Shown here: in pieces, positions 1-64,000 of the stretch
How the letters are laid out: each line of letters opens with the position of its first letter
How positions within the stretch are numbered: position 1 is the stretch's first letter
Source of the DNA: an uncultured Candidatus Saccharibacteria bacterium
Lineage (GTDB): Bacteria > Patescibacteriota > Minisyncoccia > Phycocordibacterales > UBA2100
Assembly: GCA_964534465.1 (NCBI GenBank)
Contig: CAZHOB010000003.1
Coordinates: 14,843-78,842, forward strand
Reading direction: 5' to 3'
Length of the DNA stretch: 64,000 nucleotides
The notes under the pieces: generated by a model
What the model saw: the letters and a program-made list of their open reading frames with translations, nothing else
What the model was told of the DNA's origin: nothing
Database searches by the model: none
Translations under genes and position numbers: made by a program

Positions 1-1
1 A

Positions 2-289
2 CTCAACGCAGGTTGCGTTCCGCAGATACTCGTTCGCAAATGGCACGATTCGCAGCCTTACGTTCCGCGCGAGCTATCTGTCACTACAAAGCCGGCTCCG
101 CGTCGATTCAAGAAGAAGATCACGACATGGATCGCGTTCTGGCCGTGGAGTGCTCTCAACTATCTGCTCTCCGACATCCTGAAGGACCTTGTGGACCTCG
201 TGATGCGCCTCCTCAACGGCGTGTACATGTGGATCACCAACAGGCACTTCGGCCAAGTCGACGAACGTCTGATGAAGGACGAACATTGA
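2..289 (+). CDS. 3'-terminal fragment of a membrane protein gene (5' partial, runs off window start)
   Basis: Open frame 2 from window edge to TGA at 287-289 with protein-like hydrophobic composition (..WIAFWPWSALNYLLSDILKDLVDLVMRLLNGVYMWITNRHFGQVDERLMKDEH). Followed by intrinsic terminator at 304-336. Not in ORF track because it lacks a start. Confidence 0.35.
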   Translation, partial: LNAGCVPQILVRKWHDSQPYVPRELSVTTKPAPRRFKKKITTWIAFWPWSALNYLLSDILKDLVDLVMRLLNGVYMWITNRHFGQVDERLMKDEH

Positions 290-303
290 GATCTTCACTG
301 TTT

Positions 304-336
304 ACCCCCGCGAGCTACTCTCGCGGGGGCTTTTCT
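304..336 (+). terminator. Rho-independent terminator (ccccgcgag-loop-ctcgcggggg + T-tract)
   Basis: Perfect GC hairpin followed by cttttctttatt. Sits between upstream + strand partial CDS and the tRNA. Confidence 0.5.
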
Positions 337-347
337 TTATTAAATTG

Positions 348-419
348 TGGACCAGCGGGGAATCGGACCCCGGACCTCCTCATTGCAAATGAGGCATTCT
401 ACCACTGAACTACTGGCCC
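348..419 (-). tRNA. tRNA-Ala (anticodon UGC)
   Basis: Reverse complement reads GGGCCAGTAGTTCAGTGGTAGAATGCCTCATTTGCAATGAGGAGGTCCGGGGTCCGATTCCCCGCTGGTCCA. Cloverleaf with 7-bp acceptor stem, D-arm, anticodon loop TTTGCAA (UGC), T-arm. G3:U70 wobble pair diagnostic for tRNA-Ala, discriminator A73. CCA not encoded. Confidence 0.85.
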
Positions 420-550
420 TATAGAGCGTGATTATTGCATATTTCGGGGTTAGTGTGTATGGTCCCAAATTCACTCCGGACCTTTATTTTTTGCTTGCGT
501 TTTACGGTACGGGCTCTACTCTTAGCGAAGAGTAACGAAGGAGATAGCAC

Positions 551-1285
551 GTGGCAGAGCAATTCAATACGCTCGAAGAAGTCCTCGCGGCGGACCCGCT
601 CGGTTCGATGTACGAAACAATGCGCGCTGCAATGGAAGCAGTACGCGTAACGCATCCGGATGAATGCGAGCTCGAGGACAAAGTGATGAATTTTATTTTG
701 GAGCGCATTGCATTAGACCCGACATTTGATGAGCGGACCGAGGCGGGTAAGCAAACGATCGCTGCCGCGCTCGGAGTCTCAATGGAAGATCTGCTTCGAA
801 TGGAAGACTTCCAACGAGAATACTTTGGAGCAATGGAAGCTGTATCGCCCGCGCCGGAAGAGCTCATCGCGCAGTGGAAAGAGCTCAAACATCTCAATTA
901 CATTCGTGATGTCGACGCCGCGACGTGGCCCGCACAGCTCACGCGGCCGATGCTTGTCCTCTATTCTGCTGATTGGTGTCATCCGTGCCGGATGATACGG
1001 CCAACCTTTGCGCAGCTTGTACTCTTCTACGACAAGGCCGAGGTGCGCTATTGCCATGACGAAGCTTTTCACGATGCTCACGGCGTCGATGGTATCCCGC
1101 AGTTCATCGCGCATTTCCCCAATGGGTCACGCGTGATGAGCGATGTAGGCAACAGCGCGCAGGAGATGTGGGACACGATGAATAATCTTGTCGCGCTCGG
1201 CCAAGCGTATCAAGGCGACGGTCGGCTCGTGTGCACGCAGGATTCGTGCAGGATAAGTCCGTCGTTCGCACGAACAAGTGAATAA
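551..1285 (+). CDS. Thioredoxin-fold protein with N-terminal domain of unknown function
   Basis: C-terminal half has thioredoxin active-site motif WCHPC (..LVLYSADWCHPCRMIRPTF..). N-terminal ~130 aa unrecognised. Terminator at 1290-1325. Confidence 0.6.
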   Translation: MAEQFNTLEEVLAADPLGSMYETMRAAMEAVRVTHPDECELEDKVMNFILERIALDPTFDERTEAGKQTIAAALGVSMEDLLRMEDFQREYFGAMEAVSPAPEELIAQWKELKHLNYIRDVDAATWPAQLTRPMLVLYSADWCHPCRMIRPTFAQLVLFYDKAEVRYCHDEAFHDAHGVDGIPQFIAHFPNGSRVMSDVGNSAQEMWDTMNNLVALGQAYQGDGRLVCTQDSCRISPSFARTSE

Positions 1286-1385
1286 ACTCAACGGCCCCGT
1301 ATTCTCGGGGCCGCTTTCTATTTTCAGACGAGCTTGATAGCGAAGTGGCGATTCTGTATGCTGCGCACAGCAAAGGAGCACAAGA

Positions 1386-1697
1386 ATGTCCAAGAGGTCC
1401 GATTACATTAAGGAGCTTTCAACGGATATCAGGCGCGAGGTGCGTCAGGAAGATTGGAAGTCCGTTGCCGACACCCTTTCATGTTTGGCGGAGCAACTCG
1501 TAACTGCACTCATGGATCGTAATGACGTACTCATTCGTTCGGCCTATGAGAGCGTCGAGCGCAGTCATAGCCTGTTGGTAACCCGAGATTGCCCCGAGGG
1601 CGACTTGTGGTCGCCCGAAACAGCGGCATCCGAAATGCGAGCGTTTACCCGATTGCTTAATATAGCTCTGGGATATCGAAGATCTAATAGATCCTAA
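1386..1697 (+). CDS. Hypothetical protein (103 aa)
   Basis: RBS aaaggagcacaaga before ATG. Followed by hairpin terminator 1706-1740 (aaaccatcatggctcgccttgatggttt + T-tract). Confidence 0.5.
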   Translation: MSKRSDYIKELSTDIRREVRQEDWKSVADTLSCLAEQLVTALMDRNDVLIRSAYESVERSHSLLVTRDCPEGDLWSPETAASEMRAFTRLLNIALGYRRSNRS

Positions 1698-1744
1698 GCA
1701 CGCAATAAACCATCATGGCTCGCCTTGATGGTTTCTTTCTTGTA

Positions 1745-2716
1745 TTAAGCGGCGCGCGCAAGCTTGATGGAGTGTTCGAGGAATTCGCGCACTGATGAGC
1801 CGACGGCTTCGAGCATCGGCGGGAAGGCCGCGCCTTGGTAGAGACCGGGGAGGGCGTTGACTTCGAGAAGGTAGGCGGCGCGAGGTGTCACTATGAAATC
1901 GGCACGGGAGAAGTGCGAGAGACCGAGCGCACGGTGAGCGTCTTTCGCCGCATTGGCGAGCATCTCTTTTTGCGATTTGTCGAACGAGCTCGGCACAGAA
2001 TACGTGAGCTTGGCACCCGCATGATGGTCGGGGCGCATCAATTTTTCTCCTTCGGGCAGCGTAATGTGCGCCGGTGGCAGCGCGTAGAGATCTTCGCCGC
2101 GGAAATCTTCTATGACGCCCACGGTGGCTTGTTCGCCGCGGACGAATTGTTCCACGAGAGCGCCACCATACATATCCAAGATGATCGCGAGCGCGTCGGG
2201 CAATTCTATCGGCGTGGACGCGATGAGTATGCCCGTTGATGCGCCCTCTTGGGCGGGCTTCACCACATACGGTGGACCAAATGTATTGAAGATCGTGCGT
2301 GCCATCTCCCCCGTCGTCATTTCGTCACTGATCGAAAATCCCATCGCAGCAGGCATACGCACGCCGGCTTTTTGCAGGATCTCGTGGGCGCGAGTCTTGT
2401 GGAGTGAATTGAGCGCAGGCGAGGGCCGCGCGCCCGCGTAGGGCACGCCCGCGCGCTCCAGAAGACGCTGCACTGTGCCGTCTTCACCGACGCCACCATG
2501 CAGACCACTGAGCACTACATCTACCTGCGAGAGAGCGCGCGCCGGATCGACGGGAATGCCGCGTAAGTGCCACGTGCCATCTTTGCCGATAAAAATATCG
2601 CGCGTTTCGTACTTGTCGTCGGGAAGATTCGAGAGTATTGCGGCACCCGTTTTGAGCGAAAGAGTATATTCGCTCGATGTTCCGCCACGGAGCACCCCGA
2701 CACTGGTACGGATCAT
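1745..2716 (-). CDS. ddl: D-alanine--D-alanine ligase
   Basis: ATP-grasp Ddl signature segments (..GPPYVVKPAQEGASTGI.., ..FPPMLEAVG..). Typical length 323 aa. Confidence 0.9.
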   Translation of the reverse strand: MIRTSVGVLRGGTSSEYTLSLKTGAAILSNLPDDKYETRDIFIGKDGTWHLRGIPVDPARALSQVDVVLSGLHGGVGEDGTVQRLLERAGVPYAGARPSPALNSLHKTRAHEILQKAGVRMPAAMGFSISDEMTTGEMARTIFNTFGPPYVVKPAQEGASTGILIASTPIELPDALAIILDMYGGALVEQFVRGEQATVGVIEDFRGEDLYALPPAHITLPEGEKLMRPDHHAGAKLTYSVPSSFDKSQKEMLANAAKDAHRALGLSHFSRADFIVTPRAAYLLEVNALPGLYQGAAFPPMLEAVGSSVREFLEHSIKLARAA

Positions 2717-2865
2717 GCAAAAATTATAGCACCGTTACAAATGGCAAACTGCTGAAAAGGGCCGGAGGCGAGGCGCCGACGAGAGAGAACCTGAGCCGTA
2801 CTTATTGTACGGTGAGGGTTCGAACAAGGAGGGCAACGATGCATCCGGCCCTTTTATGCAGTTTG

Positions 2866-3321
2866 CTAGGGTGCGGGGTAGAAGGTGACGTCTTGGGGGA
2901 TTATATGGAGCGAGAAATCAGGCACCCACCACACCTTGCAGATGGCGAGCGGCACGAAGCTGAGTCCTGATTGCGCAGCGAGCTTCTCGTACGAAGCTTT
3001 CAAACCCTGCGTATCGCGGTCGTTCCACGCTGCGGCCTGATCTTCCTGATTGACTATCATGTGTACCATCGTCTGCTTGCCAAGGACGGTGATCGTGTAA
3101 TCAAAGCGCGTGAGCCCGTTGAGGACATACATATCGCCGACTATCGAGTTGTCGTCATTCCTCCATGAAAAATGACATATCGCTGGCGGAAGTTTTTTTA
3201 TCTCTTCATAATTTCCGAGACCGATAGAGGGCGGTATGGTGCTGGAGCGGTACCAGAGATAGCCGAAATACGTACCGATCAAAAGAAGTGCACATACCAA
3301 GAGAAACTTGAATGGCTGCAT
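2866..3321 (-). CDS. Hypothetical membrane-anchored protein
   Basis: Start moved to internal Met (MQPFKFLLVCALLLIGTYFGYLW = N-terminal TM helix). Upstream part of the ORF would overlap the uvrC C-terminus. Confidence 0.45.
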   Translation of the reverse strand: MQPFKFLLVCALLLIGTYFGYLWYRSSTIPPSIGLGNYEEIKKLPPAICHFSWRNDDNSIVGDMYVLNGLTRFDYTITVLGKQTMVHMIVNQEDQAAAWNDRDTQGLKASYEKLAAQSGLSFVPLAICKVWWVPDFSLHIIPQDVTFYPAP

Positions 3322-3340
3322 TAATTCTAAGTATATCGGA

Positions 3341-4570
3341 TTACAAGAGTCGTCCACGGCGCGCGCGGTGATAACTGATACCGAAGCGATGTGCCTCACT
3401 ATTAGCCAAAAGGATGTCTTTTTCGTAGGCCGCTATCGCACGCTCGTCGCCTATCAGGCGCTCCGGCTTGTGGAATTCGTTCTTCACCACGCCGACTATC
3501 GGAATAGCCACGCCGGCGGCTTTGGTAATGCTCATGGCCGCCCGCATCTGTCCCTTGCCGCCGTCCACTACGAAAACGCGGGGAAGAGGCCACTCGGCAT
3601 GACCGAGTCGACGCTCGAGAATTTCTTTGAGTGCCGCGGTATCGTCGTTGGTCGCGGTACGAATTTTGAATTTACGGTATGCGTTCTTTATCATCTCGCC
3701 GCTATGGACGACCGTCATCACGCCGACCGTCTCTTGACCGGCCGTATGCGCCACGTCATACGCCTCAATGCGGACACCGCCTCCCGATGACACGCGGCTG
3801 TCATCCTTTATGAGTGATACATCGCGTATGTGTTCGAGCGCGAATACCTGTCTGCGCAGCGACTCGGCTTTTTCAAAGTGCTCAGCCTTGGCCGACTCTT
3901 TCATTTCTTTGGTCATTTGGCGCTTCAGTCCGTGAAAATTGCCGGAAAATAATTCGCATATCTTTTTTACCGTTTGCAGGTACTCCTCGCGCTTCATCTC
4001 CCCTGTACATACTCCAGGACACAAGCCTATCTGACGATTGAAACACGGCCGGCACATTTTGTTCTTAGGTGAACCGCACGGATCGCATTTGGAATCGCGG
4101 AACGGGAATATCCGTCGCACTATTTTTACGGCATCCTGCAGCGCGAGCCCCTGCGGAAATGGTCCGAAGATGTTGCGCGCCTGCGGCGTGTCGCCGTTGT
4201 GGTAGAGGTCGCGGCCGCGCACGACAAGCACTCGGGGAAAATCCTCTTTGGTAATGACGAGGTAGTTGAAGCTTTTGTTGTCTTTGGATGCGGAGTTATA
4301 TGGCGGCATGTGCCGCTTGATGAGGTTGGCCTCGAGGATGAGTGCCTCGAGCACGGAGTCAGTAGAATGCCACTGAATGCTATTAGCCTCCTGCACCATT
4401 TGCACGATGTGCTCTCCGCGACCATCCCGCAGGTCGTTCGAAAAATAGCTACGCACACGATCGCGCAGGCTTGCAGCCTTGCCGATATAAAGTAAATTAT
4501 GCCCTTTTTTAAAGAGATATACGCCCGGCTCGTCGGGTAATTTGAATTTTGTGAGGTCTTCTTTTTGCAT
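3341..4570 (-). CDS. uvrC: Excinuclease ABC subunit C, short form lacking C-terminal (HhH)2
   Basis: N-terminal GIY-YIG (PGVYLFKKGHNLLYIGKAASLRDRVRSYF). Cys cluster (CDPCGSPKNKMCRPCFNRQIGLCPGVC). UVR-like helix (AEHFEKAESLRRQVFALEHI). RNase H-like endonuclease domain (RIEAYDVAHTAGQETVGVMTVV..VVDGGKGQ). Start set at MQKEDL. Ends after the endonuclease domain (409 aa). Confidence 0.85.
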   Translation of the reverse strand: MQKEDLTKFKLPDEPGVYLFKKGHNLLYIGKAASLRDRVRSYFSNDLRDGRGEHIVQMVQEANSIQWHSTDSVLEALILEANLIKRHMPPYNSASKDNKSFNYLVITKEDFPRVLVVRGRDLYHNGDTPQARNIFGPFPQGLALQDAVKIVRRIFPFRDSKCDPCGSPKNKMCRPCFNRQIGLCPGVCTGEMKREEYLQTVKKICELFSGNFHGLKRQMTKEMKESAKAEHFEKAESLRRQVFALEHIRDVSLIKDDSRVSSGGGVRIEAYDVAHTAGQETVGVMTVVHSGEMIKNAYRKFKIRTATNDDTAALKEILERRLGHAEWPLPRVFVVDGGKGQMRAAMSITKAAGVAIPIVGVVKNEFHKPERLIGDERAIAAYEKDILLANSEAHRFGISYHRARRGRLL

Positions 4571-4625
4571 GAGAGAGTGAAAAAACAGTTTGCCCCGACA
4601 AAGACGTCGGGGCAAGGGCGCGCGT

Positions 4626-4868
4626 TCAGTGGATGAACGCTTTCACATAGGCCGGAAGTTGGCCGCCGGATTTCCAGCGCATTGCGTCGTTGGAGACACT
4701 GCGTTCATTCCAGGCGAAGCATCCACTGTGCCATCGTGAGAAGCATTCGGCAAAGACGTCGCTGGTCGTAACGTGTGCACCTGCCGCCAGCCTGCTCTTG
4801 AACATGAGAGCTCTCAACGAATTGACCGATGCCTTGTCGCGCTCACGCAGTGCGACCTCGATGTCCAT
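4626..4868 (-). CDS. Hypothetical small protein (80 aa)
   Basis: Internal Met preceded by strong RBS GGAGGAAACG. Longer ORF extension has no support. Confidence 0.4.
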   Translation of the reverse strand: MDIEVALRERDKASVNSLRALMFKSRLAAGAHVTTSDVFAECFSRWHSGCFAWNERSVSNDAMRWKSGGQLPAYVKAFIH

Positions 4869-4990
4869 CGTTTCCTCCAAGGTTTTTTGATGGGACGCAG
4901 TACAGATCCGCTTATATTGTATGAGTGTTCGATGAATTGTCAAGATAAAAGAATGGCCCCGCCGAAGGCGGGGCAAAAATATATCGTGCT

Positions 4991-5293
4991 CTAGCGGAAC
5001 TTGGCATCCGCATGCCAATACGTGCTCATCACGTAGTAGGGAAGGATCCCCTTCTCCTTGAAATCGCGCACGTCCGCGCGCACGAATGTACGCATAATGA
5101 GAGCCGACGCCGATCTGCCATTGTGCGCCCGATACGCGAGACAAAAGAGCGCCGCGAGCGACGTGGGTTTGTTGCGGCTGCGACGCACAAGCATCACCTG
5201 CGTCTTCTGTAACACAACAGCTGGATCGAAGAAGTGGCCTGCGAACGGCTGATACGCTATCCTTTCATTCTCCACGTTCGGCTGGAGACGCAT
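4991..5293 (-). CDS. Hypothetical protein (100 aa)
   Basis: ORF followed on minus strand by hairpin gccccgccttcggcggggc + U-rich tract (4950-4985). Confidence 0.4.
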   Translation of the reverse strand: MRLQPNVENERIAYQPFAGHFFDPAVVLQKTQVMLVRRSRNKPTSLAALFCLAYRAHNGRSASALIMRTFVRADVRDFKEKGILPYYVMSTYWHADAKFR

Positions 5294-5424
5294 TTTTCTT
5301 TTCCCCGAATTTGAGACACACTAAAAATACATTGTACTCTTTTGCGTTACCGAACGCAACGCACCCGCGCATCTGGACGCGCGCCGAGAGTACCGTACGA
5401 TTAGAAGAAGAAAGGAAACCAACA

Positions 5425-5787
5425 ATGCATGTCACGCTACGAGATGAGATACTCGTAGTCGCTGACTACGAGAGTGCGTATTCCGCGATGACGCTCTACG
5501 GTCGCGTCCATGTTCTGCGTCGTGGGAACGGTGTCCACGTGTACATCACACATGAGATCTTTGCCGCCACTCTCTTTCAGATGGCGATCGAAGGTCTTGT
5601 CGAACCTCGCAGATTGCGCAAGCGCGATAAATGGCTCGTGGCCGTTGGTCCCAACGCGAAGTACAACGTGCACGACCTCTTTTTTCGTCTTACGCCTTTG
5701 GGGCAGCAGAAGCAATATCAGCTCCTCGACAGGCTGAACAAAGAGAACGCGAACATTATACCGGAGTGCAAGCTCTATAAAAAATGA
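5425..5787 (+). CDS. Hypothetical protein (120 aa)
   Basis: Start at Met with RBS aggaaaccaaca. Bidirectional terminator hairpin gagggacgacaccgaccctca + T-tract at 5788-5825 shared with uvrA. Confidence 0.45.
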   Translation: MHVTLRDEILVVADYESAYSAMTLYGRVHVLRRGNGVHVYITHEIFAATLFQMAIEGLVEPRRLRKRDKWLVAVGPNAKYNVHDLFFRLTPLGQQKQYQLLDRLNKENANIIPECKLYKK

Positions 5788-5803
5788 GGGACGACACCGA
5801 CCC

Positions 5804-8455
5804 TCATTTTTGTTTTGCTTTTTTGAGAACTCGTTTCAGATAGTAACCCGTGTGTGAGCCGTCCGTGCGCGATACTTCCTCCGGCGTGCCTTTGGCCACG
5901 ATCTTGCCTCCGCCCACCCCGCCTTCGGGCCCCATGTCGATGATGTAATCCGCACACTTCAACATATCGAGGTTGTGTTCGATGACGATCACGCTGTTTC
6001 CCCTGTCCACCAATTTTTGCAATATCGTGATGAGCTTCGCAACATCGTCGTAGTGCAAGCCCACGGTCGGCTCATCGAGCAGGTACATCGTTTTGGTCAT
6101 GAGCGGGCGGTACAGCTCGGAAGCTATTTTCACACGCTGCGCTTCCCCGCCGCTGAGCGTGGTGGCGCTTTGCCCGAGCTCGAGATATGCGAGACCCACA
6201 TCCATTAAAGTTTTCAATCTGTCCGAGATGGCCGGTATATCCTCAAAGAATGCGTACGCTTCTTCGACGGTCATCGAGAGCACATCGTGGATATTTTTCT
6301 TTTTGTATTTCACTTCGAGCGTCTCTTTCATAAAGCGTTTGCCGTTGCATACGTCGCACGTCACGTAGACCGTCGGCAAAAAGTGCATTTCCACAGCCAC
6401 AAGGCCGTTGCCCTGACACGCCTCGCAGCGCCCCCCCTTCACATTGAAAGAAAATCGGCCGGGTCCCCAGCCGCGCGCTTTGGCCTCTTCACTCATGGCA
6501 AAAAGATCGCGGATGTGCGTCCACGAGCCGGTATACGTGGCGGGATTCGAGCGCGGCGTGCGGCCTATCGGCGACTGATCGATAAGGATGGAGCGGCCGA
6601 GATATTCCGTGCCGGTGAATTCTTTGACGTTGAATATCTTTGCGCTGCGAAATCGTTTGTCGAAACGTGCGAGCAAATTGCGATGGAGTATTTCGTAGAG
6701 AAAAGTGGATTTGCCCGAGCCCGAAACGCCGGTGATATTGACGAACTTCTGAAGTGGAATGTCGACATTGAGATTCTCGATGTTGAACTTGGAGGCGCCG
6801 CGTATCTTGAGTCGACCTCTATCCGAGAAACGACGTTTCTCCGGTATCTCGATGCGCTCTTCGTCGCGCAAATACGCGAGCGTGCGCGAGCCCGACTTAT
6901 TGCTTTTTGCCGTGAGCAGGTCTTCAAGCCATCCGTCGACAACTATCTGGCCACCGTGCGTCCCCGCCCCCGGCCCGAGATCCACGATGTAATCAGAAGC
7001 AAATATCGTATCTTCATCGTGTTCGACGACCAATACCGTGTTGCCCAAGTCGCGCAAGCGCTTGAGCGTCTCGATGAGTTTGTCGTTGTCGCGCTGGTGC
7101 AATCCGATGGTCGGCTCATCGAGCACATAGAGTGCACCCACAAGCCCGCTGCCAAGCTGCGAGGCAAGGCGAATACGCTGTGCCTCGCCGCCGGAGAGCG
7201 TGTTGGCTTTTCTATCAAGCGTGAGGTATTCGATACCCACATCGAGCATGAATTTGAGACGGTTCGTGATCTCTTTGATCATGACTTTCGATATCTCTTC
7301 TTCCTTTTTCGTCAATTTAAGTTTTGAAAAGAAATTCATCGCGTCCTGTATCGAGAGCGACGAGATATTCACGATGTTCATGCCCGCCGCAGGGCCTGTG
7401 TGTTCCGCCGGCTCTTTTACGTGACCCAAGAATACGTTGAGTGATTCGGGTCGCAAGCGCGCGCCATTGCACACGAGGCATACTTCATCGCTAAAGAGGT
7501 ACCGTGTGCCGATACCTTTGCATTCAGGACATGCGCCGTACGGCGAGTTGAAGGAAAAGAGACGCGGTTCGATCTCGGGAAAAGAGAAGCCATCGTACGG
7601 GCACATGAATTTGGCGGAAACTATTCTTGAGAGCCCTGCGGGATCGGTGATGCGCACGAGTCCTTCAGATTCGCCGAGCGCACGCTCTATCGCTTCGGAC
7701 GCTCGTTCATGAGCGGCTTTGGCATCGTCGGCAAATTCCGAAACGAATATCTCATCCACGATCACGTCAATCGAATGCTTGAAATTCTTTTGCAACTCGA
7801 TACGACCGCGCAGCGATTTCTCCTCCCCATCGACTATCACCTTTTCAAAACCTTTGTTCAGGAGATCATACAGCAGCTGGTAATACTCTCCCTTGCGTCC
7901 CACGACGAGAGGCGATGAAATACGTATCTTCGCATCCGAAACTCCTTTCGTGAGTTTGCCGTCGGAGCCTTTGTGCTTTCGCGCATCGTCAACAATATGG
8001 AGAACTGATTCCAATATCTCTTCATTTGAGAGCTTGCGTACCTCGCGCCCGCACTGCGGACAGTGCGGATGACCGATGCGCGCATAAAGCACGCGGAGGT
8101 AATCGTAGATCTCCGTGATCGTCGCGACGGTCGAGCGCGGATTGTTGGAGCGGCTCTTTTGATCAATGGATATCGCCGGTGAGAGGCCGGAAATTTCGTC
8201 TACGTCGGGCTTCTGCATCTGGCGTAAGAACTGGCGGGCATATGCCGAAAGTGATTCCACATATTTGCGCTGACCTTCGGCGAATATCGTATCAAAAGCC
8301 AAAGACGACTTTCCGCTACCGGAAAGCCCCGTAAAAACGACCATTTTGTTGCGCGGCACCCCCACACTCACGTTCTTGAGGTTGTGGGTCCGCGCTCCCT
8401 TTATGATGATTTTGCCTGCCCCGAGCGAAGTCGAGGTGTCTTCCTGTTTGTGCAT
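5804..8455 (-). CDS. uvrA: Excinuclease ABC subunit A
   Basis: Two ABC ATPase modules with Walker A GLSGSGKSS / GVSGSGKST. UvrA-specific zinc fingers. GARTHNLKN near N-terminus. Start trimmed to MHKQEDTS..GARTHNLK. Confidence 0.95.
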   Translation of the reverse strand: MHKQEDTSTSLGAGKIIIKGARTHNLKNVSVGVPRNKMVVFTGLSGSGKSSLAFDTIFAEGQRKYVESLSAYARQFLRQMQKPDVDEISGLSPAISIDQKSRSNNPRSTVATITEIYDYLRVLYARIGHPHCPQCGREVRKLSNEEILESVLHIVDDARKHKGSDGKLTKGVSDAKIRISSPLVVGRKGEYYQLLYDLLNKGFEKVIVDGEEKSLRGRIELQKNFKHSIDVIVDEIFVSEFADDAKAAHERASEAIERALGESEGLVRITDPAGLSRIVSAKFMCPYDGFSFPEIEPRLFSFNSPYGACPECKGIGTRYLFSDEVCLVCNGARLRPESLNVFLGHVKEPAEHTGPAAGMNIVNISSLSIQDAMNFFSKLKLTKKEEEISKVMIKEITNRLKFMLDVGIEYLTLDRKANTLSGGEAQRIRLASQLGSGLVGALYVLDEPTIGLHQRDNDKLIETLKRLRDLGNTVLVVEHDEDTIFASDYIVDLGPGAGTHGGQIVVDGWLEDLLTAKSNKSGSRTLAYLRDEERIEIPEKRRFSDRGRLKIRGASKFNIENLNVDIPLQKFVNITGVSGSGKSTFLYEILHRNLLARFDKRFRSAKIFNVKEFTGTEYLGRSILIDQSPIGRTPRSNPATYTGSWTHIRDLFAMSEEAKARGWGPGRFSFNVKGGRCEACQGNGLVAVEMHFLPTVYVTCDVCNGKRFMKETLEVKYKKKNIHDVLSMTVEEAYAFFEDIPAISDRLKTLMDVGLAYLELGQSATTLSGGEAQRVKIASELYRPLMTKTMYLLDEPTVGLHYDDVAKLITILQKLVDRGNSVIVIEHNLDMLKCADYIIDMGPEGGVGGGKIVAKGTPEEVSRTDGSHTGYYLKRVLKKAKQK

Positions 8456-8604
8456 ACAACGAAATCTGACCCCCTTTTGGTCATGGGGGTTAGGTAGGAC
8501 CACCCTATCACGTTTGATGGCCATAAAGAACCTCGATACTTGACATTGGCGTGCAACGTGGTAGTATTTGCAGCAGTTTCCCACCCCAGATGACGGAGCG
8601 TGAC

Positions 8605-8850
8605 ATGCGCGGCCACTACTGTGTCGAATTGATGTTGCGGAAGTCGGAGCTTGAATTCCAGGCGATCAAGAAGGTCGTTGACGCCTATACACCGTATGGC
8701 GCAGCGGCCCAGGTCGTTGGCGATGCGGAAAAAAAGTATCCGCAGTCGGAAGGATGGCGCGGTCATGAGCAATACTTCGTGATGGAGTTTTCATCCGAAG
8801 GTCCCATCCCTGTTCTGCCGAAGGCAGTGGCTCTCGGCATCGCGGCGTGA
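8605..8850 (+). CDS. Small hypothetical protein, paralog A of a tandem pair
   Basis: Promoter TTGACA-17-TAGTAT at ~8528-8563. RBS GGAG before ATG. Shares M-x-x-x-Y-x-V N-terminus and A-x-K-K-[YF]-P-x-S-[ED]-G-W motif with the next gene. Terminator hairpin ggctccgcatcgcggggcc + T-tract 8865-8900. Confidence 0.5.
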   Translation: MRGHYCVELMLRKSELEFQAIKKVVDAYTPYGAAAQVVGDAEKKYPQSEGWRGHEQYFVMEFSSEGPIPVLPKAVALGIAA

Positions 8851-8959
8851 ACGCTGCAACAAGAAAGAGGCTCCGCATCGCGGGGCCTTTTCAGTTTCTT
8901 ACGTAGTTTGACCTCGAAATAAACGTGTGATATGAATCGGGCAGCAGAGGAGGGTGTTG

Positions 8960-9268
8960 ATGTCCCGCACCTACACAGTTTGTTTTGTCGCCACGAAGCA
9001 GACTCGCTACGGCCCAGTGAACAATACTGATATTGCTATCTTTTCCAGCGACGTTATCGGAGCAAGCTCATCAGAATTCGCTCGCGACACGGTACTCGAA
9101 AACGCGAAGAAAAAATTTCCTCCATCAGATGGATGGGAATTTGACGACCCGAACGTTCGTGAGATCTCCAAAGAAACCGCTTATTCAATGTGGTTGAACT
9201 CCCGTCCGGAAGATGAGATTCCCGAGGAGCACAGGATTCCCTGGGCAGACAAGATCGAACATACGTGA
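8960..9268 (+). CDS. Small hypothetical protein, paralog B of tandem pair
   Basis: Excellent RBS AGGAGGGTGTTG before ATG. Paralogous to 8605-8850. Terminator gccccgacatgtcggggc + TTTTT at 9271-9298. Confidence 0.55.
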   Translation: MSRTYTVCFVATKQTRYGPVNNTDIAIFSSDVIGASSSEFARDTVLENAKKKFPPSDGWEFDDPNVREISKETAYSMWLNSRPEDEIPEEHRIPWADKIEHT

Positions 9269-9300
9269 ACAACATGCCCCGACATGTCGGGGCTTTTTCT

Positions 9301-10224
9301 TTAGAAGACGGCTGCCTCCTCTTTTAGTTCAATGCCAAATTTTGATTTCACAGCCTCCTTCACTTTCTCGGCTAGTTGGCGGACGTCTTGTGCCGTTGCA
9401 TTGCCTTGATTGACGATGTAATTGGGATGCTGGAGACTTGCTATCGCGCCGCCGACCGTCGCACCCTTCATGCCCGCATTTTCGATAAGCCAGCCGGCGG
9501 GGACGCGGCTTTCGCGGGATTTTACTCCTTTTTCTTTTTCGAACATCTCGACGATATTTTGCGGCGCGGTCGGGTTCATAAAATACGAGCCCGCGGCGCG
9601 CACGTTCTGCAAATGTCTCTTTTCGCGCTCGGCTATCGTTTCTGTAATCAAGCGCTCGCTGTCCCCCCTCTTCACTTGGTGCAATTCCAAAATGACGCGG
9701 GTGATTATCCAATTCGGGTTGTCCTTGAAAAAACTGTGGCGATATGAAAAATCGCAGACGATGTTCTCGAATTCGCGCATCTCCCCCGTTGCCATATCAA
9801 AAGCGCGTACAAGCGTAACAAAATCCTTGATCTCAGAACCAAAAGCGCCTGCGTTGCCGCGCACAGCGCCGCCTATCGTGCCGGGAATACCGGACAATTT
9901 TTCCCAGCCGCCTAAATTGCGTTCGGAAGCTTTCGAAATGAGCTGCGAGAGATCGCATCCCGCATCCGCAGCCAATTCGTTGCCGGCAAAAGAATTGTCG
10001 GCACTCTCGATATGGATGAGGAGTGCGTCGAGCCCTTCATCGGGTATGAGGACATTGCTCCCGCCCGCGAGGATAATGGGTCTTATGCTGTTCTCGTGCG
10101 CCCAGCCGACGGCTTCCCGTATTTCATCCTCAGTCTTTACGGATACAAAATAGCGCGCGTTGCCACCGATCTGAAACGTCGTCATTGGCGCGAGCGGCAC
10201 ATTCTCCCTTACCGAAATGCTCAT
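9301..10224 (-). CDS. murB: UDP-N-acetylenolpyruvoylglucosamine reductase
   Basis: FAD-binding MurB N-terminus (VPLAPMTTFQIGGNARYF) and C-terminal MurB domain. Start set to internal Met whose ATG overlaps the NUDIX gene stop (ATGA overlap). Confidence 0.9.
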   Translation of the reverse strand: MSISVRENVPLAPMTTFQIGGNARYFVSVKTEDEIREAVGWAHENSIRPIILAGGSNVLIPDEGLDALLIHIESADNSFAGNELAADAGCDLSQLISKASERNLGGWEKLSGIPGTIGGAVRGNAGAFGSEIKDFVTLVRAFDMATGEMREFENIVCDFSYRHSFFKDNPNWIITRVILELHQVKRGDSERLITETIAEREKRHLQNVRAAGSYFMNPTAPQNIVEMFEKEKGVKSRESRVPAGWLIENAGMKGATVGGAIASLQHPNYIVNQGNATAQDVRQLAEKVKEAVKSKFGIELKEEAAVF

Positions 10225-10652
10225 ATGCGATAAAAAAGCTTGATGCAGCCGTCTAGATCTATCATCAGATCCGACATCAGTAGTGCGCCCTGCGGGGTGA
10301 CCCAAGTGTAGGCAACGTGTTCTTCGGAAAGCGTCACCTCCGGCGACTCATCGCAATAATAGTAGTAAATATGAAAGACAACGTCCCTATCGGGATAGCG
10401 CAGAAATATGGTTTTAAAAAAATGTAATTTCGACATATGAACGACAATGCCGGATTCTTCTCGCAATTCTCTTATGATCGCTACGCGAGAGTCTTCAGCG
10501 TGCTCCAATTTACCGGCCGGAATAGCCCATCTATTTGCTTCATAGGATTTAGCTGAGCGCCGAAGCAGCAAAAATTTGCCGTTATGCTCCACAAAACAAC
10601 TTGCCGCCTCAATTCGCGGCTTGAAATCTGCAGGCTGCTCCAGAAATATCAT
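10221..10652 (-). CDS. NUDIX hydrolase
   Basis: Nudix box GKLEHAEDSRVAIIRELREESGI (GX5EX7REUXEEXGU). Confidence 0.8.
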   Translation of the reverse strand: MIFLEQPADFKPRIEAASCFVEHNGKFLLLRRSAKSYEANRWAIPAGKLEHAEDSRVAIIRELREESGIVVHMSKLHFFKTIFLRYPDRDVVFHIYYYYCDESPEVTLSEEHVAYTWVTPQGALLMSDLMIDLDGCIKLFYRI

Positions 10653-12700
10653 GCTTTCATTCTAACCTCCTTTTCCAAAGCCGTAATTTCGTCTCGAATT
10701 AATGCCGCTGTCTCGAAGTCGAGACCGTCGGCCGCTTCATGCATCTGCCGGCGCTTCTCGCGGATCAATTTCGTCATATCGCCACCGAATGCTGATGCGT
10801 CCATCTGTGCAAGCTCGGATACAGCGCGCTTACGCGATCTCTCGATGTCCGCAGTGATGTCGTGTATCTTCTTTTGTATCGTCTTCGGAGTGATGTTGTG
10901 GGCTTTGTTGTAAGCCATTTGTTTCTCGCGGCGGCGGTTGGTCTCACCTATCGCGCGCTCCATCGAGCCAGTCATCTGATCAGCGTACAGAAGTACGCGG
11001 CCGTGCACGTTGCGCGCGGCGCGGCCAATGGTCTGAATAAGCGATGTTTCGCTGCGCAGAAATCCTTCTTTGTCGGCGTCGAGAATTCCGACCAGTTCTA
11101 CTTCGGGAAGGTCGAGTCCTTCGCGCAGGAGGTTGACGCCGACGAGCACGTCGAAAATACCCTTGCGAAAATCCCTTAATATCTCAATGCGCTCAATGGT
11201 AAGTACATCGCTGTGCACGTAGCGCGCCTTGATACCCCTCTCCGTGAGGAATTGCGTGAGATCCTCGGCCATTTTCTTCGTAAGTACCGTAACCATCGAA
11301 CGCGCACCGCGCTTGGTTACCGCCTCCGCCTCGGCAATGAAATCTTTAACCTGCCCCTGATATTGACTTTCGTCCGTAACATTTTCTTGTTGTGCAAGCT
11401 TAGCTTTCACAACAGTGGCTGAAACTATGGGTCGGACGATTATCTCGGGATCGACAAGACCTGTGGGACGGATGACCTGCTCTACAGGCATGCCACTGCG
11501 TTCCAGTTCAAATTTTGAGGGCGTCGCCGAAGTATAGAGCGTCTGACCGATGCGTTCTTGAAATTCTGCAAATGTGAGCGGCCTGTTGTCCACCGCACTT
11601 GGGAGACGGAAACCGTGCTCGACGAGTGTCTCTTTGCGTGAACGATCGCCCGCGTACATTGCGCCTATTTGCGGCACCGTTACGTGCGATTCATCGATAA
11701 TGAGGAGAAAATCCTTGGGGAAGTATGAGAGCAACGTATAGGGCGGCTCGCCGGGCTTTCGCCTGTCGAAATGTCGCGAATAATTCTCAATGCCGTTACA
11801 AAATCCGAACTCGCGTATCATCGCGATATCCTGTCGCGTGCGGCGCTTGAGACGCTCTGCTTCGAGGATTTTGCCTGCGGCGTTCAACACTTTTAGCCTA
11901 TCCGCAAGCTCCTGCTCGATATCGGCGAGCGCGGCCTCGAGCACATCTTTGGGTGTCACGTATTGTCTCGCGGGAAAAATGAATATCGCATCGTGCTTTG
12001 CGGAGATCGCGCGGGTCATTGCGTCGATCTCTTCAATTTTGGAAATTTTGCCACCGGTCAGGTCGACGCGATAGACGACGCGCTCGCTCGCCGGCATGAT
12101 CTCTACGGCCGCGCCGAGCGCGCGAAATGTGCCGGGCTTCAGGTCGCCGGTCACGCGCTCAAAATAGATCGAAATGAGTTTTCGGGTCAGTGTAGCGCGA
12201 GTCATCCGCTCGTCCTTCGAGAGTTTCAAATTCACTTTTTCATATTCGACCGGACTCCCGAGGCCGTAGATGCAGGAGACCGAAGCCACCACTATCACAT
12301 CTTTGCGTGTAAGCAAAGCCTGCGTACATGCATGACGTAAACGTTCGATGTCTTCATTTATCTGCGCTTCTTTCTCGATGTAGGTATCAGTAACAGGCAC
12401 GTACGCCTCCGGTTGGTAGTAGTCGTAATACGAAACAAAATAATGCACGGCATTGTCGGGAAAAAATTCACGATACTCTGAGGCGAGCTGCGCAGCGAGC
12501 GTTTTGTTGTGCGCGACGACGAGCGTCGGCCTCTGCGTCTTTTCTATGATGTTGGCCACCGTGAAGGTCTTGCCCGAGCCGGTCACGCCAAGGAGCGTCT
12601 GGTCCTTTTTGCCAGCTTTTAAGCCATTATAGAGCGCCTCTATTGCCTTCGGCTGATCGCCGTCGGGCTTGTAGTCGGATTTGATCTTGAACTTCGCCAT
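10649..12700 (-). CDS. uvrB: Excinuclease ABC subunit B
   Basis: MAKFKIKSDYKPDGDQPKAI start. Helicase motif I TGSGKTF. UvrB beta-hairpin region. C-terminal UVR domain (ETAALIRDEITALEKE). Confidence 0.95.
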   Translation of the reverse strand: MAKFKIKSDYKPDGDQPKAIEALYNGLKAGKKDQTLLGVTGSGKTFTVANIIEKTQRPTLVVAHNKTLAAQLASEYREFFPDNAVHYFVSYYDYYQPEAYVPVTDTYIEKEAQINEDIERLRHACTQALLTRKDVIVVASVSCIYGLGSPVEYEKVNLKLSKDERMTRATLTRKLISIYFERVTGDLKPGTFRALGAAVEIMPASERVVYRVDLTGGKISKIEEIDAMTRAISAKHDAIFIFPARQYVTPKDVLEAALADIEQELADRLKVLNAAGKILEAERLKRRTRQDIAMIREFGFCNGIENYSRHFDRRKPGEPPYTLLSYFPKDFLLIIDESHVTVPQIGAMYAGDRSRKETLVEHGFRLPSAVDNRPLTFAEFQERIGQTLYTSATPSKFELERSGMPVEQVIRPTGLVDPEIIVRPIVSATVVKAKLAQQENVTDESQYQGQVKDFIAEAEAVTKRGARSMVTVLTKKMAEDLTQFLTERGIKARYVHSDVLTIERIEILRDFRKGIFDVLVGVNLLREGLDLPEVELVGILDADKEGFLRSETSLIQTIGRAARNVHGRVLLYADQMTGSMERAIGETNRRREKQMAYNKAHNITPKTIQKKIHDITADIERSRKRAVSELAQMDASAFGGDMTKLIREKRRQMHEAADGLDFETAALIRDEITALEKEVRMKA

Positions 12701-12717
12701 CGGGCTATACTAACAGA

Positions 12718-12842
12718 TTGACAAGTGAATGAGAATGGTGTATTGTGGCAGCAGCATCGCTCTCTCGCCTGCATCCTCGGCAGAATGGTGTGGCGAGACG
12801 TTAGAGCACTGCGTTCCGAGAACGTGGTGCTTTTCTTTTTAT
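12718..12842 (+). ncRNA. Candidate ~90-nt small RNA between uvrB and tyrS (promoter TTGACA-17-TATTGT to intrinsic terminator)
   Basis: TTGACA (12718-12723), 17-nt spacer, TATTGT (12741-12746). Terminator agcactgcgttccgagaacgtggtgct + TTTTCTTTTT at 12804-12842. No protein-like ORF. Confidence 0.25.
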
Positions 12843-14092
12843 ATTAGTTTCAATACACAAACTCCACGCGCGCCTTTTCTAAGGAGCGCGATATCATACG
12901 AAAAATCACTCTGCGACAACGTACGCTCTGGCTCGCTAATTGACTCGCTGTTGAGCATAACTGCCTTACTTGAAAGAAGCTGACGCGCTTCCCGCTTCGA
13001 GCTCGCGAGCCCTGAGCGCACGAGGACATCTACTATACTTTCACCATCGTGTACCTCGGATGAAGGGGCCTCACGCTGAAGCTGCTCTACTGCGTCTTTG
13101 GAAAGTTCTTTGAGCGTCCGATCGCCGAAAAGCGTTTCGGAGATCTGCTCAGCGCTCTTCGCCGTGCGCTCACCATGCACGAGCAGCGTCACTTCGCGCG
13201 CGAGAATTTTTTGCGCATGCCGCTCGCCCGGATTACGTCGGGAAAGTTCTACTGCCGCGCCGATCTCGTCGACCGACATCATTGTGAAAAGTTTCAAATA
13301 GTCGCCCACATTGTCATCGTTCACGTTGAACCAGAATTGGTAGAAGGAATACGGCATCGTCATTTCGGGATCGAGCCAGACGGCATTGCCCTCGCTCTTG
13401 CCGAATTTTTTGCCGGTGGATTTATCGGTAATGATCGGGAGTGTGAGGCCGTATGCCGACTCATTTTCTTTGCGGCGGATCAATTCCACGCCGGAAACGA
13501 TGTTGCCCCACTGATCGGAGCCTCCTATCTGCACATCGCAGCCAAACTCTTTGTAGAGATGCCAAAAATCGTAGGCCTGCAGGAGCGGGTATGAAAATTC
13601 GGTAAAGGATATTCCCTCTTCGCTTTTCATACGTGCATGTATGGCGTCTTTTTTGACGAGGTTGTTGACTGTAAAGTATTTGCCCGTATCGCGCAGGAAT
13701 TCGAGGAGGCCGAGGCGCGTAAGCCAATCGGCGTTGTTGGCAACATGGAAATCAGTTCCCCCGAGAAGTTTGCCCGCCTGCTCTTTTAGTTTCTCTACGC
13801 GATTCGCTATCGTTACTTCATCGAGCAGCGGTCGCTCAATATCCGGCTTCGGGTCGCCTATCATGCCCGTGCCACCACCGACGATGAGAATGACCTTGTG
13901 TCCGGCATTCGCGAAATGTTTCAACAGCATATATGCCGCCAAATTGCCCACGTGAATTGACTCTGCCGTCGGATCAACGCCGAGATATACGGTGCGCTGT
14001 CCGCCGTCCGTAATTTCTTCAAGCGTTTCCGATGAGTGCTGATACACAAACCCACGCTCTTTGAGGATCTTGGAAAGTTCTGCCATAACCAC
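12839..14092 (-). CDS. tyrS: Tyrosine--tRNA ligase
   Basis: Class I HIGH-type motif (HVGNLAAYMLLKHF). KMSKS-type (KFGKSEG). C-terminal S4 RNA-binding domain. Confidence 0.9.
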   Translation of the reverse strand: MVMAELSKILKERGFVYQHSSETLEEITDGGQRTVYLGVDPTAESIHVGNLAAYMLLKHFANAGHKVILIVGGGTGMIGDPKPDIERPLLDEVTIANRVEKLKEQAGKLLGGTDFHVANNADWLTRLGLLEFLRDTGKYFTVNNLVKKDAIHARMKSEEGISFTEFSYPLLQAYDFWHLYKEFGCDVQIGGSDQWGNIVSGVELIRRKENESAYGLTLPIITDKSTGKKFGKSEGNAVWLDPEMTMPYSFYQFWFNVNDDNVGDYLKLFTMMSVDEIGAAVELSRRNPGERHAQKILAREVTLLVHGERTAKSAEQISETLFGDRTLKELSKDAVEQLQREAPSSEVHDGESIVDVLVRSGLASSKREARQLLSSKAVMLNSESISEPERTLSQSDFSYDIALLRKGARGVCVLKLI

Positions 14093-14193
14093 CTTTATAC
14101 CACACGGCGAGAGCAGCAGTGGAGCTGTTTTTAGAGACCCCGCAGGCGGCTGCCGAGCATCCGAGGAATTTTTCAGCAGAAAAATTCCGTGCT

Positions 14194-14583
14194 CTAAAAA
14201 CTGTCCCGCTGCTGCTCTCGCCGTCTCACCTCCCCCTCATCCATCCCGAAATGATGCGCGAATTCGTGCCAGATGGTTTCGGCGACGACATCGGCCACAT
14301 CCATTCCGTCTTCTTCTGCAGCTTCTTCGATTGGCAATTGGTAGAGCGTGATGGTGTCGGGCAAGGTCGCGCCAACGCCGTAATACTCGCCGCGCGCGGA
14401 GAGCGGAATGCCGCGATAGAGACCGAGCAACGTTTCGTCGTCTTCCAGTCCCTCTTCTTTGCGCACTTCTTCCGAAGGCAACTCCTCTATTAATAGAGCG
14501 ACGTTCTTTATCTTCTCCCGTACCCATTGCGGTAATTTTTCGTAACCTTCGGCGACCAATTTTTCGAATTCCGCACGCTTCAT
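14194..14583 (-). CDS. Small zincin-like metallopeptidase-family protein
   Basis: HExxH motif in WHEFAHHFGMDE near C-terminus. Acidic ~129 aa protein typical of minimal zincin-like family. Confidence 0.5.
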   Translation of the reverse strand: MKRAEFEKLVAEGYEKLPQWVREKIKNVALLIEELPSEEVRKEEGLEDDETLLGLYRGIPLSARGEYYGVGATLPDTITLYQLPIEEAAEEDGMDVADVVAETIWHEFAHHFGMDEGEVRRREQQRDSF

Positions 14584-14656
14584 ATCATCATTCTAGCAAA
14601 CGTTGACGAATTGGCTGTTTATTGTACTGTTTCGCAAGCTAGGAAAGGACGCTTCA

Positions 14657-15322
14657 ATGAACCGAATAGAAAGTCGTTTGCGCTGGTATTCGCTCCTCGA
14701 GAGGATCGCGCGCGCGCACGGCGTCACTATCTCCGATGCGCAAAAGCACACTTCATATGTAAAGGTGATGGCCCGCTACGCCGAAATACATCGCGCCTAT
14801 CACAACAAAGCGCATATAGATGATTGCCTCCTGCTATTCGACGAGGTGAGGCACCTCGCGTTGGAGCCGGATGCCGTCGAGATGGCGATATGGCTGCACG
14901 ATGTCATATACGATCCCCGCTCCAAAACCAACGAAGAAGACAGCATTGTCTTTGCTCACGAGATCATGTCAGAGCTTGGGCTTCCGGCGAGATTCCAGCA
15001 TCGGGTTGCAAGGCGGATCTACCCGACGAAGCATGTGTTTGCTTTGACGAATCCGGACTATCAGCTGATCGCTGATATAGACCTAGCATCCCTTGGTTAC
15101 ACGTGGGAAAAGTTCAAGAAGAACGGCGAGGATATACGGTTCGAGTACAGTTTTGCCCCGTGGAACGATTATGTGACGGGGCGCAACGCCATTTTGCGAT
15201 CCTTCCTCGATCGCGAGCACATTTACTACCATCAGTGGTTCCGCGACCGATACGAAACGCAGGCACAAGCTAATATAAAACGGGCGATCAACGATCTTTC
15301 AAGCAGCATCGCTGCCGAGTAA
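14657..15322 (+). CDS. HD-domain phosphohydrolase-family protein
   Basis: H..H motif YHNKAHIDD and HD motif AIWLHDVIYD. Start at Met after RBS AGGAAAGGA. Terminator hairpin at 15326-15360. Confidence 0.55.
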   Translation: MNRIESRLRWYSLLERIARAHGVTISDAQKHTSYVKVMARYAEIHRAYHNKAHIDDCLLLFDEVRHLALEPDAVEMAIWLHDVIYDPRSKTNEEDSIVFAHEIMSELGLPARFQHRVARRIYPTKHVFALTNPDYQLIADIDLASLGYTWEKFKKNGEDIRFEYSFAPWNDYVTGRNAILRSFLDREHIYYHQWFRDRYETQAQANIKRAINDLSSSIAAE

Positions 15323-15370
15323 AGAAAAAAGCCGTTCGGTACATCCGAGCGGCTTTTCGATTTGTGGAAC

Positions 15371-15786
15371 TTACGAAGCGAGCAGGGGGGCGCCCGCGAA
15401 TTCTTTCGCTTTCGCGGCAGCAAAGCGTTTTGCTTCGACGAAGCGATGCAGAGATTCAGCTGCGCCGTCTCGCCCGCCGGCACGCTTGTGGCGCGCGTAG
15501 TTGATGTCCTGCGGCATCTGATCGATCAAGTCGAAGAAGAAGGACTGCGTTTCCGTGACGTCGGAAAGCCTCCGGCGTAGAATGCGTGCGCCATCACAAA
15601 CGTATCGGTGTTGTGCCTCGAAGGCAAGCTCGAGGACGACATCCATTTGCTCCGCTGTAAGGGAAAGTGCGAGGCCAACACGCGCAAGGCATATGTGTCC
15701 CGACCCCACTCCCGCCTCGGCAAGTTTGACGAGCCTCTCGAGCACTTCTTCTCTCGTCAGGTTGAAATTCAACTGAAGCTGCTTCA
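15371..15786 (-). CDS. Small protein, member 1 of a three-paralog family (unknown function)
   Basis: Start at MKQLQLNFNLTREEV with RBS AAAGGAGCGACAG and upstream TTGACA-17-TATTAAT promoter. About 45% identical to 17064-17489. Conserved core ERI[IV].LAEAGVGSG.[IL]CLARVGLALSLT.[EQ]Q. Confidence 0.6.
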
Positions 15787-15884
15787 TCTGTCGCTCCTTT
15801 GTTTGCATTACCGAATACATTAATACAACATGTCGTGATTTATGTCAAGAAAAAAAGCGCGACCACATCGCCGCGCTTCGAGAT

Positions 15885-16415
15885 TCAGTTGAGCGTTCGC
15901 TTCGGCCGAACCGGCGGATCGTCATCTCCGTCGGTATCTTCCGTATCATCCGGCATGTCATCATCCGGTTCGCCCTCTAGCGCTTCGTCTATCGCGTCGG
16001 TCTGATCTCTCACGAATTGGCTAAGGACGAAGACGAGCTCGTCGCCATCGAGTGCGCCGAGCCGGAGACCTTCGGCTATCGCATTGATGGCTACCTGCGC
16101 GCCCGCATGCCCGCCCTTTTGGAGCGGACCGGAATAGTTGATCTTGGTCACGATGAGCTTTTGCAGAAGCGCGTCCTGAAAATCAGTGGCGTCCATCAAG
16201 AGCTCCTGCAGCGCCTGCTCTCCGCCTGAATGGTTCGCATCAGCGACCCTGCGCGCCAAAGCTTTGGCGATCTTTGCCTGCTCATCGCTCAAGGTGAGCG
16301 CGAGCAGCGCGCGACAACTGCATTTCGGATCGCAGCCGATATTCGCATTCTCGAGTATGACTATCCGCTCGACTATCGTATCAAAATCGAACACTTCAGT
16401 TTCATCGTCGCTCAT
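15885..16415 (-). CDS. Acidic-tailed protein, divergent member of the same paralog family
   Basis: Start MSDDETEV with RBS AGGAG. N-terminal region VERIVILENANIGCDPKCSCRALLALTLSDEQ aligns with the conserved core of the two flanking paralogs. C-terminal 40 aa almost pure D/E/P/T (EGEPDDDMPDDTEDTDGDDDPP). Hairpin terminator downstream. Confidence 0.6.
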   Translation of the reverse strand: MSDDETEVFDFDTIVERIVILENANIGCDPKCSCRALLALTLSDEQAKIAKALARRVADANHSGGEQALQELLMDATDFQDALLQKLIVTKINYSGPLQKGGHAGAQVAINAIAEGLRLGALDGDELVFVLSQFVRDQTDAIDEALEGEPDDDMPDDTEDTDGDDDPPVRPKRTLN

Positions 16416-16536
16416 TGCAAACTCCTTTCTATTCCACTGCTCACGGTAGCGCCTGTGGCACAACAGTCAACGCACCGCCGGGAACAACTGCATTCACGGA
16501 GCTGATATAGTTTACGGAGAGCAACGGAGGTTACCG

Positions 16537-17010
16537 ATGAAAACGATGCTGAAAACTGCGATTTTGTGCGCCGGCCTATTTCTGCTGACTCCTCTCGCAT
16601 CACATGCCGCCGGACCATTCGATGGTTTGGCGGGACAGTGGCTGGGGGCGGGCCGGATCAATTACACCAACGGTACCGGCGAAAAGATCCGATGTCAGAT
16701 CGCCTATAGCGTGCCCAAAAGCACGGACATGAACTTGCATCTGGTCTGCGCGAGCGAAAGCTACAAGATAGACGCGTATTCTTCGGTGCATCTGGAGAAG
16801 GAGACTGTCAGCGGTTCATGGCAGGAGATGAGCCTGAATCTCAGCGGAACCGTTTCGGGAACAGCGAAGGATAACGTTATCAACGTCATCCTCACCGGCC
16901 AGCTCGCGTTGCGGCTGGTCGTGGAGACCAAGGGAGCAGAACAGACCGTGTGGATCGTTCCGCAGGAAGGTTTGCCTCTGAAGAACGTGAAGATCAACAT
17001 GCACAAGTAG
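16537..17010 (+). CDS. Secreted protein with signal peptide (157 aa)
   Basis: N-terminal MKTMLKTAILCAGLFLLTPLASHAAGP signal peptide. Beta-rich composition. Bidirectional terminator agagccccgacgctgatagcgtgcggggctct at 17020-17055. Confidence 0.55.
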   Translation: MKTMLKTAILCAGLFLLTPLASHAAGPFDGLAGQWLGAGRINYTNGTGEKIRCQIAYSVPKSTDMNLHLVCASESYKIDAYSSVHLEKETVSGSWQEMSLNLSGTVSGTAKDNVINVILTGQLALRLVVETKGAEQTVWIVPQEGLPLKNVKINMHK

Positions 17011-17063
17011 CGCATAGAAAGAGCCCCGACGCTGATAGCGTGCGGGGCTCTCTTAGTGCTTCA

Positions 17064-17489
17064 TCAACCCTGAAAACAGGGAGCTGCAAGGCAAGGAACG
17101 CGAGTGGACTCGATGCCCCTCGACTTGAAGAGGCCCGTGACAAAACGGTACAGCGAATCCTCCGCGTGGAGGCGACCGCCGACCGACTTGTGGCTCGCAT
17201 ACTCGCTGTCTTGCGGCATTTCTTCGATAAGCTCGAAGAAGAACTTTTGGGTCTCCGTGAGATCGCGGAGCCTGTACCTCAACATTGATGCGTCGCCTCG
17301 CACGTGGCGCAACTGAACATCGTCGACGAGAGTCCTCACGATGCTCATCTGCTGCTCGGTGAGCGAAAGTGCGAGACCGACTCGTGCGAGACACAGAAAT
17401 CCTGAGCCAACGCCCGCCTCGGCGAGCTCGATGATGCGCTCAAGGACTTCTTCGCGGGTCAATTCGTAGTTGAACTGAAGCTTGGCCAT
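17064..17489 (-). CDS. Small protein, member 3 of the three-paralog family
   Basis: MAKLQFNYELTREEVLERIIELAEAGVGSGFLCLARVGLALSLTEQQ.. paralogous to 15371-15786. Confidence 0.6.
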   Translation of the reverse strand: MAKLQFNYELTREEVLERIIELAEAGVGSGFLCLARVGLALSLTEQQMSIVRTLVDDVQLRHVRGDASMLRYRLRDLTETQKFFFELIEEMPQDSEYASHKSVGGRLHAEDSLYRFVTGLFKSRGIESTRVPCLAAPCFQG

Positions 17490-17552
17490 GGGGCTCTCCC
17501 GTTGCTATTGCTGAAGTATTCATACCACGTTATATACATTTCGTCAAATGCG

Positions 17553-18086
17553 TCACTGCTGCACCAGTTCGGCAAATCGCTTGCGTACTTTTTCGAGTTT
17601 GGGTTCGATAATGAGCTGACAGTACGGCGCGCTTTTGTTTTCTTGGTAATAATTCTTGTGATATTCCTCGGCGGGATAGAATTTTCCCAATTGAATGACC
17701 TGCGTGACCACGCGCGTGCCGTCTTTGAGAGACTCGTCAACTTCTTTTATGATTTTTTCGGCGGTCGCTTTCTCCTCATCCGTTCCATACAAAATGACGG
17801 AACGATATTGTTCACCCATATCATTCCCCTGCCGATTAGGCGTGGTCGGGTCGTGCGAGCCGAAAAAGACCGTGAGGAGATCTTGAAATGTGATAATAGC
17901 CGGATCATAGGTGACGCGGATGACTTCAGCGTGACCGGTCGAGCCCGCACTCACCTGCTCATACGAAGGATTTTCCATTTTGCCGCCGGCATAGCCGGAT
18001 TCCACTTTCGACACACCCTTCAGCATCTGAAAAACCGCCTCTGTGCACCAGAAACATCCACCTCCAAATACCGCCGTCTTTTGCAT
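17553..18086 (-). CDS. msrA: Peptide methionine sulfoxide reductase A
   Basis: Active-site motif GGGCFWCTEAVF. Length 177 aa. Confidence 0.9.
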   Translation of the reverse strand: MQKTAVFGGGCFWCTEAVFQMLKGVSKVESGYAGGKMENPSYEQVSAGSTGHAEVIRVTYDPAIITFQDLLTVFFGSHDPTTPNRQGNDMGEQYRSVILYGTDEEKATAEKIIKEVDESLKDGTRVVTQVIQLGKFYPAEEYHKNYYQENKSAPYCQLIIEPKLEKVRKRFAELVQQ

Positions 18087-18131
18087 CGATTGATTGTATC
18101 AAATCGCCCAGCTCGTATAATCCTCATATCA

Positions 18132-18689
18132 ATGTCTCAAGCTCATGAAGATGAGGGGCTTATCGAAGAATACCTCTCCGGCAACGATGACGCGTTGTCG
18201 GAAATAGTGGCGCGGCACATACGTGCGACGCATGCCTTTGCACTCCGACTCACCGGCGAGCCAAGTGATGCTGAAGAGATCGTGCAGGAGAGTTTTTTGA
18301 AAGCGTGGAAGTCGCTCAAGAATTTCGATGCAAAAAAGGCACGGTTCAAGACGTGGCTTATGCGTATCGTTCGCAACACGGCCATAGATCATTTGCGGCG
18401 TGCGAAAGCGGATATTTCGCTCGATTATGGAGACGAGCCGCTTGCACTCACCGTGCATGATGATGCGCCGCTTCCCGATGAGATCGCCGCGAGCAAAGAA
18501 GATCAAGCTGCTCTCGAGAAAGCGCTCGGTCAACTATCTGCGCTTCAGAGAGAGCTTCTGCTTCTCTACAACGGCAATGACTTTTCATTTGAGGAGATAG
18601 CCGAGATCCGCGGCGAATCGCGCAATACCATAAAGAGCCGCTACCGACGTGCCCTAGAAGCACTGAAAAAGCTCGTGCACCCAAAATGA
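18132..18689 (+). CDS. ECF-type sigma-70 family RNA polymerase sigma factor
   Basis: Sigma70 region 2 (..FLKAWKSLKNFDAKKARFKTWLMRIVRNTAIDHLRR..). Region 4 HTH (..ELLLLYNGNDFSFEEIAEIRGESRNTIKSRYRRALEALKK). Start set to MSQAHEDEG. The long upstream ORF extension overlaps msrA on the other strand. Confidence 0.85.
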   Translation: MSQAHEDEGLIEEYLSGNDDALSEIVARHIRATHAFALRLTGEPSDAEEIVQESFLKAWKSLKNFDAKKARFKTWLMRIVRNTAIDHLRRAKADISLDYGDEPLALTVHDDAPLPDEIAASKEDQAALEKALGQLSALQRELLLLYNGNDFSFEEIAEIRGESRNTIKSRYRRALEALKKLVHPK

Positions 18690-18705
18690 CATCGCGTCCG
18701 TATAT

Positions 18706-19182
18706 ATGAGTATGACGGGCGACGTAGAGCGAGAGAACTGCAAAGGCTCTGCTTCTGCAGTTCCGAGCCGAGGAGCCCGAAACCAACGGAGCTTGTTTAC
18801 GGAGCATGGCATACGGCTGTTTCATGACCCCGAAACACCCCGGGAACTCACAAACAGAGTTCTCGCTCGTATCGCACATGCACGCCTGCGCGCCGCGAGG
18901 CTTCGCCTCGCGGCGCTCGGCGCCGTCATGGCACTCTCGGCACCCACGCTCTGGATATCCCTGCAGTACGCTATGCATGAACTCTACATTTCCGGATTTT
19001 ATGATTACCTCTCACTCGCCTTATCGGCTCCCGCGTATTGGCAGGATCTCTCCCTCTCGCTTGTCGAATCGCTTCCCTCCCTCGCGATCCTCGCGTTCGT
19101 TGCCGCTGCGCTCGCTTTTTGCTGGTCGCTGTGGCGCTCATTCCGACACCTTCGTGTAGTTATTAATCCGCGATTCGCTTGA
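18706..19182 (+). CDS. Putative anti-sigma factor / membrane protein
   Basis: Immediately downstream of ECF sigma. Contains two hydrophobic helices (ALGAVMALSAPTLWISL, LAILAFVAAALAFCWSLW). No recognisable catalytic motif. Assignment by position only. Confidence 0.35.
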   Translation: MSMTGDVERENCKGSASAVPSRGARNQRSLFTEHGIRLFHDPETPRELTNRVLARIAHARLRAARLRLAALGAVMALSAPTLWISLQYAMHELYISGFYDYLSLALSAPAYWQDLSLSLVESLPSLAILAFVAAALAFCWSLWRSFRHLRVVINPRFA

Positions 19183-19189
19183 CTACCGT

Positions 19190-19642
19190 ATGGAAAAAAT
19201 TGAACACTTTATCCAGTCGCATCGCGGCCGCAAGATAATTCTCGGCGTCGGCATCGCGCTCATCGCCATCCTCATCTTCCACGCGGGTGTCGTCGTGGGT
19301 ATGCATCGCCATGCACGCGGCGAATTCGGCGTCAGCCGCGGACCCGGAGGCTTTTTCATCGCGCGAATGCCACACGGATTTATAGAGGACGGGCACGGCG
19401 CTGTGGGCGTCATTAATTCAGTCACTAAGACATCTTTCAAATTGCAGGGTCGCGATGGTTCTGTCCAGACAGTTCTCATATCGGATACGACGGTCGTCCG
19501 TTCATTCGACGGAGATGCGAGCACGAGCGCGCTCAAAAAAGGCGCTCGTGTAATAGTGCTCGGCGCGCCGGATTATAATGGTGATATCTCTGCGCACCTT
19601 GTTCAGATCGTGCCGGATTCCATGCCATTTCCGCAACAATAA
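19190..19642 (+). CDS. Small membrane-anchored protein, paralog 1 (beta-rich domain of unknown function)
   Basis: N-terminal TM (KIILGVGIALIAILIF). C-terminal region (TSFKLQGRDGSVQTVLISDTTVV..KKGARVIVLG..NGDISAHLVQIVP) aligns with 23504-23953 (TSITVQL..IVLYNTTTEIG..KVGENVVVNGS..DGSITAQMIQIRP). Confidence 0.5.
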   Translation: MEKIEHFIQSHRGRKIILGVGIALIAILIFHAGVVVGMHRHARGEFGVSRGPGGFFIARMPHGFIEDGHGAVGVINSVTKTSFKLQGRDGSVQTVLISDTTVVRSFDGDASTSALKKGARVIVLGAPDYNGDISAHLVQIVPDSMPFPQQ

Positions 19643-19647
19643 ATATC

Positions 19648-21441
19648 ATGCCTATTTTTCGTACCATTGCCCGGTATATCGGCGCGCACAAAGTGCTTAG
19701 TGTGATCCTGGCCATAGCAATAATCGGCGGCGGATATTGGGAGTACAAGCGTCTGACGAATACCTCCGGCGAAACGCACTACGTACTGACCACTGTCTCG
19801 CGCGGTACCATCATCGCCACGGTCTCCGGCAGTGGACAGGTGTCCTCCGAGAATCGCGTCGACATCCATCCCAAAGCTTCCGGTGACCTGATTTCAATAG
19901 TGGTAAAAGATGGCTCTACGGTGGAAGCAGGACAAGCGCTCGGCTATCTCGATGCCAAAGACGCGCAAAAGGCTGTTCGCGACGCGCAGGCGAGCCTCGA
20001 AAGCGCGCAGATATCGCTGCAAAAGTTGCAACAACCAGCCGACCGGCTCACGCTCACGCAAGCGCAAAACGCCTCCGACAACGCCAAGATCGATCTCGAT
20101 AACGCCTACGAAACGGCGTTCAATGATATTTCCAACACATTTTTGGATCTTCCGACCGTCATGACAGGACTCAATTCCGTGCTCTTTTCATACGACCGCA
20201 CGCTCGGCGGTTCCAATCAGCAGAATATTGATTTTTATCAAAATGCCATCGCCCAATATGCGACCCTCGCGCTGGCGCAGCAGTATCGCGATGATGCCAA
20301 CACCAAGTACTTGGCAGCGAAAGCGGCGTACGACAAGGCGTTTGCCACGTACAAGACGACGAGCCGCACGGCGAGCACCGATTCGATAGAGTCGCTGCTC
20401 AAGAGCACGTACGAAATGACGCAGCAGATATCCGACGCAGTAAAAGATACGACCAACCTCATTCAGCTCTACCAAGACACGCTGACGCAGCACACTCTGA
20501 CGCCGGCAAATACTTCTACGACGCAACTGACCTCTCTCAACGGCTACACTTCAACGGTCAATTCGAGCCTGACCTCGCTCTCCTCATCGGTCAGCGCCAT
20601 TGCGACGGATAAACAAAAGGTCACTGAATCGGCGCAGTCGCTTGATAAAACCATCTCCGGTGCAGATGCACTCGACGTGCAATCTTCGCAGCTCTCCGTG
20701 ACGCAGCGACAAAACGCGCTGCAGGATGCCAAGGATGCTCTCGCAGATTACACGGTGCGCGCGCCCTTCGCAGGCATCATCGGCAATATAACCGCACACA
20801 AGGGCGATTCAGTTTCGGGCGGCACGACCATCGCCACTATTGTGGGCACACAACAAATAGCGCAGCTCTCGCTCAATGAAGTCGACGCCGCGAAAGTGAA
20901 GGTCGGCCAAAAAGCGACGCTTACGTTCGACGCGATAGAAGACCTCTCTATCGCCGGCACTGTCGCGGATATCAATCCTATCGGCGCGGTATCGCAGGGC
21001 GTCGTCAGCTACACGATCAAGATCGCTTTTGCCGCGAACGATCCGCGCGTCAAACCGGGCATGACCGTGAACGCGACGATACAGACTGATGTAAAGCAAG
21101 ACGTTCTGATGGTGCCCACGAGCGCGGTCAAGACGATGAACAACGCAAGCACGGTGCAGGTCTTTGATCCGCCTTTGCCGGATGCTGCCGTAACGGCTGC
21201 GGGCGCACAGGGCGTCGTTTGGAAGAGTGCGCCGTCGCCCATGAATGTCCAAACCGGTATTTCCGATGACACAAATGTGGAAATAATTTCGGGATTGTCC
21301 GAAGGTCAGCAAGTCGTCGCGCGTACGATATCAGGGACAGCGAGTGCTGCAGCAGCGAAGACGACTACCACGCGCACGACCGGCGGCGCACGCGGACCGG
21401 GGGCGGAGGGCGGAGGAGTCTTCTTCGGCCGCGGAGGATAA
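19648..21441 (+). CDS. HlyD/MacA-family periplasmic adaptor (membrane fusion protein), extended form
   Basis: N-terminal TM. Biotinyl-lipoyl-like segment (RGTIIATVSGSGQVSSENRVDIHPKASGDLISIVVKDGSTVEAGQALGYLD). Long Q/A/T/S-rich coiled coil. Second lipoyl half (DYTVRAPFAGIIGNITAHKGDSV) and beta-barrel. Gly/Ala-rich C-terminal tail. 597 aa, longer than typical MacA. Confidence 0.75.
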   Translation: MPIFRTIARYIGAHKVLSVILAIAIIGGGYWEYKRLTNTSGETHYVLTTVSRGTIIATVSGSGQVSSENRVDIHPKASGDLISIVVKDGSTVEAGQALGYLDAKDAQKAVRDAQASLESAQISLQKLQQPADRLTLTQAQNASDNAKIDLDNAYETAFNDISNTFLDLPTVMTGLNSVLFSYDRTLGGSNQQNIDFYQNAIAQYATLALAQQYRDDANTKYLAAKAAYDKAFATYKTTSRTASTDSIESLLKSTYEMTQQISDAVKDTTNLIQLYQDTLTQHTLTPANTSTTQLTSLNGYTSTVNSSLTSLSSSVSAIATDKQKVTESAQSLDKTISGADALDVQSSQLSVTQRQNALQDAKDALADYTVRAPFAGIIGNITAHKGDSVSGGTTIATIVGTQQIAQLSLNEVDAAKVKVGQKATLTFDAIEDLSIAGTVADINPIGAVSQGVVSYTIKIAFAANDPRVKPGMTVNATIQTDVKQDVLMVPTSAVKTMNNASTVQVFDPPLPDAAVTAAGAQGVVWKSAPSPMNVQTGISDDTNVEIISGLSEGQQVVARTISGTASAAAAKTTTTRTTGGARGPGAEGGGVFFGRGG

Positions 21442-21462
21442 TTCTGGGAGTGGCGCGCGCAT

Positions 21463-22179
21463 ATGATAGAAGTCAAAGACATCACCAAAACATACGGGTC
21501 GGGCGAAACGGCCTTCCAGGCGCTCGCAGGCGTGTCATTCACGATAGAAGACGGCGAGTTCGTCGCCATCATGGGACCAAGCGGCTCCGGCAAATCTACG
21601 CTCATGCATATCCTCGGCTGCCTCGATACGCCTACATCGGGCACGTATCATCTCGACGGAAAAGATATTTCAACGCTCGATGACGATGCGCTGGCGGAGA
21701 TCCGCAAAGACAAGGTGGGATTTGTTTTTCAGGCGTTCAATCTCCTGCCGCGCGCCACGGTACTGCGCAATGTGATGCTGCCACTCGTGTATGCGGGCGT
21801 CAGTGAAGATGAGCGGGTGCGACGCGCGACGAGCGCGCTCCACGCTGCCGGTCTGACCGAGACTCACTTTTTTCACAAGTCGAATCAGATATCCGGAGGA
21901 CAGATCCAGCGCGTAGCGATAGCTCGTGCTCTCGTGAATAATCCGTCACTCATCTTGGCCGACGAACCGACGGGCAACCTCGACACCAAGACGGGCGAGA
22001 TCGTGCTCGGAACATTCCAAAAACTCAACAAGGAGAGCGGCCGCACCATCGTGCTCATCACGCATGAGAAAGATGTGGCCGAGCACGCCGCGCGCATCAT
22101 CACGATCCGCGACGGACTCATTACAGCTGATTCAAAAGCCCACACCCGCCGCCACGCGCACCATGAAGCACAACATTAG
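21463..22179 (+). CDS. ABC transporter ATP-binding protein (MacB/LolD-type)
   Basis: Walker A GPSGSGKST. Signature LSGGQIQRVAIARAL. Walker B ILADEPTGNLD. Confidence 0.9.
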   Translation: MIEVKDITKTYGSGETAFQALAGVSFTIEDGEFVAIMGPSGSGKSTLMHILGCLDTPTSGTYHLDGKDISTLDDDALAEIRKDKVGFVFQAFNLLPRATVLRNVMLPLVYAGVSEDERVRRATSALHAAGLTETHFFHKSNQISGGQIQRVAIARALVNNPSLILADEPTGNLDTKTGEIVLGTFQKLNKESGRTIVLITHEKDVAEHAARIITIRDGLITADSKAHTRRHAHHEAQH

Positions 22180-22230
22180 ACCACATTTAATAGTTGTGAA
22201 AGCTAAGCTTGCACAACAAGAATACAAAAT

Positions 22231-23457
22231 ATGAGAACTGTCGATATTTTACGGGAAACATATACGTCGCTATCGGCCAACAAGACGCGGTCGAGTTTGA
22301 CCATCCTCGGCATCGTCATCGGCATCGCGTCGGTCATCGCGATGGTATCCATCGGCACGGGGGCATCCAACACCATTTCATCGAGCATAGAATCCCTCGG
22401 CTCGAATCTCATCATGGTCATGCCGGGGCAATCGCGCGGTGGGCCGGGCTTTGGCGCATTCGGCGGTCGTGGCGGTGCAAAGACGCTCACGCAGGCCGAC
22501 GAAGAAGCTATCGTGCAGCAAGTCGCAAATATCGCCGCCATCGATCCCGAAGTGAACGGCCGCTACCAGATCACCGCAAAAGGGACGAATACCAATACGA
22601 GCGTCACCGGCGTAACGAGCGCGTATACGCGTGTACGCAATATGGATATAGACGAAGGTTCGTTCATCACCGATCAGCACACCGCTTCCGCCGCCAAGGT
22701 AGCGGTGCTCGGGCCGACGACGCGTGACGACCTTTTTGGCGTCGGCGCGGAAGCCGTAGGCCAGAGCATCCGCATCAACGGTCTCGAATTCAAAGTTATC
22801 GGGATCACGAAATCCAAAGGTGGCACCGGTTTTGGCAATCAGGACGACGTCATCTTTATCCCCGTCACCAGCGCGCAGCGCTACATGTCGGGCGATCAGT
22901 ATCTCTCCACCATCGCCATACAGGCGCAAAACACCGGCGAAATGACGCAAGTACAATCCGACATTACGACGCTTCTCCTCACACGCCACAAGATATCCGA
23001 TCCGACGCAAGCAGACTTCACTGTGCTCAATCAAAACGACATCCTCGCGACAGCGTCCGGAGTCACGGCCACGCTTACCTATCTGCTCGCGGCTATCGGC
23101 GGTATTTCGCTTCTCGTCGGCGGGATAGGCATTATGAACATGATGCTGACGACCGTGACCGAACGCACCAAAGAGATCGGGCTGCGCAAAGCGATAGGCG
23201 CAAAAAATAAAGACATAAGCACGCAATTCCTCGCCGAAGCGATAGCGTTCACACTTATCGGCGGCGTCATTGGCATCGCGCTCGGCTGGCTTATTTCATA
23301 CGGCATCAATCTGACAGGCACGGTGAAAACGAGCGTCTCGCTCTCATCAGTGCTCCTCGCATTCGGCGTTTCCGCTGCTACCGGCATCATCTTCGGCTAC
23401 TACCCCGCGCGCAAGGCCTCCCAAATGAATCCCATCGAAGCACTTCGTTATGAGTGA
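22231..23457 (+). CDS. ABC transporter permease, FtsX/MacB family
   Basis: N-terminal TM. Large periplasmic MacB_PCD-like domain. C-terminal FtsX 3-TM bundle (..LLVGGIGIMNMMLTTVTERTKEIGLRKAIGA..). Confidence 0.85.
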   Translation: MRTVDILRETYTSLSANKTRSSLTILGIVIGIASVIAMVSIGTGASNTISSSIESLGSNLIMVMPGQSRGGPGFGAFGGRGGAKTLTQADEEAIVQQVANIAAIDPEVNGRYQITAKGTNTNTSVTGVTSAYTRVRNMDIDEGSFITDQHTASAAKVAVLGPTTRDDLFGVGAEAVGQSIRINGLEFKVIGITKSKGGTGFGNQDDVIFIPVTSAQRYMSGDQYLSTIAIQAQNTGEMTQVQSDITTLLLTRHKISDPTQADFTVLNQNDILATASGVTATLTYLLAAIGGISLLVGGIGIMNMMLTTVTERTKEIGLRKAIGAKNKDISTQFLAEAIAFTLIGGVIGIALGWLISYGINLTGTVKTSVSLSSVLLAFGVSAATGIIFGYYPARKASQMNPIEALRYE

Positions 23458-23503
23458 GCGATGGGATGGGGTGGTTGGGGCTTACTAGATAGTTGAATAG
23501 AAT

Positions 23504-23953
23504 ATGGACAGTAAATTTATCGGTGCGCTTATCGTGGTCGCGCTCGTTGCGGGAGGCGGAGGTTATTTTGCGGGGACAAAAAACGCCGGCGCGCAGAGCG
23601 GCCCGCAATCGGGTCAGCGAATTTTTACGAGAAACGGCGGCGGAGGTCGCTTCGGCGGCGCAGGTGCGGCATTCGGCACGATAGTGGCCAAAGATGCGAC
23701 ATCCATAACTGTGCAGCTCATGGGCGGTCCAAATGCTTCTTCAACGAACGGAAGCGCGACCGGCTCCAAGATCGTGCTCTACAATACGACCACGGAGATC
23801 GGGAAAACAGTGACCGGCGCGGACACTGATCTCAAAGTCGGAGAAAATGTCGTCGTCAATGGTTCGGCAAATAGCGACGGCTCAATCACGGCACAAATGA
23901 TACAGATCCGTCCTGCCGGAATGAACCAGCCCTTCGGCCGCAGACAGCAGTAA
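23504..23953 (+). CDS. Small membrane-anchored protein, paralog 2 of 19190-19642
   Basis: N-terminal TM (FIGALIVVALVAGGGG). Gly-rich linker. Domain homologous to 19190-19642. Confidence 0.5.
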   Translation: MDSKFIGALIVVALVAGGGGYFAGTKNAGAQSGPQSGQRIFTRNGGGGRFGGAGAAFGTIVAKDATSITVQLMGGPNASSTNGSATGSKIVLYNTTTEIGKTVTGADTDLKVGENVVVNGSANSDGSITAQMIQIRPAGMNQPFGRRQQ

Positions 23954-23994
23954 AAAGTGATGCCGCGGCGTATTGCTCGCCGCGGCATAGAAAG

Positions 23995-24321
23995 CTAGTC
24001 AAAAGAAAGTTCTGCCGGAAAGTGCTTGACCTGGCGACCATGCTCCTCGTGCGGCCAATCAATGAAGACTGCGGACAGTGAGTCATGTACTGACAACCTC
24101 AGAAAATCGTATGTTTCAGTTGCCGTTGGTCCATCGAGGTAGATGTCCGTAAACATCACCGAGTGATCTATCCGCCGGACCTTGCCCACGATAATAGTCG
24201 GGGACTCGATGATGCCCCCACCATCAGGGATCGTGATCGTAACTACGCGACCGATCAGCTCCTTCGATGGCGGCAATTTTACTTTTGCCAATTCCGCGTC
24301 CAGCGCTTCCCGAGAACCCAT
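23995..24321 (-). CDS. Hypothetical protein (108 aa)
   Basis: RBS ACGGAGGAACGC before ATG. Confidence 0.45.
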   Translation of the reverse strand: MGSREALDAELAKVKLPPSKELIGRVVTITIPDGGGIIESPTIIVGKVRRIDHSVMFTDIYLDGPTATETYDFLRLSVHDSLSAVFIDWPHEEHGRQVKHFPAELSFD

Positions 24322-24378
24322 GGCGTTCCTCCGTTTGTTGCCGGAACGTACAATACAACATTATTGCTTGGGTCGCAA

Positions 24379-24443
24379 GAGCGGAAACAATTGCGTCTCG
24401 TGCGCAGGTTTGTTCTCAAGGAAGGCGAAGGCGTTCGGAGACG
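24379..24443. repeat. Diverged duplicate of the lysS 3' terminus (remnant copy)
   Basis: 65 nt about 95% identical to 24701-24766. On the minus strand still encodes FAFLENKPAHETQLFPLLRPKQ + stop versus lysS C-terminus FAFLENKPAHETQLFPLLRPRN + stop. Confidence 0.7.
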
Positions 24444-24491
24444 TATAAAAATAGCCGCGGCATTTCTGCCGCGGCTCGGATCGATCTGCTA

Positions 24492-24641
24492 TTAACACGG
24501 GCAGCGAGGGCCCGGGAGGTCACCGGGAGCATGAGGTGCCGGGTGTTCCGGAATGACATAGGGACCCGAAACGATCATGGCCCCGAGAAAGGCAACCGCA
24601 AAAAACCAAACAATGACTCGTGCGACGGTAACCTTATTCAC
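24492..24641 (-). CDS. Small membrane peptide (49 aa) located between the lysS 3'-end repeats
   Basis: GTG start preceded by strong RBS GGAGGAAATCGC. Hydrophobic helix VARVIVWFFAVAFLGAMIV then Pro-rich tail ending PRCPC. Confidence 0.35.
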   Translation of the reverse strand: MNKVTVARVIVWFFAVAFLGAMIVSGPYVIPEHPAPHAPGDLPGPRCPC

Positions 24642-24681
24642 GCGATTTCCTCCGAAGTTTTGAGTCTTTCGCAATTATACC

Positions 24682-26124
24682 TTAATTTCGAGGACGTAAA
24701 AGCGGAAACAATTGCGTCTCGTGCGCAGGTTTGTTCTCAAGGAAAGCGAAGAGGCGTTCGGAGACGCCGAAGCCAAAGGCTGGCGGCATGCCGTACTCCA
24801 TCGCGCGAATGTAGTTTTCGTCGAGCCTCTGGGCTTCGTCGTCGCCGGCGTCGCGCAGGCGCTGCTGCTCTTCGAATCGCGCACGCTGGTCGAGCGGGTC
24901 ATTGAGCTCGCTAAAGCCCTTTCCCATTTCGCTACCGGCGATGATGACCTGCAGGCGCTCCACCGTCTCGGGCTTTTGCACGAAGCGCTTAGCGAGCGGC
25001 TCGAGAAATACCGGAATGCCGACCAAGAACGCGGGGCCGGCGATGGTTTTGCGCACGGATTTCCAAAGGTGGTCGACGGCGCGGGCTTTGTTGAGTTTTT
25101 CCCCTACCTGAATCTGCGCGTCGCGCACGGCCTGAATAGCTTCGTCTTCGGAGCAGGCGATCGGGTCGATACCGAACTTCTCTTGGATTATTTTGCAAAA
25201 ATCGATAACTCCCCACTCTTCGGCAAGGTCCACCGTGTGCCCATTGATCTCAAAGGTGTATTTGCCGTAAACTTCTTTGGCGAGATGACGATACAGGTCT
25301 TTGACGAAGTCGCCGCCTTTTTTGAGGTCGCTAAAAGCTTCGTAACTCTCGAGCTGTGTGTAATCCTGCAAATGCTCGCGCGACTGGCCTTCGTTGCGAA
25401 AAATGCGCCCTATTTCAAATACCTTTGGATAGCCGGCGACAAGAAGCTCCTTTTGCCACAACTCGCCGGCGGAAATGCGTAGATACACATCAATATCGAG
25501 CGCATGGTGATGTGTTACAAAGGGTCGCGCGTCGGCTCCGCCGGGTGATGATTCGAGCACCGGCGTTTCCACTTCCAGAAATCCACGCGAAAGATAGAAT
25601 TCGCGCGCCGCCTGCCAAAATTTGGCGCGACGCTCGAACATCGCCCGCGTATCAGCGTTGAGGAGTATTTCGAGATATCGCTCGCGCAATCGCAGTTCTT
25701 CGTCTTTGACCCCGAAGTGTTCAGATGGAATGGGCAAAAGCGACTTGGCGAGCATTTTCCATTCCTTCACCTTCAGCGATTCCTTTCCGCGTTGCGTTTT
25801 GAACGCGGCACCTGTGACCTCGATAAAATCACCGATATCTACCGCTTGGGAAAAAAGGTCGAACGCAGATGCGCTCATCTCAGACTGCTGCAAAACCACT
25901 TGACCACGGGCTCCATCGAAGAGGTCGGCGAACATTATTCCGCCTTGGCCACGTAATGACATCACGCGCCCCGCCAGGACGCCATTTTTACCCTCCCCAA
26001 AATCTGCAAAAAAATCCGCGATTGAAGTGTCTCGTTCCGTGCTCGCGGGATACGCATCCATTCCCGCAGCCTTCAAAAGGTCGAGTTTCTTCAGTCTTTC
26101 CGAGCGAATATCCGCCTCCGACAT
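24682..26124 (-). CDS. lysS: Lysine--tRNA ligase (class II)
   Basis: N-terminal OB anticodon-binding domain. Class II motifs (..FLEVETPVL.., ..GIPVFLEPLAKRFVQKPETVERLQVIIAGSEMGKGFSELNDPLDQ..). Confidence 0.9.
   Translation of the reverse strand: MSEADIRSERLKKLDLLKAAGMDAYPASTERDTSIADFFADFGEGKNGVLAGRVMSLRGQGGIMFADLFDGARGQVVLQQSEMSASAFDLFSQAVDIGDFIEVTGAAFKTQRGKESLKVKEWKMLAKSLLPIPSEHFGVKDEELRLRERYLEILLNADTRAMFERRAKFWQAAREFYLSRGFLEVETPVLESSPGGADARPFVTHHHALDIDVYLRISAGELWQKELLVAGYPKVFEIGRIFRNEGQSREHLQDYTQLESYEAFSDLKKGGDFVKDLYRHLAKEVYGKYTFEINGHTVDLAEEWGVIDFCKIIQEKFGIDPIACSEDEAIQAVRDAQIQVGEKLNKARAVDHLWKSVRKTIAGPAFLVGIPVFLEPLAKRFVQKPETVERLQVIIAGSEMGKGFSELNDPLDQRARFEEQQRLRDAGDDEAQRLDENYIRAMEYGMPPAFGFGVSERLFAFLENKPAHETQLFPLLRPRN
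24701..24766. repeat. lysS 3'-terminal coding segment (functional copy of the direct repeat)
   Basis: Partner of 24379-24443. Lies inside the lysS CDS just before its stop codon. Confidence 0.7.
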
Positions 26125-26170
26125 GTGCTCTACTATACCACCACGTCAAACCGTTTGGTGAGGTGGTATA

Positions 26171-26383
26171 TCACTCCTGCGCATCCACTGCAGCGGCGAC
26201 TTGTTCCACGACGAAATACGAAGGATGAACGGCGAGGTACGAAACGCGGCCGATGAAACACCACACAAGAACCACGAGCGCGAGAATGAACATGCGCGTC
26301 CGTGCGTTGGAGCGCATGGTATTGACCCAAAAACTGCGGGCATGGTCGACCCCGACTATAGGTTTCGGAACTTCATCCGACAT
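26171..26383 (-). CDS. Small hypothetical membrane protein (70 aa)
   Basis: Single TM helix (MFILALVVLVWCFIGRVSYLAV). Weak RBS. Upstream of lysS on same strand. Confidence 0.3.
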   Translation of the reverse strand: MSDEVPKPIVGVDHARSFWVNTMRSNARTRMFILALVVLVWCFIGRVSYLAVHPSYFVVEQVAAAVDAQE

Positions 26384-26439
26384 TCATCTAAGACTATCAA
26401 TTTTAGGACTCCCTTTGAAGACTTGACAAGTAATTTGTG

Positions 26440-26653
26440 TATGCTACCGTACTTTACAGTTGCGGATGGGTCCACGCGGTGGTCCGTACCAATCCCCTCT
26501 GTCGTGGCGAAGTGGCGAGACTCCGGCGTCGTCGACCGCGCGGAGAACCATTTTGCCGCTCCTTAAATGGAGAACGGCTTAGCGCAAAAAACGGACAAGG
26601 GTTTTATGACCCGAGACCCCTGCAGAAGAACTCTGCGGGGGTTTTTACTTTTC
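26440..26653 (+). ncRNA. Candidate small RNA or small-ORF transcript ending at an orphan + strand terminator
   Basis: + strand intrinsic terminator cccctgcagaagaactctgcgggg + gtttttactttt (26617-26653) with no + strand gene upstream. TTGACA at 26423. Immediately followed by an opposite-strand terminator (gaggcgctaccactcggtagcgcctc, 26664-26689) for the exonuclease gene. Confidence 0.3.
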
Positions 26654-26698
26654 CATATTATTGAAAGAGGCGCTACCACTCGGTAGCGCCTCAAATAA

Positions 26699-27241
26699 TT
26701 AGCTCATCAGATGTTCCCACACGAGCGCCGCAGCATGAGCGTCGAAGAGCGGGTTGTGAAAACGGCGCGGCCCCGAGCAATCTGGCTCGAGATCGTGCTC
26801 CCCCATATATTTCTCGATATGGTGGATGTCGTCCCAACCTCGCGCCCGCATGAGCGTGCAGACTTCGTGGAGCGGCGAGGGTGGCAAATTCCAACGCTCT
26901 TCGTACTTTCTCAAGATGAGCCTGTTGAAGAGTGCGGCTTCGCCGCCTTGATTTCCGAAATACGCGATGCAATCGCGTCCCTGCCGATTCCGCACCCAAA
27001 AATCCCAGAAATCTTCCTCGAGCTCGAAGACCGTGTCGTGCGTGAGCGGCATATTTTCTACGACGTGCACTATGTTCTGATTGACCCAGTCCGACACGAG
27101 CGCCGGCGTATGGGTCCGCCCTTGGAATTCCTTGATGGTCTTCCCTCCATCGCGCACGACGGCGGCGATGGCAAACGGTATGTGGCCGTGAAGGCGATCG
27201 GTCTCGACATCAACGCTGACTATCCCGCGCACGAGCGGCAT
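26699..27241 (-). CDS. 3'-5' exonuclease, DEDDh (DnaQ-like) family
   Basis: Exo I motif SVDVETD. Exo III H-x4-D (FHNPLFDAHAAAL). About 180 aa stand-alone. Confidence 0.55.
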   Translation of the reverse strand: MPLVRGIVSVDVETDRLHGHIPFAIAAVVRDGGKTIKEFQGRTHTPALVSDWVNQNIVHVVENMPLTHDTVFELEEDFWDFWVRNRQGRDCIAYFGNQGGEAALFNRLILRKYEERWNLPPSPLHEVCTLMRARGWDDIHHIEKYMGEHDLEPDCSGPRRFHNPLFDAHAAALVWEHLMS

Positions 27242-27289
27242 GTGTGCCTCCTATGGCTGCCGAGATAATGCCCTGAGGAAACGCACCTG

Positions 27290-28411
27290 TCAACGATCTG
27301 CTAATAACCTTACGGCGATGAATGTGGTGATCGGCACGGCGAGCACGAGGCCAATTGAGCCGATGATTGCGCGAACTATTTCTGTGGCAAAAAGTTCGCG
27401 ATTGAGCGCCATGGAGAGGCTTTCACCTTGGAAGCCGTAAAAGAGCAGGAGGAGCGGCATTGCAGCGCCCACGTACGCGATGGCGAGCGTGTTGACGAGC
27501 GCGCCGATGTGCTCGCGTCCGATGCGCACGGCACGATGATATATTTCCATGCGCGAGAGATGCTCGCCGGCAGACGCAAGTTCTTCCACAGACACCGACT
27601 GCCCGATTGCTGCGTCGTAGAGCACGCCCAGCGTGCCGATGAGTATCGCGCCGATGAGAAGGCCGGCAAAATCTATCTGTCCGTGCGTGTTGATGTTGAG
27701 ATAGGTCGTTTCTTCATTGGTGAATCCGGTCAAGTGGGCAAATGGTATCGCACCGTACGCCAAAATTCCGGTAAACGCGATGGTGGCTATCATGCCGAGC
27801 ACGGCGATCGATGTGGTCTTATTGAGGCCGTGTGTTACGTACGAGCCGATGACCACGATGAGCGAGGCGACTCCCATCGACACCGCTACCGGCGGGTAGC
27901 CGTGCAAAATACCCGGCAGAAGCAAAAAGAGAATAAAAAAGAGACTCGCCCCCAGAGCAAGCAAACCTCGCAATCCTTGTTTGCCGCCAAATATGAGAAC
28001 GACGCCGATGAAAAGTAAGCCGAGCGCACCAAGCTGTGGCAAACGGTACGGCTCTGACACCGTATAAAAATCTGTGGCATCGAGGTCGTTAGTCGTATGG
28101 GTAAGATAAAAGACTTCTCCTACTTTCATGTTGAGATAATCATTTTCGACGATTATCTCTTTCCCCTTCTCGGGCCCATCCTGTACCTGCACTTTGATGG
28201 TCTGATAATCGCTTTCTACCTGCGTGCCGGGCACCAGATGACGCTCCTGCGAAAGGACTTGCAGCACCTTGGCCTTCATCGTCACGACCATGTCAGTCCT
28301 AAGTTCTTGACCATGCACTGGAGCTGCGCAAGAAATTAGCAAAAGTACAATTCCCATTAATGCAACTTTGTTGCATTTTGGAAAAATATCCACGAAAGTA
28401 AACCAACGCAT
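27290..28411 (-). CDS. YibE/F-like polytopic membrane protein with N-terminal extracytoplasmic domain
   Basis: Signal-anchor. About 120-aa soluble domain. 8-9 TM helices. Architecture resembles YibE/F family. Start may be Met19 (28357), which would place the palindrome 28359-28377 immediately upstream. Confidence 0.45.
   Translation of the reverse strand: MRWFTFVDIFPKCNKVALMGIVLLLISCAAPVHGQELRTDMVVTMKAKVLQVLSQERHLVPGTQVESDYQTIKVQVQDGPEKGKEIIVENDYLNMKVGEVFYLTHTTNDLDATDFYTVSEPYRLPQLGALGLLFIGVVLIFGGKQGLRGLLALGASLFFILFLLLPGILHGYPPVAVSMGVASLIVVIGSYVTHGLNKTTSIAVLGMIATIAFTGILAYGAIPFAHLTGFTNEETTYLNINTHGQIDFAGLLIGAILIGTLGVLYDAAIGQSVSVEELASAGEHLSRMEIYHRAVRIGREHIGALVNTLAIAYVGAAMPLLLLFYGFQGESLSMALNRELFATEIVRAIIGSIGLVLAVPITTFIAVRLLADR
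28359..28377. promoter_or_regulatory. Perfect palindrome AATGCAACTTTGTTGCATT (Fur/Zur-box-like operator candidate)
   Basis: 8-3-8 inverted repeat overlapping the start region of the YibE/F-like gene. Same motif recurs at 29251-29270, 29760-29788 and 61407-61430. Confidence 0.5.
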
Positions 28412-28432
28412 GGTCTCACTATATACCCCCTC

Positions 28433-29158
28433 CTAAAGGCCCGCGAAGGAGATGGCAAGATAGATGACAAACATTCCTATCACGGTAGCTATCGTGGTCC
28501 ATCGTTTGGGATGCGTATGATGACTTTCTGGAAGGAGATCGCTCGCGCCTATGTAGAGGAAGAATCCCGAAAATAATGCGAGCAGATACCCAAGCTGGTC
28601 TTCGGTAACGGCAAAAAGGAGCGTTATCAATACGCCGCACACCGGCGCAACCGCATCGATAACGAGCCAGCGAACGGCTTTGCGCCAATGCCCCCCGTTC
28701 TTGAGTATCATATTGACAGTATTGATCCCGTCGGAAAAGTCGTGGGTCAGGACCGCCGCTGCGACGATGAGACCGATGGCTGTCGAGACCTTGAACGCAA
28801 GCCCGATGCCGACACCATCGAGAAAGCTGTGCAGCGAAAGCGTACCGGCACCCCACATGCCTCGCGCCACATGTTCGTGCTCATTTATCGCGTGCTCGTG
28901 GTGACGATGAAGGATGATCATCCGATCGAGCACGAGATAGAGCGCAAACCCTATCGCGATGATGGTCGTGACCACGGAGGTATCGTGATCTTTACCGACG
29001 ATCTGAAGAGCTTCCGGCATGAGATCGAAAAAGGCGACGCCGATGACGGCTCCCGCGCTGAATCCGAGTATGAGATGTAGATTGTCCTTGAGCCGAAGTG
29101 CGAAAAGTCCGCCGATCATCGTGGCAAGGAATGCTCCGGCTGCGATAGCGAAGATCAT
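28433..29158 (-). CDS. zupT: ZIP-family zinc transporter (ZupT-like)
   Basis: ZIP signature HSFLDGVGIGLAF and LTHDFSDGINTV. 8 TM. Start set to MIFAIAAG just after zur stop. Confidence 0.8.
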   Translation of the reverse strand: MIFAIAAGAFLATMIGGLFALRLKDNLHLILGFSAGAVIGVAFFDLMPEALQIVGKDHDTSVVTTIIAIGFALYLVLDRMIILHRHHEHAINEHEHVARGMWGAGTLSLHSFLDGVGIGLAFKVSTAIGLIVAAAVLTHDFSDGINTVNMILKNGGHWRKAVRWLVIDAVAPVCGVLITLLFAVTEDQLGYLLALFSGFFLYIGASDLLPESHHTHPKRWTTIATVIGMFVIYLAISFAGL

Positions 29159-29159
29159 A

Positions 29160-29744
29160 CTATTTGCGGGCGCATGTGGTACAAGTGCCAAAAAGCTCAA
29201 ATGAATGGCTGTTGACCTTGGCGAAACCTGAAATTTCTCTTAACGCAGCCGTTGCAACTTTGTTGAATTCGCATGCTTCGACATCTTTTACGGTGCCGCA
29301 ATCGGTACAGGTAAGGTGATGATGGTGGTGGTCATTGAATTCATAATGCGCCCCGCCTTGACGTAAGTCGGTACGATTCAAAATAGCTGCATTTGCCAGT
29401 GCTTCAAGCGCTCGGTAGACATTGACGCGATCCAGTCGTGCCCCGCATTTCACAGCTACAGTAGGTACCGAAAGAGGCCCATGACTTGATCTCAGAACAG
29501 ACAACATTGCAAGTCGGCCTTCCGTAGACCGAAATCCGTGATCACGCAGGATCGTTTGAAGTTCCTTCCGGTCCGCGCCTCTATAAAATACCTGTATTTC
29601 GGTCGCCCGCCGCTGATCCGCGCGCGGTTTTCCGACCTGCCTGTGTGTCTTTTGAACGGGCCTATGGATTTTTCGTAAGGCTGCCAAGCGCCTTTTCTCC
29701 CACTCCGGGTCCGTCAAGCTTTTCCAAAGCACCATAGTGGTCAC
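29160..29744 (-). CDS. zur: Fur-family metalloregulator, probably Zur, with ~55-aa basic N-terminal extension
   Basis: Winged-helix region (LQTILRDHGFRSTEGRLAMLSVL..VNVYRALEALANAAIL). Metal site HHHHH-LTCTDCG. C-terminal C-x2-C (CTTC). Operon with ZIP transporter. GTG start, alternative ATG at 29735. Confidence 0.7.
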   Translation of the reverse strand: MTTMVLWKSLTDPEWEKRRLAALRKIHRPVQKTHRQVGKPRADQRRATEIQVFYRGADRKELQTILRDHGFRSTEGRLAMLSVLRSSHGPLSVPTVAVKCGARLDRVNVYRALEALANAAILNRTDLRQGGAHYEFNDHHHHHLTCTDCGTVKDVEACEFNKVATAALREISGFAKVNSHSFELFGTCTTCARK

Positions 29745-29759
29745 ACTATCAGACCCCTC

Positions 29760-29788
29760 TCACTAATGCAACTAAGTTGCGTTAGTGA
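29760..29788. promoter_or_regulatory. Palindrome TCACTAATGCAACTAAGTTGCGTTAGTGA immediately upstream of zur (candidate Zur box)
   Basis: 13-nt arms, one mismatch. Overlaps the RBS/-10 region of zur. Related copies at 28359, 29251 and 61407. Confidence 0.5.
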
Positions 29789-29813
29789 TCTATAGCGAAG
29801 ATTTTTTAGCGAG

Positions 29814-30365
29814 TTAAGAGAAAAATCGGGCGACGCCTTTCGCGAGGAACGTGGCGACAAGAAGAAGGAACCACGCGAGAAATACTTTTGAACCGGTGTT
29901 CTCCACGTGCATTTCCATCACGCGCATGCTACGACCGGCGAGCACGTAGCCGGTGCCGCTCGGGGAGGTGAATGGAATGACGACTGCGTCGATACGGACG
30001 TCCCTGTCGGGCTGCCACGTATGGCCCCAGCGCCAAAATGCGACATTTTCAAAAACGCCGTGCGGAGGTGTGGGAGCCGCGCCGTCCAACATACCATTGC
30101 CACCGAGAACAGTTCCGTTTTTGTCGTACACGATGATGAACGGCGATTCACTATTGCGAATATCAACTGTCCTGTCCCCCACGAGCGAGCCCACTTGCAC
30201 ACCCTGCTTGAGGAACGCGACCGCATCCTCCGCGAGCTGTACCTGCGGGTCGTTGAATGACTGCCGGTAGCCTTGCTGCGCAGATATATAGACAATCAGG
30301 CACAGGCCCGTAATGGCTATGCCGAGAGGAAGCCACGATATAAAGATGCGTATAAGCGCTTTCAT
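29814..30365 (-). CDS. Hypothetical secreted/membrane-anchored protein
   Basis: Start set to MKALIRIFISWLPLGIAITGLCLIVYISA (signal anchor). Divergent from and abutting the PAP2 gene, so one of the two starts is probably downstream. Confidence 0.4.
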   Translation of the reverse strand: MKALIRIFISWLPLGIAITGLCLIVYISAQQGYRQSFNDPQVQLAEDAVAFLKQGVQVGSLVGDRTVDIRNSESPFIIVYDKNGTVLGGNGMLDGAAPTPPHGVFENVAFWRWGHTWQPDRDVRIDAVVIPFTSPSGTGYVLAGRSMRVMEMHVENTGSKVFLAWFLLLVATFLAKGVARFFS

Positions 30366-30367
30366 AT

Positions 30368-30916
30368 ATGCAGTATACACAATATGATATTGAAATGTTC
30401 TCGCTTTTTCAGGCGCTCGATCAAGCAATAGCCGGCTCTCTCATGCCTCATACCCCCGCCATGACGCGCTTTTTTACGCGCATCACGCACCTCGGCGGGC
30501 TCTATGTGCTGACGACGGTCGCATGTGTCAGCGCCGCCCTCCTCGCCGCAGTCGGATTTTATGAATTCGCACTCGCGATCTGCGTTTCGCTCGGCAGCAC
30601 AATACTGACCTGCGAAATTTTGAAACGCACCTTCAAGCGTATTAGGCCGGTCGGTCCTCTCATCGTGCAGAGCGGACACTCGCTCCCAAGCGGACACTCA
30701 GCCGGCTCTTTTGTACTCTACGGATATCTTTCATATATACTCATCTCGCTTGCGCCAAGAGAGCCGGTCGCGTGGCTGACGGTCGCTGCACTTTCTACCA
30801 TTGTCGCTCTTGTCGGCTTCAGCCGCGTGTACCTGCGCGTGCATCACACGACCGACGTACTCGTCGGCTTTGCCATCGGTGCCTGCTATATCGCCATCGC
30901 CGCTTCATTTACGTAA
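30368..30916 (+). CDS. PAP2-family phosphatase (phosphatidic acid / undecaprenyl-diphosphate phosphatase-like)
   Basis: PAP2 motifs KRTFKRIRP, PSGHS, SRVYLRVHHTTD. Multiple TM. True start may be a downstream Met. Confidence 0.75.
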   Translation: MQYTQYDIEMFSLFQALDQAIAGSLMPHTPAMTRFFTRITHLGGLYVLTTVACVSAALLAAVGFYEFALAICVSLGSTILTCEILKRTFKRIRPVGPLIVQSGHSLPSGHSAGSFVLYGYLSYILISLAPREPVAWLTVAALSTIVALVGFSRVYLRVHHTTDVLVGFAIGACYIAIAASFT

Positions 30917-31153
30917 CTTGACGCCTCCATATTCGAGTGTTTTACTTGTGAAAGCCTCGCTTTCACAACAACTCAGAAAAGGAGACGGTGATGAGGATCG
31001 TGGTGCCGATGCCAAAGCCGCGCTCGGAAGCGGCGCGCATGCTCGCCGATCCGCGCTATCGCAAGCGGATCGTGGAGAACAAGAAGAATAAAGAGAAATA
31101 TTCCCGCAGGGGACGCATGTCCGGGCGAAAGTCGGAATACTGACCGCCCGCTT

Positions 31154-31504
31154 TTAGTGGGCGGTTTTATTATGTTGGTCGAGCATTTCCTTGTAACGCT
31201 CCACCCAGCTGTCGAAAAATGAGATCGTTTCTGCGAGCTCTTTCTTTGCATCCTCATCGGCGAATTCCCCTACATCCAATAATTCCTGCGCTTTTTCCCG
31301 TGCTTCAAGGAATGCGGGAGATCGCGACATTTCGAGCAATCCGTGAGAGACCTCCGGAATAAGCTCGGAGGGAAGCCCCGGCTCAATGACCGCGCTCATG
31401 AGCATGTCGCCGATCTTTTTTGCCTCCACATCATCCTTCTGCTTCGACGACTCCTGCCCGCGATGCCACATTTTTTCCAGAAACATACCGCTCCAGTGTA
31501 TCAC
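31154..31504 (-). CDS. Hypothetical acidic protein (116 aa)
   Basis: ORF only. Confidence 0.35.
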   Translation of the reverse strand: MIHWSGMFLEKMWHRGQESSKQKDDVEAKKIGDMLMSAVIEPGLPSELIPEVSHGLLEMSRSPAFLEAREKAQELLDVGEFADEDAKKELAETISFFDSWVERYKEMLDQHNKTAH

Positions 31505-32430
31505 TTCTTATTGCCGATCACTGCTTTCAGCAGCGCCATGCGTACGAGGAGGCCATAGCCGACTTGTCGGAAGTAGACAGCGTGCGGCGAATCATCGACT
31601 TCGCGTGTGATCTCAGCAACGCGCGGCAGCGGATGAATGATGATCGCTTTCTTTTTCATGGAATCGGCAAGCTTACGATCGATAACGTAGCGATCTTTGA
31701 ATAGTTCGTACGATCTTTTGCTCTTGAAGCGCTCCTTTTGGACGCGCGTCTGATACACCACGTCTACTTCTCTCATCGACTTCTCAAGCTCATCCGTCTC
31801 GTCGAATGATGCTTTGTGCTTTTTTAGGTATATTTTAATGTCATCGTCGATCCGTAGCTCCGGCGCAGAGACGAACGTAATATGAATGTCTTTGTATTTG
31901 CCGAGCAAATATGCGAGCGAGCGCGCGGCGCGACCGTATTTGAGATCACCAACGAACGCGATGCGAATGCCGTCGATGCCCCCGAGCTCCCTCTGTATCG
32001 TGTACATGTCGAGCAATGCTTGCGTGGGATGTTGGCCCGCACCGTCGCCCGCATTGATGATGGGCACGCGAGAGACAGTGGCGGCGCGGGCCGAAGCGCC
32101 ACTCTCCGGATGGCGCAACACTATGACGTCGGCGTAATAATTGATGACCTTGATAGCATCTTCGAGAGACTCCCCTTTTGCCGCCGAGGAAAATTCAGGG
32201 CCGTTCTCCGTGGTCAATACGTCGCCACCCAGCCGGTACATCGCGCTCTCGAAGCTGAAACGCGTGCGCGTAGAAGGCTCATAAAAAAGAGAGGCAAGTA
32301 TTTTGCCCTTGAGCGAAAGTTCGCGCATATTTTCCAGAGAATCAGCGAGAGCGAACAATTGTTTGAGAAAGTCCCTGCTGAATTGCTGCGTCTCAACGAC
32401 GTGATGCATCAAAATTAAATTATACAACAT
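31501..32430 (-). CDS. pyrB: Aspartate carbamoyltransferase catalytic subunit
   Basis: STRTRFSFE carbamoyl-phosphate binding motif. HPLPRV motif typical of ATCase rather than OTCase. 309 aa. No pyrI adjacent. Confidence 0.85.
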   Translation of the reverse strand: MLYNLILMHHVVETQQFSRDFLKQLFALADSLENMRELSLKGKILASLFYEPSTRTRFSFESAMYRLGGDVLTTENGPEFSSAAKGESLEDAIKVINYYADVIVLRHPESGASARAATVSRVPIINAGDGAGQHPTQALLDMYTIQRELGGIDGIRIAFVGDLKYGRAARSLAYLLGKYKDIHITFVSAPELRIDDDIKIYLKKHKASFDETDELEKSMREVDVVYQTRVQKERFKSKRSYELFKDRYVIDRKLADSMKKKAIIIHPLPRVAEITREVDDSPHAVYFRQVGYGLLVRMALLKAVIGNKK

Positions 32431-32452
32431 TATCGCAATCTGTCATGACGGT

Positions 32453-33814
32453 TTATCGTGCAAAAGGCTGGGCCAAAGTCCAGAGCCCAAATGCCGTATA
32501 GAAAACCATCAGCAGCATAAGCGGGAGTTGGCTCACGATGACATCGCGTTTGATGCTAAAAACGCGCAGTGTAATGCGATGCGCGACTATCGCCGCGATG
32601 ACGTGCCCGATCACGATAGCACTGAGCTGGATAAGCCATACCTTGTCGGCTCCTATAATGCCGATATTTACCTGATTCCCTGCAGTACCAAAAATATCCC
32701 ATCCTTTATTGAACGGATCGGACATTTGGGCGATGAAGGCCTGTCCTTGGGTCAATATAAGCGTGAAATAGTGCGCGAAGTGATACGCGATAGCTATTGG
32801 CACAAGTGAATATGTAAATCGAAGCTGAAGCTGCGAAAATGAAAGCGTGGTATGCGTCATCACTTTCATCGCATACACCGCAAGCGAATACAGCCCGAGA
32901 AGGAAGAAAGGGATAATAAGAAGCGCGAGCATGCCGATCCAGTTGAACAGAGAGTACGAAAAGTATCCGATGAATTCCCACCAAATGTTCGTTTCCTGCA
33001 ATCCATCGAGAATTGTCGAACCGAGCATGACCAGAATAAAAATGAGCAGACTGATGTGAGCAGCGCTCTCTTGCACGAGTCCCTCGCCGGGCCACGAAAT
33101 GATCACTCTTTCTTCCTCAATATGTATCGGCGCAAATTTCCCGATGAGCAGGAACAGCGTAGAAAATAATTCACCGCGCACGAACCACACCTCTGCACCG
33201 AAATACATACTGCCCGCCTGACACACGAGCATATAGAGCGCGAGGAGCGCGCCGAGCACGACCGGGATCGCACCTAAACCGTACGAGAAAAGCTCGAGGC
33301 AAAGCAGTGCAAGAAAGAGTGCGGTGGGGACAAATGGCAGCCAGTAGGGCTCGTATCGCCTCCGCTCTTGCTCGCCGAACAGCATCTCCATTGCACTGAA
33401 CGGATTGAGATAGTCCCACAGACCGCCGACAAGTGCGGTGAAATATGTAAAAAGCAGCAAAAATATCACCCAAAAAAGATCCGGTAGCGGGTTGTGGATG
33501 TAATCCTGTGCACCCAAAAATGCGAGCGCAAAGGCGAAGAGAACGATGCCCGTGCCGAACGCTCGTAAAAACAATTTGACGAAGCGTGCGGCAGGTAGCG
33601 GCTTGATAATAAAGAAAGGCGGTTTATCGCGCGCGATTGGATCGCTGAAAAAGAGCAAGACGACGCACGATGCGACAAAGGCCCCCACGCCGCCCGTTAC
33701 ATATAAAGCCACCGGCAGCGGAAGTGTGTATTGCACTCCGAACGCGTGTGCAAATGCGACCGATGGGAACGCGACAAGCGCCGAGCTGAGCAGCGCGAGC
33801 GGTCGTAATTTCAT
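32453..33814 (-). CDS. Polytopic integral membrane protein of unknown function (~12 TM)
   Basis: Signal peptide then many hydrophobic helices. Overlaps by 4 nt with upstream secreted-protein gene (operon). Confidence 0.5.
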   Translation of the reverse strand: MKLRPLALLSSALVAFPSVAFAHAFGVQYTLPLPVALYVTGGVGAFVASCVVLLFFSDPIARDKPPFFIIKPLPAARFVKLFLRAFGTGIVLFAFALAFLGAQDYIHNPLPDLFWVIFLLLFTYFTALVGGLWDYLNPFSAMEMLFGEQERRRYEPYWLPFVPTALFLALLCLELFSYGLGAIPVVLGALLALYMLVCQAGSMYFGAEVWFVRGELFSTLFLLIGKFAPIHIEEERVIISWPGEGLVQESAAHISLLIFILVMLGSTILDGLQETNIWWEFIGYFSYSLFNWIGMLALLIIPFFLLGLYSLAVYAMKVMTHTTLSFSQLQLRFTYSLVPIAIAYHFAHYFTLILTQGQAFIAQMSDPFNKGWDIFGTAGNQVNIGIIGADKVWLIQLSAIVIGHVIAAIVAHRITLRVFSIKRDVIVSQLPLMLLMVFYTAFGLWTLAQPFAR

Positions 33815-33817
33815 ACC

Positions 33818-34234
33818 TTACGGTTGTACCTGCAGCGAACCGAGCTCTGTCTTGCTATGTTCTAGTTCAAAAGGAAAGTTGCCGCTCGCATTGGCTACGA
33901 GCGTGAGCGTGGCGGGCTGTCCAGCGGTAATATCAACACTCTTGTCATACCCATGCAAATGCAGCTCCTCGTTTTCGTCGACGGTGATAGTGATGGCAAC
34001 GGTATCACCCGTATGCGCGGTAAGCGTGCTTTCACCATCTACGAGTTTACGATGCTGCACCACGAGCGTGAATGCTTTTGTTGTCGGCTCGGGATTACCA
34101 GAACCAAAAGAATCGCTCAGCAAATATGCTCCGATCCCTACGGCGAGCATTGCAACGAGGATAGCGGCCAGTTTATTCATACAGTTACGTAGAAATACTA
34201 TATCATCGTGCGCACTAAAATACAGGCGCTTCAA
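33818..34234 (-). CDS. Secreted beta-sandwich-like protein (possible CopC/cupredoxin-like)
   Basis: Signal peptide MNKLAAILVAMLAVGIGAYLL. Region VAITITVDENEELHLHGYD. Operon with polytopic membrane protein. Functional call speculative. Confidence 0.4.
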   Translation of the reverse strand: MKRLYFSAHDDIVFLRNCMNKLAAILVAMLAVGIGAYLLSDSFGSGNPEPTTKAFTLVVQHRKLVDGESTLTAHTGDTVAITITVDENEELHLHGYDKSVDITAGQPATLTLVANASGNFPFELEHSKTELGSLQVQP

Positions 34235-34263
34235 CGCGCCTGCATTTTACTGTGTTGTAACGG

Positions 34264-34413
34264 TTAGAGCGGATTTTCGCCGCGGATCAATCTGACGAGA
34301 ACGATCACGACCGCAAGGAGCAGAAGTAGGTGAATAAAGCCTCCGAGCGTGTACGAAGACACCACTCCCAAGAACCAGAGAACGACCAATAAAACAGCAA
34401 TTGAAAATAACAT
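34264..34413 (-). CDS. Small membrane protein (49 aa, two TM helices)
   Basis: MLFSIAVLLVVLWFLGVVSSYTLGGFIHLLLLLAVVIVLVRLIRGENPL. Start set to internal Met. Confidence 0.4.
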   Translation of the reverse strand: MLFSIAVLLVVLWFLGVVSSYTLGGFIHLLLLLAVVIVLVRLIRGENPL

Positions 34414-34529
34414 ACCTCCGTATTGTGCGGCTACAGTAGTGAAAGCGAGGTGAACTGTGAACGAGGAGGGATGCGCCTTCCTCATTCGCGAACGGATGAA
34501 GAAAAGCCGCCCGAGAGCGGCTTCAGAAT

Positions 34530-35204
34530 TCATTCATGTGTCGTGGATTCGCCTAAGTGCTCGGCGTCGTTCCAGATACGAATGAGCCAATCGCCATCCT
34601 TGACCCACGGATGCCACACATTGTCGCGAGCGCGGATGATCTGCGAAAGGCCTGTATTGGTCGAGGTCATGCCAAAAAGCACGCCGCGCAATTGATCGGG
34701 CGTGATATTCTCGCCGAACATGATGCGCGCCATGATGCATCGGAGAAAGAAGCCATGCCCGACAGCAACGATCGAGTGAGCTGGATGTTTCGCCCAGAGA
34801 CCAAGCATTCTTTCAGCGCGGTTCACTATCTCCTCGAAATTTTCTCCGCCCTCCACCTTTTTACCGGAGGTAAGGAACGATTCCGTCCACTCATAGTGCA
34901 GCTGCTGACACTTCGGGTCCCATTCGTACATGCCAATGAGTCTCGGGGGCTCTTTTCGTTCCACGAGGTCGTCAAAATATTCAATGGGTTTTCCCGTCTC
35001 TTCGTGGATGAACCACGCCGTACGACGCGCTCGCTCCATGGTACTTGCGTGAATGACATCAAAATCAAGTGCGGCGCAGCGCTTCGCGACACGCGCGGCC
35101 TGCTGCTCGCCTTTTTCCGTAAGCGGTACTTCTGGTCCCCAAAATTTGTCGTCGACATTGGCCACGCTTTGTCCGTGCCGTACGAGGTATACTGTCTCTG
35201 CCAT
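34530..35204 (-). CDS. Histidine phosphatase family protein (phosphoglycerate mutase-like)
   Basis: N-terminal catalytic motif VYLVRHGQSVANV. Confidence 0.75.
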   Translation of the reverse strand: MAETVYLVRHGQSVANVDDKFWGPEVPLTEKGEQQAARVAKRCAALDFDVIHASTMERARRTAWFIHEETGKPIEYFDDLVERKEPPRLIGMYEWDPKCQQLHYEWTESFLTSGKKVEGGENFEEIVNRAERMLGLWAKHPAHSIVAVGHGFFLRCIMARIMFGENITPDQLRGVLFGMTSTNTGLSQIIRARDNVWHPWVKDGDWLIRIWNDAEHLGESTTHE

Positions 35205-35317
35205 TTTTGCATCCTATCATCTGAACTTGTCTTTTTGCATCCTATCACGGCAAAAAAGAAAGAACCGCTCACATAGTGAACGGTTCAATATTTCAACGAT
35301 GCATTTCCGCAGCGATA

Positions 35318-35611
35318 TTACCACCGACCCGCAAGCGGCCTAAGAGCACTGAAGAGCCGCTCATGCAAAGCGGGGATCAGGTCCTGAAGCGCCGCTTCGC
35401 GTGCCGGATCGCCCTCGAAATGGTTGAGCGGCAGCATGAAACCGTTGTCGCCTCTTTTGCCGATATCGAACACGATGCCGTACTCTTTCTCAAGCCCGTC
35501 GAGCGCATAGTGCAATCGACAGAAATAGCTGCCGCGCTCATGCTCGATCCGGAGTGGCTGCAAACCCGCGATAGCGGACACGGTCGAAACGTCGATGACC
35601 AGTTCGGGCAT
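35318..35611 (-). CDS. Hypothetical protein (97 aa)
   Basis: ORF only. Confidence 0.3.
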   Translation of the reverse strand: MPELVIDVSTVSAIAGLQPLRIEHERGSYFCRLHYALDGLEKEYGIVFDIGKRGDNGFMLPLNHFEGDPAREAALQDLIPALHERLFSALRPLAGRW

Positions 35612-35705
35612 TGGAATCTCCTCTGACTACCTTCGACCACATTAACATAACTGCCATATCCGTCAGGCGAGGCCTCATGGCTTGATCCTTCCCAAACGCA
35701 TTTAG

Positions 35706-35734
35706 TTGACACCTATGCATATATAGTTTATAAT
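35706..35734 (+). promoter_or_regulatory. Sigma-70-type promoter TTGACA-17-TATAAT
   Basis: Consensus hexamers with 17-nt spacer upstream of the 35777 gene. Preceded by hairpin motif shared with 36478-36500. Confidence 0.55.
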
Positions 35735-35776
35735 AATTATCGGTTGGTCGTTCACACAAACACAAAGGAGGTTGCG

Positions 35777-36283
35777 ATGGGCCACCGACTACCGCGAATA
35801 CAGTTCGTGTTCGAAGGAAGGAAGCTCTGCCACTTGAGCCAAAAGCCGTCGTGCATTCCCCCGCTCATCTTGGGCGGAAGGAAGGAACTTCGGTGGATTA
35901 CCAAGGGCCGGAGCGTGACCGCCGCATTCTACAACAGTGGCAAGCACGTCTACTGGCAATGGGACCGTACATGGCCCCGGCAATACGAACGGTGGGAGCA
36001 ACAGCTCATGTGGCTGCGCTACCAGCAATTCCCACGGAAACGTTTGCGAGGAGAGAAGCTGCCAAACTGCGTCGTGTGGCATGATGGGCACAGATGGACA
36101 AGACGGAACGGTGCGCGCATTGCACGTCTGCGCGTCCACACCTTTCATGGCAATGCGTGGACCCTGTACTTGGTACCGGACCGGATGTACTACATCGTGC
36201 ATTTCGGCGACGGATGCGAGGCGGTATTCATGACGGACGACACCGTCACGATGCCGAAGGAACTTCTTCTTGGTGATGAGTAA
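35777..36283 (+). CDS. Hypothetical Trp/Arg-rich protein (168 aa)
   Basis: Start with RBS AAAGGAGGTTGCG. Consensus promoter upstream. Confidence 0.45.
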   Translation: MGHRLPRIQFVFEGRKLCHLSQKPSCIPPLILGGRKELRWITKGRSVTAAFYNSGKHVYWQWDRTWPRQYERWEQQLMWLRYQQFPRKRLRGEKLPNCVVWHDGHRWTRRNGARIARLRVHTFHGNAWTLYLVPDRMYYIVHFGDGCEAVFMTDDTVTMPKELLLGDE

Positions 36284-36426
36284 GTAAAAATTGGAATGCT
36301 GCAAGGAATGTTTGCAAAATGACAAACATCGGATGCAGAAAATGAAAAACTCCCTTTACAATATAAATATGTAGGGAGTTTTCAGTTTGTGGTTTTACAA
36401 ACGGCAACAACCATGCGCCACTTTCT

Positions 36427-36480
36427 TTTATAAGACGAATCCCGTTTCTGTAGATGACCGTTTCTTTGCCGTCTGTACCA
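36427..36480 (-). pseudogene. Diverged remnant of the M29 aminopeptidase 3' terminus
   Basis: About 80% nt identity to 36952-37005. Minus-strand translation DGKETVIYRNGIRL versus aminopeptidase C-terminus NGKEKVIYKDGMFVL. Confidence 0.45.
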
Positions 36481-36672
36481 GAAACCATGAGGCGTCGCCT
36501 CATGGCTTGACAGATTATAATTTGTATGCATAATATTGCCCAGGAACCCATGGCAACCCTCTAGGAAAGAGAGACTTGGAATGCCGCAGCTCGGCCTAGC
36601 CGAATTGCACTCCGTCTGATGTAGAGAAGCGCTGGAATGACTCCGGCGCGCCCCAACCCGACGGAGGGAATC

Positions 36673-36909
36673 ATGGGCAATCACCATCCGACCATCACCA
36701 GGTACACCTGTGCGGTGTGTTGGCACAACGGGCAAGGGCTCCGTTGTACTGGCGACGAAGTTGCCGTGCCGTTGTGGACCTCTCTCAAAGAGGCTTACGC
36801 GGACCCCGTTCATAACGACGGGTGTGGCATCGTCGAACTCGAGATCACACTGAAGAACGTGATCATCGAGACCTCGCCGACGTGGTGCGAGGTACCGCAG
36901 GACGAATAG
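36673..36909 (+). CDS. Small Cys-containing protein (78 aa) inside the aminopeptidase-proximal insertion
   Basis: Start MGNHHPTITRYTCAVCWHNGQG with RBS GGAGGGAATC. Five Cys. T-tract terminator region ~36925-36950. Confidence 0.4.
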   Translation: MGNHHPTITRYTCAVCWHNGQGLRCTGDEVAVPLWTSLKEAYADPVHNDGCGIVELEITLKNVIIETSPTWCEVPQDE

Positions 36910-36951
36910 TCCTGCAATAAGCGCTCGGCTACGGCCGGGCGTTTTCTTTTT

Positions 36952-38190
36952 TTATAGGACGAACATTCCGTCTTTGTAGATAACCTTTTCTTTGCCGTTT
37001 TTGAGGTGGGCTGTCACGGTGCGGTCGGTGGTGGAAATGATGTCGGTGTGGACGGATGAGTCGTTGAAGCCGAGCGCTTCGGCTTGTTTCTTGGAAAGTT
37101 TGGATGGATCGCCGCGATAGGTGTCGCGATACGACATGCCGAGCGCGACGTGGGTGTTGCCGTAGCGGCCGCCCATGTTTTCATCGAAGAGTGTTTCGGC
37201 CATAAATTTGGTGATGCGCGAGTGACGGCTGTCGGTCAGCGAATACTCGCCTATTTTATCTGCATCCTTCGTCGCTATCATTTCTTTGAGGAACTTTTCG
37301 TTGGTCTTGGCGCTGCTTTTGACCACGCGACCATCTTTGAACCACAGCTGAATGCCGGTTATTTTGTTGCTATAGCGATAGAGCGGCTGATTGAATCGCA
37401 CCCAGCCTTCCGTACCGCGCCAATCGGGCGAAGTGAATATCTCAAAGCTCGGGATGTTGCGTCCGCTGCCTGCGAGCCAATTGCGCTTTTTACCGAGACG
37501 AATTTTCAAATCCATATCCGTCCCCTTGGCATGCAAATAGTCTACTTTGGGCGAAAGTTTGTTGAGTTTGGAGCGGAAGAGGTCTATTTGCCTGTACACT
37601 GCCTTCCATTTCGCAATAGGATTTTTCTCATCGAGAAAACACGCCTTGATTATCTGGTTCCAGTACTCTTTTTCACTCAATCCGGCTTCCTTTGCCATCG
37701 CGGGTGTGCCATAGAGACCGATAGTCCATGTAAATTTCCCTTTCCATTCCTTTTCGTGCCGCCAATCCATAAAAGGCTTGAGGGCCACACCGCGACGCAT
37801 GATCTTTTTTGGATCCACGCCTTTGAGCGCGTGCGGGTCGGCGTCGGAAAGGATAAAGAGCGAGTGATCCATCTGGTCCACAAGGCCGCGTAAATATTTT
37901 GCGGGAAAGAAATCGAGCTGGTGGTCTTTAGCGTGCTCGTAGAAAAAGCGGGTGAAGCTCTCGTTGCGGCGCTTGTCGCCCTGCTCGTCGTCGGGTCCGT
38001 AGTTCTGGATGACATGCCCTCCCGCAGCCACGATCGCATTGCAAACTGCGTTGTAGAGCGGTTTCGCTGATTCGGCGCTTGAAACGCGGACGACGTCGCC
38101 CTTCTTGATCCCCTTCCCGCCGCCGAGCGCAAAATTGACCAGCACGTCGGCATATTTTTTTAATATTTCGTTGCTCGGTGTGTATGACAT
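36952..38190 (-). CDS. Aminopeptidase, M29 (AmpS/PepS) family
   Basis: N-terminus MSYTPSNEILKKYADVLVNFALGGGKGIKKGDVV. Length 412 aa typical of thermophilic-type aminopeptidase family M29. Confidence 0.75.
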   Translation of the reverse strand: MSYTPSNEILKKYADVLVNFALGGGKGIKKGDVVRVSSAESAKPLYNAVCNAIVAAGGHVIQNYGPDDEQGDKRRNESFTRFFYEHAKDHQLDFFPAKYLRGLVDQMDHSLFILSDADPHALKGVDPKKIMRRGVALKPFMDWRHEKEWKGKFTWTIGLYGTPAMAKEAGLSEKEYWNQIIKACFLDEKNPIAKWKAVYRQIDLFRSKLNKLSPKVDYLHAKGTDMDLKIRLGKKRNWLAGSGRNIPSFEIFTSPDWRGTEGWVRFNQPLYRYSNKITGIQLWFKDGRVVKSSAKTNEKFLKEMIATKDADKIGEYSLTDSRHSRITKFMAETLFDENMGGRYGNTHVALGMSYRDTYRGDPSKLSKKQAEALGFNDSSVHTDIISTTDRTVTAHLKNGKEKVIYKDGMFVL

Positions 38191-38244
38191 GGCTGAAGAG
38201 TACTAGCGTGAAGATGATTTGTCTATGTACGACAAGGCGGCAAA

Positions 38245-38268
38245 AAAGCCCCCGCGGGGGCTTTTTTG
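38245..38268. terminator. Bidirectional intrinsic terminator aaaaaagcccccgcgggggcttttttg
   Basis: Perfect palindromic GC stem flanked by A- and T-tracts. Confidence 0.6.
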
Positions 38269-38284
38269 CCGCTGTCTTTTAGTA

Positions 38285-39118
38285 CTAGTGAACGTTTGCC
38301 GAGGAAGTGGAGCTTGCGCTCGCGCTGGCCTCGAGTCCCATTTGATGGAGAGCTTGTACCACCGAGTGAGCGTCCTCGCGTGCCTTGTGGAGATCGTCGA
38401 GTGCTGCCTTGACCTTGGCGCGTGCTTCCTTGAGCGCCTGTTCGTTGGCCTGCATCTTGGCCTGATCGCCGTTGTCGGGAGTGAGCGAAGCCACGAGCGA
38501 TACCGCCGCATCGGCCTGCACGTTGGCATCCGAAATCTTGGCGTTCATGTCGGTGAGGCTCGCATTGAGTGCCGTTACGTCCTTGCCGGCCGTCTGCGCC
38601 GCGGCGATGCGTGCTTGCAACTTGGCGGCGAATTCCGTAAAGAGGTCGCCGGTAGCCTTCACCTTATCCGCTGCCACCTCGATGCGTCCCTGCGGAATGA
38701 CAAGCATAAAGATGCGGTAGCTGCCGGTGATGGATTTGATATCCGTCTTCAGAGTGTCGATGTCACTATCGGCATCGATCTTGCCCTTGAGTGCTGAGAG
38801 CGCCGATACCTGGGCGGCCACATCGGCTGCGAGCGATGATTTCATCGATGCGGAAACCTTGACCATTGCCTGCACGCGCGTATTCAGATCATTGAGAGCG
38901 CTGACGCGACGGTCGATCTCCTGATCGGCATGACTTTTTGCATTGGCAATGCGTGTCTGCAGACGCGCATCCACTGTGGCGCTAGCGCCGGCATTGGTGC
39001 CTACAGCGCTCGCTTGCACGGTCGCGCTACCCGATGTGTCCACATCAAGGGCAAGAACGGGCGATGCCATGAGCATCGTAGCCAGAGAGAGTCCTGCAAT
39101 TTTAGTTATAGTGTTCAT
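38285..39118 (-). CDS. Secreted Ala-rich alpha-helical/coiled-coil protein
   Basis: Signal peptide MNTITKIAGLSLATMLMASPVLA. Low-complexity A/K/D/T-rich heptad-like repeats. Confidence 0.5.
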   Translation of the reverse strand: MNTITKIAGLSLATMLMASPVLALDVDTSGSATVQASAVGTNAGASATVDARLQTRIANAKSHADQEIDRRVSALNDLNTRVQAMVKVSASMKSSLAADVAAQVSALSALKGKIDADSDIDTLKTDIKSITGSYRIFMLVIPQGRIEVAADKVKATGDLFTEFAAKLQARIAAAQTAGKDVTALNASLTDMNAKISDANVQADAAVSLVASLTPDNGDQAKMQANEQALKEARAKVKAALDDLHKAREDAHSVVQALHQMGLEASASASSTSSANVH

Positions 39119-39135
39119 ATTATTCTGTTTGTTAC

Positions 39136-39423
39136 TTATTCCGTTTGTTTTACGGGTTGATCAGTTTGCGAAGCTGCGCTCTGCGCGCTTGCTGTCGTAT
39201 CTATCTGCCCATCGATCTGGGTCATATCGGTGTCGAGTTCACCGTCGGTATTTCCTGTCGTGGAAAGCCCGCCTGTCTTTTGCTGTTGCACCGGCTGCTG
39301 AACCTCCTGCTGCTGCGTAGGCGGCGTTTGCGTGAGCGCTCCCGGCCCGGCAGTTTGTTTCCAAATAAACCATGACGCCGCGCCGACCACGACGAGCGCC
39401 ACTACCCACATGACTACTTTCAT
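39136..39423 (-). CDS. Small membrane-anchored Gln/Thr-rich protein
   Basis: Start MKVVMWVVALVVVGAASWFIW (TM) then Q/T/P-rich low-complexity tail. Confidence 0.4.
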   Translation of the reverse strand: MKVVMWVVALVVVGAASWFIWKQTAGPGALTQTPPTQQQEVQQPVQQQKTGGLSTTGNTDGELDTDMTQIDGQIDTTASAQSAASQTDQPVKQTE

Positions 39424-39590
39424 ACGATTTTGTCTGCGTTTGTAACTAAATTTATAATTCTGTGTTGGCATCGTACCATAGATGACGAATATGACCTCGA
39501 CGGCTTACTGTGGAATTACTGTGCAAAACTGTTGACACCTACAACAACCGTAATCTGCTTGTGCAAGCCTCGCTTGCAACATCCTGAGGT

Positions 39591-39908
39591 TCAACTGAAA
39601 GTAGACTTGATGACCCAGCTTTCTATCGGAGGCTCTTCATATGGATGCGTCTTTTTAATGGCATCAAGCACTGGTTCGAGGATGGATTCATCGCATACAA
39701 ATTCTATCCTTTCTTCTTCGACTTCTTCCAGTTTCCCCACCTCTCCAATGGCAGGCGCAGCTCCGTCGTGAGGAATAAACCGTCCGATACCTTTGCTCGA
39801 AAAACTGCAATGAGAGTAATTGCCGATCTTGCCGCCGCCGGCATCACCGATCGCCGCGCGCAGAACCTCCGCGTGAGTTACGGGGACGAATACGACGACC
39901 TTCTGCAT
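39591..39908 (-). CDS. Small PII/CutA-like fold protein
   Basis: VVVFVP..AEVLRAAI.. and C-terminal HPYEEPPIESWVI resemble CutA/PII-like family (HPYEVPE motif). Tentative. Confidence 0.35.
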   Translation of the reverse strand: MQKVVVFVPVTHAEVLRAAIGDAGGGKIGNYSHCSFSSKGIGRFIPHDGAAPAIGEVGKLEEVEEERIEFVCDESILEPVLDAIKKTHPYEEPPIESWVIKSTFS

Positions 39909-39909
39909 A

Positions 39910-40314
39910 TTAATGATGATGCTGCTCCAAAATCTTCAAAATTTTATCCAGCTTATCGTCCTCGATGCGCGCTAGGCGCATTTGCAGGTCTTCTATCTCT
40001 TTCTTGGCCTGCACATTGGTGTCAAAGTCGGCATCGGCTTTGGCACGGTCGCGTTCGTTTTGCCTGTTTTGCGACATCATAATGATAGGAGCAGCGTATG
40101 CCGCTTGGGTGGAGAACAGAAGATTCAATAGAATAAAAGGATACGGATCCCAGTGTTGGTACCAAGCAACGAGATTGAGAAACACCCAGAAGGCGACGAA
40201 TACGGATTGCCCGATGATGAATGCCCACGAGCCAATTCCCGCGGCCAGCGCGTCGGCCACCCGAGCGCCCATCGTGCGACTTTCCCTATGCTTCTCGTGC
40301 CACGTACGTGCCAT
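39910..40314 (-). CDS. DUF1003-family membrane protein
   Basis: Two TM helices (GSWAFIIGQSVFVAFWVFLNLVAWY..) followed by coiled-coil. Characteristic of DUF1003. Confidence 0.6.
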   Translation of the reverse strand: MARTWHEKHRESRTMGARVADALAAGIGSWAFIIGQSVFVAFWVFLNLVAWYQHWDPYPFILLNLLFSTQAAYAAPIIMMSQNRQNERDRAKADADFDTNVQAKKEIEDLQMRLARIEDDKLDKILKILEQHHH

Positions 40315-40436
40315 AGAGACCAGTGTTACACGCGACGTAGGGCGAGTGCAATGTGAACATGTTCACATTGCCGAGTACAGCCCTGCCGCACGAAGTGGGC
40401 AGGGAGCGTGAAATCAACTGCCCGAAGGGCGTTGAT

Positions 40437-41210
40437 TTACACGTTTCTCGCGAGTTTGACGAGCGCTTTGTGCACAGCCGGATTACCGGCGATCATATTC
40501 ATGTCTTTGAAACTCCACGGCTCACCTCTCGTATTGGTAACGACGCATCCGGATTCTTCTAAGATGAGCGAGGGCGGCGCGAAATCGTGGAGCTGACCAG
40601 AATAGGTCCACATCCAGTCTTTGCGACCGCTCGCCACGTAGCACGCGTTCACGCACATCGCTCCAAATGAATGCTGGTGCAACGAAGTCGTTTTGCCCGC
40701 CTTCAGCAAGCTGCGGTAGAGCTTTTCATTGCGGCCGTACAGATTTCCTGAGCCAGTGCCGTATGTCTGGTCGAATCCGTGCGACGAGCAGTGTATACGC
40801 TTGCCGTTGAGGTATGCTCCCTTACCCTTTTTTGCAAAATAAAATTCCTTGAGCGCTGGCAGATAGATGACCGAAAGTATGACCTCACGATTCCGTGTAA
40901 GGCAGAGCATGACACCAAAGCACGGAATGCCGAGGGAGAAATTGAGCGTTCCATCTATTGGATCGATTATCCATACGTACTGCGCGTCGGCGCGCTCATG
41001 ACCCGTCTCCTCGGAAATGATGCCGTGCTCGGGATACGCATACCTGATCGCTGTGAGGACTATCTTGTTGGAGAGCAGATCGGCCTTCGTAACGACATCC
41101 TTGCGATGATCGCTTTTCAAATAGTGAACGCCATCTTTGCCGAACCGCTTCAGTACCGTATCGCCCGCCTTTTTTGCCAAATCCTGAATGAATTTGTCGG
41201 GCGACTTCAT
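40437..41210 (-). CDS. Inositol monophosphatase family protein
   Basis: IMPase motifs WIIDPIDGTLNF and ..EETG.. metal-binding region. Confidence 0.8.
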   Translation of the reverse strand: MKSPDKFIQDLAKKAGDTVLKRFGKDGVHYLKSDHRKDVVTKADLLSNKIVLTAIRYAYPEHGIISEETGHERADAQYVWIIDPIDGTLNFSLGIPCFGVMLCLTRNREVILSVIYLPALKEFYFAKKGKGAYLNGKRIHCSSHGFDQTYGTGSGNLYGRNEKLYRSLLKAGKTTSLHQHSFGAMCVNACYVASGRKDWMWTYSGQLHDFAPPSLILEESGCVVTNTRGEPWSFKDMNMIAGNPAVHKALVKLARNV

Positions 41211-41225
41211 CGGCCCACTGTACTC

Positions 41226-41594
41226 TTACATCACGGTATTCGCAACGCGGTTCCACGGCCAATTCTGCAGCGCAAGCGCGGCCGCCGCGCCGGCGATCGC
41301 GAGGTCGCGGAAAAGTATCTCGAATTGGTAGTTATCAAAGACAACGATGGCGACGAGCATCACGCTCGCAAGCGCAGATGGCCAAAAAATGCTCCGGCCC
41401 GAGAGTATCCATACGGCGATCGCGAGCTCAAGGGTACCGAAGCTATGCAGTAGCACCATGTCAGGAACGAATCCACGCAAAAAGTGCGGAAAATAGCCGA
41501 ACCACGAATCAGGATTCCAAAACGCATCTATTGCGGGAAAGGCAAAAGCGAACGCTACCGACGCCCGCAAAATCCATTCTGCAAATCTGTTCAT
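41226..41594 (-). CDS. DoxX-like small membrane protein
   Basis: Four hydrophobic helices in 122 aa. Confidence 0.4.
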   Translation of the reverse strand: MNRFAEWILRASVAFAFAFPAIDAFWNPDSWFGYFPHFLRGFVPDMVLLHSFGTLELAIAVWILSGRSIFWPSALASVMLVAIVVFDNYQFEILFRDLAIAGAAAALALQNWPWNRVANTVM

Positions 41595-41649
41595 TACAGA
41601 ATGATACCACTCAAAACAAAAGCGCCGACAATTCGCCGACGCTCGATAG

Positions 41650-41838
41650 TTATGTATCTTTGCGAAGCGACTCGAAGACGTACTTTTTCACACCCGGATG
41701 CGGTCGCGCGCTGCCGTTGGCCCATGCTCGGATGGTGTATGGCCAAACCTCAAACCGCGTCGCGAGTTTCTCGCTTCCATGCTTGATCAAAGCCCTCGTA
41801 ACGGCTTCCGTGAATTCCTTATCACTGACCTCGGTCAT
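41650..41838 (-). CDS. Small hypothetical protein (62 aa)
   Basis: ORF with RBS-like aggaga. No motif. Confidence 0.3.
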   Translation of the reverse strand: MTEVSDKEFTEAVTRALIKHGSEKLATRFEVWPYTIRAWANGSARPHPGVKKYVFESLRKDT

Positions 41839-41973
41839 TGGAATTCTCCTTTCCTAATGAGGTTTTAACACGTTTTTGACGGCACATCAATATAGCTTCA
41901 TGAGAATCAGAACACAAAGATGAAGAACGGTCTAGACATGAAGAAAGTCTGAACCTATGATGGAGAGGTTCGA

Positions 41974-42657
41974 ATGAAACACGTACTTGCATGTACCGTG
42001 GGAGCGATCGCAATATTTTTCGTGATCGGTGCTCAAGGAAACTCTATGATCGCAGTTGCATCTGCGAGCTCGTCCCCTTCATCTCAAATTAATACTCCAC
42101 AGGTGCCTGACGCATCCTCCGAAGTCACGGATACGGCGCAAAATGCCACCGTTACGACCGAAGATGGCTCGATAACGCATTCGCAGACAGAACAAGTCGA
42201 AGCAACCGTTACCGATGTTCCGTCCGACCATCAAGAACATATCGTTATCCCCTCGATCGAACTCGACGACGTGGTCATCAATGTCGGCCTCAATGACAAG
42301 GGTGAAATGGCCGTACCGGATGGGAGTACGAACAACGTCGGTTGGTGGAAAGACGGCACTGTGCCCGGTCAAGATGGCAGCGCCGTCATGGACGCACACG
42401 TTTTCGCGGCCTTCAAACGGCTCCACGAACTCGCCGCAGGCGATGACATTTACATCATCAATGAAAACGCACAAAAATTGCACTTCGTAGTCGATGAAAC
42501 AAAGTATTACGCACTCGCCGATATGCCTCTCGAATATATTTTCCATCGCGCGGGCGGCTCGCACCTCGATCTCATCACCTGCGCCGGCACATTTCAAAGA
42601 TCAATGGGCACCTACGATCATCGGCTCGTCGTCTATTCCACGCTCGTCAACGATTAA
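41974..42657 (+). CDS. Sortase (class E/F-like transpeptidase)
   Basis: N-terminal TM anchor. Catalytic His region (AVMDAHVF). Active-site LITCAGTF with downstream Arg. Confidence 0.7.
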   Translation: MKHVLACTVGAIAIFFVIGAQGNSMIAVASASSSPSSQINTPQVPDASSEVTDTAQNATVTTEDGSITHSQTEQVEATVTDVPSDHQEHIVIPSIELDDVVINVGLNDKGEMAVPDGSTNNVGWWKDGTVPGQDGSAVMDAHVFAAFKRLHELAAGDDIYIINENAQKLHFVVDETKYYALADMPLEYIFHRAGGSHLDLITCAGTFQRSMGTYDHRLVVYSTLVND

Positions 42658-42694
42658 AAAGAATTCCCCGCGCTTGTGGCACGGGGATCAGTGT

Positions 42695-43090
42695 TCAATG
42701 GCACTCATTCAGCACGCGCCGTAGCTCTTCGCGCAGCGATGTTTTGATGAACACCTTGCGAGAGCTGGCTATCATACTGTCCAATATTGCCTGCACTTTC
42801 GGAGTCGTCATGACAAGGTGCTTTGCGGCTCGCTCCACTCGTGCTATCGATTCGGCCGACGGTACGACGATCTCGGGAAGCGACTCCCAAAACGTGTCGT
42901 TGCGCAAGATCCGCTGCCCGTAATCAAGAAGTTCTTTCATCGGGACGCTTTGTAGTGTCGCGGGATCATACCCTTCGGGTAGATCCCTTTTGACGTTGAA
43001 TAGCTTTGCCAAAATATCGAACACCATCTTGCACTTCGGAACACTCGCATTGTGCCACGTCGGCACGTCCCAGCTAGTATTCTCGGTCAT
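42695..43090 (-). CDS. Hypothetical protein (131 aa)
   Basis: ORF only. Confidence 0.35.
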   Translation of the reverse strand: MTENTSWDVPTWHNASVPKCKMVFDILAKLFNVKRDLPEGYDPATLQSVPMKELLDYGQRILRNDTFWESLPEIVVPSAESIARVERAAKHLVMTTPKVQAILDSMIASSRKVFIKTSLREELRRVLNECH

Positions 43091-43135
43091 TGCCGACCTC
43101 CAACTTGTTTTTACCTGGAATATTTGTACACTTCT

Positions 43136-44407
43136 TCACTGTTTTGTCAACCTCCGCAGTGCCACGATATACGCCGCTTCGCGGAGAGTAACTTTGTGTT
43201 TTTGCGAAGATTCGAGGACGGCCTTGGTCGCGGCGCGCATTTTGGTGCGGAGTTTTTTGAAGACATCCTCCTTTTTCCATTTCCTGCGCTCGATATTCTG
43301 GAACCATTCGAAATAACTGACTGCTACCCCGCCTGCATTGGCAAGAATGTCGGGGATGACCGTGATCTTTCTGGTATTGAGGATGACATCCGCGGCAGCG
43401 GTCGTCGGGCCATTGGCCATTTCGAGCACGATACTCGCTTTGATGTCGCCGGCGTTCTTTTCAGTAATGGAATTTTCAAGCGCGGCAGGTACGACGATAT
43501 CGACGGGAAGTGTGAGCGCTTCATCCGGCGAGATGTCGCGGCCACCGAGTTTTTCCATATTCGAGAGATCGCACACCGAGCCGATACAATAGCAGCCAGC
43601 CAAATGGCCGCTCTTCTTTTTGCATTCCTCCACGGCCTTCAGGTCTTCGATGCCGCTGGGGATATAAATACCGCCCTTTGAATCAGACAGCGCGACTATT
43701 TTCATGCCCGCGGCCTGCAAGTATTCCGCAAGGTATGAGCCGACGTTGCCGAATCCCTGAATGGCCACCGTCATGCCTTTTGGATCTTTGCCGATTTTTT
43801 CGAGATACATCTGGAGTGCGTAAAAACCGCCGAGACCAGTCGCTTCAGTGCGACCCTGCGAACCGCCGTGCTCGATGGGCTTGCCGGTAACTACCGCGGG
43901 TGCTTTTTTGCCGACTTCCTTTTCATACGCGTCACGGAACCACGCCATCACTCGGCCATTCGTGTTCACGTCCGGCGCGGGCACGTCGGTATGCGGACCG
44001 ATGGCCGGCGCGAGCGCGCGGGCAAAGGCGCGCGTGAGCCGCTCGAGCTCTTTTTCAGAAAGTTTTTTCGGATCAACGATGATACCGCCCTTGCCGCCGC
44101 CGAAAGGCACTTCCACGACGGCATTTTTCATCGTCATCCAAAATGCCAGCGCCTTCACCTCGTCCATGTCCACCTTGGGATGATAGCGAAGCCCGCCTTT
44201 GTACGGCCCGCGTATGTTGTTGTGCTGGACGCGAAAACCCTTGAATACTTTTACACTCCCGTCGTCCATCTTGATGGGCAGCGACACTTCAATGGTCCTG
44301 TCCGGATTTTCAAGCCGTGCAATATCGAGCGGATGGAGATCTACACGCGAAGCGGCTGCTTTCAAGAGACCTTGCGCTCGCTCCCATGGGTTGTTGCTCT
44401 GCGACAT
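43136..44407 (-). CDS. gdhA: Glutamate dehydrogenase (Glu/Leu/Phe/Val dehydrogenase family)
   Basis: Substrate-binding motif GGLRYHP..VPFGGGKGG. Rossmann NAD(P) domain GFGNVGS. Confidence 0.9.
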   Translation of the reverse strand: MSQSNNPWERAQGLLKAAASRVDLHPLDIARLENPDRTIEVSLPIKMDDGSVKVFKGFRVQHNNIRGPYKGGLRYHPKVDMDEVKALAFWMTMKNAVVEVPFGGGKGGIIVDPKKLSEKELERLTRAFARALAPAIGPHTDVPAPDVNTNGRVMAWFRDAYEKEVGKKAPAVVTGKPIEHGGSQGRTEATGLGGFYALQMYLEKIGKDPKGMTVAIQGFGNVGSYLAEYLQAAGMKIVALSDSKGGIYIPSGIEDLKAVEECKKKSGHLAGCYCIGSVCDLSNMEKLGGRDISPDEALTLPVDIVVPAALENSITEKNAGDIKASIVLEMANGPTTAAADVILNTRKITVIPDILANAGGVAVSYFEWFQNIERRKWKKEDVFKKLRTKMRAATKAVLESSQKHKVTLREAAYIVALRRLTKQ

Positions 44408-44534
44408 AGGCGGTCATCATAATGCCAAACTCGTATGTCTACAATGAACGAATTGACACGACCCGTACTTAGTTGTACCTTAACTCCGGTCTCGGGAATG
44501 GTCCCGAGCCATAGAGAGAGAGAAAGGTCTGGCA

Positions 44535-45089
44535 ATGGACAAGTCCATCAGACTTCCTCTGGTTCTCGGCGTGCTCAAGGTGCCTGCCGAACAGCTGGAT
44601 CAAGGTGAGTGGATCGTTTTGATCGAACGCGCACTGGCGTTCTGCAAGCCGCATATAAAATTCTTTCCCGGATTCAAATCCGTGGAAGATTGCGGTAAAG
44701 AACTGTCACTGTGTCGGGCAAATGACTTTAAGATCGAGGTGGATAATGTCGACATGGTATCCTACCCTCGATTTGCTGTTATCGCCGGCAAAAAGGTCGG
44801 CGCCCCGGTGATTCTCCTGTTGACTCGCGAAGGAGAGTTGGTCGAGTGGCAACGATCGAGTCGCTGGGTCGGTGCGCAAAGTATCGGCGTACGGACAGAC
44901 TACCTTTGGCGGTTTCGGTATCTTTCTATAGGGGACTTTTTCGCTGAAATGACGCCTGACACGGCCAAAGAAGTCTTGCAGTCGCTTCAGAGGCTCGTGG
45001 AAGGATACTACCAAGTTCGTCTGAAGTATGCGGAATCCGCACGCCGCCTGCGGGATACGTTCTCCGGCATCCTTGAAAGGATCGGCTGA
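44535..45089 (+). CDS. Hypothetical protein (184 aa)
   Basis: ORF only. Confidence 0.35.
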   Translation: MDKSIRLPLVLGVLKVPAEQLDQGEWIVLIERALAFCKPHIKFFPGFKSVEDCGKELSLCRANDFKIEVDNVDMVSYPRFAVIAGKKVGAPVILLLTREGELVEWQRSSRWVGAQSIGVRTDYLWRFRYLSIGDFFAEMTPDTAKEVLQSLQRLVEGYYQVRLKYAESARRLRDTFSGILERIG

Positions 45090-45117
45090 ATCGACGCGCC
45101 AGCTCTCTGAGCTGGCG

Positions 45118-46551
45118 CTATTTTTTTTGAGGATGAGAATCAGGAGTGTACGTTTGCAGTGGAACGACATTGCGCCCCCACGCGTCGAGGATCGGGTCGG
45201 TAAAGCGCCACATGGCGCGGATCTCCTTGGTGGATATGAAGAGCGTTTGGTCGCCGCGCACACAATCGAGAAGCAATTTGGCGTACTCTTCCACATACGG
45301 CACGTGCGCGGACTCGTCGCGATGCAGGTAATGAATGATCTTCCTATCCGTGCGGAAGGTGAAACCCGGACGTTTGGCCCAAAATTCGATAAGTATCTCT
45401 TCGCGCGGCTCCATGCGAAAGATGACCCGATTGGTGTGGTGCGGCTGCTCCTTGGGACACATGCACGGCGTCGGATGTTTGAAGGTAACGACGATCTCTT
45501 TGTGCGCATTGCCCATACGTTTGCCGCTTTCCATTACGAACGGAACGCCGGCCCATGTAGGATGCGAGAGTAGTGTCGTCACCCTGAAGTACGTCTCGGT
45601 CTTGGAATTCTTGGTTACACCCGGGATATCTTTGTAACCTTTGTATTGAGCGCGAAAGGTCATTTCTTTGACCTGCTTCTTGGTCATCGGCTGCAGCGCT
45701 TCGAGTATCGCGGTGCGCTTTTTTTGTATCTCGTCGGCATCGAAGCTCGCCGGTCGCTCCATTGCGATGAGTGCGAGCATTTGCAACAAGTGGTTTTGCC
45801 CCACGTCGCGCAGTGCGCCGACCGATTCGTAAAAGGGGCCGCGCTTCTCTACGCCGACACTTTCGAGCACCTTGATGTGGACGCTCTCTATGAGCTCACT
45901 GCCCCACGGTATCTCAAAAAGATTATTTGAAAATCGGAACGTGAGGATGTTCTGCAGCATCTCTTTGGCGAGATAGTGATCGATGCGATAGATCTGATCT
46001 TCATCGAAAAGTTTCCCGAGCAGCTCGTCGATCTTTTTTGCTGTCCGGAGGTCCACGCCGAAGGGTTTCTCCACGATGATGCTTGTGCTGCCGCCGTGCG
46101 GAGGCCCCGGATCGCAGGATTCCGTGAGAGCGGTCTTGTCGAGCTGTTTGAGAATGAGGCTGTAGTATTCGGGTGCAACGGCAAGATAGAAAAGCTTGTT
46201 GGCACACTGGCCCCAGCTTTTGTCGCACGCATCGAAAGTACGCTTCAGCGCATGATAGCTTTCGGTCTGCTCGAAAGTGCCCTGCTGGAATTTGAATATC
46301 TTGAGGAATTGTTCGACACTGCTTCGCACGAGTTTTTTGTTCTCGAACTCTTCGAGCACACCCAATATGTAATCTTGGTAATCCTTGTCGCTCCAATCTC
46401 TGCGCGAGAAACCGACGACGCGAAATCGGGTCGGAAGTTCGTTCTTCTGGTGCAAATAGTAGAGCGACGGCACCACTTTACGCCGCATAAGATCGCCGGT
46501 CGCACCGAATGCGACGAATATCGTCGGTATATTGCCGGTCGGGACCACCAT
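45118..46551 (-). CDS. zwf: Glucose-6-phosphate 1-dehydrogenase
   Basis: N-terminal NADP site (IFVAFGATGDLMRRK). Active-site RIDHYLAKE. ..LFYLAVAP... Confidence 0.9.
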   Translation of the reverse strand: MVVPTGNIPTIFVAFGATGDLMRRKVVPSLYYLHQKNELPTRFRVVGFSRRDWSDKDYQDYILGVLEEFENKKLVRSSVEQFLKIFKFQQGTFEQTESYHALKRTFDACDKSWGQCANKLFYLAVAPEYYSLILKQLDKTALTESCDPGPPHGGSTSIIVEKPFGVDLRTAKKIDELLGKLFDEDQIYRIDHYLAKEMLQNILTFRFSNNLFEIPWGSELIESVHIKVLESVGVEKRGPFYESVGALRDVGQNHLLQMLALIAMERPASFDADEIQKKRTAILEALQPMTKKQVKEMTFRAQYKGYKDIPGVTKNSKTETYFRVTTLLSHPTWAGVPFVMESGKRMGNAHKEIVVTFKHPTPCMCPKEQPHHTNRVIFRMEPREEILIEFWAKRPGFTFRTDRKIIHYLHRDESAHVPYVEEYAKLLLDCVRGDQTLFISTKEIRAMWRFTDPILDAWGRNVVPLQTYTPDSHPQKK

Positions 46552-46647
46552 AATGCGCTCATTCTACAGCAAAAGGGCAATTTGACGTGTGAATTCAAAA
46601 AAGTAGACTGTGGCGGGGAATTCTCCCCGTTCATTGAGGAGTTGAGA

Positions 46648-48039
46648 ATGTACAAGGACGAAATCCTCGACAGAATAGCTGTCGAGGGAGCCAACGTCGC
46701 CCAGTTCGCGAGCTTCGCTCCGGATGGCAAGCAGAGATTCTCGCGTATTCGCGGAGTCCTGCCTGATCATCGGTTCGCCAACTTTGAAGAAGCCGCGGCA
46801 TCGATCCAAAGGACCGGTGCATCCTTCGTCAATATCCGTACCTTCCTGCCACAGAAGCCGGACGGCAATCCGTTCGTCTTCGGTCGCAAGGGGTTCGATA
46901 CTCCCGCCAAAGTCGCCGCCAAAGTACGAGAGTTCCTCGCTGAAGGGTTCTATGTGATCCTGAATGAGGAGATCGATATACGCGACGGCGGATTTTCGGG
47001 GGTCATGATAGGTAACGTCGCGGAGTTCGCCACACGCGACATTCCGCGATGCGTCGAGAAGCCCGGCTGCGCTGTTCTGCCGCGCTTGAAAACGATCAAG
47101 ATGGCGCGACTGATCTACGGTCGTCGGATCAATATTCCGTACGATCGAAGCTATCGCGTGGAATTCTCCGTCCACCCCGACGCGGTGGGGTACTACCGCG
47201 AGCACCAGATAATCTGGCAGGTGGAGAAGACCGCGCACGGCAAAGACACGCCGGAACCTGTTCCGTCGTGGCCGAATCGCGTGAGTGCGGACATGGGCGA
47301 CAAGGCATATGGGCTTCTCATGGCTCATTTGTACGATGTCGGTCTCGTGCCGCATACGACCGTCGTCGGTCGGTACCTTCCGAAGTTCGAGTTCGGGACA
47401 AGAACCGAATCGGAATCCGATTGCTGGCGACGCACCTGTCCCAAAGAACAGCAGCCCGGACTCTTTACGACGGCGCACGGACAGGTGGATCCTTTCGAGC
47501 TCATGCAAAAAGAGGATCCTGATGCGAAGAAGATCACGGCGTTCATCTTCCAGGATAACGTCGACGCTGTTTTCTCCGGCGCAGCCATCACCGGCGGCGA
47601 CGGTGAGCTCATCATCGAAGGTAAGGCCGGACACGGCGATGACTTCATGGTGGGAGCGGGTGGCCCGAGTACTCTTCCCGACAAGGTGACCGACATCGTT
47701 CGCAATCACTGGGAGGTCGCCAAAAAAGACTTTGGCCCCGTTCGCTTCGAGTGGGTGTACGACCGCAAAGGCTCTCTGTGGATCGTGCAGTTCCATGTGG
47801 GGCAGTCGGCTTCTTCGGGCAACACGGTGTATCCGGGCGAACCGGAGAAATTCGTGGAGTTCGATGTGGCACGAGGTCTCGAGGAATTGCGCGTACTTGC
47901 CGCGCAAGCGAGCACTGAAAGCTTCGGTGTGATCCTCCGCGGCAACGTCGGGATCACCTCGCACTTCGGTGACATCCTCCGGCGAAGCAAAGTTCCTTCG
48001 CGACTCGAGCGAGTCGTCGCAGAAAAGATGAGTGCGTAA
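46648..48039 (+). CDS. PEP-utilising-enzyme-like protein (ATP-grasp-like N-terminal region + putative phosphohistidine mobile domain), function unknown
   Basis: C-terminal segment ..VILRGNVGITSHFGDILRRSKVP.. resembles the PEP-utilizers mobile His domain (G-x-TSH-x-x-I-x-R-x-x-x-P). No TIM-barrel PEP-binding domain. Start at RBS-supported Met. Opposite-strand ORF is an R/H-rich antisense artefact. Confidence 0.4.
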   Translation: MYKDEILDRIAVEGANVAQFASFAPDGKQRFSRIRGVLPDHRFANFEEAAASIQRTGASFVNIRTFLPQKPDGNPFVFGRKGFDTPAKVAAKVREFLAEGFYVILNEEIDIRDGGFSGVMIGNVAEFATRDIPRCVEKPGCAVLPRLKTIKMARLIYGRRINIPYDRSYRVEFSVHPDAVGYYREHQIIWQVEKTAHGKDTPEPVPSWPNRVSADMGDKAYGLLMAHLYDVGLVPHTTVVGRYLPKFEFGTRTESESDCWRRTCPKEQQPGLFTTAHGQVDPFELMQKEDPDAKKITAFIFQDNVDAVFSGAAITGGDGELIIEGKAGHGDDFMVGAGGPSTLPDKVTDIVRNHWEVAKKDFGPVRFEWVYDRKGSLWIVQFHVGQSASSGNTVYPGEPEKFVEFDVARGLEELRVLAAQASTESFGVILRGNVGITSHFGDILRRSKVPSRLERVVAEKMSA

Positions 48040-48043
48040 TGTG

Positions 48044-48076
48044 TCGCCCCGAACCGCTTGCGGTTCGGGGCTTTTT
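48044..48076. terminator. Bidirectional intrinsic terminator gccccgaaccgcttgcggttcggggc + TTTTTTT
   Basis: Perfect stem. Between convergent genes. Confidence 0.6.
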
Positions 48077-48086
48077 TTCTATCTAA

Positions 48087-48482
48087 CTATTGCTGCTGCG
48101 GGCCTTTCAATTGTGTCTCTACGGCGCGCAGCACATCGGCTACGCTCGAATCGCCTTTGACCAAATAGTAGAAGGTGTCGTTCATCATGGCCGCCTGCAA
48201 GCTGCCCATGTCGGAGACGTTGGTGAGAATGATGACTTTGGCGGTCTTACCCCAGCCATCCGCGCGAAGCGCATGTATCATATCCATGCCGTTCATCTTG
48301 GGCAATTTGAGATCGACGAGTAAAAGATCGGGGTGCTTTTCGAGAGCCGCCTTGAGGCCCTCTTCGCCGTCGGCGGCGCGCAAGACTTCGTAGCCTTCGT
48401 GTTCGAGCGCGGCACCGAGCGCAAGCGCTGCCGGCACTTCATCTTCTATCACGAGAACGCTGAATTTCTTTTCATCTGCCAT
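48087..48482 (-). CDS. Single-domain response regulator (CheY-like receiver)
   Basis: Receiver motifs VLVIEDE, phospho-acceptor LLLVDLKLP, T/K region (ILTNVSD..YLVKG). Confidence 0.8.
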   Translation of the reverse strand: MADEKKFSVLVIEDEVPAALALGAALEHEGYEVLRAADGEEGLKAALEKHPDLLLVDLKLPKMNGMDMIHALRADGWGKTAKVIILTNVSDMGSLQAAMMNDTFYYLVKGDSSVADVLRAVETQLKGPQQQ

Positions 48483-48503
48483 ATTGGCTACAGTATAGCC
48501 TAA

Positions 48504-49793
48504 TCAGGCTTGTAAAGCATGCTTTTCCACAGTTGCATCCTGCCATTCAAAAGGCACCGAGGCGTAAAAGGTGCTGCCTTTGCCCACTGTCGATTCGAAC
48601 GAAATGCCGCCGTGGTTGCGCTCGAGTATCATTTTGACGACATAGAGGCCCAATCCCGTGCCGTCAGGGACAAGGTCTTGCGCGTTCTGCGCGCGGTAGA
48701 GCTTTTTGAAAATATTGCCCCACTCGCTCTTCGGAATACCAATGCCGGAGTCGGTAACGCGGATAAAGAGCATCTCGCGCGTTGTCGATGCCCGAGAGAC
48801 TTCGCAGTCCACCTTGCCGCCCTGCGGCGTGTATTTGATCGCATTGGAGAGAAGGTTTTGGAAGACCATGCGCATGAGGAATTTGTCGGCTTTGAGATGC
48901 GGTAGGTCGCTGGCGACCACAAGAGAGACCGCGACCTTCTTCTGGTCAGCCACGTGTATCTGCTCTTTGAGCACGCTCTGTGCGAGTTCGTTGATATCGA
49001 ATTCTTCAATGCGCGCGGCAAAGGTGTCCAGTTCGATACGAGAGACGTTGAGCATGTCGTTGACGATATCTATCATGTGCTGACCTTCCTCGTGAATATT
49101 TTCCAGATACGTGCGCTGGGTGCTGCTGAGCGGGTCGGCGCCTTTTTGGAGGAGGAGCTCGGAGAGCCATTTCATGGCAGTCACCGGCGTCTTCAGCTGG
49201 TGCGAAGCGAGCGAGACGAATTCGGATTTCGCCCTGTCGATCTCTGTCTCTCTCGTGACGTCGTGCGCGATGCCTTGAATGCGGGCAACGATGCCGTTGT
49301 GGTCGCGGATATTTTTGCCTTCGATGCGCAAATAGCGCGTCTGCTTGGTGTTGGGTAGGACGATGCGCATCGTGAAATCAAAAGAACCGGGGGCCTTTTG
49401 CGCCTTCTCCCACGAGGCATCCACGGTTTTTTTGTCGTCTTTGTGCGCCGCCTCGACGAAGGCATCGAGCGAAGGTGCTTTGCGCCGAGCGACGAAGCCG
49501 AAGAGATCGTACATCTCCGGCGTCCAATAACTTTCAGCGGGATTCAATATATCCCACACGAAGCTGCCGAAGTGCCCGATGCGCTCGGCCTCTGCGAGCT
49601 GCGCCGTGACCACGTCGTACGCGCGAATGATGTGCGCCATGCGCTCCTCCGCGCGCCTGCGAGCCGTGAGCGAGACGGCAAATACTATCGCAATGACAAC
49701 GACCAAAAAAACTCCGGCGAGTATCAGCGGAAAATACGGCACGCCCTGTGCAGCATCAAGCGCGCTCTTCAGCACTACTGAAAGTGGGTCCAC
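48504..49793 (-). CDS. Sensor histidine kinase with PAS domain
   Basis: N-terminal TM. PAS-like region. H-box ASHQLKTPVTAMKW. HATPase_c G-boxes (..RVTDSGIGIP.., GTGLGL). GTG start. Confidence 0.85.
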   Translation of the reverse strand: MDPLSVVLKSALDAAQGVPYFPLILAGVFLVVVIAIVFAVSLTARRRAEERMAHIIRAYDVVTAQLAEAERIGHFGSFVWDILNPAESYWTPEMYDLFGFVARRKAPSLDAFVEAAHKDDKKTVDASWEKAQKAPGSFDFTMRIVLPNTKQTRYLRIEGKNIRDHNGIVARIQGIAHDVTRETEIDRAKSEFVSLASHQLKTPVTAMKWLSELLLQKGADPLSSTQRTYLENIHEEGQHMIDIVNDMLNVSRIELDTFAARIEEFDINELAQSVLKEQIHVADQKKVAVSLVVASDLPHLKADKFLMRMVFQNLLSNAIKYTPQGGKVDCEVSRASTTREMLFIRVTDSGIGIPKSEWGNIFKKLYRAQNAQDLVPDGTGLGLYVVKMILERNHGGISFESTVGKGSTFYASVPFEWQDATVEKHALQA

Positions 49794-49827
49794 GAAATCA
49801 TTCTAGCAAACAATTAGTACTCGTGAT

Positions 49828-50199
49828 CTATCTGGTCGGCGCTTCAGGAAATCGCTTGAGTACTTCTTTGGCTACGGCGAGGGTAAAAGGCTCGTCGTAA
49901 AAGAAAAAGTTCTTTTGTATCGTCTCAAGATACGCTTCAAGGACATCCGGCGTGACACCTGCTGCAGATTGCTCCTCGATGGCAAATCGTGGATCCGCCA
50001 TGATCTCTTGTTCTTCGTCGGCGAGTCTCTGTAGTACATCTTTTGCGGTGGCCACCGCTTCTCGAAGCGTCGCATTATTCTTTTCGTCCAGCTCGTACAT
50101 CTGACCACGCGGGCCCTCCGGCAATTTTTCGCCATCAACAGCCATCGTATCCTTCTTCTTGAAAAAGCGGTCCTCAAAATTTCTCAATACTTCTCCCAT
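49828..50199 (-). CDS. Hypothetical protein (123 aa)
   Basis: ORF upstream of and co-oriented with the histidine kinase. Confidence 0.35.
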   Translation of the reverse strand: MGEVLRNFEDRFFKKKDTMAVDGEKLPEGPRGQMYELDEKNNATLREAVATAKDVLQRLADEEQEIMADPRFAIEEQSAAGVTPDVLEAYLETIQKNFFFYDEPFTLAVAKEVLKRFPEAPTR

Positions 50200-50253
50200 G
50201 TCGAGAATACTACCATAAGAGAAAGGCGGTCATCCGTACGGATGACCGCTCGC

Positions 50254-50466
50254 TCACATGATGCTGCGCGTACCTGCGTTCGTCTTCTTGATCACTCGAT
50301 CGCCGGAGCGGCCGCAGAATGGAATGAAGTTGTCGTGCGCTTTTTGCCACGCTTTGTAAGTCTCTGGAGATGTCCTCTTGGCAAGGTCTTCCTCGACCCG
50401 CATGCAAAGATAATTGCAATCGCCGAGGCACTCATCGCCCGTAGCGGTAACCCGACATTTCGCCAT
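50254..50466 (-). CDS. Small Cys-rich protein (70 aa)
   Basis: Six Cys (CRVTATGDECLGDCNYLC...FCG). Possible metal-binding. Confidence 0.3.
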   Translation of the reverse strand: MAKCRVTATGDECLGDCNYLCMRVEEDLAKRTSPETYKAWQKAHDNFIPFCGRSGDRVIKKTNAGTRSIM

Positions 50467-50525
50467 TGTTTGCTCCTTTAGACTTAATGCTCACTGTAGC
50501 AACTCTAGCTCATGAGCGGGACTCG

Positions 50526-50753
50526 TCAATTCAATATCGAAAGCGTTTTGGACGGTCCGCGGTGGCCTTTGATGATTCGCACTTTTGCTGCGGAGACGCC
50601 GAGCTGTCTCGCAATGAGTTCAATAATGCGACGGTTCGCCATATTGCCTTTCGGTTTTTCACGGACGCACACTTCAAAGTGATCGCCCGAGACTTTCTTC
50701 ACCTCTTCATTCTTAGCGCCCGTCCTCGCGCGGACTTTGATATGCATGTTCAA
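50526..50753 (-). CDS. DUF167/YggU-family protein
   Basis: MNMHIKVRARTGAKNEEV..HFEVCVREKPKGNMANRRIIELIARQLGVSAAKVRIIKGHRGPSK matches UPF0235 family pattern. Confidence 0.6.
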   Translation of the reverse strand: MNMHIKVRARTGAKNEEVKKVSGDHFEVCVREKPKGNMANRRIIELIARQLGVSAAKVRIIKGHRGPSKTLSILN

Positions 50754-51128
50754 CTATTCACCGAGCTGCACTTTGACCTTTTCAAGCAGGGTCTCCATCG
50801 TGATATTGCCCTTGATGACGTAGTGAAATGTTTCCTGCTGAATTGCCTCATCGATGGTCTTCTCGTCGGTTACGTTGGTCAGGATCATCACTTTTACGTT
50901 TTTACCCCACTCATCCTCTCGTATCTTTCGTATCATCATCATGCCGGACATTTCGCCGGGCAAAAGCAGATCCGCGATGACGAGGTCGGGGCGTTCGGTC
51001 AGTGCGAGGCGTACACCATCCTCGCCATTCATAGCTTTGAATACGGTATAGCCCGCGCTGCCGAGCACATCCGCGAGAATATCGAGCATTTTCACCTCGT
51101 CCTCTACGACGAGTATCTTTTGCGCCAT
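50754..51128 (-). CDS. Single-domain response regulator (CheY-like), paralog of 48087-48482
   Basis: KILVVEDE, DLVIADLLLP, ILTNVTD..YVIKG. Confidence 0.8.
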   Translation of the reverse strand: MAQKILVVEDEVKMLDILADVLGSAGYTVFKAMNGEDGVRLALTERPDLVIADLLLPGEMSGMMMIRKIREDEWGKNVKVMILTNVTDEKTIDEAIQQETFHYVIKGNITMETLLEKVKVQLGE

Positions 51129-51212
51129 GCCGGAATTATATCACCACCCATCTTGCTGGGAACGAAGAAGTGAAAACGAACAAGGGAGCCTTTCGGCTCC
51201 CCTTTCTTTTAG

Positions 51213-51368
51213 TTGGATGCGTGATCTGACATGCAGCGAAGGCATGTGGTTTGGCGGTAGCGGGTTTTGATGAATTTATTGTCGCAAACATCGCATAAGT
51301 GCACATTGGGCGCGGTCGTACGCTCTATCCACTTGCCGTCTTTCATGAAATTTTTGACCATAGAAATA
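51213..51368 (-). CDS. Small zinc-ribbon protein (~51 aa)
   Basis: MVKNFMKDGKWIERTTAPNVHLCDVCDNKFIKTRYRQTTCLRCMSDHASN with C-x2-C...C-x2-C. Terminator hairpin gggagccgaaaggctccc downstream. Below ORF-track length cutoff. Confidence 0.3.
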
Positions 51369-51455
51369 CCCTTTGGTTAAGCCAACTTATCACAGATTTG
51401 ACATCTCGTCAACAATATGGAAGTTATAGAAAAAGGTCGCGATGTGAGCCGCGAC

Positions 51456-52043
51456 CTACTCCTCCAATGTGCACTGATTGTTTGGGCGCTTGAATTCGCG
51501 CGATTCTTGGTGTCTGTGGTGCCAGTTTTGTGCAAAGCGGGCGGCAACCTGCGGATCGTTACGAATAAATGTAACGTTTTCGGCATTCCTTTTCTGCGCA
51601 CTCACCGTGAAGTTAAAGCTTCCCGTAACAACGTGTTTTTGGTCGATGACCATCACTTTGTTGTGGGCGATCGCCACTGAATGATCGGTCACGACAGGCA
51701 CGCCATGGTCGACCATGCATGTGCCGCCACTGTAACGATCTTGCTCGTTACTTTTGTCGAGGATCACACGCACATCCACCCGTCTTGCCTTTGCGCGGTC
51801 GATAGCTTCAAGGATAGGCGGTGAAGTGTAATTGTATGCTTGGATCAAGAGCTCCTTTTCCGCCAGTGCGACTTTGTCCACTACGAACTGCGTACAGTCT
51901 TCGCCAGGTGTGAAGCACACTTCTATTTGCGGCAGCGTACTGTACCTATGCGACAGTTTCTTGGTCACATAGATGCCGGCAAAAAGTCCGAAGAGAGCTC
52001 CAAAGAGCAGAAGTGTGAGCGCGTGCTTGAGCTTTGACTGCAT
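51456..52043 (-). CDS. Phospholipase D-family (Nuc-like) endonuclease, membrane-anchored/secreted
   Basis: Single HKD motif AIAHNKVMVIDQKHVVTGSFNFT. N-terminal TM/signal (ALTLLLFGALFGLFAGIYV). Size and layout like Nuc endonucleases. Start MQSKLK with RBS GCGGAGGACAAA. Confidence 0.7.
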   Translation of the reverse strand: MQSKLKHALTLLLFGALFGLFAGIYVTKKLSHRYSTLPQIEVCFTPGEDCTQFVVDKVALAEKELLIQAYNYTSPPILEAIDRAKARRVDVRVILDKSNEQDRYSGGTCMVDHGVPVVTDHSVAIAHNKVMVIDQKHVVTGSFNFTVSAQKRNAENVTFIRNDPQVAARFAQNWHHRHQESREFKRPNNQCTLEE

Positions 52044-52174
52044 TTTGTCCTCCGCTTGTCCGGACACGATAGTGCCATTTAGGCGTATATGTGTCAATGA
52101 ACGTCTATCCCCTTGCGAACGCGGTACATTTTTTTTAAAAAATACCCCGACCGAGATGGCCGGGGCGATGTACG

Positions 52175-52600
52175 TTACGACGCTTTCTTTTTCTCTTCGA
52201 ACCCTGCGATGGAATTGATTTGTTCGGACTGCCCGGCGGTAATGACGCCGTCACGACAAGCCACGTACAGGAGGCTGTCCAATCCGCTCTTGAACGCGGC
52301 GGTAGCGCCGGCCAACTTTTCGGCGGCTCGTTTTTCCGTGATGTTGATGAGCTTCGAGATCTCGATGATCTCGTCGCGGTCCTCAAAGCCGTGCTCATGG
52401 CCGCAATGACCGCACCCGATCTGTCCATCGGCACAAATGTGCAAGGACAGCTTGGGAAAACCGCAACGTGCACAAGATTGCGCAAGTACGGGGTCGTTGA
52501 AATGTACGACCGCCTTAGTGCCTTCGATCTTCGTGATCTCACCGTAGGCCACGAGTTTGCGACCCTGTACGTCGACCAAATCACCGCTATTGAACTTCAT
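52175..52600 (-). CDS. Cys/His-rich putative zinc-binding protein with TerB-like C-terminal segment
   Basis: CARCGFPKLSLHICADGQIGCGHCGHEHG cluster. C-terminal ..LLYVACRDGVITAGQSEQINSIA.. reminiscent of TerB (ADG..eE) motif. Terminator ccccggccatctcggtcgggg downstream. Confidence 0.4.
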   Translation of the reverse strand: MKFNSGDLVDVQGRKLVAYGEITKIEGTKAVVHFNDPVLAQSCARCGFPKLSLHICADGQIGCGHCGHEHGFEDRDEIIEISKLINITEKRAAEKLAGATAAFKSGLDSLLYVACRDGVITAGQSEQINSIAGFEEKKKAS

Positions 52601-52684
52601 CGGAACCTCCTTCTAGTTCTCTCTTGTCGGACTATACTTTAGCACGTGTTTCTAAAACGTCAATTCAGCGGGGTGACCGATCAC

Positions 52685-53923
52685 TTATTCAATGAACGTC
52701 AGCGCCTTGCCGCGCTTGCCGGCACGGCCGGTGCGGCCGATGCGATGCACATAATCGTCGTACGTGGTCGGAAGGTCGAAATTGATGACGTGGCTCACGC
52801 CGTCGATGTCGATGCCGCGGGCGGCCACGTCGGTCGCTACGAGCACTTGCACATGGCTGGCCTTGAAGAGCGAAAGAGCCCTCTGGCGCTTGCTCTGATT
52901 TTTGTTGCCGTGGATGGACTCGGCTTTGAAGCCGCGCGCTGCGAGGTTTTTCATCAGGCGTTCCACGCCGTGCTTCGTGCGGCCGAAGATAAGTACTTTG
53001 TTGAATTCCGGCTGTATAAGCAGGTCATGCAATACATCGAGCTTGTTCTTTCCGCCCTCGATGCGGATGATGTCCTGATCAACGGTCGCTGCGGTGTCGC
53101 GCGTCTTGATGGAAATGCGGATAGGGTCGTTCAGGAATTGATGGATGAGACTCTCGATCTCCCTCGAAAGCGTCGCGGAGAAGAAAAGTGTGTGGCGTTG
53201 CTTGGGAGTGAACGAGAGCAAATACTGTATGTCACGGATGAATCCCATGTCGAGCATGCGATCGGCTTCGTCGAGTACGACGTTCTGATACTTGGAAAGG
53301 TTGACGACTTTTTGCTCAAACAAGTCTTTGAGACGCCCTGGTGTCGCGATGACGAAGTGCGGGTCCTCGCGCATGCCGCGTATCTGCGGATTGATGTTGA
53401 CCCCACCGACGGCCACGACGGATCTGAAACCGGAACCGTGCGCGAAGCCTTTGAGTTCCTCGTCTATCTGCACCGCGAGCTCTCGCGTCGGCACGATGAT
53501 AAGCACGCGCTGTTCGCGCTGCTTTACTACTTTGTCGAGGAGCGGAATGAGAAATGCGCCTGTCTTACCGGTGCCGGTATCGGCAAGTCCGACCACGTCG
53601 CGTCCCGTGAGCACGTGGGGAATTGCCTGATCTTGAATAGGCGTCGGCGTGACATACCCCTTGCGTGCGATATTGGATTTGATGCGCGCGTCGATATCGA
53701 AATCGGCAAATTTGTGTTTGGGTACAAAAACCACCATCTCCGCTTCCTCCACGCCCTTATTAATGAATTTGGAAAAGTGGATCTCCTGCCCTTTTTGATT
53801 GCCGCGGCTCTGACGCTGCGGGCGGAACGCCGGTCGTCCGAAGGAACGACCGCGCGAGAAGCCCTGCCTGCCGGCAGGCAGGCTCCGCTGTCCGCGTTGT
53901 GTGCTGTGTGAGTGATAACCCAT
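52685..53923 (-). CDS. DEAD-box ATP-dependent RNA helicase
   Basis: Q-motif, motif I ADTGTGKTGAF, motif II DEAD (VLDEADRMLDMGF), motif III SAT, motif VI HRIGRTGRAG. RG-rich N-terminal extension. Long 5' leader. Confidence 0.9.
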   Translation of the reverse strand: MGYHSHSTQRGQRSLPAGRQGFSRGRSFGRPAFRPQRQSRGNQKGQEIHFSKFINKGVEEAEMVVFVPKHKFADFDIDARIKSNIARKGYVTPTPIQDQAIPHVLTGRDVVGLADTGTGKTGAFLIPLLDKVVKQREQRVLIIVPTRELAVQIDEELKGFAHGSGFRSVVAVGGVNINPQIRGMREDPHFVIATPGRLKDLFEQKVVNLSKYQNVVLDEADRMLDMGFIRDIQYLLSFTPKQRHTLFFSATLSREIESLIHQFLNDPIRISIKTRDTAATVDQDIIRIEGGKNKLDVLHDLLIQPEFNKVLIFGRTKHGVERLMKNLAARGFKAESIHGNKNQSKRQRALSLFKASHVQVLVATDVAARGIDIDGVSHVINFDLPTTYDDYVHRIGRTGRAGKRGKALTFIE

Positions 53924-54152
53924 ATAGTTTTATATGCCCGAGTTTACGGGCTTAAGCTTTTCCGCTAGGCGGAAAGCCTCTTAAATGTGTCTAACTGTTC
54001 TCGGGAGGTTCGCCTTTAGCTAACAGGCGGCCTTGGATCTCCCAAGACGAAAACCGATGGAGAAAGCTTTGACTCGGTAACAGTAGCAGATTCAATCCTC
54101 CTTGTCAAGCAAAACAAAACCGCCACGTCATTTGCGACATGGCGGCAGTTCA

Positions 54153-54413
54153 TCAGTAATCTTCGTCGATCAGAGAGAAAGGGGGCCTGTGATTCCATTC
54201 GTCAACGAGTGGGAGCGCGGCGTCTGCCGCCTCATCCCCATAAGTTGCGCGGACTTCAGCAACTGCCTCATTCCATTCGCTTCGTTCGCGGGCCAGGAAT
54301 TCATCATCGACACCATCCATTCTGTCGATGGTGTCGTAATGTGAGTCCATGCGCTGCTTAATTGCCTTGAGTTCCTCGAAGGCTTCCTCGGCCTTACCTG
54401 TCAGTGAAGACAT
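54153..54413 (-). CDS. Small acidic hypothetical protein (86 aa)
   Basis: ORF followed on minus strand by terminator ccgccatgtcgcaaatgacgtggcgg + TTTTGTTTTG (54110-54150). Confidence 0.4.
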   Translation of the reverse strand: MSSLTGKAEEAFEELKAIKQRMDSHYDTIDRMDGVDDEFLARERSEWNEAVAEVRATYGDEAADAALPLVDEWNHRPPFSLIDEDY

Positions 54414-54423
54414 TGGTGCCTCC

Positions 54424-54789
54424 TCACGTGGCCACGCGCTTGAAGCGCTCGCCGCGGTTACCGTCCTTGAAGCGACGGAACGACTGCGTGTGGGTTGGGA
54501 TCATTGTTCCGTCCTTCACGTCTTTCATCGAGACCGCATCACCGTTGATGAAAGTGATCTCACAGACGCGATCGCCGTGAATCCATTGCTCCGTCGACAC
54601 GCCCATCTTGTTCAGAGCGACAGAATCTCTCCGATCACGCGTCGTCGACTGGTCGGCTAGTTTCTTGAACAACTCGAACGAGATCAGCTTCTGCCATGAG
54701 ATGCTGGCATCCTGCCACCCTTCGCGGTTCACTACGACACGATAGAACTTCTGATGCCATTGCTCGGAAGTCTTGCGATCGTCACTCAT
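54424..54789 (-). CDS. Hypothetical protein (121 aa)
   Basis: ORF only. Confidence 0.35.
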
Positions 54790-54877
54790 CTTTTATCTCC
54801 TTCATCCATTCCAGAGATTGGGCCGATATTGACCGGCCCACATTATATATTAATAGATGTATTTGTCAAGATGTACT

Positions 54878-54916
54878 CGACGCAACTATCGACCTACGAG
54901 GTCGATAGTTGCGTCG
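54878..54916. promoter_or_regulatory. 39-bp palindrome CGACGCAACTATCGACCT-acg-AGGTCGATAGTTGCGTCG in the guaC promoter region
   Basis: 18-bp perfect arms between a TTGTCA -35-like element and the guaC start. Inner 22 bp identical to 60441-60462 inside ligD. Confidence 0.5.
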
Positions 54917-54948
54917 CTCCAAAAAAAACATGCTATTGTGAGACATGC

Positions 54949-55992
54949 ATGCGCATCGAGGCGGACACAAAGCTGGATTATAAGGACGTGCTGATACGCC
55001 CGAAGCGCTCTACGCTCACCAGTCGTAGCGAAGTAAACATCTCCCGCACCTTTGCCTTCAAAGACTCGGGGCAAACGCTCACCACCGTGCCCATCATCGC
55101 CGCCAACATGGACGGCGTCGGCACCATGGCGATGGCACGCGCTTTTTTTCCGCACAAAATGTTGGTCGCTCTGCACAAATATTACGAGCTCCCGCAGCTC
55201 AGGACATTTTTTAATTCACTGAAGCCAGCTGAAGCGCCGTACGTTTTTTACACGATGGGCATCAAGGACACCGACGTAGAACGACTCGACGCGCTCTTAA
55301 AAATTCTCGACCAAAGCAAGATAGCGAGCATTTGCATCGATGTGGCCAACGGCTACACCGAGCGATTTGTGGATTTTGTTAAGCGCATCCGCGAACGCTT
55401 CCCTTCAAAGATAATGATGGCCGGCAACGTGGTTACCGGCGAGATAGTAGAAGAGCTCGCGCTTTCTGGAGTGGATATCATCAAAGTCGGAATAGGACCG
55501 GGCTCGGTGTGTACGACGCGCAAAATGACGGGCGTCGGCTACCCACAGCTCTCGGCGGTCATCGAATGTGCCGATGCCGCACACGGCATCGGCACACGCA
55601 TCTGCGCCGACGGCGGCTGTCAGGTGCCCGGCGATGTGGCCAAGGCCTTCGGCGCGGGTGGCGATTTCGTCATGATAGGCAGCATGCTCTCGGGCCATAC
55701 TGAATCCGAGGAAAAGCCGTATCTCAAGAACGGTAAAAGATATATTAAATACTACGGCTCATCGTCGGAGGAAGCGATGATGAAGCATGTTGGCAAAGTT
55801 GCGCACTACCGCGCGAGCGAGGGCAAGAGCGTCGAGGTACCTTTCACCGGCCCCGTGGAGAGAACAATTCAAGACATCCTCGGCGGCCTTCGCTCCGCTT
55901 GCACCTACGTGGGTGCGCAGCATCTCAAAGAGTTGCCCAAACGCACCACCTTCATCCGCGTGACACAACAGCTGAATCCCAAATACGATTAA
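54949..55992 (+). CDS. guaC: GMP reductase
   Basis: N-terminus [29 protein letters not shown] typical of GuaC. IMPDH/GMPR TIM barrel with catalytic Cys loop ([11 protein letters not shown]). Start trimmed from longer ORF. Confidence 0.85.
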
Positions 55993-56019
55993 AGCCCGCT
56001 AGTGCGGGCTTTGCTTTGC

Positions 56020-56301
56020 TTAGCACCATTTGTTGGTTCTAAGGCGTATCTCACCTATCTGCTTTTGGCTGAAACCCGCTCCTCTCAACTTACTTTCGTC
56101 TAGAACAAATGTGTGCCCGATTCGTCGGGCCAACGTATCGGTAGTCAAAACTATATCCACTGCGTCGTCGACGGTAAGTTTACTGAACGGCGTATTTTCG
56201 ACGAGACCACCCGGTCCGTGTGGATACCCGGGCTTACCACCATGACAGTCTACATACTTTACCGTCGGGTCGGGATTGCATTCTTTACAGGGGCAAACCA
56301 T
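56020..56301 (-). CDS. Hypothetical Cys-rich small protein (93 aa)
   Basis: N-terminal CPCKECN...C motif. No family recognised. Confidence 0.3.
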   Translation of the reverse strand: MVCPCKECNPDPTVKYVDCHGGKPGYPHGPGGLVENTPFSKLTVDDAVDIVLTTDTLARRIGHTFVLDESKLRGAGFSQKQIGEIRLRTNKWC

Positions 56302-56371
56302 TGCACACTCCTCAATGTTTCATCTGAGGGTGACAATACAACAAGGCTGTCCCTTCTACAATTACCTAATA

Positions 56372-56761
56372 TTATTTCTTTTTCGGGGTGGCCTTTTTCT
56401 TGGCGGCAGGTTTCTTTTCTGCTTTTTCAGCCTTGGGCTCTTCGGTTGCTGCGACAACAGGCGCCTTGGATTTATCGAGGGATTGGATCAGACGATCGAG
56501 CTTGCCGTTGAGTTGGTCGAGAGAGCGCTTGATCTCGCCTAATCCGATGGCTTGGCCATTTTGGCCGCCTTTTTGCTGAAGAGGATTTTTCTGATCTTTT
56601 TGTGGCTTCTTGGGGGGATTTTGTGCAGCGCGGCGCTTGGCGAAACAGTCCTGACAATATACCGGGCGATCAGGGCTCGGCTTGAAGGGCACTTCAGTGG
56701 CCTTGCCGCAATCCGCGCACGTAACCGAATACATCTGACGCACGGCCTTGGTTTCTGTCAT
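56372..56761 (-). CDS. Zinc-ribbon protein with lysine/alanine/proline-rich (histone H1-like) C-terminal tail
   Basis: CADCGK...PVYCQDCF (C-x2-C-x17-C-x2-C) then coiled region and KPAAKKKATPKKK tail. Start at MTETKAV. Confidence 0.45.
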   Translation of the reverse strand: MTETKAVRQMYSVTCADCGKATEVPFKPSPDRPVYCQDCFAKRRAAQNPPKKPQKDQKNPLQQKGGQNGQAIGLGEIKRSLDQLNGKLDRLIQSLDKSKAPVVAATEEPKAEKAEKKPAAKKKATPKKK

Positions 56762-56800
56762 ATGGCGATATAGTGCCACAAGTCTCCGAAATTGCAAGTC

Positions 56801-57178
56801 TTAGAATAAGTGCGGGATGAAAATAAAGAGGCCGATGATAGCTGCAGTAATGGCTGAAATGAGCACTGCGCCCGCGGCGACATTTTTGGTATCGCGAGCG
56901 TATGGATGGTAATCAGGTGACGTGAGGTCCATGTCGATCTCGATCGCAGTGTTGAAGGCTTCCGCAGCAAAAACAAGGCCGCTCGCGAGAAAAAGCATCA
57001 TCCATTCGATACGATCTATGCCCACGTAGAGTCCCGAGAATACCGCGCCGACAAAAATGCTTACATGTATCCACGCGTTGTGGGTGGACTTAAAAAATAG
57101 CCACAGGCCGCGGCCAGCGTGAGTAAAGCTCTCCGCACGCTTCACGACCGAAAATCGTTTTTCCGTGTCGTTTTCCAT
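56801..57178 (-). CDS. dgkA: Diacylglycerol kinase (prokaryotic DgkA family)
   Basis: Three TM helices. ..GLYVGIDRIEWMMLFLASGLVFAAEAFNTAIE.. matches DAGK_prokar core. Start MENDTEKRF. Confidence 0.7.
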   Translation of the reverse strand: MENDTEKRFSVVKRAESFTHAGRGLWLFFKSTHNAWIHVSIFVGAVFSGLYVGIDRIEWMMLFLASGLVFAAEAFNTAIEIDMDLTSPDYHPYARDTKNVAAGAVLISAITAAIIGLFIFIPHLF

Positions 57179-57221
57179 GGTTTCAGTATACCGTATACTT
57201 GAATGAGAAAGAGAGGTTCTC

Positions 57222-57584
57222 ATGAGCGATTTCGATAAAGCGGTGGCGACAGCTGTCACCAAGGCGGCGATCCGTGCCGCGCAAAGATACGATATCGACG
57301 ACGATATTCTGGCGCACATCCTCGGCGTGCTGCCTTCGATGCTCGCGGATATGAAAAGCGGGAAGGCCATCCTCGTAAAAGGCACGGAATCACACAAAAC
57401 GAGTATGCTCTTCGTGGCCACGGTGGTCGAGATCGAAGCATTTTTTCAGGGCGATCTATCGGAGGCCCGGGACTGGCTCAACGGATATTGCCGTCCGCTG
57501 GAGGCGAAACCCATCGCCTTGATGCAGAATCCGAACGGATTACGACATGTCTACGACTACCTCTGCGCCCGCCACGCGCGTTGA
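57222..57584 (+). CDS. Xre-HTH + DUF2384 (ParS/MbcA-like) antitoxin-type protein
   Basis: HTH-like ILAHILGVLPSMLADMKSGKAIL. C-terminal ARDWLNGYCRPLEAKPIALMQNPNGLRHVYDYLCARHAR matches the A..WL..P...LGG..P..L..T..G...V...L signature of RES/ParT-type antitoxin C-domains. No RES/ART toxin recognised adjacent. Confidence 0.5.
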   Translation: MSDFDKAVATAVTKAAIRAAQRYDIDDDILAHILGVLPSMLADMKSGKAILVKGTESHKTSMLFVATVVEIEAFFQGDLSEARDWLNGYCRPLEAKPIALMQNPNGLRHVYDYLCARHAR

Positions 57585-57630
57585 AAAAATCAGCGGCCAC
57601 TTTTCAGTGGCCGCTATTTCTTTGTGCTCC

Positions 57631-57933
57631 TCAAGCCGGAGAAACTTGGATGAGAGCCGTCAGATGCTCGTCTTCGCCATTGACCTTGGCGATCACGACC
57701 TGCACGCGGCATCCGCCGACATATTGCTCCAAATATCCTGCATCTCGCGGATATTTGTGGATCTCGCCCGTGAAGGCGTAATCGGCAGCGATGCGCGTAC
57801 CGATCCTGTTGAGCCTGACGATGAGATCGGCAGCGTCTATCGCTACGCCATCTGCCCTCTCAGCCGCAGACCAGAGAACTCCGTTCCAAAATCCGAGCAG
57901 TTCGCCGGGCTTCAGCTTCGCAATTTTCGGCAT
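57631..57933 (-). CDS. Hypothetical protein (100 aa) convergent with the antitoxin-like gene
   Basis: Strong RBS AAAGGAGGCATCC before ATG. No motif recognised. Confidence 0.35.
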   Translation of the reverse strand: MPKIAKLKPGELLGFWNGVLWSAAERADGVAIDAADLIVRLNRIGTRIAADYAFTGEIHKYPRDAGYLEQYVGGCRVQVVIAKVNGEDEHLTALIQVSPA

Positions 57934-58008
57934 GGATGCCTCCTTTGTTGACCGGCCAACATTGTGCATTGCTCGCACGTCTGTGTCAATGCATGGTACA
58001 ATTTTTCA

Positions 58009-58902
58009 ATGTTCGTAAAAGTGCTTCGTTCGGGAGCTTTTGTACTGGTGGCAGCTGCCGCGCTCTTTTACGCATATAAATATTATGAGCTCAAGATGGC
58101 TTACACGACCGAGCACGAGGCGAACGCGACGCTCAACTATCAAATAGGCGAATTTCTCGACAAACTAAAGGCTTCGAATACCGCCAACATAGAGCTCGGT
58201 TCGCAGATCGACGACCTGAAGACGCTTCTCGAGGCCCGCACGGCGGAGAACCAGACCAAGGAGCAACAAGTGCAACAGCTCTCTACCACTGTCAGTACGC
58301 TCGACAAACTTACGAAGACCGACAAAGAACTGCTCGAAAAATACTCATCGGTGTATTTCCTCAACGAAAATTACGTGCCCGCTTCACTTTCGCCTATTGA
58401 GCCTTTTTTCTTGAACCGTCCCACCAAGCCTGAGCAGATATTGAGCGGCATAGGGCAGCATCTGAATGACCTGCTCAATGCCGCCAAAAAAGACAATACA
58501 CCCCTGCAAATTCTTTCCGCCTATCGCTCTTTCGGTACGCAGGCCGCGCTCAAGACTGGATACAAGGTCACCTACGGAGCAGGTACCGCCAATTCTTTTT
58601 CTGCAGATCAGGGATATTCGGAGCACCAGCTCGGCACAGCCGTGGATTTTACGACACCGGTTACCGCCGCGACCCTCGTGGGATTCGATAAGACCACAAG
58701 CTATACATGGCTGACCGCTCACGCGTACGAATACGGGTTCATTCTTTCGTATCCCAAAGGCAACACGCACTTCGTCTTCGAGCCATGGCACTGGCGCTAC
58801 GTAGGCATTGAACTCGCAAAAAAGCTCCACGATGAAAATAAATATTTCTACGACCTCGACCAACGCGACATAGATACCTACCTCATAAAGTTTTTTGACT
58901 AA
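58009..58902 (+). CDS. D-Ala-D-Ala carboxypeptidase, VanY/M15B family
   Basis: N-terminal TM + coiled coil. Zn-peptidase motifs SAYRSFGTQ, SEHQLGTAVDF, EPWHWRYVG. Confidence 0.75.
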   Translation: MFVKVLRSGAFVLVAAAALFYAYKYYELKMAYTTEHEANATLNYQIGEFLDKLKASNTANIELGSQIDDLKTLLEARTAENQTKEQQVQQLSTTVSTLDKLTKTDKELLEKYSSVYFLNENYVPASLSPIEPFFLNRPTKPEQILSGIGQHLNDLLNAAKKDNTPLQILSAYRSFGTQAALKTGYKVTYGAGTANSFSADQGYSEHQLGTAVDFTTPVTAATLVGFDKTTSYTWLTAHAYEYGFILSYPKGNTHFVFEPWHWRYVGIELAKKLHDENKYFYDLDQRDIDTYLIKFFD

Positions 58903-58985
58903 AAAAACTTTGCTGTCTGCGCCGCTCGGAAATGCGGACGTCGTCCGCATTTCACTCACTATCCTCGACAGAACAAATTCTTCGA

Positions 58986-59531
58986 TTAGCCTTTGTACGC
59001 TGCTTCAAGATCGGCAATAACGATCTTTTTCATCTTGAGCATCGCTTGCATGGCGCGGTCGGAGGCGGCTTTATCTTTTTCGTTGAACCATCGCGTCATA
59101 TCGGGAACTATCTGCCACGTGAAGCCGAACTTATCTCGGAGCCATCCGCACTGCTCTGCTTCAGGCACAGCGGAAAGCTTCGACCAATAGTGGTCGATCT
59201 CTTCCTGATCCTTGCACTCGACCAAATATGAAATGGCGCCTGAAGGCTGAAATACCGGCCCTCCATCGAGCGCCATGAATTTCTGGCCGAAGAGTTCAAA
59301 TACACCGGTGAGCACTTTGCCGTCGAATCCTGCCATCGGCCCCTCTTTGATGCCTTCGGGATACCGCTGAATATGAACTATCCTCGAGTCAGGAAAAACG
59401 GACACGTAAAAATTAATCGCCTCCTCTGCATTATTGTTAAACCACATGAACGGTGTAATTTTCCCCGACGCAGTAGGTCGGGGCCCCGACCCCTCGGGGC
59501 GTCGGGGTTGCGGATCAGATTGATTGGACAT
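58986..59531 (-). CDS. VOC/PhnB-like family protein (glyoxalase superfamily)
   Basis: ITPFMWFNNNAEEAINFYVSVF and CGWLRDKFGFTWQI typical of PhnB/3-demethylubiquinone-methyltransferase-like VOC fold. N-terminal Pro/Arg-rich extension. Confidence 0.6.
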   Translation of the reverse strand: MSNQSDPQPRRPEGSGPRPTASGKITPFMWFNNNAEEAINFYVSVFPDSRIVHIQRYPEGIKEGPMAGFDGKVLTGVFELFGQKFMALDGGPVFQPSGAISYLVECKDQEEIDHYWSKLSAVPEAEQCGWLRDKFGFTWQIVPDMTRWFNEKDKAASDRAMQAMLKMKKIVIADLEAAYKG

Positions 59532-59554
59532 GTTCCCAGTATAACAGGACGGAA

Positions 59555-61936
59555 TTAACGGCTGATTAACTTCGCCAATCGATGGATAGCTTCAGCGAGG
59601 TCAACACCCTTGCCGAGTATTGGTTTCCACAGATCGCCTTTTTGTTTGAGTCGCTTTGCCATGGTCTTGATCGTAAATTTGGATGGATCGAGTCCTTTGC
59701 CTACTTCCCTCCACTCGAGCGGCGTAGAGACGGTGGCGCCTGCGTGCGGCCGCACGGAGTAGGCGCACGCGAGCGTTTGACCCAAACTGTTCTGCAAATA
59801 ATCGAGGTATATCTTCGCTTTTCGCTTTTTCGGATTGCGCTCGATAGATGTGATTTCCGGTAGGCGCAGGTGAACGATTCGCATTAATATTTCCGCGAAC
59901 ACGCGCACATCCTTATATTTATATCGCGCTCCAAGCGGTACGCAGACGTGGAGGCCGCTCTTGCCCGAAGTCTTTATCAAATGATTTTCGCACGCCACAT
60001 CGAGCACGTCTTTCACAACGAGCGCCACTTTGACGAGATCGCCAAAGGGGCGCTCGTGCGGATCTAGGTCGAGTATCATGTAATCGGGTTTTTCGAGTGA
60101 ACCGACGCGCGAGTTCCACGGATTAAGCTCTATGCAGCCAAGATTGGCCATATAAAGGAGCGTCTCTTTGTTGTTACATACGATGTAATTGATGAAGTCG
60201 TTGTTGTGCTCCGACCACACCTTGGTCCTTTCAACGAAATCCGGCAATTTTGTCGTCCAGTTCTTGTGATAAAAACTCTTGCCCATGATACCGTTGGGGT
60301 GCCTGTTGAGATTCTCCGGCCGGTCTTTGAGATACGGTAAAAGTATCTCGGCTACGCTTTCATAGTAAGCAATAAGGTCGCCCTTGGTGTAACTCTCTTT
60401 CGGCCAGAACACTTTGTCCAAGTGGGTCAATTGCGGCGTATATCGACCTACGAGGTCGATAGTGCTCGTTCGTTGTATTTCTTTTTTGACCTCGCTAGGT
60501 TTTTTATCTATGCGCAATCCGGCATAGATAGGATGTCGCATTCGCCCATCCGGTGTCCATTCCGTAAATTTTATCTGAGCTACGTACTTGGGTTTCACCC
60601 ACGTAATGGGACTGTTTACCGGCACCTCCTCGGCCACGGTGGGCTTTATCACGGCGATCTTCTGCAATTTTGCACGAAGTTGCTTCAGCTCGGTGTCGGT
60701 AAAGCCGCCACCGCTGTGCCCTACGTAACGCAACTGGCCATTTACATAAGCACCAAGGACCAGCGAGCCCAAATGCTTGCGCGAGCCGCGCGGCTCGGTG
60801 TAGCCGATGATGATCGCCTCCTGTTCGTGAACACTCTTGATCTTGAGCCACTCATCGCCGCGCACACCTTCGCGGTAGCGGCTCGACGCGTTCTTGGCGA
60901 TCATTCCCTCGCGACCCTGCCGACGCATTTTCTGAAAAAATTTCCCGCCATCGCGCATGACGTGTTCGCTGTACCGCAATACGTCGTCTTTGGGGATGAT
61001 CTTTTGCAAAAGGTCTTTGCGCTCGTGGAGTGGCTCACCACGCAGATCGCGCCCGTCGAGATAGAGCAAGTCAAAAATTTGATAACGAAGCGGGGCGGCC
61101 TTCTCCTGATACTGCTGCAGTGTATGAAAATCCTCGCGGCCATTACGTATTGCGATGATCTCGCCGTCGAGCACGCAATCATGCTTGATGCGCTTCAGAG
61201 AATCGACGACTGGCTTATAGATATCGGCAAATGACTTGCCATTGCGCGAATAGAGTTTGACCTCGCCGCCCCCTATCTCTGCGATCGCGCGATAGCCGTC
61301 CCACTTCGGCTCAAAATACCAGCCGTTTTTGTCGAACGGCTGGTCTACAGGCTTCGCCAACATCGGTTTTACATGCTGCGGCATTGTATCCTCACCACTT
61401 CGCCGCAAACGCAACTTTGTTGCATTAGTGGAATATTCGTCTCGCTCTTTGACGAGAAGCCACTGGTTCTGACCGCCACTTTTCATTTTTATGAGGGCAA
61501 ATCCACCCTCCAGTTTTTCTCCCTGTAGAAGAAATTTTATTTCGCCTTTATGAAGCCCGTTTTTTATTTTTTTTCGAGTCTCTTCAGGATCGGCGCTGTC
61601 CACACTTGAATAGACGCCCTTGTCCCATGTCTCCACCTTCCCCGCCCCATAATGACCTTTGGGAATGGTTCCTTGGAACTTGGCGTATTCGAGCGGATGG
61701 TCTTCAGTCATTATGGCCAAACGTTTGTCGGCGGTATCCATCGACGGGCCTTTCGGTACAGCCCAGCTCTTGAGCACACCATCGAGCTCCAAGCGAAAAT
61801 CGTAATGCAGCGAGCGAGCGGCGTGCTTTTGTACGACGAAATGGAGCGGGCCTTTTGGATGCGGGCGCTCGTGCGTGCCCTTTGGTTCCGGCGTCTCTTT
61901 AAATGAACGCCGCTTGTTGTACTCGGCAAGAGCCAT
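59555..61936 (-). CDS. ligD: Multidomain ATP-dependent DNA ligase LigD (PE-ligase-polymerase order)
   Basis: N-terminal phosphoesterase domain (..HYDFRLELDGVLKSWAVPKGPS..). Ligase adenylation motif EPKWDGYR. C-terminal primase-polymerase domain (..IELNPWNSRV..LDLDP..). Confidence 0.85.
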   Translation of the reverse strand: MALAEYNKRRSFKETPEPKGTHERPHPKGPLHFVVQKHAARSLHYDFRLELDGVLKSWAVPKGPSMDTADKRLAIMTEDHPLEYAKFQGTIPKGHYGAGKVETWDKGVYSSVDSADPEETRKKIKNGLHKGEIKFLLQGEKLEGGFALIKMKSGGQNQWLLVKERDEYSTNATKLRLRRSGEDTMPQHVKPMLAKPVDQPFDKNGWYFEPKWDGYRAIAEIGGGEVKLYSRNGKSFADIYKPVVDSLKRIKHDCVLDGEIIAIRNGREDFHTLQQYQEKAAPLRYQIFDLLYLDGRDLRGEPLHERKDLLQKIIPKDDVLRYSEHVMRDGGKFFQKMRRQGREGMIAKNASSRYREGVRGDEWLKIKSVHEQEAIIIGYTEPRGSRKHLGSLVLGAYVNGQLRYVGHSGGGFTDTELKQLRAKLQKIAVIKPTVAEEVPVNSPITWVKPKYVAQIKFTEWTPDGRMRHPIYAGLRIDKKPSEVKKEIQRTSTIDLVGRYTPQLTHLDKVFWPKESYTKGDLIAYYESVAEILLPYLKDRPENLNRHPNGIMGKSFYHKNWTTKLPDFVERTKVWSEHNNDFINYIVCNNKETLLYMANLGCIELNPWNSRVGSLEKPDYMILDLDPHERPFGDLVKVALVVKDVLDVACENHLIKTSGKSGLHVCVPLGARYKYKDVRVFAEILMRIVHLRLPEITSIERNPKKRKAKIYLDYLQNSLGQTLACAYSVRPHAGATVSTPLEWREVGKGLDPSKFTIKTMAKRLKQKGDLWKPILGKGVDLAEAIHRLAKLISR

Positions 61937-61939
61937 ACA

Positions 61940-62722
61940 TCATGTGCGAGCAGCTTTCTTTTCGCGCTCGAGGCTGCGGCGGAGCGCTTCCATGATGTCG
62001 CGCATGTCGGTGGCCTCCGGTTCCATTTCCTCTACTTTTATTGGCTTACCCTTGGCTTTCTTCGCAATGATCTTTTTCAGGTCCTCAGTATAAGTATCGT
62101 GGAATTTGCTCGGGTCGAAATGTTCCTGTAGTTGGTCGATAAGCATCAGCGCCATCTCGAGCTCGCGCTTTGAAAAGTCACCCTTCTTCGGAATATGCAG
62201 ATCTTCCGGTTTACGAAGCTCGTCTTCATAGCGCAATCCGATAAGCATAAGTGCATTCTCTTGCGGCTTTACCATGGCGAGGTGCTCTTTGTTGCGAAGT
62301 ACCCACTTGGCGACGCCCACTTTCTTCGACTTTTTCAATGCTTCGCGCAAAAGTACATACGCTTTTTCCGCTTTCGGGTCGGGCTCCACAAAATACGGCT
62401 TATCGATATGATCGCTCGGTATCTCGCTCTCTTCGACAAAGCTCACGATGTCGATGGTCTTGGTCTTGCGAGGCGCGGCTTTCTCAAAATCTTCGTCGGT
62501 GAGTATCACGTAATTTCCTTTCTGGAATTCGTAACCCTTCACGATGTCCTCATATGCCACCTCTTTGTGCGTGAGCTTTGAGATCTTGGCGTAGCTTATA
62601 GGCGCGTGCTCATGCTTGTCGAGCAAGCGGAATTTGAGCGCGCGCTCTTCTGAAGCGCTGTACATTTTGACCGGAATATTGATAAGACCAAATGATATAG
62701 AACCCGACCAGATGCTTCGCAT
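61940..62722 (-). CDS. ku: Ku protein (NHEJ DNA end-binding)
   Basis: MRSIWSGSISFGLINIPVKMYSAS Ku core N-terminus. 260 aa. 3-nt spacing to ligD. Confidence 0.85.
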   Translation of the reverse strand: MRSIWSGSISFGLINIPVKMYSASEERALKFRLLDKHEHAPISYAKISKLTHKEVAYEDIVKGYEFQKGNYVILTDEDFEKAAPRKTKTIDIVSFVEESEIPSDHIDKPYFVEPDPKAEKAYVLLREALKKSKKVGVAKWVLRNKEHLAMVKPQENALMLIGLRYEDELRKPEDLHIPKKGDFSKRELEMALMLIDQLQEHFDPSKFHDTYTEDLKKIIAKKAKGKPIKVEEMEPEATDMRDIMEALRRSLEREKKAART

Positions 62723-62838
62723 TTATACATTAAAATCGGTGGGACATAAGATTGCATGAATGGGGCACCTATATTGACAGGTGTACTATATTATGGTACT
62801 AATTCTTTAGATTCACGTCAACGAAAAAGGAAACGGCG

Positions 62839-63333
62839 ATGCTCACTCTCAAAACTCTGACTTACGAAGACCTCAAGGTCGGCGGCGAGTACATTGAGAT
62901 CAGTATGGACATAGGCGGCCGTCTGTTCCTAAGAAGGTACATCATGCTTTCCGAGCCGGATGAGAAGGGCAAGTTCCTCTGTAAGTGGCCCTATACTTCT
63001 CCGGGGGAAGCAATGGAAGTCGATGCGTATCTCGAAACCATAGGGTGTCCCCGCGGCAAAAGGAAGTGGCAGGATAACTTCCATCGCACCGTTCTCGATA
63101 CGCCAGAAAACCTACGCGTCGTCGAAAGCCTCGTCGCTGCACAAGACGCGAAGGGTTGGCTGACATTTCTTGGCGTACCGGATGCCGAATCTGCAATGAA
63201 GATGATGGCGTACGAACATGCACAGTTCCAAGACTTCAGGGAGCGGCTGGAGAGAACGGGCCCCTGTCTTGAATCGGCCGAATTGCTTGTGGCTCGCATA
63301 GAAAGCCGCCGAGCGCCGAAAGTTCTCAACTGA
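62839..63333 (+). CDS. Hypothetical protein (164 aa)
   Basis: RBS aaaaaggaaacggcg. No motif recognised. Confidence 0.4.
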   Translation: MLTLKTLTYEDLKVGGEYIEISMDIGGRLFLRRYIMLSEPDEKGKFLCKWPYTSPGEAMEVDAYLETIGCPRGKRKWQDNFHRTVLDTPENLRVVESLVAAQDAKGWLTFLGVPDAESAMKMMAYEHAQFQDFRERLERTGPCLESAELLVARIESRRAPKVLN

Positions 63334-63422
63334 TCATCCGCTGCAACCGGCGAGCACGCTCACCGGTTGTTTTTTTGCATATTTTAAATTTGGATGAATA
63401 CATTGTGCGGGACTTTTTTTAT

Positions 63423-63902
63423 TTATTTGAGCTCGTTCAAAAGAGTTGCGAGGTCGAGTCGCTCGGTGACCATCGCGAGAGTACCGTCGGTATTTTTCTT
63501 CCATTTCGATTTGGCGCGGTCGACATAGAGCTCGATGCCGTTGCCGTCGGGGTCGTCTAAGTAAATGGCTTCGCTCACACCATGATCCGAAGCACCGGTT
63601 ATCGGCCACTTCGCGTCCATGAGCGCCTTCAGCGCTTTCGCTAACTCTTTTCTACTCGGATACAAAATAGCGAAGTGATACAAGCCCGCATGCCCCTCTG
63701 GCGCCGGCGGCGCGCCCTTGCCCTGCCACGTGTTGAGCCCGATGTGATGATGATATCCGCCCGCCGAAAGAAAGGCCGCGGAATCCCCGAGCTTCTGCTG
63801 CACATCAAATCCCAAAATGTCGCGATAAAACTTTATCGACCGCTCCAAGTCTCCCACGTGTAAATGCACATGCCCTATTTGCGTTTTCGGATGTATCTTC
63901 AT
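63423..63902 (-). CDS. VOC family protein (glyoxalase / ring-cleavage dioxygenase-like)
   Basis: IGHVHLHVGDLERSIKFYRDILGF and HHIGLNTW..GIELY metal-binding H/E pattern of vicinal-oxygen-chelate fold. Confidence 0.65.
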   Translation of the reverse strand: MKIHPKTQIGHVHLHVGDLERSIKFYRDILGFDVQQKLGDSAAFLSAGGYHHHIGLNTWQGKGAPPAPEGHAGLYHFAILYPSRKELAKALKALMDAKWPITGASDHGVSEAIYLDDPDGNGIELYVDRAKSKWKKNTDGTLAMVTERLDLATLLNELK

Positions 63903-64000
63903 GGCTTCAGCTCACCCGACGGTTCGTAGGTGGCGATGATGACGCCGGTCGTCGAAGTCTTCGACTCGACGAGCTTGAACTTTTCGGCTTGAGTTCCTTC

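Follow-up and report, generated by a model that had tools for sequence, protein, structure and literature searches.

A seven-gene operon conserved in Patescibacteria pairs an ECF sigma module with a MacB-type pump and two small DUF5666 proteins

Analysis of a 64,000-nucleotide stretch of DNA (hereafter the window) from a Patescibacteria (CPR) MAG reveals a seven-gene operon that is conserved across many ultra-small Patescibacteria (CPR) and consists of two modules: a signalling module encoding an ECF sigma factor, a protein with two TM helices (the 2-TM protein) and a small TM-anchored protein, DUF5666-A, and a pump module encoding a membrane fusion protein (MFP) of the periplasmic-adaptor family, an ABC ATPase, a MacB-type permease and a second small TM-anchored protein, DUF5666-B. 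All of these parts belong to or resemble known families, and it is their combination, together with the two small OB-fold proteins, that is undescribed. With moderate confidence we propose that the locus encodes a MacB efflux system that responds to envelope stress or toxins, whose sigma factor would be released by an outside signal.

In line with the original prediction of co-oriented, tightly spaced genes, all seven ORFs are present on the + strand, with intergenic gaps of 16, 7, 5, 21, 51 and 46 nt from the sigma gene to the DUF5666-B gene, and the cassette genes of relatives show 4-nt overlaps. Both this tight spacing and the conserved gene order argue for a single transcript. Upstream, a 45-nt intergenic region (18087–18131) separates the sigma gene from the divergent msrA (17553–18086, − strand), and downstream a GC-rich hairpin (23960–23988; stem of 11 bp, 9 GC) lies 3′ of the last stop codon, between the operon and a convergent gene (23995–24321, − strand). 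The T-run of the hairpin lies on the − strand, and the stem is preceded by an A-run on the + strand; the hairpin may act as the + strand terminator of the operon.

We surveyed 80 metagenomic loci of the MFP family, 57 of them with enough upstream DNA and 48 evaluable downstream, and found that the cassette order recurs in dozens of contigs. It is also seen in genomes that bear the labels Paceibacterota, Adlerbacteria, ‘Saccharibacteria’ and Minisyncoccia. The sigma module is present in 49 of the 57 loci (86%): 41 carry the split form, with the sigma, 2-TM and DUF5666-A genes directly 5′ of the MFP gene, six carry the sigma gene and a fused-protein gene upstream of the MFP gene, and two keep the 2-TM and DUF5666-A genes with the sigma gene farther off. 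The module is wholly absent from 8/57 loci, and in one genome a two-component system stands beside the pump in its stead, which argues that the pump is not intrinsically sigma-dependent. Across the surveyed loci, the sigma factor, the 2-TM protein and DUF5666-A are present together and absent together; DUF5666-B, encoded 3′ of the pump in 44/48 loci (42 directly after macB and two behind an inserted ABC pair), is retained in all seven evaluable loci that have no sigma module. The two small proteins are thus not equivalent, DUF5666-A belonging to the sigma/anti-sigma module and DUF5666-B to the pump module.

Further indications of how the signalling module might work come from eight loci in which a fused protein, composed of a cytoplasmic helix, three TM helices and an OB domain, replaces the 2-TM protein and DUF5666-A. 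As its membrane and OB segments equal those of the 2-TM protein plus DUF5666-A (one TM helix and an OB domain), this Rosetta-stone arrangement suggests that the two separate proteins work as one unit. Furthermore, the sigma subtype tracks the type of partner without overlap, scoring 86–166 bits in split loci (n = 51) and 45–80 bits in fused ones (n = 8), a co-variation that cognate sigma/anti-sigma pairs would be expected to give.

The first gene (18132–18689) encodes, as predicted from the reading frame, an ECF sigma factor; it is of group 4, 185 aa long, with profile matches to Sigma70_r2 (80 bits), r4_2 (48 bits), r4 and TIGR02937 (117 bits, cut-off 42.9); its nearest solved relatives are SigW (5wuq, 4.8e-19), followed by CnrH (4cxf, 3.5e-16). 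A TATAAT box (18116–18121) lies 10 nt 5′ of its ATG, and of 48 homologous loci, 16 have a −10-like box 2–15 nt upstream of the sigma start codon, as compared with 5.5 ± 2.0 in shuffled sequences. No conserved two-block promoter of the ECF type was detected upstream of the sigma gene across these 48 loci. Because of this and of the housekeeping-type −10 box, we only infer that the sigma factor controls the pump genes, and much of the operon may be transcribed by the primary sigma factor. The proposal of a stress-responsive, sigma-regulated exporter is upheld in so far as the pump is sigma-linked and no textbook MacAB.

The second gene (18706–19182) lies between the sigma and DUF5666-A genes in 51 loci and encodes a protein whose N-terminal cytoplasmic helix is short and basic, with two predicted TM helices (66–84 and 125–143) and an outside loop in which ‘EFYASGFYDYLSL...YW..SLSL.ESLPS’ is conserved. 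Its homologs, all annotated as ‘hypothetical’, are 120–140 aa long, and as their alignments begin near residue 30 of the ORF, translation may in fact start farther 3′, for instance at TTG 18793. Position, topology and co-variation are what point to an anti-sigma factor, the role originally proposed for this protein; searches of Pfam, NCBIfam and the PDB matched it to no entry, including any anti-sigma family or solved anti-sigma factor, and its cytoplasmic part of merely ~35–45 aa counts against such a role.

DUF5666-A (19190–19642) and DUF5666-B (23504–23953) were predicted to be paralogs with a single N-terminal TM helix, and several lines of evidence agree: BLASTP aligns their C-terminal 34 aa at E 1e-6, cross-family HMM matches reach 2e-10 and 2e-11 (with the DUF5666-A HMM scoring B at 1.9e-10), and each carries one N-terminal hydrophobic helix, at whose end stands a similar motif, F-x-[AG]-G-x-x-[VY]-G. 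The C-terminal motif said to be common to both holds only approximately, reading ‘NGDISAHLVQIVP’ in A and ‘SDGSITAQMIQIRP’ in B. Domain searches place A in PF18914 (29.9 bits, gathering score 27), with B at 23.5 bits, under that gathering score, and thus lead to the uncharacterised DUF5666 rather than to a well-characterised family unrelated to transport. DUF5666-A consists of a TM anchor, a disordered linker and an extracytoplasmic OB-like β-barrel (AF2 model with pLDDT 86.7; helix 11–43, barrel 70–141); Foldseek returns OB, cold-shock and S1-type folds and the CusF-like domain of SilB, all weakly (E 3e-3 to 2e-2), and such matches say nothing about function. Its family comprises 1,064 representatives at 50% identity (E ≤ 1e-10), across which an ‘HG’ at residues 69–70 is nearly invariant. 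In DUF5666-B, the TM anchor terminates in ‘FYGG’ and is joined by a linker rich in Gly, Gln and Arg to an OB-like barrel (‘NSDGS.TA.SIQIRP’).

The pump itself starts with an MFP of 597 aa (19648–21441) that matches TIGR01730 (138 bits, cut-off 94.9), HlyD_D23, HlyD_3 and Biotin_lipoyl_2 and is built of an N-terminal TM helix, an α-helical domain of ~265 aa and a Gly-rich disordered tail. In the AF2 model (pLDDT 86.8) seven helices cover the α region 104–366, where Ala makes up 13%, Thr 12.5%, Ser 11% and Gln 10% of the residues, and positions 565–597 form the disordered tail; the top Foldseek match is MacA in MacAB-TolC (E 1e-17). MacA aligns in two pieces, to residues 20–153 and 330–557, which leaves ~180–200 extra residues in the α domain. 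The extended adaptor with its Gly-rich tail is thus as first described, but its length is standard: more than 3,333 homologs are found at E ≤ 1e-20, the best 120 of which all measure 562–628 aa, so an MFP of ~600 aa is the norm in Patescibacteria and not a peculiarity of this locus. Precomputed Pfam matches of homologous MFPs include Beta-barrel_YknX and YknX_C. The ATPase (21463–22179) and permease (22231–23457) likewise turn out as called. The former, a separate polypeptide of the MacB/LolD/FtsE type (ABC_tran, 120 bits), resembles the N-terminal half of MacB (3.7e-76) and LolD (1.9e-67) and carries Walker A GPSGSGKS, signature ISGGQ and Walker B LILADE motifs, and the latter is of the type VII ABC class (MacB_PCD 167 bits, FtsX 78 bits), matching E. 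coli MacB (5nik_J, 1.2e-63) and S. pneumoniae Spr0695 (5xu1_M, 1e-46), with a hydropathy profile consistent with four TM helices, the first two of which are separated by a large extracytoplasmic domain.

Several known systems share parts of this organization. In Bacillus subtilis, yknWXYZ, which combines an MFP, a MacB-type ABC transporter and a small membrane protein, belongs to the core σW regulon and guards against the SdpC toxin (PMC3498285, PMC4887032). Like the studied locus, it serves a single-membrane organism with an MFP (YknX), separate ATPase (YknY), permease (YknZ) and small membrane protein (YknW), and is linked to an ECF sigma factor, SigW being the nearest solved sigma; the MFP studied here has an α domain with roughly 200 additional residues, and of the two OB-like proteins at the locus, one belongs to the regulatory side. 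The sigW-rsiW pair sits elsewhere on the Bacillus chromosome, away from yknWXYZ, whereas here the sigma gene adjoins the pump, and YknW, which has several TM helices, comes from a different family and is no TM-anchored OB fold. A three-part regulator encoded beside an MFP-containing pump is also seen in Cupriavidus metallidurans CnrYXH-CnrCBA, where CnrH, CnrY and CnrX, a sigma factor, short anti-sigma and membrane-anchored sensor, control the adjacent pump, and CnrY is a class II anti-sigma with a cytoplasmic domain of ~45 aa (PMC6851896). However, C. metallidurans has two membranes, and CnrCBA is an RND-type pump that works with an outer-membrane factor, unlike the MacB-type pump here; CnrY has one TM helix instead of two and shares no sequence similarity with the 2-TM protein, and metal sensing is unsupported at the studied locus. 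In the single-membrane bacterium S. pneumoniae, the MacAB-like pump Spr0693-0695 acts on antibiotics and antimicrobial peptides, and like the studied pump it has its ATPase and permease as separate proteins, its MFP forming an exit tube (PMC5768738). Unlike in MacAB-TolC, no TolC-type outer-membrane factor was found with the studied pump, and to what both systems have, the studied locus adds the sigma module and the DUF5666 proteins. E. coli CusCFBA likewise encodes a small OB-type β-barrel protein in an MFP-pump operon, CusF, which works outside the cytoplasm with the MFP; the DUF5666 proteins differ from CusF and SilB in that they have no conserved Met/His/Trp metal site, are membrane-anchored and accompany a MacB-type rather than an RND pump. 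A further parallel is the B. subtilis sigY-yxlCDEFG operon (mentioned in PMC7826278 and PMC4105308). In a layout similar to that of the studied locus, it groups genes for an ECF sigma factor, an ABC transporter and small membrane proteins acting as negative regulators. It differs in that YxlFG is of the ABC-2 type and comes with neither an MFP nor OB-fold proteins, and its small-protein sequences are unrelated.

In the efflux model we favour, the 2-TM protein would hold the sigma factor through its short N-terminal cytoplasmic helix, with DUF5666-A as the proposed outside sensor acting together with it. A signal acting on the envelope, such as an antimicrobial peptide, toxin or other amphiphile, could alter the DUF5666-A/anti-sigma complex and set the sigma factor free, upon which expression of the pump, and probably of other genes, would go up. 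An oligomeric MFP tube would probably extend from the membrane across the cell wall of this single-membrane organism, and by mechanotransmission, ATP-driven motion of the permease’s external domain would push the compound from the membrane surface through that tube, with the membrane-anchored, OB-like DUF5666-B proposed as a fourth, accessory pump subunit.

A possible, though rather unlikely, alternative is that the pump is a housekeeping exporter for envelope biogenesis, moving a lipid, glycolipid, lipoprotein or wall/S-layer component outward from the membrane surface, with the sigma module merely tuning its level. DevBCA for heterocyst glycolipids and LolCDE for lipoproteins are models for such a function, and the ATPase indeed scores only slightly lower against LolD and DevA than against MacB, but the permease scores 265 bits against MacB and only 41 against LolC/E. 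The abundance and constant length of the MFP, whose homologs make the pump near-universal in the phylum, the eight loci devoid of any sigma module, the housekeeping-type −10 box in front of the operon and the very long α domain, suited to a permanent conduit across the wall, would all fit housekeeping export; ECF linkage in 86% of loci is instead typical of inducible stress functions, and genes for cargo biosynthesis were not found linked in the window or the surveyed loci.

We consider it improbable that the operon confers metal resistance in the manner of CnrYXH-CnrCBA and CusCFBA, with DUF5666-A as a histidine-based metal sensor and DUF5666-B as a CusF-like chaperone handing metal to the MFP. 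MacB-type pumps are not known to export metals, and in DUF5666-B no His, Met or Cys residue is conserved. The close family of DUF5666-A does conserve four histidines, H31, H39, H62 and H69 (‘IFHAGVVVGSHR...PHGFI..GHGAVG’), but only H69 is nearly invariant in the wider family; similarly, the resemblance of its model to the CusF-like domain at the C-terminus of the MFP SilB (2l55, TM 0.59 on target) stands beside numerous OB-fold matches that are just as weak (E about 1e-2). CnrH is the second-nearest solved sigma and the three-protein signalling layout recalls CnrH/CnrY/CnrX, but CnrX is a four-helix bundle and not an OB fold (PMC6851896). Highly improbable, too, is a role of one small DUF5666 protein as cargo, which Sec would insert or export before the pump releases it or drives it outward. 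Such a role would fit A and B in that each has an N-terminal export/anchor sequence and a small, compact domain on a long flexible linker, and B in that its gene comes last in the pump module in 44/48 loci. MacAB-TolC does export a Sec-delivered periplasmic peptide, for example the enterotoxin STII (see also the MacB review, PMC5985334). However, a conserved motif closes the hydrophobic segment (‘F.AG..VG’ in A and ‘FYGG..YG’ in B) and a consistent signal-peptidase site is missing, which suggests a stable membrane anchor; a folded domain of ~70 aa is big for an MFP channel, and A accompanies the sigma factor rather than the pump. Finally, we give next to no credence to the seven genes being neighbours by chance or local synteny without forming a functional unit: the hairpin at the operon end has no T-run on the + strand, as this would allow, but the gaps measure 5–51 nt and gene order is conserved in dozens of independent contigs with differing flanking genes, far beyond chance.

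The original prediction of seven co-oriented, tightly spaced genes holds to the nucleotide, with all open reading frames on the forward strand: an ECF sigma factor (18132-18689, 185 aa), a membrane protein with two TM helices (the 2-TM protein, 18706-19182, 158 aa), a first small TM-anchored protein (DUF5666-A, 19190-19642, 150 aa), a membrane fusion protein or adaptor (MFP, 19648-21441, 597 aa), an ABC ATPase (21463-22179), a permease (22231-23457) and a second small TM-anchored protein (DUF5666-B, 23504-23953, 149 aa). The genes are separated, in order, by 16, 7, 5, 21, 51 and 46 nt, and an 11-bp GC-rich hairpin (23960-23988) lies between the last stop codon of the cassette and the convergent gene. 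The remainder of the window is ordinary chromosome (ddl, uvrABC, murB, tyrS, msrA, lysS, G6PD, IMPDH, LigD), no mobile-element signature was found around the cassette, and an Rfam search of the window returned one tRNA and nothing else. A survey of gene neighbourhoods recovered the same order in seven species-level genomes with differing flanking genes, and the relatives of the cassette proteins are all named Patescibacteria (Paceibacterota, Kaiserbacteria, Adlerbacteria, Sungbacteria, Parcubacteria, Minisyncoccia).

Using an alignment of the MFP, we retrieved 80 metagenomic loci (L-numbers below) and scored every open reading frame in them with a profile of each component. At least 1.9 kb of sequence before the MFP is available in 57 loci, and in 41 of these the sigma factor, 2-TM protein and DUF5666-A stand directly 5' of the MFP; two more keep the 2-TM protein and DUF5666-A with the sigma factor farther off, six carry the sigma factor followed by a single, fused protein of ~245-258 aa, and in eight (14%) the sigma factor, 2-TM protein, DUF5666-A and fused protein are all absent, so that the cluster begins with the MFP, with msrA directly adjoining in three. 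Downstream, where 48 loci have a complete permease gene and at least 700 nt beyond it, DUF5666-B lies immediately 3' of the permease in 42, 3' of an inserted ABC pair in two and is absent from four; it is kept 3' of the permease in all seven evaluable loci that lack the sigma module. Because the first three components appear and vanish together while DUF5666-B stays with the pump, the cassette splits into two modules, one of sigma factor, 2-TM protein and DUF5666-A, and one of pump and DUF5666-B. In four loci the interval from the MacB permease to DUF5666-B holds an insertion, namely a further ABC ATPase gene followed by space sufficient for a permease gene (L009, 11409-12206; L010, 11390-12187; L058, 9844-10698; L086, 6861-7649). 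Furthermore, locus L014 (9774-11540) presents an MFP-ATPase-permease trio without sigma module or DUF5666-B, in which a response regulator and a histidine kinase come next, msrA adjoins the two-component genes and a DUF5666 protein is encoded 3.7 kb downstream; the two-component system may be a different means of regulating this pump.

The fused form occurs in eight loci, namely the six mentioned together with L013 and L034, where it replaces the 2-TM protein and DUF5666-A, and runs from a short cytoplasmic helix at the N-terminus through three TM helices to a DUF5666-like barrel at the C-terminus. It thus equals the sum of the 2-TM protein and a protein with one TM helix and an OB domain, and by this Rosetta-stone type of argument the 2-TM protein and DUF5666-A would form a functional unit whose OB domain lies outside the membrane. 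The equivalence of the fused N-terminal half and the 2-TM protein is positional and topological rather than one of sequence, as the 2-TM family HMM did not detect that half in the fused proteins. Scored against the sigma factor of the window, the sigma factors with split-form partners reach 86-166 bits (n=51) and those with fused-form partners 45-80 bits (n=8), with no overlap, and this co-variation of sigma subtype and partner type is as would be expected for cognate sigma/anti-sigma pairs. Beside the fused-type module we also observed proteins of ~150-190 aa with an N-terminal hydrophobic segment, a probably helical character and Gly/His-rich C-termini such as 'GRHHHGGFGF' and 'GMRGGFRF', whose genes separate the fused partner from the MFP in L058 (5448-5897) and L085 (4008-4472) and lie upstream of the sigma factor in L013 (3824-4387).

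The sigma factor scores 117 bits against TIGR02937 (sigma70-ECF; cut-off 42.9), and its only sigma domains are Sigma70_r2 (residues 26-92) and r4_2 (127-178), matching the ECF group 4 layout of sigma2 and sigma4 alone in ~170-200 aa, without sigma3 or sigma1.1. SigW and CnrH are its closest solved counterparts, a proximity to be read against the general resemblance of ECF sigma factors to one another. ECF sigma genes are characteristically transcribed together with the gene of a cognate anti-sigma factor and autoregulated from an ECF-type promoter. We searched the 160 nt upstream of the sigma gene in 48 loci, both with fixed patterns (GAAC-N15-19-CGT and variants) and with an unbiased two-block 4-mer search, and neither yielded a shared ECF-type -35/-10 motif above shuffled sequences, for which reason autoregulation of the sigma factor is at most putative. 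A housekeeping-like -10 box is instead found 2-15 nt before the sigma ATG in 16 of the 48 loci (5.5 +/- 2.0 in shuffles), the window itself has a TATAAT-like box at 18116-18121, and the position of these boxes suggests leaderless or near-leaderless mRNAs transcribed by the primary sigma factor.

In the surveyed loci a conserved membrane protein always lies 3' of the sigma gene. In the 2-TM protein of the window, a basic helix at the N-terminus ('GL...IL.RIA.ARRR.AR.R') leads into TM1, a conserved loop outside the membrane ('EFYASGFYDYLSL.FSD...YW') joins TM1 to TM2, and the chain closes with a short tail, likewise basic; homologs of this protein measure ~130 aa and align from about residue 30 of the window's open reading frame, so the annotated start may be too far upstream. 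The proposal that this protein is an anti-sigma factor gains from its membrane location beside the sigma gene and its co-variation with it, but domain searches connect it to no anti-sigma family: six members of the family gave no Pfam or NCBIfam match at E<=1, a profile search gave no PDB sequence match at E<=10, and homolog searches returned 'hypothetical protein' entries only. Class I anti-sigma factors carry an N-terminal four-helix ASD/ZAS of ~80-90 aa, often with an H-x3-C-x2-C motif, which Pfam models such as zf-HC2 and RskA detect, whereas the cytoplasmic N-terminus of the 2-TM protein spans only ~35-45 aa and lacks conserved Cys or His residues. In the class II factor CnrY, a ~45-aa cytoplasmic helical segment wraps sigma2/sigma4 and is followed by a TM helix, and it is in length and topology that the 2-TM protein resembles it, with a segment of that length, a predicted basic helix and a TM helix after it; at the sequence level we detected no similarity between the two.

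The paralogy of the two small proteins is supported by BLASTP (E 1e-6) and by reciprocal profile matches (1.9e-10 and 2e-11). Domain searches assign both to DUF5666 (PF18914), DUF5666-A passing the gathering score of 27 with 29.9 bits and DUF5666-B standing at 23.5 bits, under that score by Pfam alone, with precomputed PF18914 matches present for its orthologs. At E<=1e-10 the DUF5666-A family comprises 1,064 representatives when clustered at 50% identity, almost all of them ~150 aa long, and two distant members with 26-30% identity share the same gene context. In the AF2 model of DUF5666-A (pLDDT 86.7), a long helix at 11-43 forms the TM anchor and is joined by a disordered linker to a small seven-stranded barrel (70-141), for which Foldseek returns OB, cold-shock and S1-type folds at weak E-values of 3e-3 to 2e-2. 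DUF5666-B ends its anchor with 'FYGG..YG', continues with a Gly/Gln/Arg-rich linker and closes its barrel with 'NSDGS.TA.SIQIRP', and its family has no conserved His, Met or Cys. A signal peptide in DUF5666-B, considered on account of an AxA site in three sequences, was rejected, as the 'FYGG' anchor end is conserved across 52 sequences, in which the cleavage site is inconsistent. Separately, predicted secreted proteins of ~235 aa, with an N-terminal hydrophobic segment and two tandem DUF5666 domains, adjoin the sigma gene in L006 (4496-5200, reverse strand), L028 (562-1284), L060 (3820-4524) and L086 (314-1018, reverse strand), and other proteins elsewhere carry up to eight DUF5666 repeats.

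The pump itself is of the MacB type. The permease covers profile positions 1-206 of 207 of MacB_PCD at residues 21-247 (167 bits) and FtsX, the C-terminal TM bundle of such permeases, at 288-401 (78 bits), matches E. coli MacB (5nik_J) over its full length at E 1.2e-63 and pneumococcal Spr0695 at 1e-46, and has the four TM helices and the large extracytoplasmic domain (Porter + Sabre) between TM1 and TM2 that characterize MacB/type VII permeases, a topology with which its hydropathy profile agrees. The ATPase is of the MacB/LolD type, matches the N-terminal half of MacB at 3.7e-76 and carries intact Walker A (GPSGSGKS), signature (ISGGQ) and Walker B (LILADE) motifs. Tripartite MacAB-TolC systems include an outer-membrane factor, which extends the conduit through a second membrane; we found no OEP/TolC domain in the cassette, in the 20 open reading frames of 300 aa or more that were scanned in the window or among the neighbouring genes called in relatives. 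Cells of Patescibacteria are considered to have a single membrane.

The MFP scores 138 bits against TIGR01730 (cut-off 94.9) and has the layout of the HlyD-MacA-AcrA adaptors: an N-terminal anchor (TM helix 11-29), a lipoyl domain split (73-102 and 368-398) around a helical hairpin, and beta-barrel and membrane-proximal domains, with HlyD_D23 at 330-474. AF2 secondary structure agrees with this layout, MacA aligns in two pieces (20-153 and 330-557), and Foldseek returns MacA, AcrA and EmrA at E 1e-17 to 1e-14, the best match being MacA in MacAB-TolC (E 1e-17). The model (pLDDT 86.8) places seven helices within 104-366, followed by a disordered Gly-rich tail; the helices pair as 104-128/341-366, 133-180/288-337 and 193-237/244-281, and the modelled alpha domain would be either ~18 nm long, with the pairs colinear, or ~11 nm, with the distal pair folded back. 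The extended adaptor of the original prediction is real in its length but not special to this locus, being the rule in the phylum: more than 3,333 homologs were found at E<=1e-20, the best 120 of which measure 562-628 aa. We also noted Gly/Arg/Phe-rich low-complexity stretches in all four extracytoplasmic components, namely the MFP tail (21334-21441, 'GGARGPGAEGGGVFFGRGG'), the MacB loop (22396-22446, 'GQSRGGPGFGAFGGRGG'), the DUF5666-B linker (23634-23680, 'GGGGRFGGAGAAFG') and the DUF5666-A linker (19322-19350, 'SRGPGGFF'). The MFP tail and DUF5666-B linker of relatives are likewise Gly-rich, and one may speculate on flexible linkers, wall contact or mutual recognition.

Taken with these refinements, the interpretation as a putatively sigma-regulated export machine is supported. 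The protein families, predicted folds, gene order and modularity are observed directly, and the mechanism that follows is inferred. By analogy with CnrY, a short class II anti-sigma, and CnrX, its external sensing partner (PMC6851896), the 2-TM protein would hold the sigma factor through its N-terminal helix and DUF5666-A would sense on the outside on its behalf, such that the sigma factor would be released in response to a signal on the membrane's outer face. The ABC pump, of the mechanotransmission type, would then drive a compound off the surface of the membrane and out through a tube, built of MFP subunits and crossing the wall of the single-membrane cell, with DUF5666-B as a putative pump accessory. 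Functionally, the nearest precedent is Bacillus YknWXYZ, in which a small membrane accessory joins an MFP and a MacB-type pump; this system is part of the core sigmaW regulon and confers protection from SdpC, a peptide toxin (PMC3498285, PMC4887032), and pneumococcal Spr0693-0695 offers a structural precedent for such a pump in a cell without an outer membrane (PMC5768738).

Several observations weigh against the proposed mechanism: the 2-TM protein matches no anti-sigma family, the 48 loci share no ECF-type promoter upstream of the sigma gene, and the pump occurs without the sigma module in 14% of loci and next to a two-component system in L014. The main rival is that the pump is a housekeeping exporter; its ubiquity would fit that explanation too, which we nonetheless consider unlikely. 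We find it rather improbable that the two anchored OB-fold proteins link the pump physically to the sigma/anti-sigma pair, with DUF5666-A docking on the MFP or on the external domain of MacB and reporting pump occupancy or activity to the anti-sigma, and that the ~600-aa MFP forms an exceptionally long conduit, by the model up to ~18 nm if the three helix pairs are colinear, through the CPR (Patescibacteria) wall and S-layer. If true, this pump-sigma coupling would be an ECF-sigma equivalent of the known 'flux-sensing' system BceAB-BceS, and the long conduit might also serve exchange between CPR cells and hosts. A metal system is highly doubtful. Four histidines are conserved in close DUF5666-A relatives and the Foldseek matches of its barrel include, weakly, the CusF-like domain at the C-terminus of the MFP SilB (2l55, E 1.4e-2), but among 64 diverse members near-invariance is limited to the 'HG' of the first barrel strand; CusF-type barrels have a conserved Met/Met/His(+Trp) site, and we down-weighted the metal reading because the His-rich motif shrinks to this one His in the wider alignment. 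That the small DUF5666 protein is itself the cargo strikes us as very improbable indeed.

The core components all belong to known families, and the cassette alone overturns nothing known on MacB pumps. What is new is their conserved combination, the split or fused sigma partner that includes a putative OB-fold sensor, and the fixed association of the pump with another OB-fold protein. One study does no more than list macB among defence-type genes of Patescibacteria (PMC12455944), and our literature search found no paper on the cassette, on DUF5666 function or on ECF sigma factors of Patescibacteria. Patescibacteria genomes are tiny, with very few recognisable envelope and regulatory systems; the cassette is nonetheless kept across many lineages and therefore likely matters for survival beside hosts and competitors. 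It provides a testable assignment for three 'hypothetical' or DUF families, the 2-TM sigma partner and the two DUF5666 subfamilies, and ties a MacB pump to an ECF sigma factor, a candidate anti-sigma of minimal size and a putative OB-fold sensor, bringing YknWXYZ and CnrYXH themes into another phylum.

Only 45 nt separate the start of the sigma gene from msrA (17553-18086, reverse strand), which encodes a peptide methionine sulfoxide reductase and is oriented divergently from the cassette, on the 5' side of the latter. A divergent msrA also precedes the sigma gene in L011 and L040 and stands directly before the MFP in L023, L029 and L067, all without sigma module, and in four more loci (L005, L009, L014, L058) msrA is found 2-4 kb away; the adjacency could stem from common regulatory sequence, with a link to oxidative stress, or merely from lineage synteny. 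On the other side of the cassette, a 60-nt direct repeat with 93% identity (24371-24430 and 24692-24751) copies the 3' end of lysS (24682-26124, reverse strand) and encloses ~260 nt with a GC hairpin (24453-24476) and a 60-aa hydrophobic open reading frame (24492-24674, reverse strand), an arrangement that looks like a target-site or att duplication from a small insertion. Finally, two reverse-strand genes at 15371-15820 and 17064-17489 encode paralogs (56% identical, E 8e-51) with no Pfam family; between them lie a gene for a 157-aa protein with a signal peptide (16537-17010) and a third, weakly similar reverse-strand open reading frame (15885-16463).

Follow-up and report, generated by a model that had tools for sequence, protein, structure and literature searches.

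What kind of event has left the 3' end of an essential gene, lysS, standing twice at the same locus? The initial annotation noticed that the lysS terminus is repeated about 320 bp downstream at about 95% identity, and that the distal copy still codes for a nearly identical C-terminus followed by a stop codon. Both observations were borne out, and the displaced lysS terminus is confirmed as real. Approximately 75 nt at the lysS 3' end (24692-24766, minus strand) are found again at 24371-24443, with a 2-nt gap and five substitutions. In blastn-short, 24701-24766 matched 24380-24443 at 95.5% over 66 columns (E 8e-24). The repeat search aligned 24692-24751 with 24371-24430 at 93% and 24752-24766 with 24429-24443 at 100%, and the 2-nt gap follows from the start-to-start spacings of 321 and 323, respectively. 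The identical core of 44 nt (24701-24744 = 24380-24423) occurs exactly twice in the window, that is, the whole 64-kb stretch of DNA that was analysed, and 0 times in 100 shuffles. The translation of the distal copy ends in ...FAFLENKPAHETQLFPLLRPKQ-stop, and that of the functional gene in ...FAFLENKPAHETQLFPLLRPRN-stop. There was no third match elsewhere in the window and no second copy of the LysS C-terminus in the related loci (0/113), and among all fetched loci encoding a LysS C-terminus, the window was the sole sequence with two significant copies. The genome, metagenome and viral collections contained no copy of the repeat outside lysS genes.

The features between lysS and the convergent DUF5666 gene are listed in Table 1. 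LysS carries the tRNA-synt_2 domain (6.5e-54) and the anticodon OB domain (tRNA_anti-codon), and its amino acid identity to LysS of Paceibacterota/Kaiserbacteria is 78-85%. A 49-aa membrane peptide gene with a strong ribosome-binding site had been described between the two copies; it runs from the GTG at 24641 to the stop at 24492-24494, ends in PRCPC, has GGAGG 7 nt upstream and reaches 2.39 in its best 19-residue Kyte-Doolittle window. The interval also contains a terminator, T1, which the initial annotation did not mention. The T1 hairpin with its T-run lies at 24453-24476 (10-bp G+C stem, -22.9 kcal/mol, z -3.6), and its final base, 24444, is the novel junction to the distal lysS fragment. 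This fragment has lost its reading frame through a deletion of 2 nt close to the 5' edge, has no ribosome-binding site and lies downstream of T1. T2 adjoins the stop of the DUF5666 gene p149; this flank is syntenic in L001, L003, L004, L086 and L090, and a MacB-type ABC operon follows upstream. Since no terminator stands between the two genes, lysS and pep are probably co-transcribed and terminated at T1. A scan for sigma-70 consensus promoters gave no match at threshold, the TATAAT of the pep leader coming from reading the sequence, and tRNA-Ala was the only Rfam family matched in the whole window, the lysS region included.

Table 1. Features of the lysS-DUF5666 interval, in window positions.
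Feature	Position	Strand	Basis
lysS, class II lysyl-tRNA synthetase, intact, 480 aa, ends ...LLRPRN-stop	24682..26124	-	ORF, Pfam
Proximal repeat copy, in frame, functional lysS terminus; core 24701-24744	24692..24766	-	repeat search, blastn-short
Tail A, CTT TTA CGT CCT CGA AAT TAA	24682-24700	-	proximal lysS end
pep leader: TATAAT 24674-24679, GGAGG 24649-24653, 7-nt spacer	24642..24681	-	sequence reading
pep, 49-aa single-pass membrane peptide, GTG start, MNKVTVARVIVWFFAVAFLGAMIVSGPYVIPEHPAPHAPGDLPGPRCPC	24492..24641	-	ORF, hydropathy, homologues
T1, intrinsic-terminator-like hairpin AGCCGCGGCA-GAAA-TGCCGCGGCT then ATTTTTATA	24444..24476	-	hairpin scan, folding
Distal repeat copy, displaced lysS 3' fragment, pseudogene remnant; core 24380-24423	24371..24443	-	repeat search, blastn-short
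Tail B, CTC TTG CGA CCC AAG CAA TAA	stop at 24361-24363	-	end of distal copy
p108, 108-aa ORF, GGAGG 6 nt upstream; putative cargo of the second (displaced) module	23995..24321	-	ORF
T2, hairpin TGCCGCGGCG-AGCAATA-CGCCGCGGCA then TCACTTTTTAC	23960..23988	-	hairpin scan, folding
p149, DUF5666 protein, convergent with lysS, conserved right flank of the variable slot	23504..23953	+	Pfam, synteny

All five substitutions between the copies are synonymous and fall in third positions (GCT/GCC, CTT/CTC, TTA/TTG, CGT/CGA and CCT/CCC), which has a probability of about 7e-4 under random mutation. Each ending therefore evolved while it was still coding, as a functional end of lysS, and the two did so in lineages that had diverged. 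The conserved ...FPLLRP(R/K)x end is encoded by either tip, and each tail has a counterpart among the C-termini of relatives (RPRN-stop in L001 and RPKQ-stop in L084). The divergence is mosaic: 1 of 64 sites differs left of the breakpoint against 4 of 10 right of it (Fisher p=8.5e-4), and at third positions alone the counts are 1/22 and 4/4, respectively (3e-4). When 38 relatives were compared with the 44-nt core, the best matched 40/44 and the mean was 34/44, third positions differing by 50% on average. Taken with the mosaic, the mismatch of the relatives to the core suggests that the left parts are of recent common source, and their third-position difference suggests that the tails come from lineages as distant as different genera.

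Empty sites had been proposed as a check, and they were found at genus-like distance. The slot is empty in L001, L004 and L086, syntenic relatives whose lysS directly adjoins the convergent DUF5666 gene; L003 has a PAP2 gene there and L090 a 67-aa ORF. The best LysS matches were 78% among genomes and 84.5%, over a partial gene, in metagenomes; the tandem arrangement was seen in one genome, within a comparison that included no strain of >95% identity and in which neither the donor arrangement (lysS, pep, T) nor an isogenic empty site turned up. The initial annotation placed p108 outside the event, but measured against the empty sites the polymorphic material includes it. Its proposal that an insertion at the lysS 3' end would have supplied a replacement terminus and displaced the older one is supported by the five synonymous differences, the sharp breakpoint and the empty sites.

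T1 and T2 have a rare palindromic stem, GCCGCGGC, in common. This 8-mer occurs eight times in the 64 kb, four of them within the T1 and T2 hairpins, and in none of the approximately 25 other terminator-like hairpins of the window. The T1/T2 alignment was better than 1000 of 1000 shuffles, with a similarity that spans only about 30 nt. The closest LysS C-terminus, that of L084, likewise ends in KQ-stop, and GCCGCGGCGAGCAAT lies 29 nt past its lysS stop. The GCCGCGGC stem in the hairpin after this lysS suggests that the right end of the module is the terminator of the lysS locus, not the end of an element, and the homology of the three hairpins points to an allelic lysS-downstream module and not to a dedicated element. 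The similarity of leader A to leader B was set aside as evidence, being marginal (6/1000 shuffles) and consisting mostly of the stop codon, ribosome-binding site and start codon.

A word-indexed search for homologues of pep had found nothing; an exhaustive phmmer search against 1.84 billion representatives gave four distant ones (P0006, P0007, P0009 and P0010; E 4e-6 to 2e-4). The family profile (E ~1e-22, 14 invariant columns) recovers only these four, and describes one TM helix followed by the tail G-x-Y-x-I-P-x-(H/Y)-P-x4-P-(G/S)-D-L-x-(S/G)-P-R-x-P. The homologues stand in unrelated soil-bacterial contexts, three of them adjoining an EamA-like gene. Neither lysS nor an integrase was found near any of the four; an association of the peptide family with integrases elsewhere had been proposed as a check. 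Searches of IMG/VR, GenBank phages and PLSDB plasmids found no member of the family. That pep is a type I toxin has no support, since there is no evident antisense RNA and the partner of the homologues is instead an EamA-like membrane protein. The only homologue of p108 is itself, with no match in Pfam, PHROG or IMG/VR, and its AF2 single-sequence model was unusable (pLDDT 53). Neither pep nor p108 has a toxin or immunity match in Pfam or PHROGs, there is no detectable similarity between the two, and their GC and GC3 are not clearly atypical and give no compositional sign of foreign origin.

The initial annotation had stated that no integrase is present. This agrees with the Pfam scan of about 58 window ORFs (about 20 smaller ORFs were outside the scan), in which no integrase, recombinase or transposase matched, and no Phage_integrase, Resolvase, rve or DDE domain. 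The insert contains pep and T1 alone. No inverted-repeat pairs were found in 23800-25200, and the insert is without terminal inverted repeats. A search for the 24444-24700 segment and the peptide elsewhere had been proposed; neither the 80 genome loci nor the 22 metagenome contigs nor IMG/VR contained the cassette a second time. An IS or MITE insertion was rejected because there are no inverted repeats and the ~75-nt duplication far exceeds the target-site duplications of transposases. An integron cassette was rejected because the hairpins are short perfect stems with T-runs, and no integrase was found among the ORFs scanned. The locus shows no sign of a dedicated mobile element and does not reveal one of a new type; the scar left by recombination is genuine, but of a rather ordinary sort.

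We believe that the lysS-DUF5666 interval may be read as two alternative modules, each made of a lysS tail, a small cargo gene and a GCCGCGGC terminator, arranged head to tail. One homologous crossover and one illegitimate joint would have stacked them, in a manner like homology-facilitated illegitimate recombination (HFIR); the enzymology and the direction of this event we infer from the sequence, and we hold this mechanism with about even confidence. A 321-bp segment from a diverged relative would have been joined to the resident lysS, bringing in the last seven lysS codons and the stop, pep with its ribosome-binding site, and T1. The left joint would be a homologous crossover in conserved 3' coding sequence, with its breakpoint at 24700/24701, just 3' of the 44-nt core. 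The right joint would be illegitimate, from the end of the T1 T-run to lysS position -75 (24443/24444); read from the recipient side alone, the joint of the T-run to CGTCTCC allows an overlap of at most 1 nt. The resident terminus, p108 and T2 would have been pushed downstream, and the newcomer could be either module. On this model, lysS would remain intact on the imported tail, while the old 73-nt terminus would be dead and have lost 2 nt since. The 44-nt repeat could let homologous recombination delete the peptide module and restore lysS with tail B, in which case the lysS body would run straight to tail B in the empty-site form, in-frame CTCTTCGCT. No element-encoded integrase would be required for such a C-terminal displacement.

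In HFIR, one end is joined through homology and the other illegitimately (PMC3240628), and an explanation along the same lines has been proposed for the 3' ends displaced at T6SS and Rhs loci (PMC5361080). LigD and Ku, both encoded at 59555-62722, make up a complete NHEJ pair that would offer an end-joining route for the illegitimate joint. Simple HFIR with linear DNA replaces recipient DNA without duplication. The 64-75-nt duplication would thus need a circularised fragment integrated Campbell-style, a sister chromosome, or break-induced copying with end joining.

Against the HFIR-like model stands the fact that a site-specific integrase acting in trans would equally leave this architecture. 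A miniature or decayed integrative element would have entered as a circle made of a 75-nt lysS-like attP, pep and T1, with the repeats as attL and attR, and its integrase may have been supplied in trans or later deleted. The architecture is as for e14 in icd, where the gene extends into the element, icdC is displaced and the differences are synonymous (PMC13626634). The frameshift in what would be the P arm of the distal copy, next to a working-terminus part that differs only synonymously, would fit such an integration, as would the empty sites. However, the insert and the scanned ORFs hold no recombination enzyme, the repeat pattern occurs once per contig in the 22 metagenome matches and never in IMG/VR, and the pep homologues keep no company with lysS or integrases. 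The attP would also have to equal the host lysS at 21/22 synonymous sites and yet carry a saturated tail, which is special pleading. The attL/attR reading put forward in the initial annotation is not supported, given the lack of an integrase among the ORFs scanned, the lack of another copy in the collections searched and the homology of T1 to T2 and to the native lysS-locus terminator, and we consider it doubtful.

The lysS terminus and the terminator each occur twice, and the junction from the T1 end to lysS -75 is the exact b/a joint expected of an in-situ tandem duplication from lysS -75 to the terminator, after which the copies would have diverged and the interior of the first been replaced or degraded. 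A distal tail of that origin would have been free to decay, yet all differences are synonymous third-position ones; the divergence is sharply mosaic instead of uniform, and pep resembles p108 in no detectable way, so we judge such a duplication unlikely. Scarcely credible to us is an assembly artefact, in which the assembler would have linked the lysS ends of two strain variants by way of the 44-nt core that they have in common. It is true that this is a metagenome assembly, with LysS, p108 and their neighbours on a single NCBI contig of 78,981 nt. The sole independent contig (Logan SRR8931233_858, L103) covers the p108 side only and has its end at 24369, at the repeat edge, which means that the assembler met a branch there, and the T1/lysS junction comes from one assembly. 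But ...TATTTTTATA/CGTCTCCGAACGCC--TTCGCC, a terminator running into a frameshifted lysS fragment, is not buildable from two intact alleles. The TATTTTTATA/CGTCTCCGAACGCC junction would have to exist in the reads, and a chimera could then touch only the sequence past the distal core.

C-terminal displacement has parallels in known systems. In E. coli, e14 and phage 21 in icd likewise supply the working 3' end of a housekeeping gene and leave the original end downstream as a short C-terminal pseudogene (icdC). The e14/icd ends differ mostly synonymously, and recombination between them would regenerate a chimeric functional gene (PMC13626634). At lysS, too, direct repeats of the target 3' end flank the insert (E 8e-24), with a replacement terminus and synonymous divergence of the displaced end. 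In contrast, e14 is a prophage of 15 kb that encodes an integrase and is excised upon SOS induction, whereas the lysS insert has 321 bp and one peptide gene; no recombinase was found in or next to it among the ORFs scanned in the 64 kb, no recurrence or free form was found, and its distal end is homologous to the native terminator.

At Rhs, CDI and T6SS loci, a new 3' tip with its cargo displaces the old tip and cargo, a stub stays and modules stack (PMC5361080). The lysS locus is similar in its conserved gene body as the homologous anchor, the lack of an integrase, the two units and the 73-nt distal stub. It differs in that those tips are toxins which, with their immunity genes, diversified under conflict-driven selection, whereas the lysS locus is anchored on an essential aminoacyl-tRNA synthetase gene, its tips are functionally equivalent, two modules are seen in one genome, and what they carry as cargo, a membrane peptide gene and an orphan ORF, gave no toxin or immunity match in Pfam or PHROGs. 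As in integron arrays, small, mostly uncharacterised ORFs of the same orientation stand at one site in hairpin-ended units. Integron attC sites are 57-141 nt long with R''/R' cores. In contrast, the lysS locus has no IntI, its perfect stems of 10-11 bp with a T-run are terminators, and what recurs at the unit boundary is a housekeeping gene's 3' end. That the lysS 3' end is a recurrent, integron-like gene-capture site with no integrase in cis, whose modules, bounded by the lysS terminus and the GCCGCGGC hairpin, could be swapped or deleted via the repeat, seems to us very improbable.

Down to the single nucleotide, the scar shows how small accessory genes can be gained by a streamlined, uncultivated CPR bacterium beside an essential gene that stays unbroken: the last codons of that gene would arrive with the incoming DNA. 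A divergence that is mosaic and confined to synonymous sites dates the two ends to different lineages, and is thus direct evidence for recombination between lineages of Patescibacteria at the variable lysS/DUF5666 slot. Annotators should mark the distal fragment as the remnant of a lysS pseudogene and call the 49-aa gene, which belongs to a previously unnoticed family of small membrane peptides with five members in distant phyla.

The window comes from the chromosome of a Kaiserbacteria-like member of the Paceibacterota (Patescibacteria). The closest LysS proteins came from MAGs named as Paceibacterota or Kaiserbacteria (66-78% identity), and the core-function genes in the window were uvrABC, tyrS, murB, ddl, a sigma factor gene and a MacB-type ABC operon, as well as Fur, ZIP, GDH, IMPDH and LigD plus Ku. 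The direct repeat of the lysS 3' end claimed in the initial annotation was confirmed. The two copies of the terminus had 95.5% identity over 66 columns (blastn-short, E 8e-24), their identical 44-nt core occurred exactly twice in the window and in 0 of 100 shuffles, and in the set of 113 retrieved loci a second significant copy of the LysS C-terminus was peculiar to the window. The repeat search gave two blocks with spacings of 321 and 323, hence a gap of 2 nt, and no repeat in the 64 kb was stronger than this duplication. We therefore regard the feature as real, and it is well resolved.

Features of the lysS locus and of the two-gene modules carrying homologues of the membrane peptide gene pep
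Feature	Coordinates	Strand	Description
lysS	24682..26124	minus	class II LysRS with OB anticodon domain; ORF and domain match
Proximal lysS terminus	24692..24766	minus	final 75 nt, ending LLRPRN* (tail A); first element in minus-strand order, starting at the lysS 3' end
Leader, 40 nt		minus	between lysS end and pep; TATAAT and GGAGG
pep	24641..24492	minus	GTG-start 49-aa ORF
T1	24476..24444	minus	strong hairpin and T-run
Distal lysS terminus copy	24443..24371	minus	73 nt, directly after T1; reads on to ...LLRPKQ* (tail B), stop 24363..24361
Leader, 39 nt		minus	between distal lysS copy and p108; GGAGG
p108	24321..23995	minus	108-aa ORF
T2	23988..23960	minus	second hairpin with T-run
p149	23504..23953		convergent DUF5666 gene; its stop codon is reached right after T2
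pep homologue and EamA-like gene, contig L104	3723-5060
pep homologue and EamA-like gene, contig L105	2085-3471
pep homologue and EamA-like gene, contig L111	107-1005

In the lysS frame, a 2-nt deletion close to the 5' edge of the distal copy and five substitutions set the copies apart, and each of the five was synonymous and at the third codon position (GCT/GCC, CTT/CTC, TTA/TTG, CGT/CGA and CCT/CCC; P ~7e-4, as only 23.6% of the single substitutions that these codons allow are synonymous). The substitutions were clustered, with 1 in the 64 aligned sites through the core end versus 4 in the next 10 (Fisher 8.5e-4), and third positions differed at 1/22 on the left versus 4/4 in the tail (3e-4). 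Beyond these sites the last two codons differed (RN* versus KQ*), and then the homology stopped. Neutral decay of a duplicated copy was excluded by this synonymous-only, clustered pattern. In 38 relatives with the same protein motif, the best match to the 44-nt core was 40/44 (mean 34/44), and the mean third-position difference from the window was 50% for the left part and 80% for the tail. It follows from these sequences that tails A and B each evolved as the terminus of a functioning lysS, in lineages separated by roughly the same distance as the relatives sampled, and that the left 64-66 nt of both copies have a very recent common source. Because the tails had diverged but the left part was recently shared, we placed a recombination breakpoint between 24700 and 24701 (equivalent to 24379 and 24380). 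The synonymous-only differences and the sharp breakpoint show that the terminus had rightly been read as a replacement.

T1 was composed of AGCCGCGGCA-GAAA-TGCCGCGGCT followed by ATTTTTATAC, and T2 of TGCCGCGGCG-AGCAATA-CGCCGCGGCA followed by TCACTTTTTAC. Both contained the palindromic stem GCCGCGGC, an 8-mer with 8 occurrences in the window (4 of them within T1 and T2) that was absent as a stem from all the other ~25 terminator-like hairpins there, and their alignment was better than 1000/1000 shuffles. The most similar LysS C-terminal fragment found (89.6% over 77 aa), from the relative L084, ended in KQ* like tail B. At a distance of 29 nt from its lysS stop was a hairpin (L084 260-290) with 15 nt, GCCGCGGCGAGCAAT, in common with T2, although the downstream genes differed from those of the window. 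In this comparison the terminator appears to move together with the 3' end of lysS. Given the shared stem and the L084 hairpin, the pep unit seems to be closed on its right by a variant of the native lysS terminator. Two tandem modules, each with a lysS terminus, leader, cargo and GCCGCGGC terminator, describe the locus best, and the novel joint is that of the T1 T-run against lysS position -75.

Syntenic relatives had the same right flank, a DUF5666 gene and then an FtsX/MacB permease gene. The lysS and convergent DUF5666 genes overlapped by 21 nt in L001 and were separated by 3 nt in L004 and 13 nt in L086, while a 215-aa PAP2 gene occupied the interval in L003 and a 67-aa ORF in L090. Because the contents differ among syntenic relatives, the lysS-DUF5666 interval is a variable slot, and compared with the empty sites the extra material in the window was pep, the lysS remnant and p108 together. 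The genes after lysS differed in L002, L084, L085, L089 and L091, and no collection searched held a strain-level relative. The region 17502-23953 is a MacB-type export operon with a DUF5666 paralogue on each side (sigma-70 family gene, small ORF, DUF5666 gene, HlyD-like adaptor, ABC ATPase, FtsX/MacB permease, p149). Directly upstream of lysS is a 180-aa ORF (26699-27241, minus) without a Pfam or PHROG match, in which VDVETD and ...NPLFDAH... motifs, recognised by eye, suggest a DEDD-type 3'-5' exonuclease.

A word-indexed search found no homologue of pep. When 1.84 billion representatives were searched exhaustively with phmmer, four small homologues (44-80 aa, 45-52% identity) came up, and a profile run against 5.8 billion proteins gave the same four and nothing further. 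Because one TM helix and the invariant tail G-x-Y-x-I-P-x-x-P-x4-P-x-D-L-x-x-P-R-x-P are common to this family, pep is a real conserved gene and not an orphan. The homologues' contigs were from soil metagenomes, had 55-65% GC and did not resemble CPR DNA. Three of the four lay directly upstream of a gene for a 319-344-aa EamA-like membrane protein, and this conserved two-gene module suggests that the pep-type peptide may serve as an accessory to a transporter; the window pep stands alone, without an EamA-like partner. The fourth, P0006 (44 aa; L110 3-704), came after a DUF4326/phrog_464 gene and before an Ala-rich 117-aa ORF, possibly a phage-like setting. Neither an integrase nor lysS was near any of the four, and the family was absent from IMG/VR, GenBank phages and PLSDB plasmids. 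For p108, no homologue was found and the structure model was unusable.

An integrase-borne element inserted at the lysS 3' end would leave the observed architecture. The textbook case is the prophage e14 in E. coli icd, where icd and the displaced icdC fragment have synonymous differences (PMC13626634), and the lysS copies likewise differ synonymously. However, no recombinase Pfam match was found among the window ORFs scanned, the pep unit recurred nowhere in the collections searched, its right end was a native-type terminator, and the lysS-like segment equalled the host at 21/22 synonymous sites, yet its tail was saturated. The mobile or integrative element first proposed is thus unsupported. 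In-situ tandem duplication accounts for the T1/lysS joint and the doubled terminator but leaves the synonymous-only, mosaic divergence unexplained. Assembly chimerism is unlikely, since a terminator running into a frameshifted lysS fragment cannot come from two intact alleles. The sole independent contig, Logan SRR8931233_858, was 100% identical to 24369..22947; it begins at 24369, just past the repeat's last mismatch and short of the T1/lysS joint, and its other end, 22947, is also mid-gene. Assuming a Logan graph of k=31, the repeat alone should break it 10 nt before the contig start, and the repeat core alone about 40 nt before it; an extra sequence variant at position 24370 in the SRR8931233 sample is hinted at.

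Because these four results oppose the integrase-borne element, we prefer a model in which two allelic modules were stacked without a recombinase. A homologous crossover at the border of the identical core would have made one joint, and the other would be illegitimate. The lysS locus would then follow the logic of homology-facilitated illegitimate recombination with C-terminal displacement, a scheme put forward for arrays at T6SS and Rhs loci (PMC5361080, PMC3240628). Only certain routes would yield the duplication: Campbell-style integration of a circularised fragment, or a broken lysS end that uses the donor as template before end joining connects it to the other end of the chromosome. End joining is available to the organism because the window encodes a full LigD-Ku NHEJ system (59555-62722, minus), with a full-length LigD of 793 aa (phosphoesterase, ATP ligase and primase-polymerase domains) and then Ku of 260 aa. 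This pair is notable for a reduced Patescibacteria genome and bears on how illegitimate joints could form; the crossover, illegitimate-joint and end-joining steps are those that we infer. As for direction, L084 (KQ* and a hairpin like T2) speaks for tail B and T2 as the native versions, whereas L001 (RN* and a syntenic flank) speaks for tail A. The lysS scar adds a new case to a known kind of recombination scar, and its main value is as evidence that lineages have recombined and that a CPR genome has gained small genes.

Two inverted repeats were also observed in the window. One, close upstream of tyrS, has 33-nt arms (14104-14136 and 14192-14224) that are 88% complementary and 55 nt apart, and no Rfam family such as T-box reached threshold there. 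The other is a perfect 30-nt repeat with sharp edges (11384-11413 and 22193-22222). One arm is in the spacer that separates the ABC ATPase gene from the FtsX permease gene, and the other is in frame in uvrB, encoding VVKAKLAQQE between the conserved segments ...IVRPIVSAT and GQVKDFIAE..., within what we take to be an ~18-aa insertion relative to canonical UvrB.

Follow-up and report, generated by a model that had tools for sequence, protein, structure and literature searches.

A displaced gene end and a single-gene insert downstream of an M29 aminopeptidase gene in a CPR genome

The window, by which we mean the whole 64,000-nucleotide stretch of DNA that was analysed, comes from an uncultured bacterium recorded as Candidatus Saccharibacteria; in this analysis it is read as chromosomal DNA of a Candidatus Kaiserbacteria (Parcubacteria/Patescibacteria) metagenome-assembled genome. 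Its housekeeping genes are uvrABC, tyrS, lysS, murB and ddl, together with those for OTCase, G6PD, GDH and IMPDH. The locus considered here lies on the 3' side of a reverse-strand gene for an M29 aminopeptidase and contains the following features.

34530..35204, minus strand: histidine phosphatase gene (Pfam His_Phos_1, E = 1.5e-30), in the ancestral order the next gene after that of the aminopeptidase
35262..35611, minus strand: orf97 unit, the third orphan unit (ORF 35318-35611; terminator 35286-35262)
35659..36420, plus strand: orf168 unit, the older unit (ORF 35777-36283; hairpin at about 36345-36385)
35659-35685, plus strand: far end of the orf168 unit, a degenerate palindrome followed by CTTGA
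35706-35734, plus strand: orf168 promoter, 12/12 matches to the consensus
36421..36472, minus strand: displaced 3'-end remnant of the aminopeptidase gene (45/54 identity to the real end), frameshifted by a 2-nt deletion
36473..36512, plus strand: distal boundary of the orf90 insert, which comprises CTGTACCAGAAA, a perfect palindrome (CCATGAGGCgtcGCCTCATGG) and, as -35 box, TTGACA (palindrome and TTGACA at 36486-36512)
36507..36536, plus strand: sigma-70-like promoter, either TTGACA-16-CATAAT (11/12 matches) or TTGACA-18-TAATAT (10/12 matches)
36543..36672, plus strand: 5' UTR of about 130 nt from a putative transcription start, with the stem-loop GCGCTGGAatgacTCCGGCGC at 36629-36649 and the RBS ACGGAGGG
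36673..36909, plus strand: orf90, 78 aa (a 90-aa form if the upstream ATG at 36637 is used)
36919..36954, plus strand: orf90 intrinsic terminator (stem 36919-36944 of 11 bp with seven GC pairs, then a T-tract)
36946..36998, minus strand: current functional 3' end of the aminopeptidase gene, as given by the alignments (last 16 codons, the stop codon and 6 nt past it)
36952..38190, minus strand: gene that received the insertion, encoding an M29 aminopeptidase of 412 aa (Pfam Peptidase_M29, E = 2e-93)

The first-pass annotation of this DNA had reported a repeat of the aminopeptidase 3' end and placed it at 36427-36480 versus 36952-37005. The repeat is real, but its limits shift to 36421-36472 and 36946-36998. 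In a Smith-Waterman alignment of these two segments 45 of the 54 columns are identical, with six mismatches and three gap columns, and the score of 60 compares with 18.3 ± 2.0 for shuffled sequences (z of about 21), which bears out the similarity as significant. A repeat search returned the core of the same pair (36439-36472 and 36965-36998) at 85% identity with a spacing of 526. The similarity extends through the stop codon to 6 nt beyond it and ends sharply at GCCGT, after which the gene continues with TTTTGAGG and the remnant with CTGTACC.

The remnant translates as ..DGKETVIYRNG up to the 2-nt deletion and, when the two nucleotides are put back, as DGKETVIYRNGxFVL-stop, in register with the NGKEKVIYKDGMFVL-stop of the gene. 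The C-terminus of the gene, KVIYKDGxFVL, matches the family consensus, while the remnant tail has Thr, Arg and Asn at positions where Lys, Lys and Asp are conserved. The identity between the remnant and the real end (39/47) exceeds that between the real end and any of 62 orthologues (at most 38/47), and the longest block of identity between the copies is 12 nt. The differences are evenly spread, with four nonsynonymous and three synonymous changes. The remnant tail looks to have drifted, and either of the two tails may be the native one; sliding identity against the 62 orthologues showed only noise, with no clear foreign 3' segment in the aminopeptidase gene. The view that the gene end was regenerated and a decaying remnant left behind is supported. 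The further proposal that this insertion is older than the one at lysS because its copies are more diverged is made plausible by the even distribution and nature of the changes, but falls short of proof.

Copies this short and imperfect might be the product of chance, or might represent the template and variable repeats of a diversity-generating retroelement. The z value of 21 speaks against the former, as does the restriction of downstream 3'-end copies to two of the 70 genes in the window, lysS (z of 58) and the aminopeptidase gene (z of 20). Against a retroelement, the mismatches (A/C, T/C, A/G, G/A, A/G and C/T) show no adenine specificity, none of the window ORFs scanned was seen to encode a reverse transcriptase and the targets are housekeeping enzymes. 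We consider the probability of either explanation to be negligible. The contig belongs to a metagenome-assembled genome, and an assembly artefact in which two strain variants of the locus were concatenated must also be weighed. A contig from an independent Logan assembly (L001; window 35779-37759) covers both aminopeptidase copies and the insert at 100% identity; the Logan assemblies derive from SRR8931233, in which the proteins of this region are present. Furthermore, the longest exact word common to the two aminopeptidase copies is 12 nt, which leaves no graph repeat to mis-join, and the remnants at the aminopeptidase gene and at lysS are both frameshifted, unlike any functional allele. At lysS a Logan contig starts inside the remnant, so that the duplication there is without independent support. 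Taken over the whole, we regard an assembly artefact as very improbable.

The two copies of the gene end are separated by an insert of about 470 nt (36473-36951), the old end having been displaced 526 nt downstream. The parts of this segment (promoter, 5' UTR, 78-aa ORF and terminator) make up a self-contained expression cassette. The ORF at 36673-36909, its RBS, which contains GGAGGG, and the terminator stem at 36919-36944 are all present as they had been annotated. The T-tract of the terminator runs into the aminopeptidase stop codon, and the terminator probably serves both of the convergent genes. At the other end of the insert, the hairpin and TTGACA that had been described at the remnant boundary are found at 36486-36512, but the palindrome is not unique to this boundary, a degenerate copy being present at the far end of the orf168 unit.

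The in-frame codon score of orf90 (0.244) is the highest of the six frames and lies inside the range of the conserved genes in the window (0.15-0.45). An exhaustive phmmer search over 1.84 billion representatives found one true homologue, the 81-aa protein P0125 (45% identity, E = 7e-6; 43% identity and 2e-14 by pairwise BLASTP), the four other matches being spurious repeat proteins; a word-indexed search returned only orf90 itself. The motifs TITRYTC and CG-VE-EITLK are common to the two proteins. Given its native-like codon usage and the one homologue elsewhere in Paceibacterota, orf90 is, on the evidence of its sequence, a real gene, in agreement with the initial proposal that the insert holds a genuine small-protein gene. 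The description of the product as Cys-rich is overstated: it contains five cysteines, but only two of these are conserved in its sole homologue. A structure and profile search, which had been suggested as a check, was uninformative, with no Pfam, PHROG or PDB profile match to orf90. AlphaFold2 models were unusable, having pLDDT values of 45.6 from the single sequence and 43.4 from the two-sequence alignment. No signal peptide or membrane segment is visible in the protein sequence, and nothing in phage, plasmid and IMG/VR collections matched the protein, the DNA of the cassette or either of the boundary motifs.

The gene for P0125 lies in another Paceibacterota genome (locus L115), which is otherwise syntenic with the window. 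There it is a long way from the aminopeptidase gene and belongs to an array of three or more single-gene units set apart by a 46-nt direct repeat, four copies of which are found at 2759, 3471, 3944 and 4331. These units have promoter-like sites (one of them, upstream of P0125, with 11/12 matches) and terminator-like sites, and one unit is inverted. The last 44 nt of the orf90 5' UTR, containing a GC stem-loop and the RBS, are conserved at this locus (z of 4.5), with a U-G to C-G change in the stem. The z value for folding of the 5' UTR is -2.25, and no Rfam match was obtained at the gathering or E-value thresholds. A MAFFT alignment hinted at homology between the palindrome in the window and the 46-nt repeat of L115, but this was not significant (z of -0.9).

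Comparison with related loci indicates that the segment is an insertion, as had been proposed. Orthologues of the aminopeptidase with 74-88% amino-acid identity were found at approximately 90 Kaiserbacteria and Parcubacteria loci, the closest being that of Kaiserbacteria GW2011_GWA2_52_12 (88%), and a metagenome scan found no relatives closer than this. In about 30 of these relatives, including the closest, the site is empty, with the histidine phosphatase gene beginning 0-50 nt after the aminopeptidase stop codon on the same strand. Because the phosphatase gene directly follows the aminopeptidase gene in these relatives, the whole of 35205-36951 (1.75 kb) is lineage-specific. No remnant of the gene end was seen in any of the approximately 96 related loci in which the available downstream sequence was long enough for the comparison, and no coding sequence resembling orf90, orf168 or orf97 was present in the 114 related loci fetched, so that the region is not one conserved across relatives.

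The 1.75 kb segment holds three orphan transcription units (orf97, orf168 and orf90). The remnant separates the orf168 unit from the orf90 unit and does not adjoin the ancestral neighbour. The first-pass annotation was right to treat the segment as inserted, but 36473-36951 is only the newest layer of a three-gene islet. The orf168 protein found only itself among 5.8 billion sequences, and its gene has a codon score of 0.00. No compositional anomaly was apparent across the islet.

The far ends of the two plus-strand units are alike. The degenerate second palindrome at the far end of the orf168 unit includes the 14-mer GCCTCATGGCTTGA (35672-35685), which is also present at the orf90 boundary, and the distal boundaries of the units are similar with a z value of 8.4. 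The interiors of the units are unrelated (z of 0.5), as are the proteins that they encode. A third copy of the aminopeptidase end beyond orf168 or near the phosphatase gene was not significant in either orientation (z of 2 or less), nor was an inverted copy of the phosphatase leader after orf168. Three other candidate repeats were rejected: an inverted TTCTTT..GCCGT motif at 35247-35260 is the T-tract of the orf97 terminator, a 17-mer resembling the remnant in the related loci L019 and L059 is ruvB coding sequence and an apparent 5'-end duplicate at 15371-15820 is a pair of paralogues.

The second gene in the window with a displaced end is lysS, the features of which are as follows.

24682-26124, minus strand: lysS gene
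24361..24769, minus strand: whole of the lysS case (real 3' end 24682-24769; remnant 24361-24446)
24492-24641: 49-aa membrane ORF between the lysS copies (terminator 24453-24476)

As had been pointed out, the layout at lysS is the same, with the real end followed by a small ORF, a terminator and a remnant, and there are two stacked units at each locus. In order past lysS are the 49-aa ORF, its terminator, the copy of the last 86 nt of the gene, orf108, a second terminator and a convergent DUF5666 gene. The second terminator (23960-23988) has the same GCCGCGGC stem as the first (z of 7.3), and in both units CGGAGGAA is found exactly 27 nt past the stop codon, while the interiors of the units are unrelated (z of 0.0). 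A third copy of the lysS end beyond orf108 was not found. We note that a gene-end copy on the far side of the older unit is missing at both loci, which counts against serial site-specific accretion unless these copies have been deleted. The 49-aa transmembrane ORF has no Pfam or PHROG match other than two sub-threshold Pfam matches (E of 0.07), and orf168, orf97, orf108 and the ORF of the relative L016 described below have none.

A block of 44 nt is perfectly identical in the two lysS copies (24380-24423 and 24701-24744). Past this block they diverge abruptly in the last six codons: the LLRP codons, which are conserved, have four synonymous changes and no nonsynonymous one, and the last two residues differ (Arg/Lys and Asn/Gln), and both termini, RPRN and RPKQ, occur among 120 relatives. 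The restriction of the LLRP changes to synonymous ones and the natural occurrence of both termini indicate that two functional lysS alleles were joined, with no decay in place. In the current lysS tail none of the six codons is GC-ending (the genome GC3 is 0.63), and a TATAAT sequence lies 3 nt past the stop codon; together these indicate that the present tail came with the insert. The 2-nt deletion in the lysS remnant falls outside the identical block, and excision within that block would therefore give back a whole lysS gene, whereas excision at the aminopeptidase locus would mostly fail to restore its gene. The relatives L047 and L118/L119 have the DUF5666-MacB-ABC genes, convergent with lysS, as its immediate neighbours. 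In L118/L119, which are syntenic with the window in other respects, a 46-nt terminator is all that separates lysS from DUF5666; the second terminator of the lysS locus sits where L118 has its terminator.

Two further cases were found in relatives. In L016 the end of purF is repeated 1090 nt downstream, with a 25-nt block of identity and an in-frame C-terminus of alternative sequence. An antisense orphan ORF of 338 aa lies between the copies, and the RBS of this inserted gene straddles the junction with the remnant. L113 contains a 730-nt single-gene insert flanked by 43-nt repeats that consist of the last four codons and the intergenic spacer. In about 780 kb surveyed, the lysS, aminopeptidase, purF and L113 loci are the only clear cases, the other repeat matches being tandem paralogues or intergenic hairpin repeats. 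The blocks of identity between copies are thus 12 nt long for the aminopeptidase gene, 44 nt for lysS and 25 nt for purF.

The sharing of both ends by the units at each locus could reflect a local tandem duplication of the gene 3' end and the downstream unit as far as the distant hairpin or terminator, after which one of the interiors was replaced or diverged. Such a duplication would fit the palindrome and 14-mer at one locus, the GCCGCGGC terminators and the 27-nt spacing of CGGAGGAA at the other, and the lack of a third gene-end copy, and would make a recombinase unnecessary. It would, however, require interiors with z values of 0.5 and 0.0 and a two-fold difference in length to have arisen while the noncoding ends remained 75-93% identical. 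Unrelated interiors combined with similarity at both ends (z of 21 for the 3' end and 8.4 for the distal boundary) argue against duplication followed by drift. In addition, the differences in the lysS tail are clustered and all synonymous at the conserved codons, and orf90 and its UTR are found at another locus in another genome. A tandem duplication is the main rival of the reading that we favour, but in our opinion a rather doubtful explanation.

In the interpretation that we favour, and to which we would assign a probability of roughly 0.6, the incoming DNA brought a copy of the gene 3' end with it and recombination took place inside that end, giving the topology of a target-regenerating integrative element. 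The orf90 cassette would have entered by a single crossover within the last ~50 nt of the aminopeptidase gene, a topology suggested by the arrangement of the copies, and the incoming DNA would have brought its own copy of the aminopeptidase 3' end. On one side of the insert there would then be an intact gene, made up of the host body and a tail rebuilt over the last 18 codons, and on the opposite side the displaced tail, which would have acquired the frameshift and approximately 17% substitutions at a later time. Two or more insertions would thus be stacked between the aminopeptidase and histidine phosphatase genes, that of orf90 being the most recent. The incoming DNA may have been circular, or may have been joined illegitimately at one end.

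Integration within a gene is familiar from e14 and phage 21, which integrate in icd. Like the islands and prophages that integrate at the 3' ends of tRNA, tmRNA or protein genes, the inserts described here have a regenerated target and a displaced fragment that form direct repeats at the insert ends, and empty sites in relatives; what looks like a block of identity followed by an alternative tail supplied by the element is clear at lysS and purF. They differ in being 0.25-0.5 kb in length, in carrying one gene and no integrase and, at the aminopeptidase gene, in having a repeat that is 83% identical with at most 12 nt of continuous identity. The Islander principle, by which islands in tRNA genes are mapped through a regenerated target and a displaced fragment, relies on the same signature (PMC4383910).

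The CIMEs of streptococci, which accrete at the 3' end of their target gene (PMC5704250, which cites Pavlovic 2004 and Bellanger 2011), are likewise flanked by att sites, lack integration or transfer genes and stack in tandem with the newest beside the gene. CIMEs are decayed ICEs or IMEs of several kilobases with recognizable relatives, whereas no traces of decayed mobility genes are seen here and the older unit has no att copy on its far side. We found no gene fragments of the kind expected of ICE or IME decay; orf168 has no homologue and orf90 has one. Repeated integration at one site also pushes older elements inward in the tycheposon islands of Prochlorococcus (bioRxiv 10.1101/2020.12.28.424599). 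Those islands resemble the present loci in belonging to streamlined genomes and in having partial target copies scattered through the island; unlike the units here, tycheposons are kilobase-sized, carry tyrosine recombinases and are mostly at tRNA genes.

Integron cassette arrays and CALINs are composed of single-gene units with attC hairpin sites, mostly as promoterless co-oriented ORFs, and are associated with intI. The likeness, best seen in L115, is one of unrelated single-gene units divided by a short repeated site. The repeats here fold no better than shuffled sequences and so are not attC-like, promoters and terminators are included in the units themselves, one L115 unit is inverted and there is no intI nearby. 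In homology-facilitated illegitimate recombination, reportedly described for natural transformation by de Vries and Wackernagel in 2002, a gene anchor with an illegitimate joint upstream of the crossover would give exactly such a scar, and neither a dedicated enzyme nor shared end sequences are required. Its usual result is replacement or deletion rather than duplication, however, and it does not account for the placement of both illegitimate joints 8-12 nt beyond a hairpin. Finally, the insert differs from insertion sequences and MITEs in having no terminal inverted repeats and in the length of its duplication (52-86 nt, compared with target duplications of 2-14 bp).

If the favoured reading is correct, the crossover may have been catalysed in one of two ways, which we rate about evenly. 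In the first, a site-specific recombinase supplied in trans would act on a miniature cassette bearing an att site. In the second, DNA taken up from a related strain whose slot held another gene would undergo RecA-type recombination. A recombinase, whether an integrase, a transposase or of another kind, was found neither in the cassette nor in the approximately 35 larger window ORFs scanned, and no attC-like site or terminal inverted repeat was found at the insert. The related-strain route is just as economical and needs no special enzyme: homology in the gene would anchor the DNA, whose other end would be joined illegitimately unless it had first become circular, and two alleles of a hypervariable slot would come to be stacked. 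This route accounts for the similar far ends within a locus, which would be positional orthologues, and for the differing ends between loci. It leaves unexplained the position of both joints 8-12 nt past a hairpin and the presence of an orf90 relative at another locus.

The first-pass annotation had seen in these two loci a recurring class of small cassettes targeting gene 3' ends. A comparison of the lysS and aminopeptidase cassettes found no terminal or internal sequence in common, and no recombinase was found in the cassettes or in the window ORFs scanned, so that a single class is not shown. A broader form of the idea would be a family of dedicated mobile cassettes, each an integrase-less single gene with an att site that mimics the tail of a housekeeping gene, moved by a chromosomal or helper recombinase and accreting at its target. 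The recurrence of the layout at lysS, the aminopeptidase gene, purF (L016) and L113 agrees with this, as do the array of 46-nt repeats that contains the orf90 homologue, the RBS of the L016 gene spanning the remnant junction and the combination of an identity block with an alternative functional tail, which is the known pattern of att sites. On the other side stand the failure to find a recombinase, the unrelated ends at different loci, the repeats without an attC-like fold, the lack of correspondence between the window boundary and the L115 repeat and the recovery of only a handful of cases in ~780 kb. We judge such a family to be distinctly unlikely. An undescribed type of miniature cassette in ultra-small genomes (CPR and perhaps DPANN) can be imagined more generally, although only as a speculative proposal. 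Each cassette would be 0.25-1 kb in length, with a single self-transcribed gene, no recombinase and a surrogate housekeeping-gene tail as its attachment site; with a host or helper enzyme to insert and stack them, such cassettes would build hypervariable islets at gene 3' ends and at intergenic repeat sites.

The aminopeptidase locus carries a real insertion scar with well-defined limits and of a known principle, that of a regenerated target and a displaced fragment, but in a miniature, integrase-less form and in a CPR genome. CPR bacteria have genomes of about 1 Mb with few recognizable mobile elements and many lineage-specific orphan genes. The scars show that single orphan genes with their own promoter and terminator have been added beside essential genes without breaking them, and that such additions have been layered over time. 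If a dedicated mechanism is responsible, it would open a new path for gene flow in lineages that form a large share of bacterial diversity. If ordinary recombination between related strains is responsible, the displaced gene ends would serve as dated markers of insertion and allele exchange in uncultured populations.

The lysS locus is the second in the window at which a rebuilt gene end is followed by an insert and a remnant, that is, a displaced copy of the 3' end of the gene, as at the M29 aminopeptidase gene.

Window 24361-24769: lysS sister case; the lysS end recurs 321 nt downstream as an 86-nt copy.

The two lysS ends share a 44-nt block of perfect identity, their tails show only synonymous differences at conserved codons, and they are separated by a 49-aa membrane ORF (CPC at the C-terminus) and a terminator. 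The present lysS tail is made up exclusively of A/T-ending codons and appears to be derived from the cassette. We note that an independent Logan contig (L120; SRR8931233_858) begins at window 24369, within the remnant tail and about 10 nt past the identity block, and the lysS duplication is therefore without independent assembly support.

Gene-end repeats enclosing inserted genes are also found in other genomes.

L016 (Kaiserbacteria RIFCSPLOWO2_01_FULL_54_13) 1387-2517: purF 3' end, present again 1090 nt downstream.
L113 383-1155: 221-aa HTH-like gene between 43-nt direct repeats.

The repeated purF end has an alternative C-terminus that is in frame. Between the copies lies an antisense 338-aa orphan ORF, which contains a 66-nt repeat, has an RBS spanning the junction and is also present, with 100% identity, in a second contig (L067). 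The 43-nt repeats of L113, whose M29 homologue is distant (31%), combine the last four codons of the upstream gene with the spacer that precedes the next start codon. Repeats were noted in two further contigs. One, L015, carries a 44-nt repeat (7639-7845; 89% identity, spacing 163 nt) at the 3' terminus of a 182-aa gene; the intervening DNA is GC-rich and apparently structured, with no ORF. In the second, from another relative, the repeat is intergenic and each copy directly precedes a gene start.

L022 1003-1039, 3273-3311 and 3888-3922: three copies of the hairpin-containing repeat AATTCCTTATTTCC..GGAAATAAGGA.

Within the window itself, further features were listed.

Window 35212-35258: perfect 16-nt direct repeat TGATAGGATGCAAAAA, two copies 28 nt apart.
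Window 15371-15820 and 17064-17489, minus strand: two small genes with a common N-terminal segment (79 nt at ~70% identity).

The second 16-nt copy runs to the phosphatase start codon, and the pair is possibly a small scar left at the 5'-side junction of the islet, the lineage-specific segment downstream of the aminopeptidase gene. The two small genes are probably paralogues; the one at 17064-17489 is divergently oriented relative to a sigma-factor gene (17502-18689) and sits immediately upstream of it. An exact 23-nt direct repeat (54887-54909 and 60441-60463, 5.5 kb apart) falls within IMPDH and a 793-aa ORF, which are unrelated genes.

The sole homologue of orf90, the 78-aa protein gene of the islet, is one unit of an array.

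L115 (ENA ERZ27256510 k141_1373183) 2759-4376: array of single-gene units, also in L116 and L117.
Window 36629-36668 and L115 3610-3657: GC stem-loop GCGCYGG..loop..CYKCGGCGC, conserved in the 5' UTR.

The L115 units are separated by a 46-nt direct repeat, TGTTCCAAAAAGGTTCCAACGTCGTCCCAAACCCCCAGTTTGACAT, present in four copies. This repeat was not found in another 21 kb of that contig and had no match in IMG/VR. The gene adjoining the homologue's unit encodes a helicase in which Pfam recognises 'integrase repeat' units. In both orf90-family genes the stem-loop precedes the RBS by about 12 nt, and its stem differs between the two by a U-G to C-G change. It has no match in Rfam and could be a regulatory RNA element.
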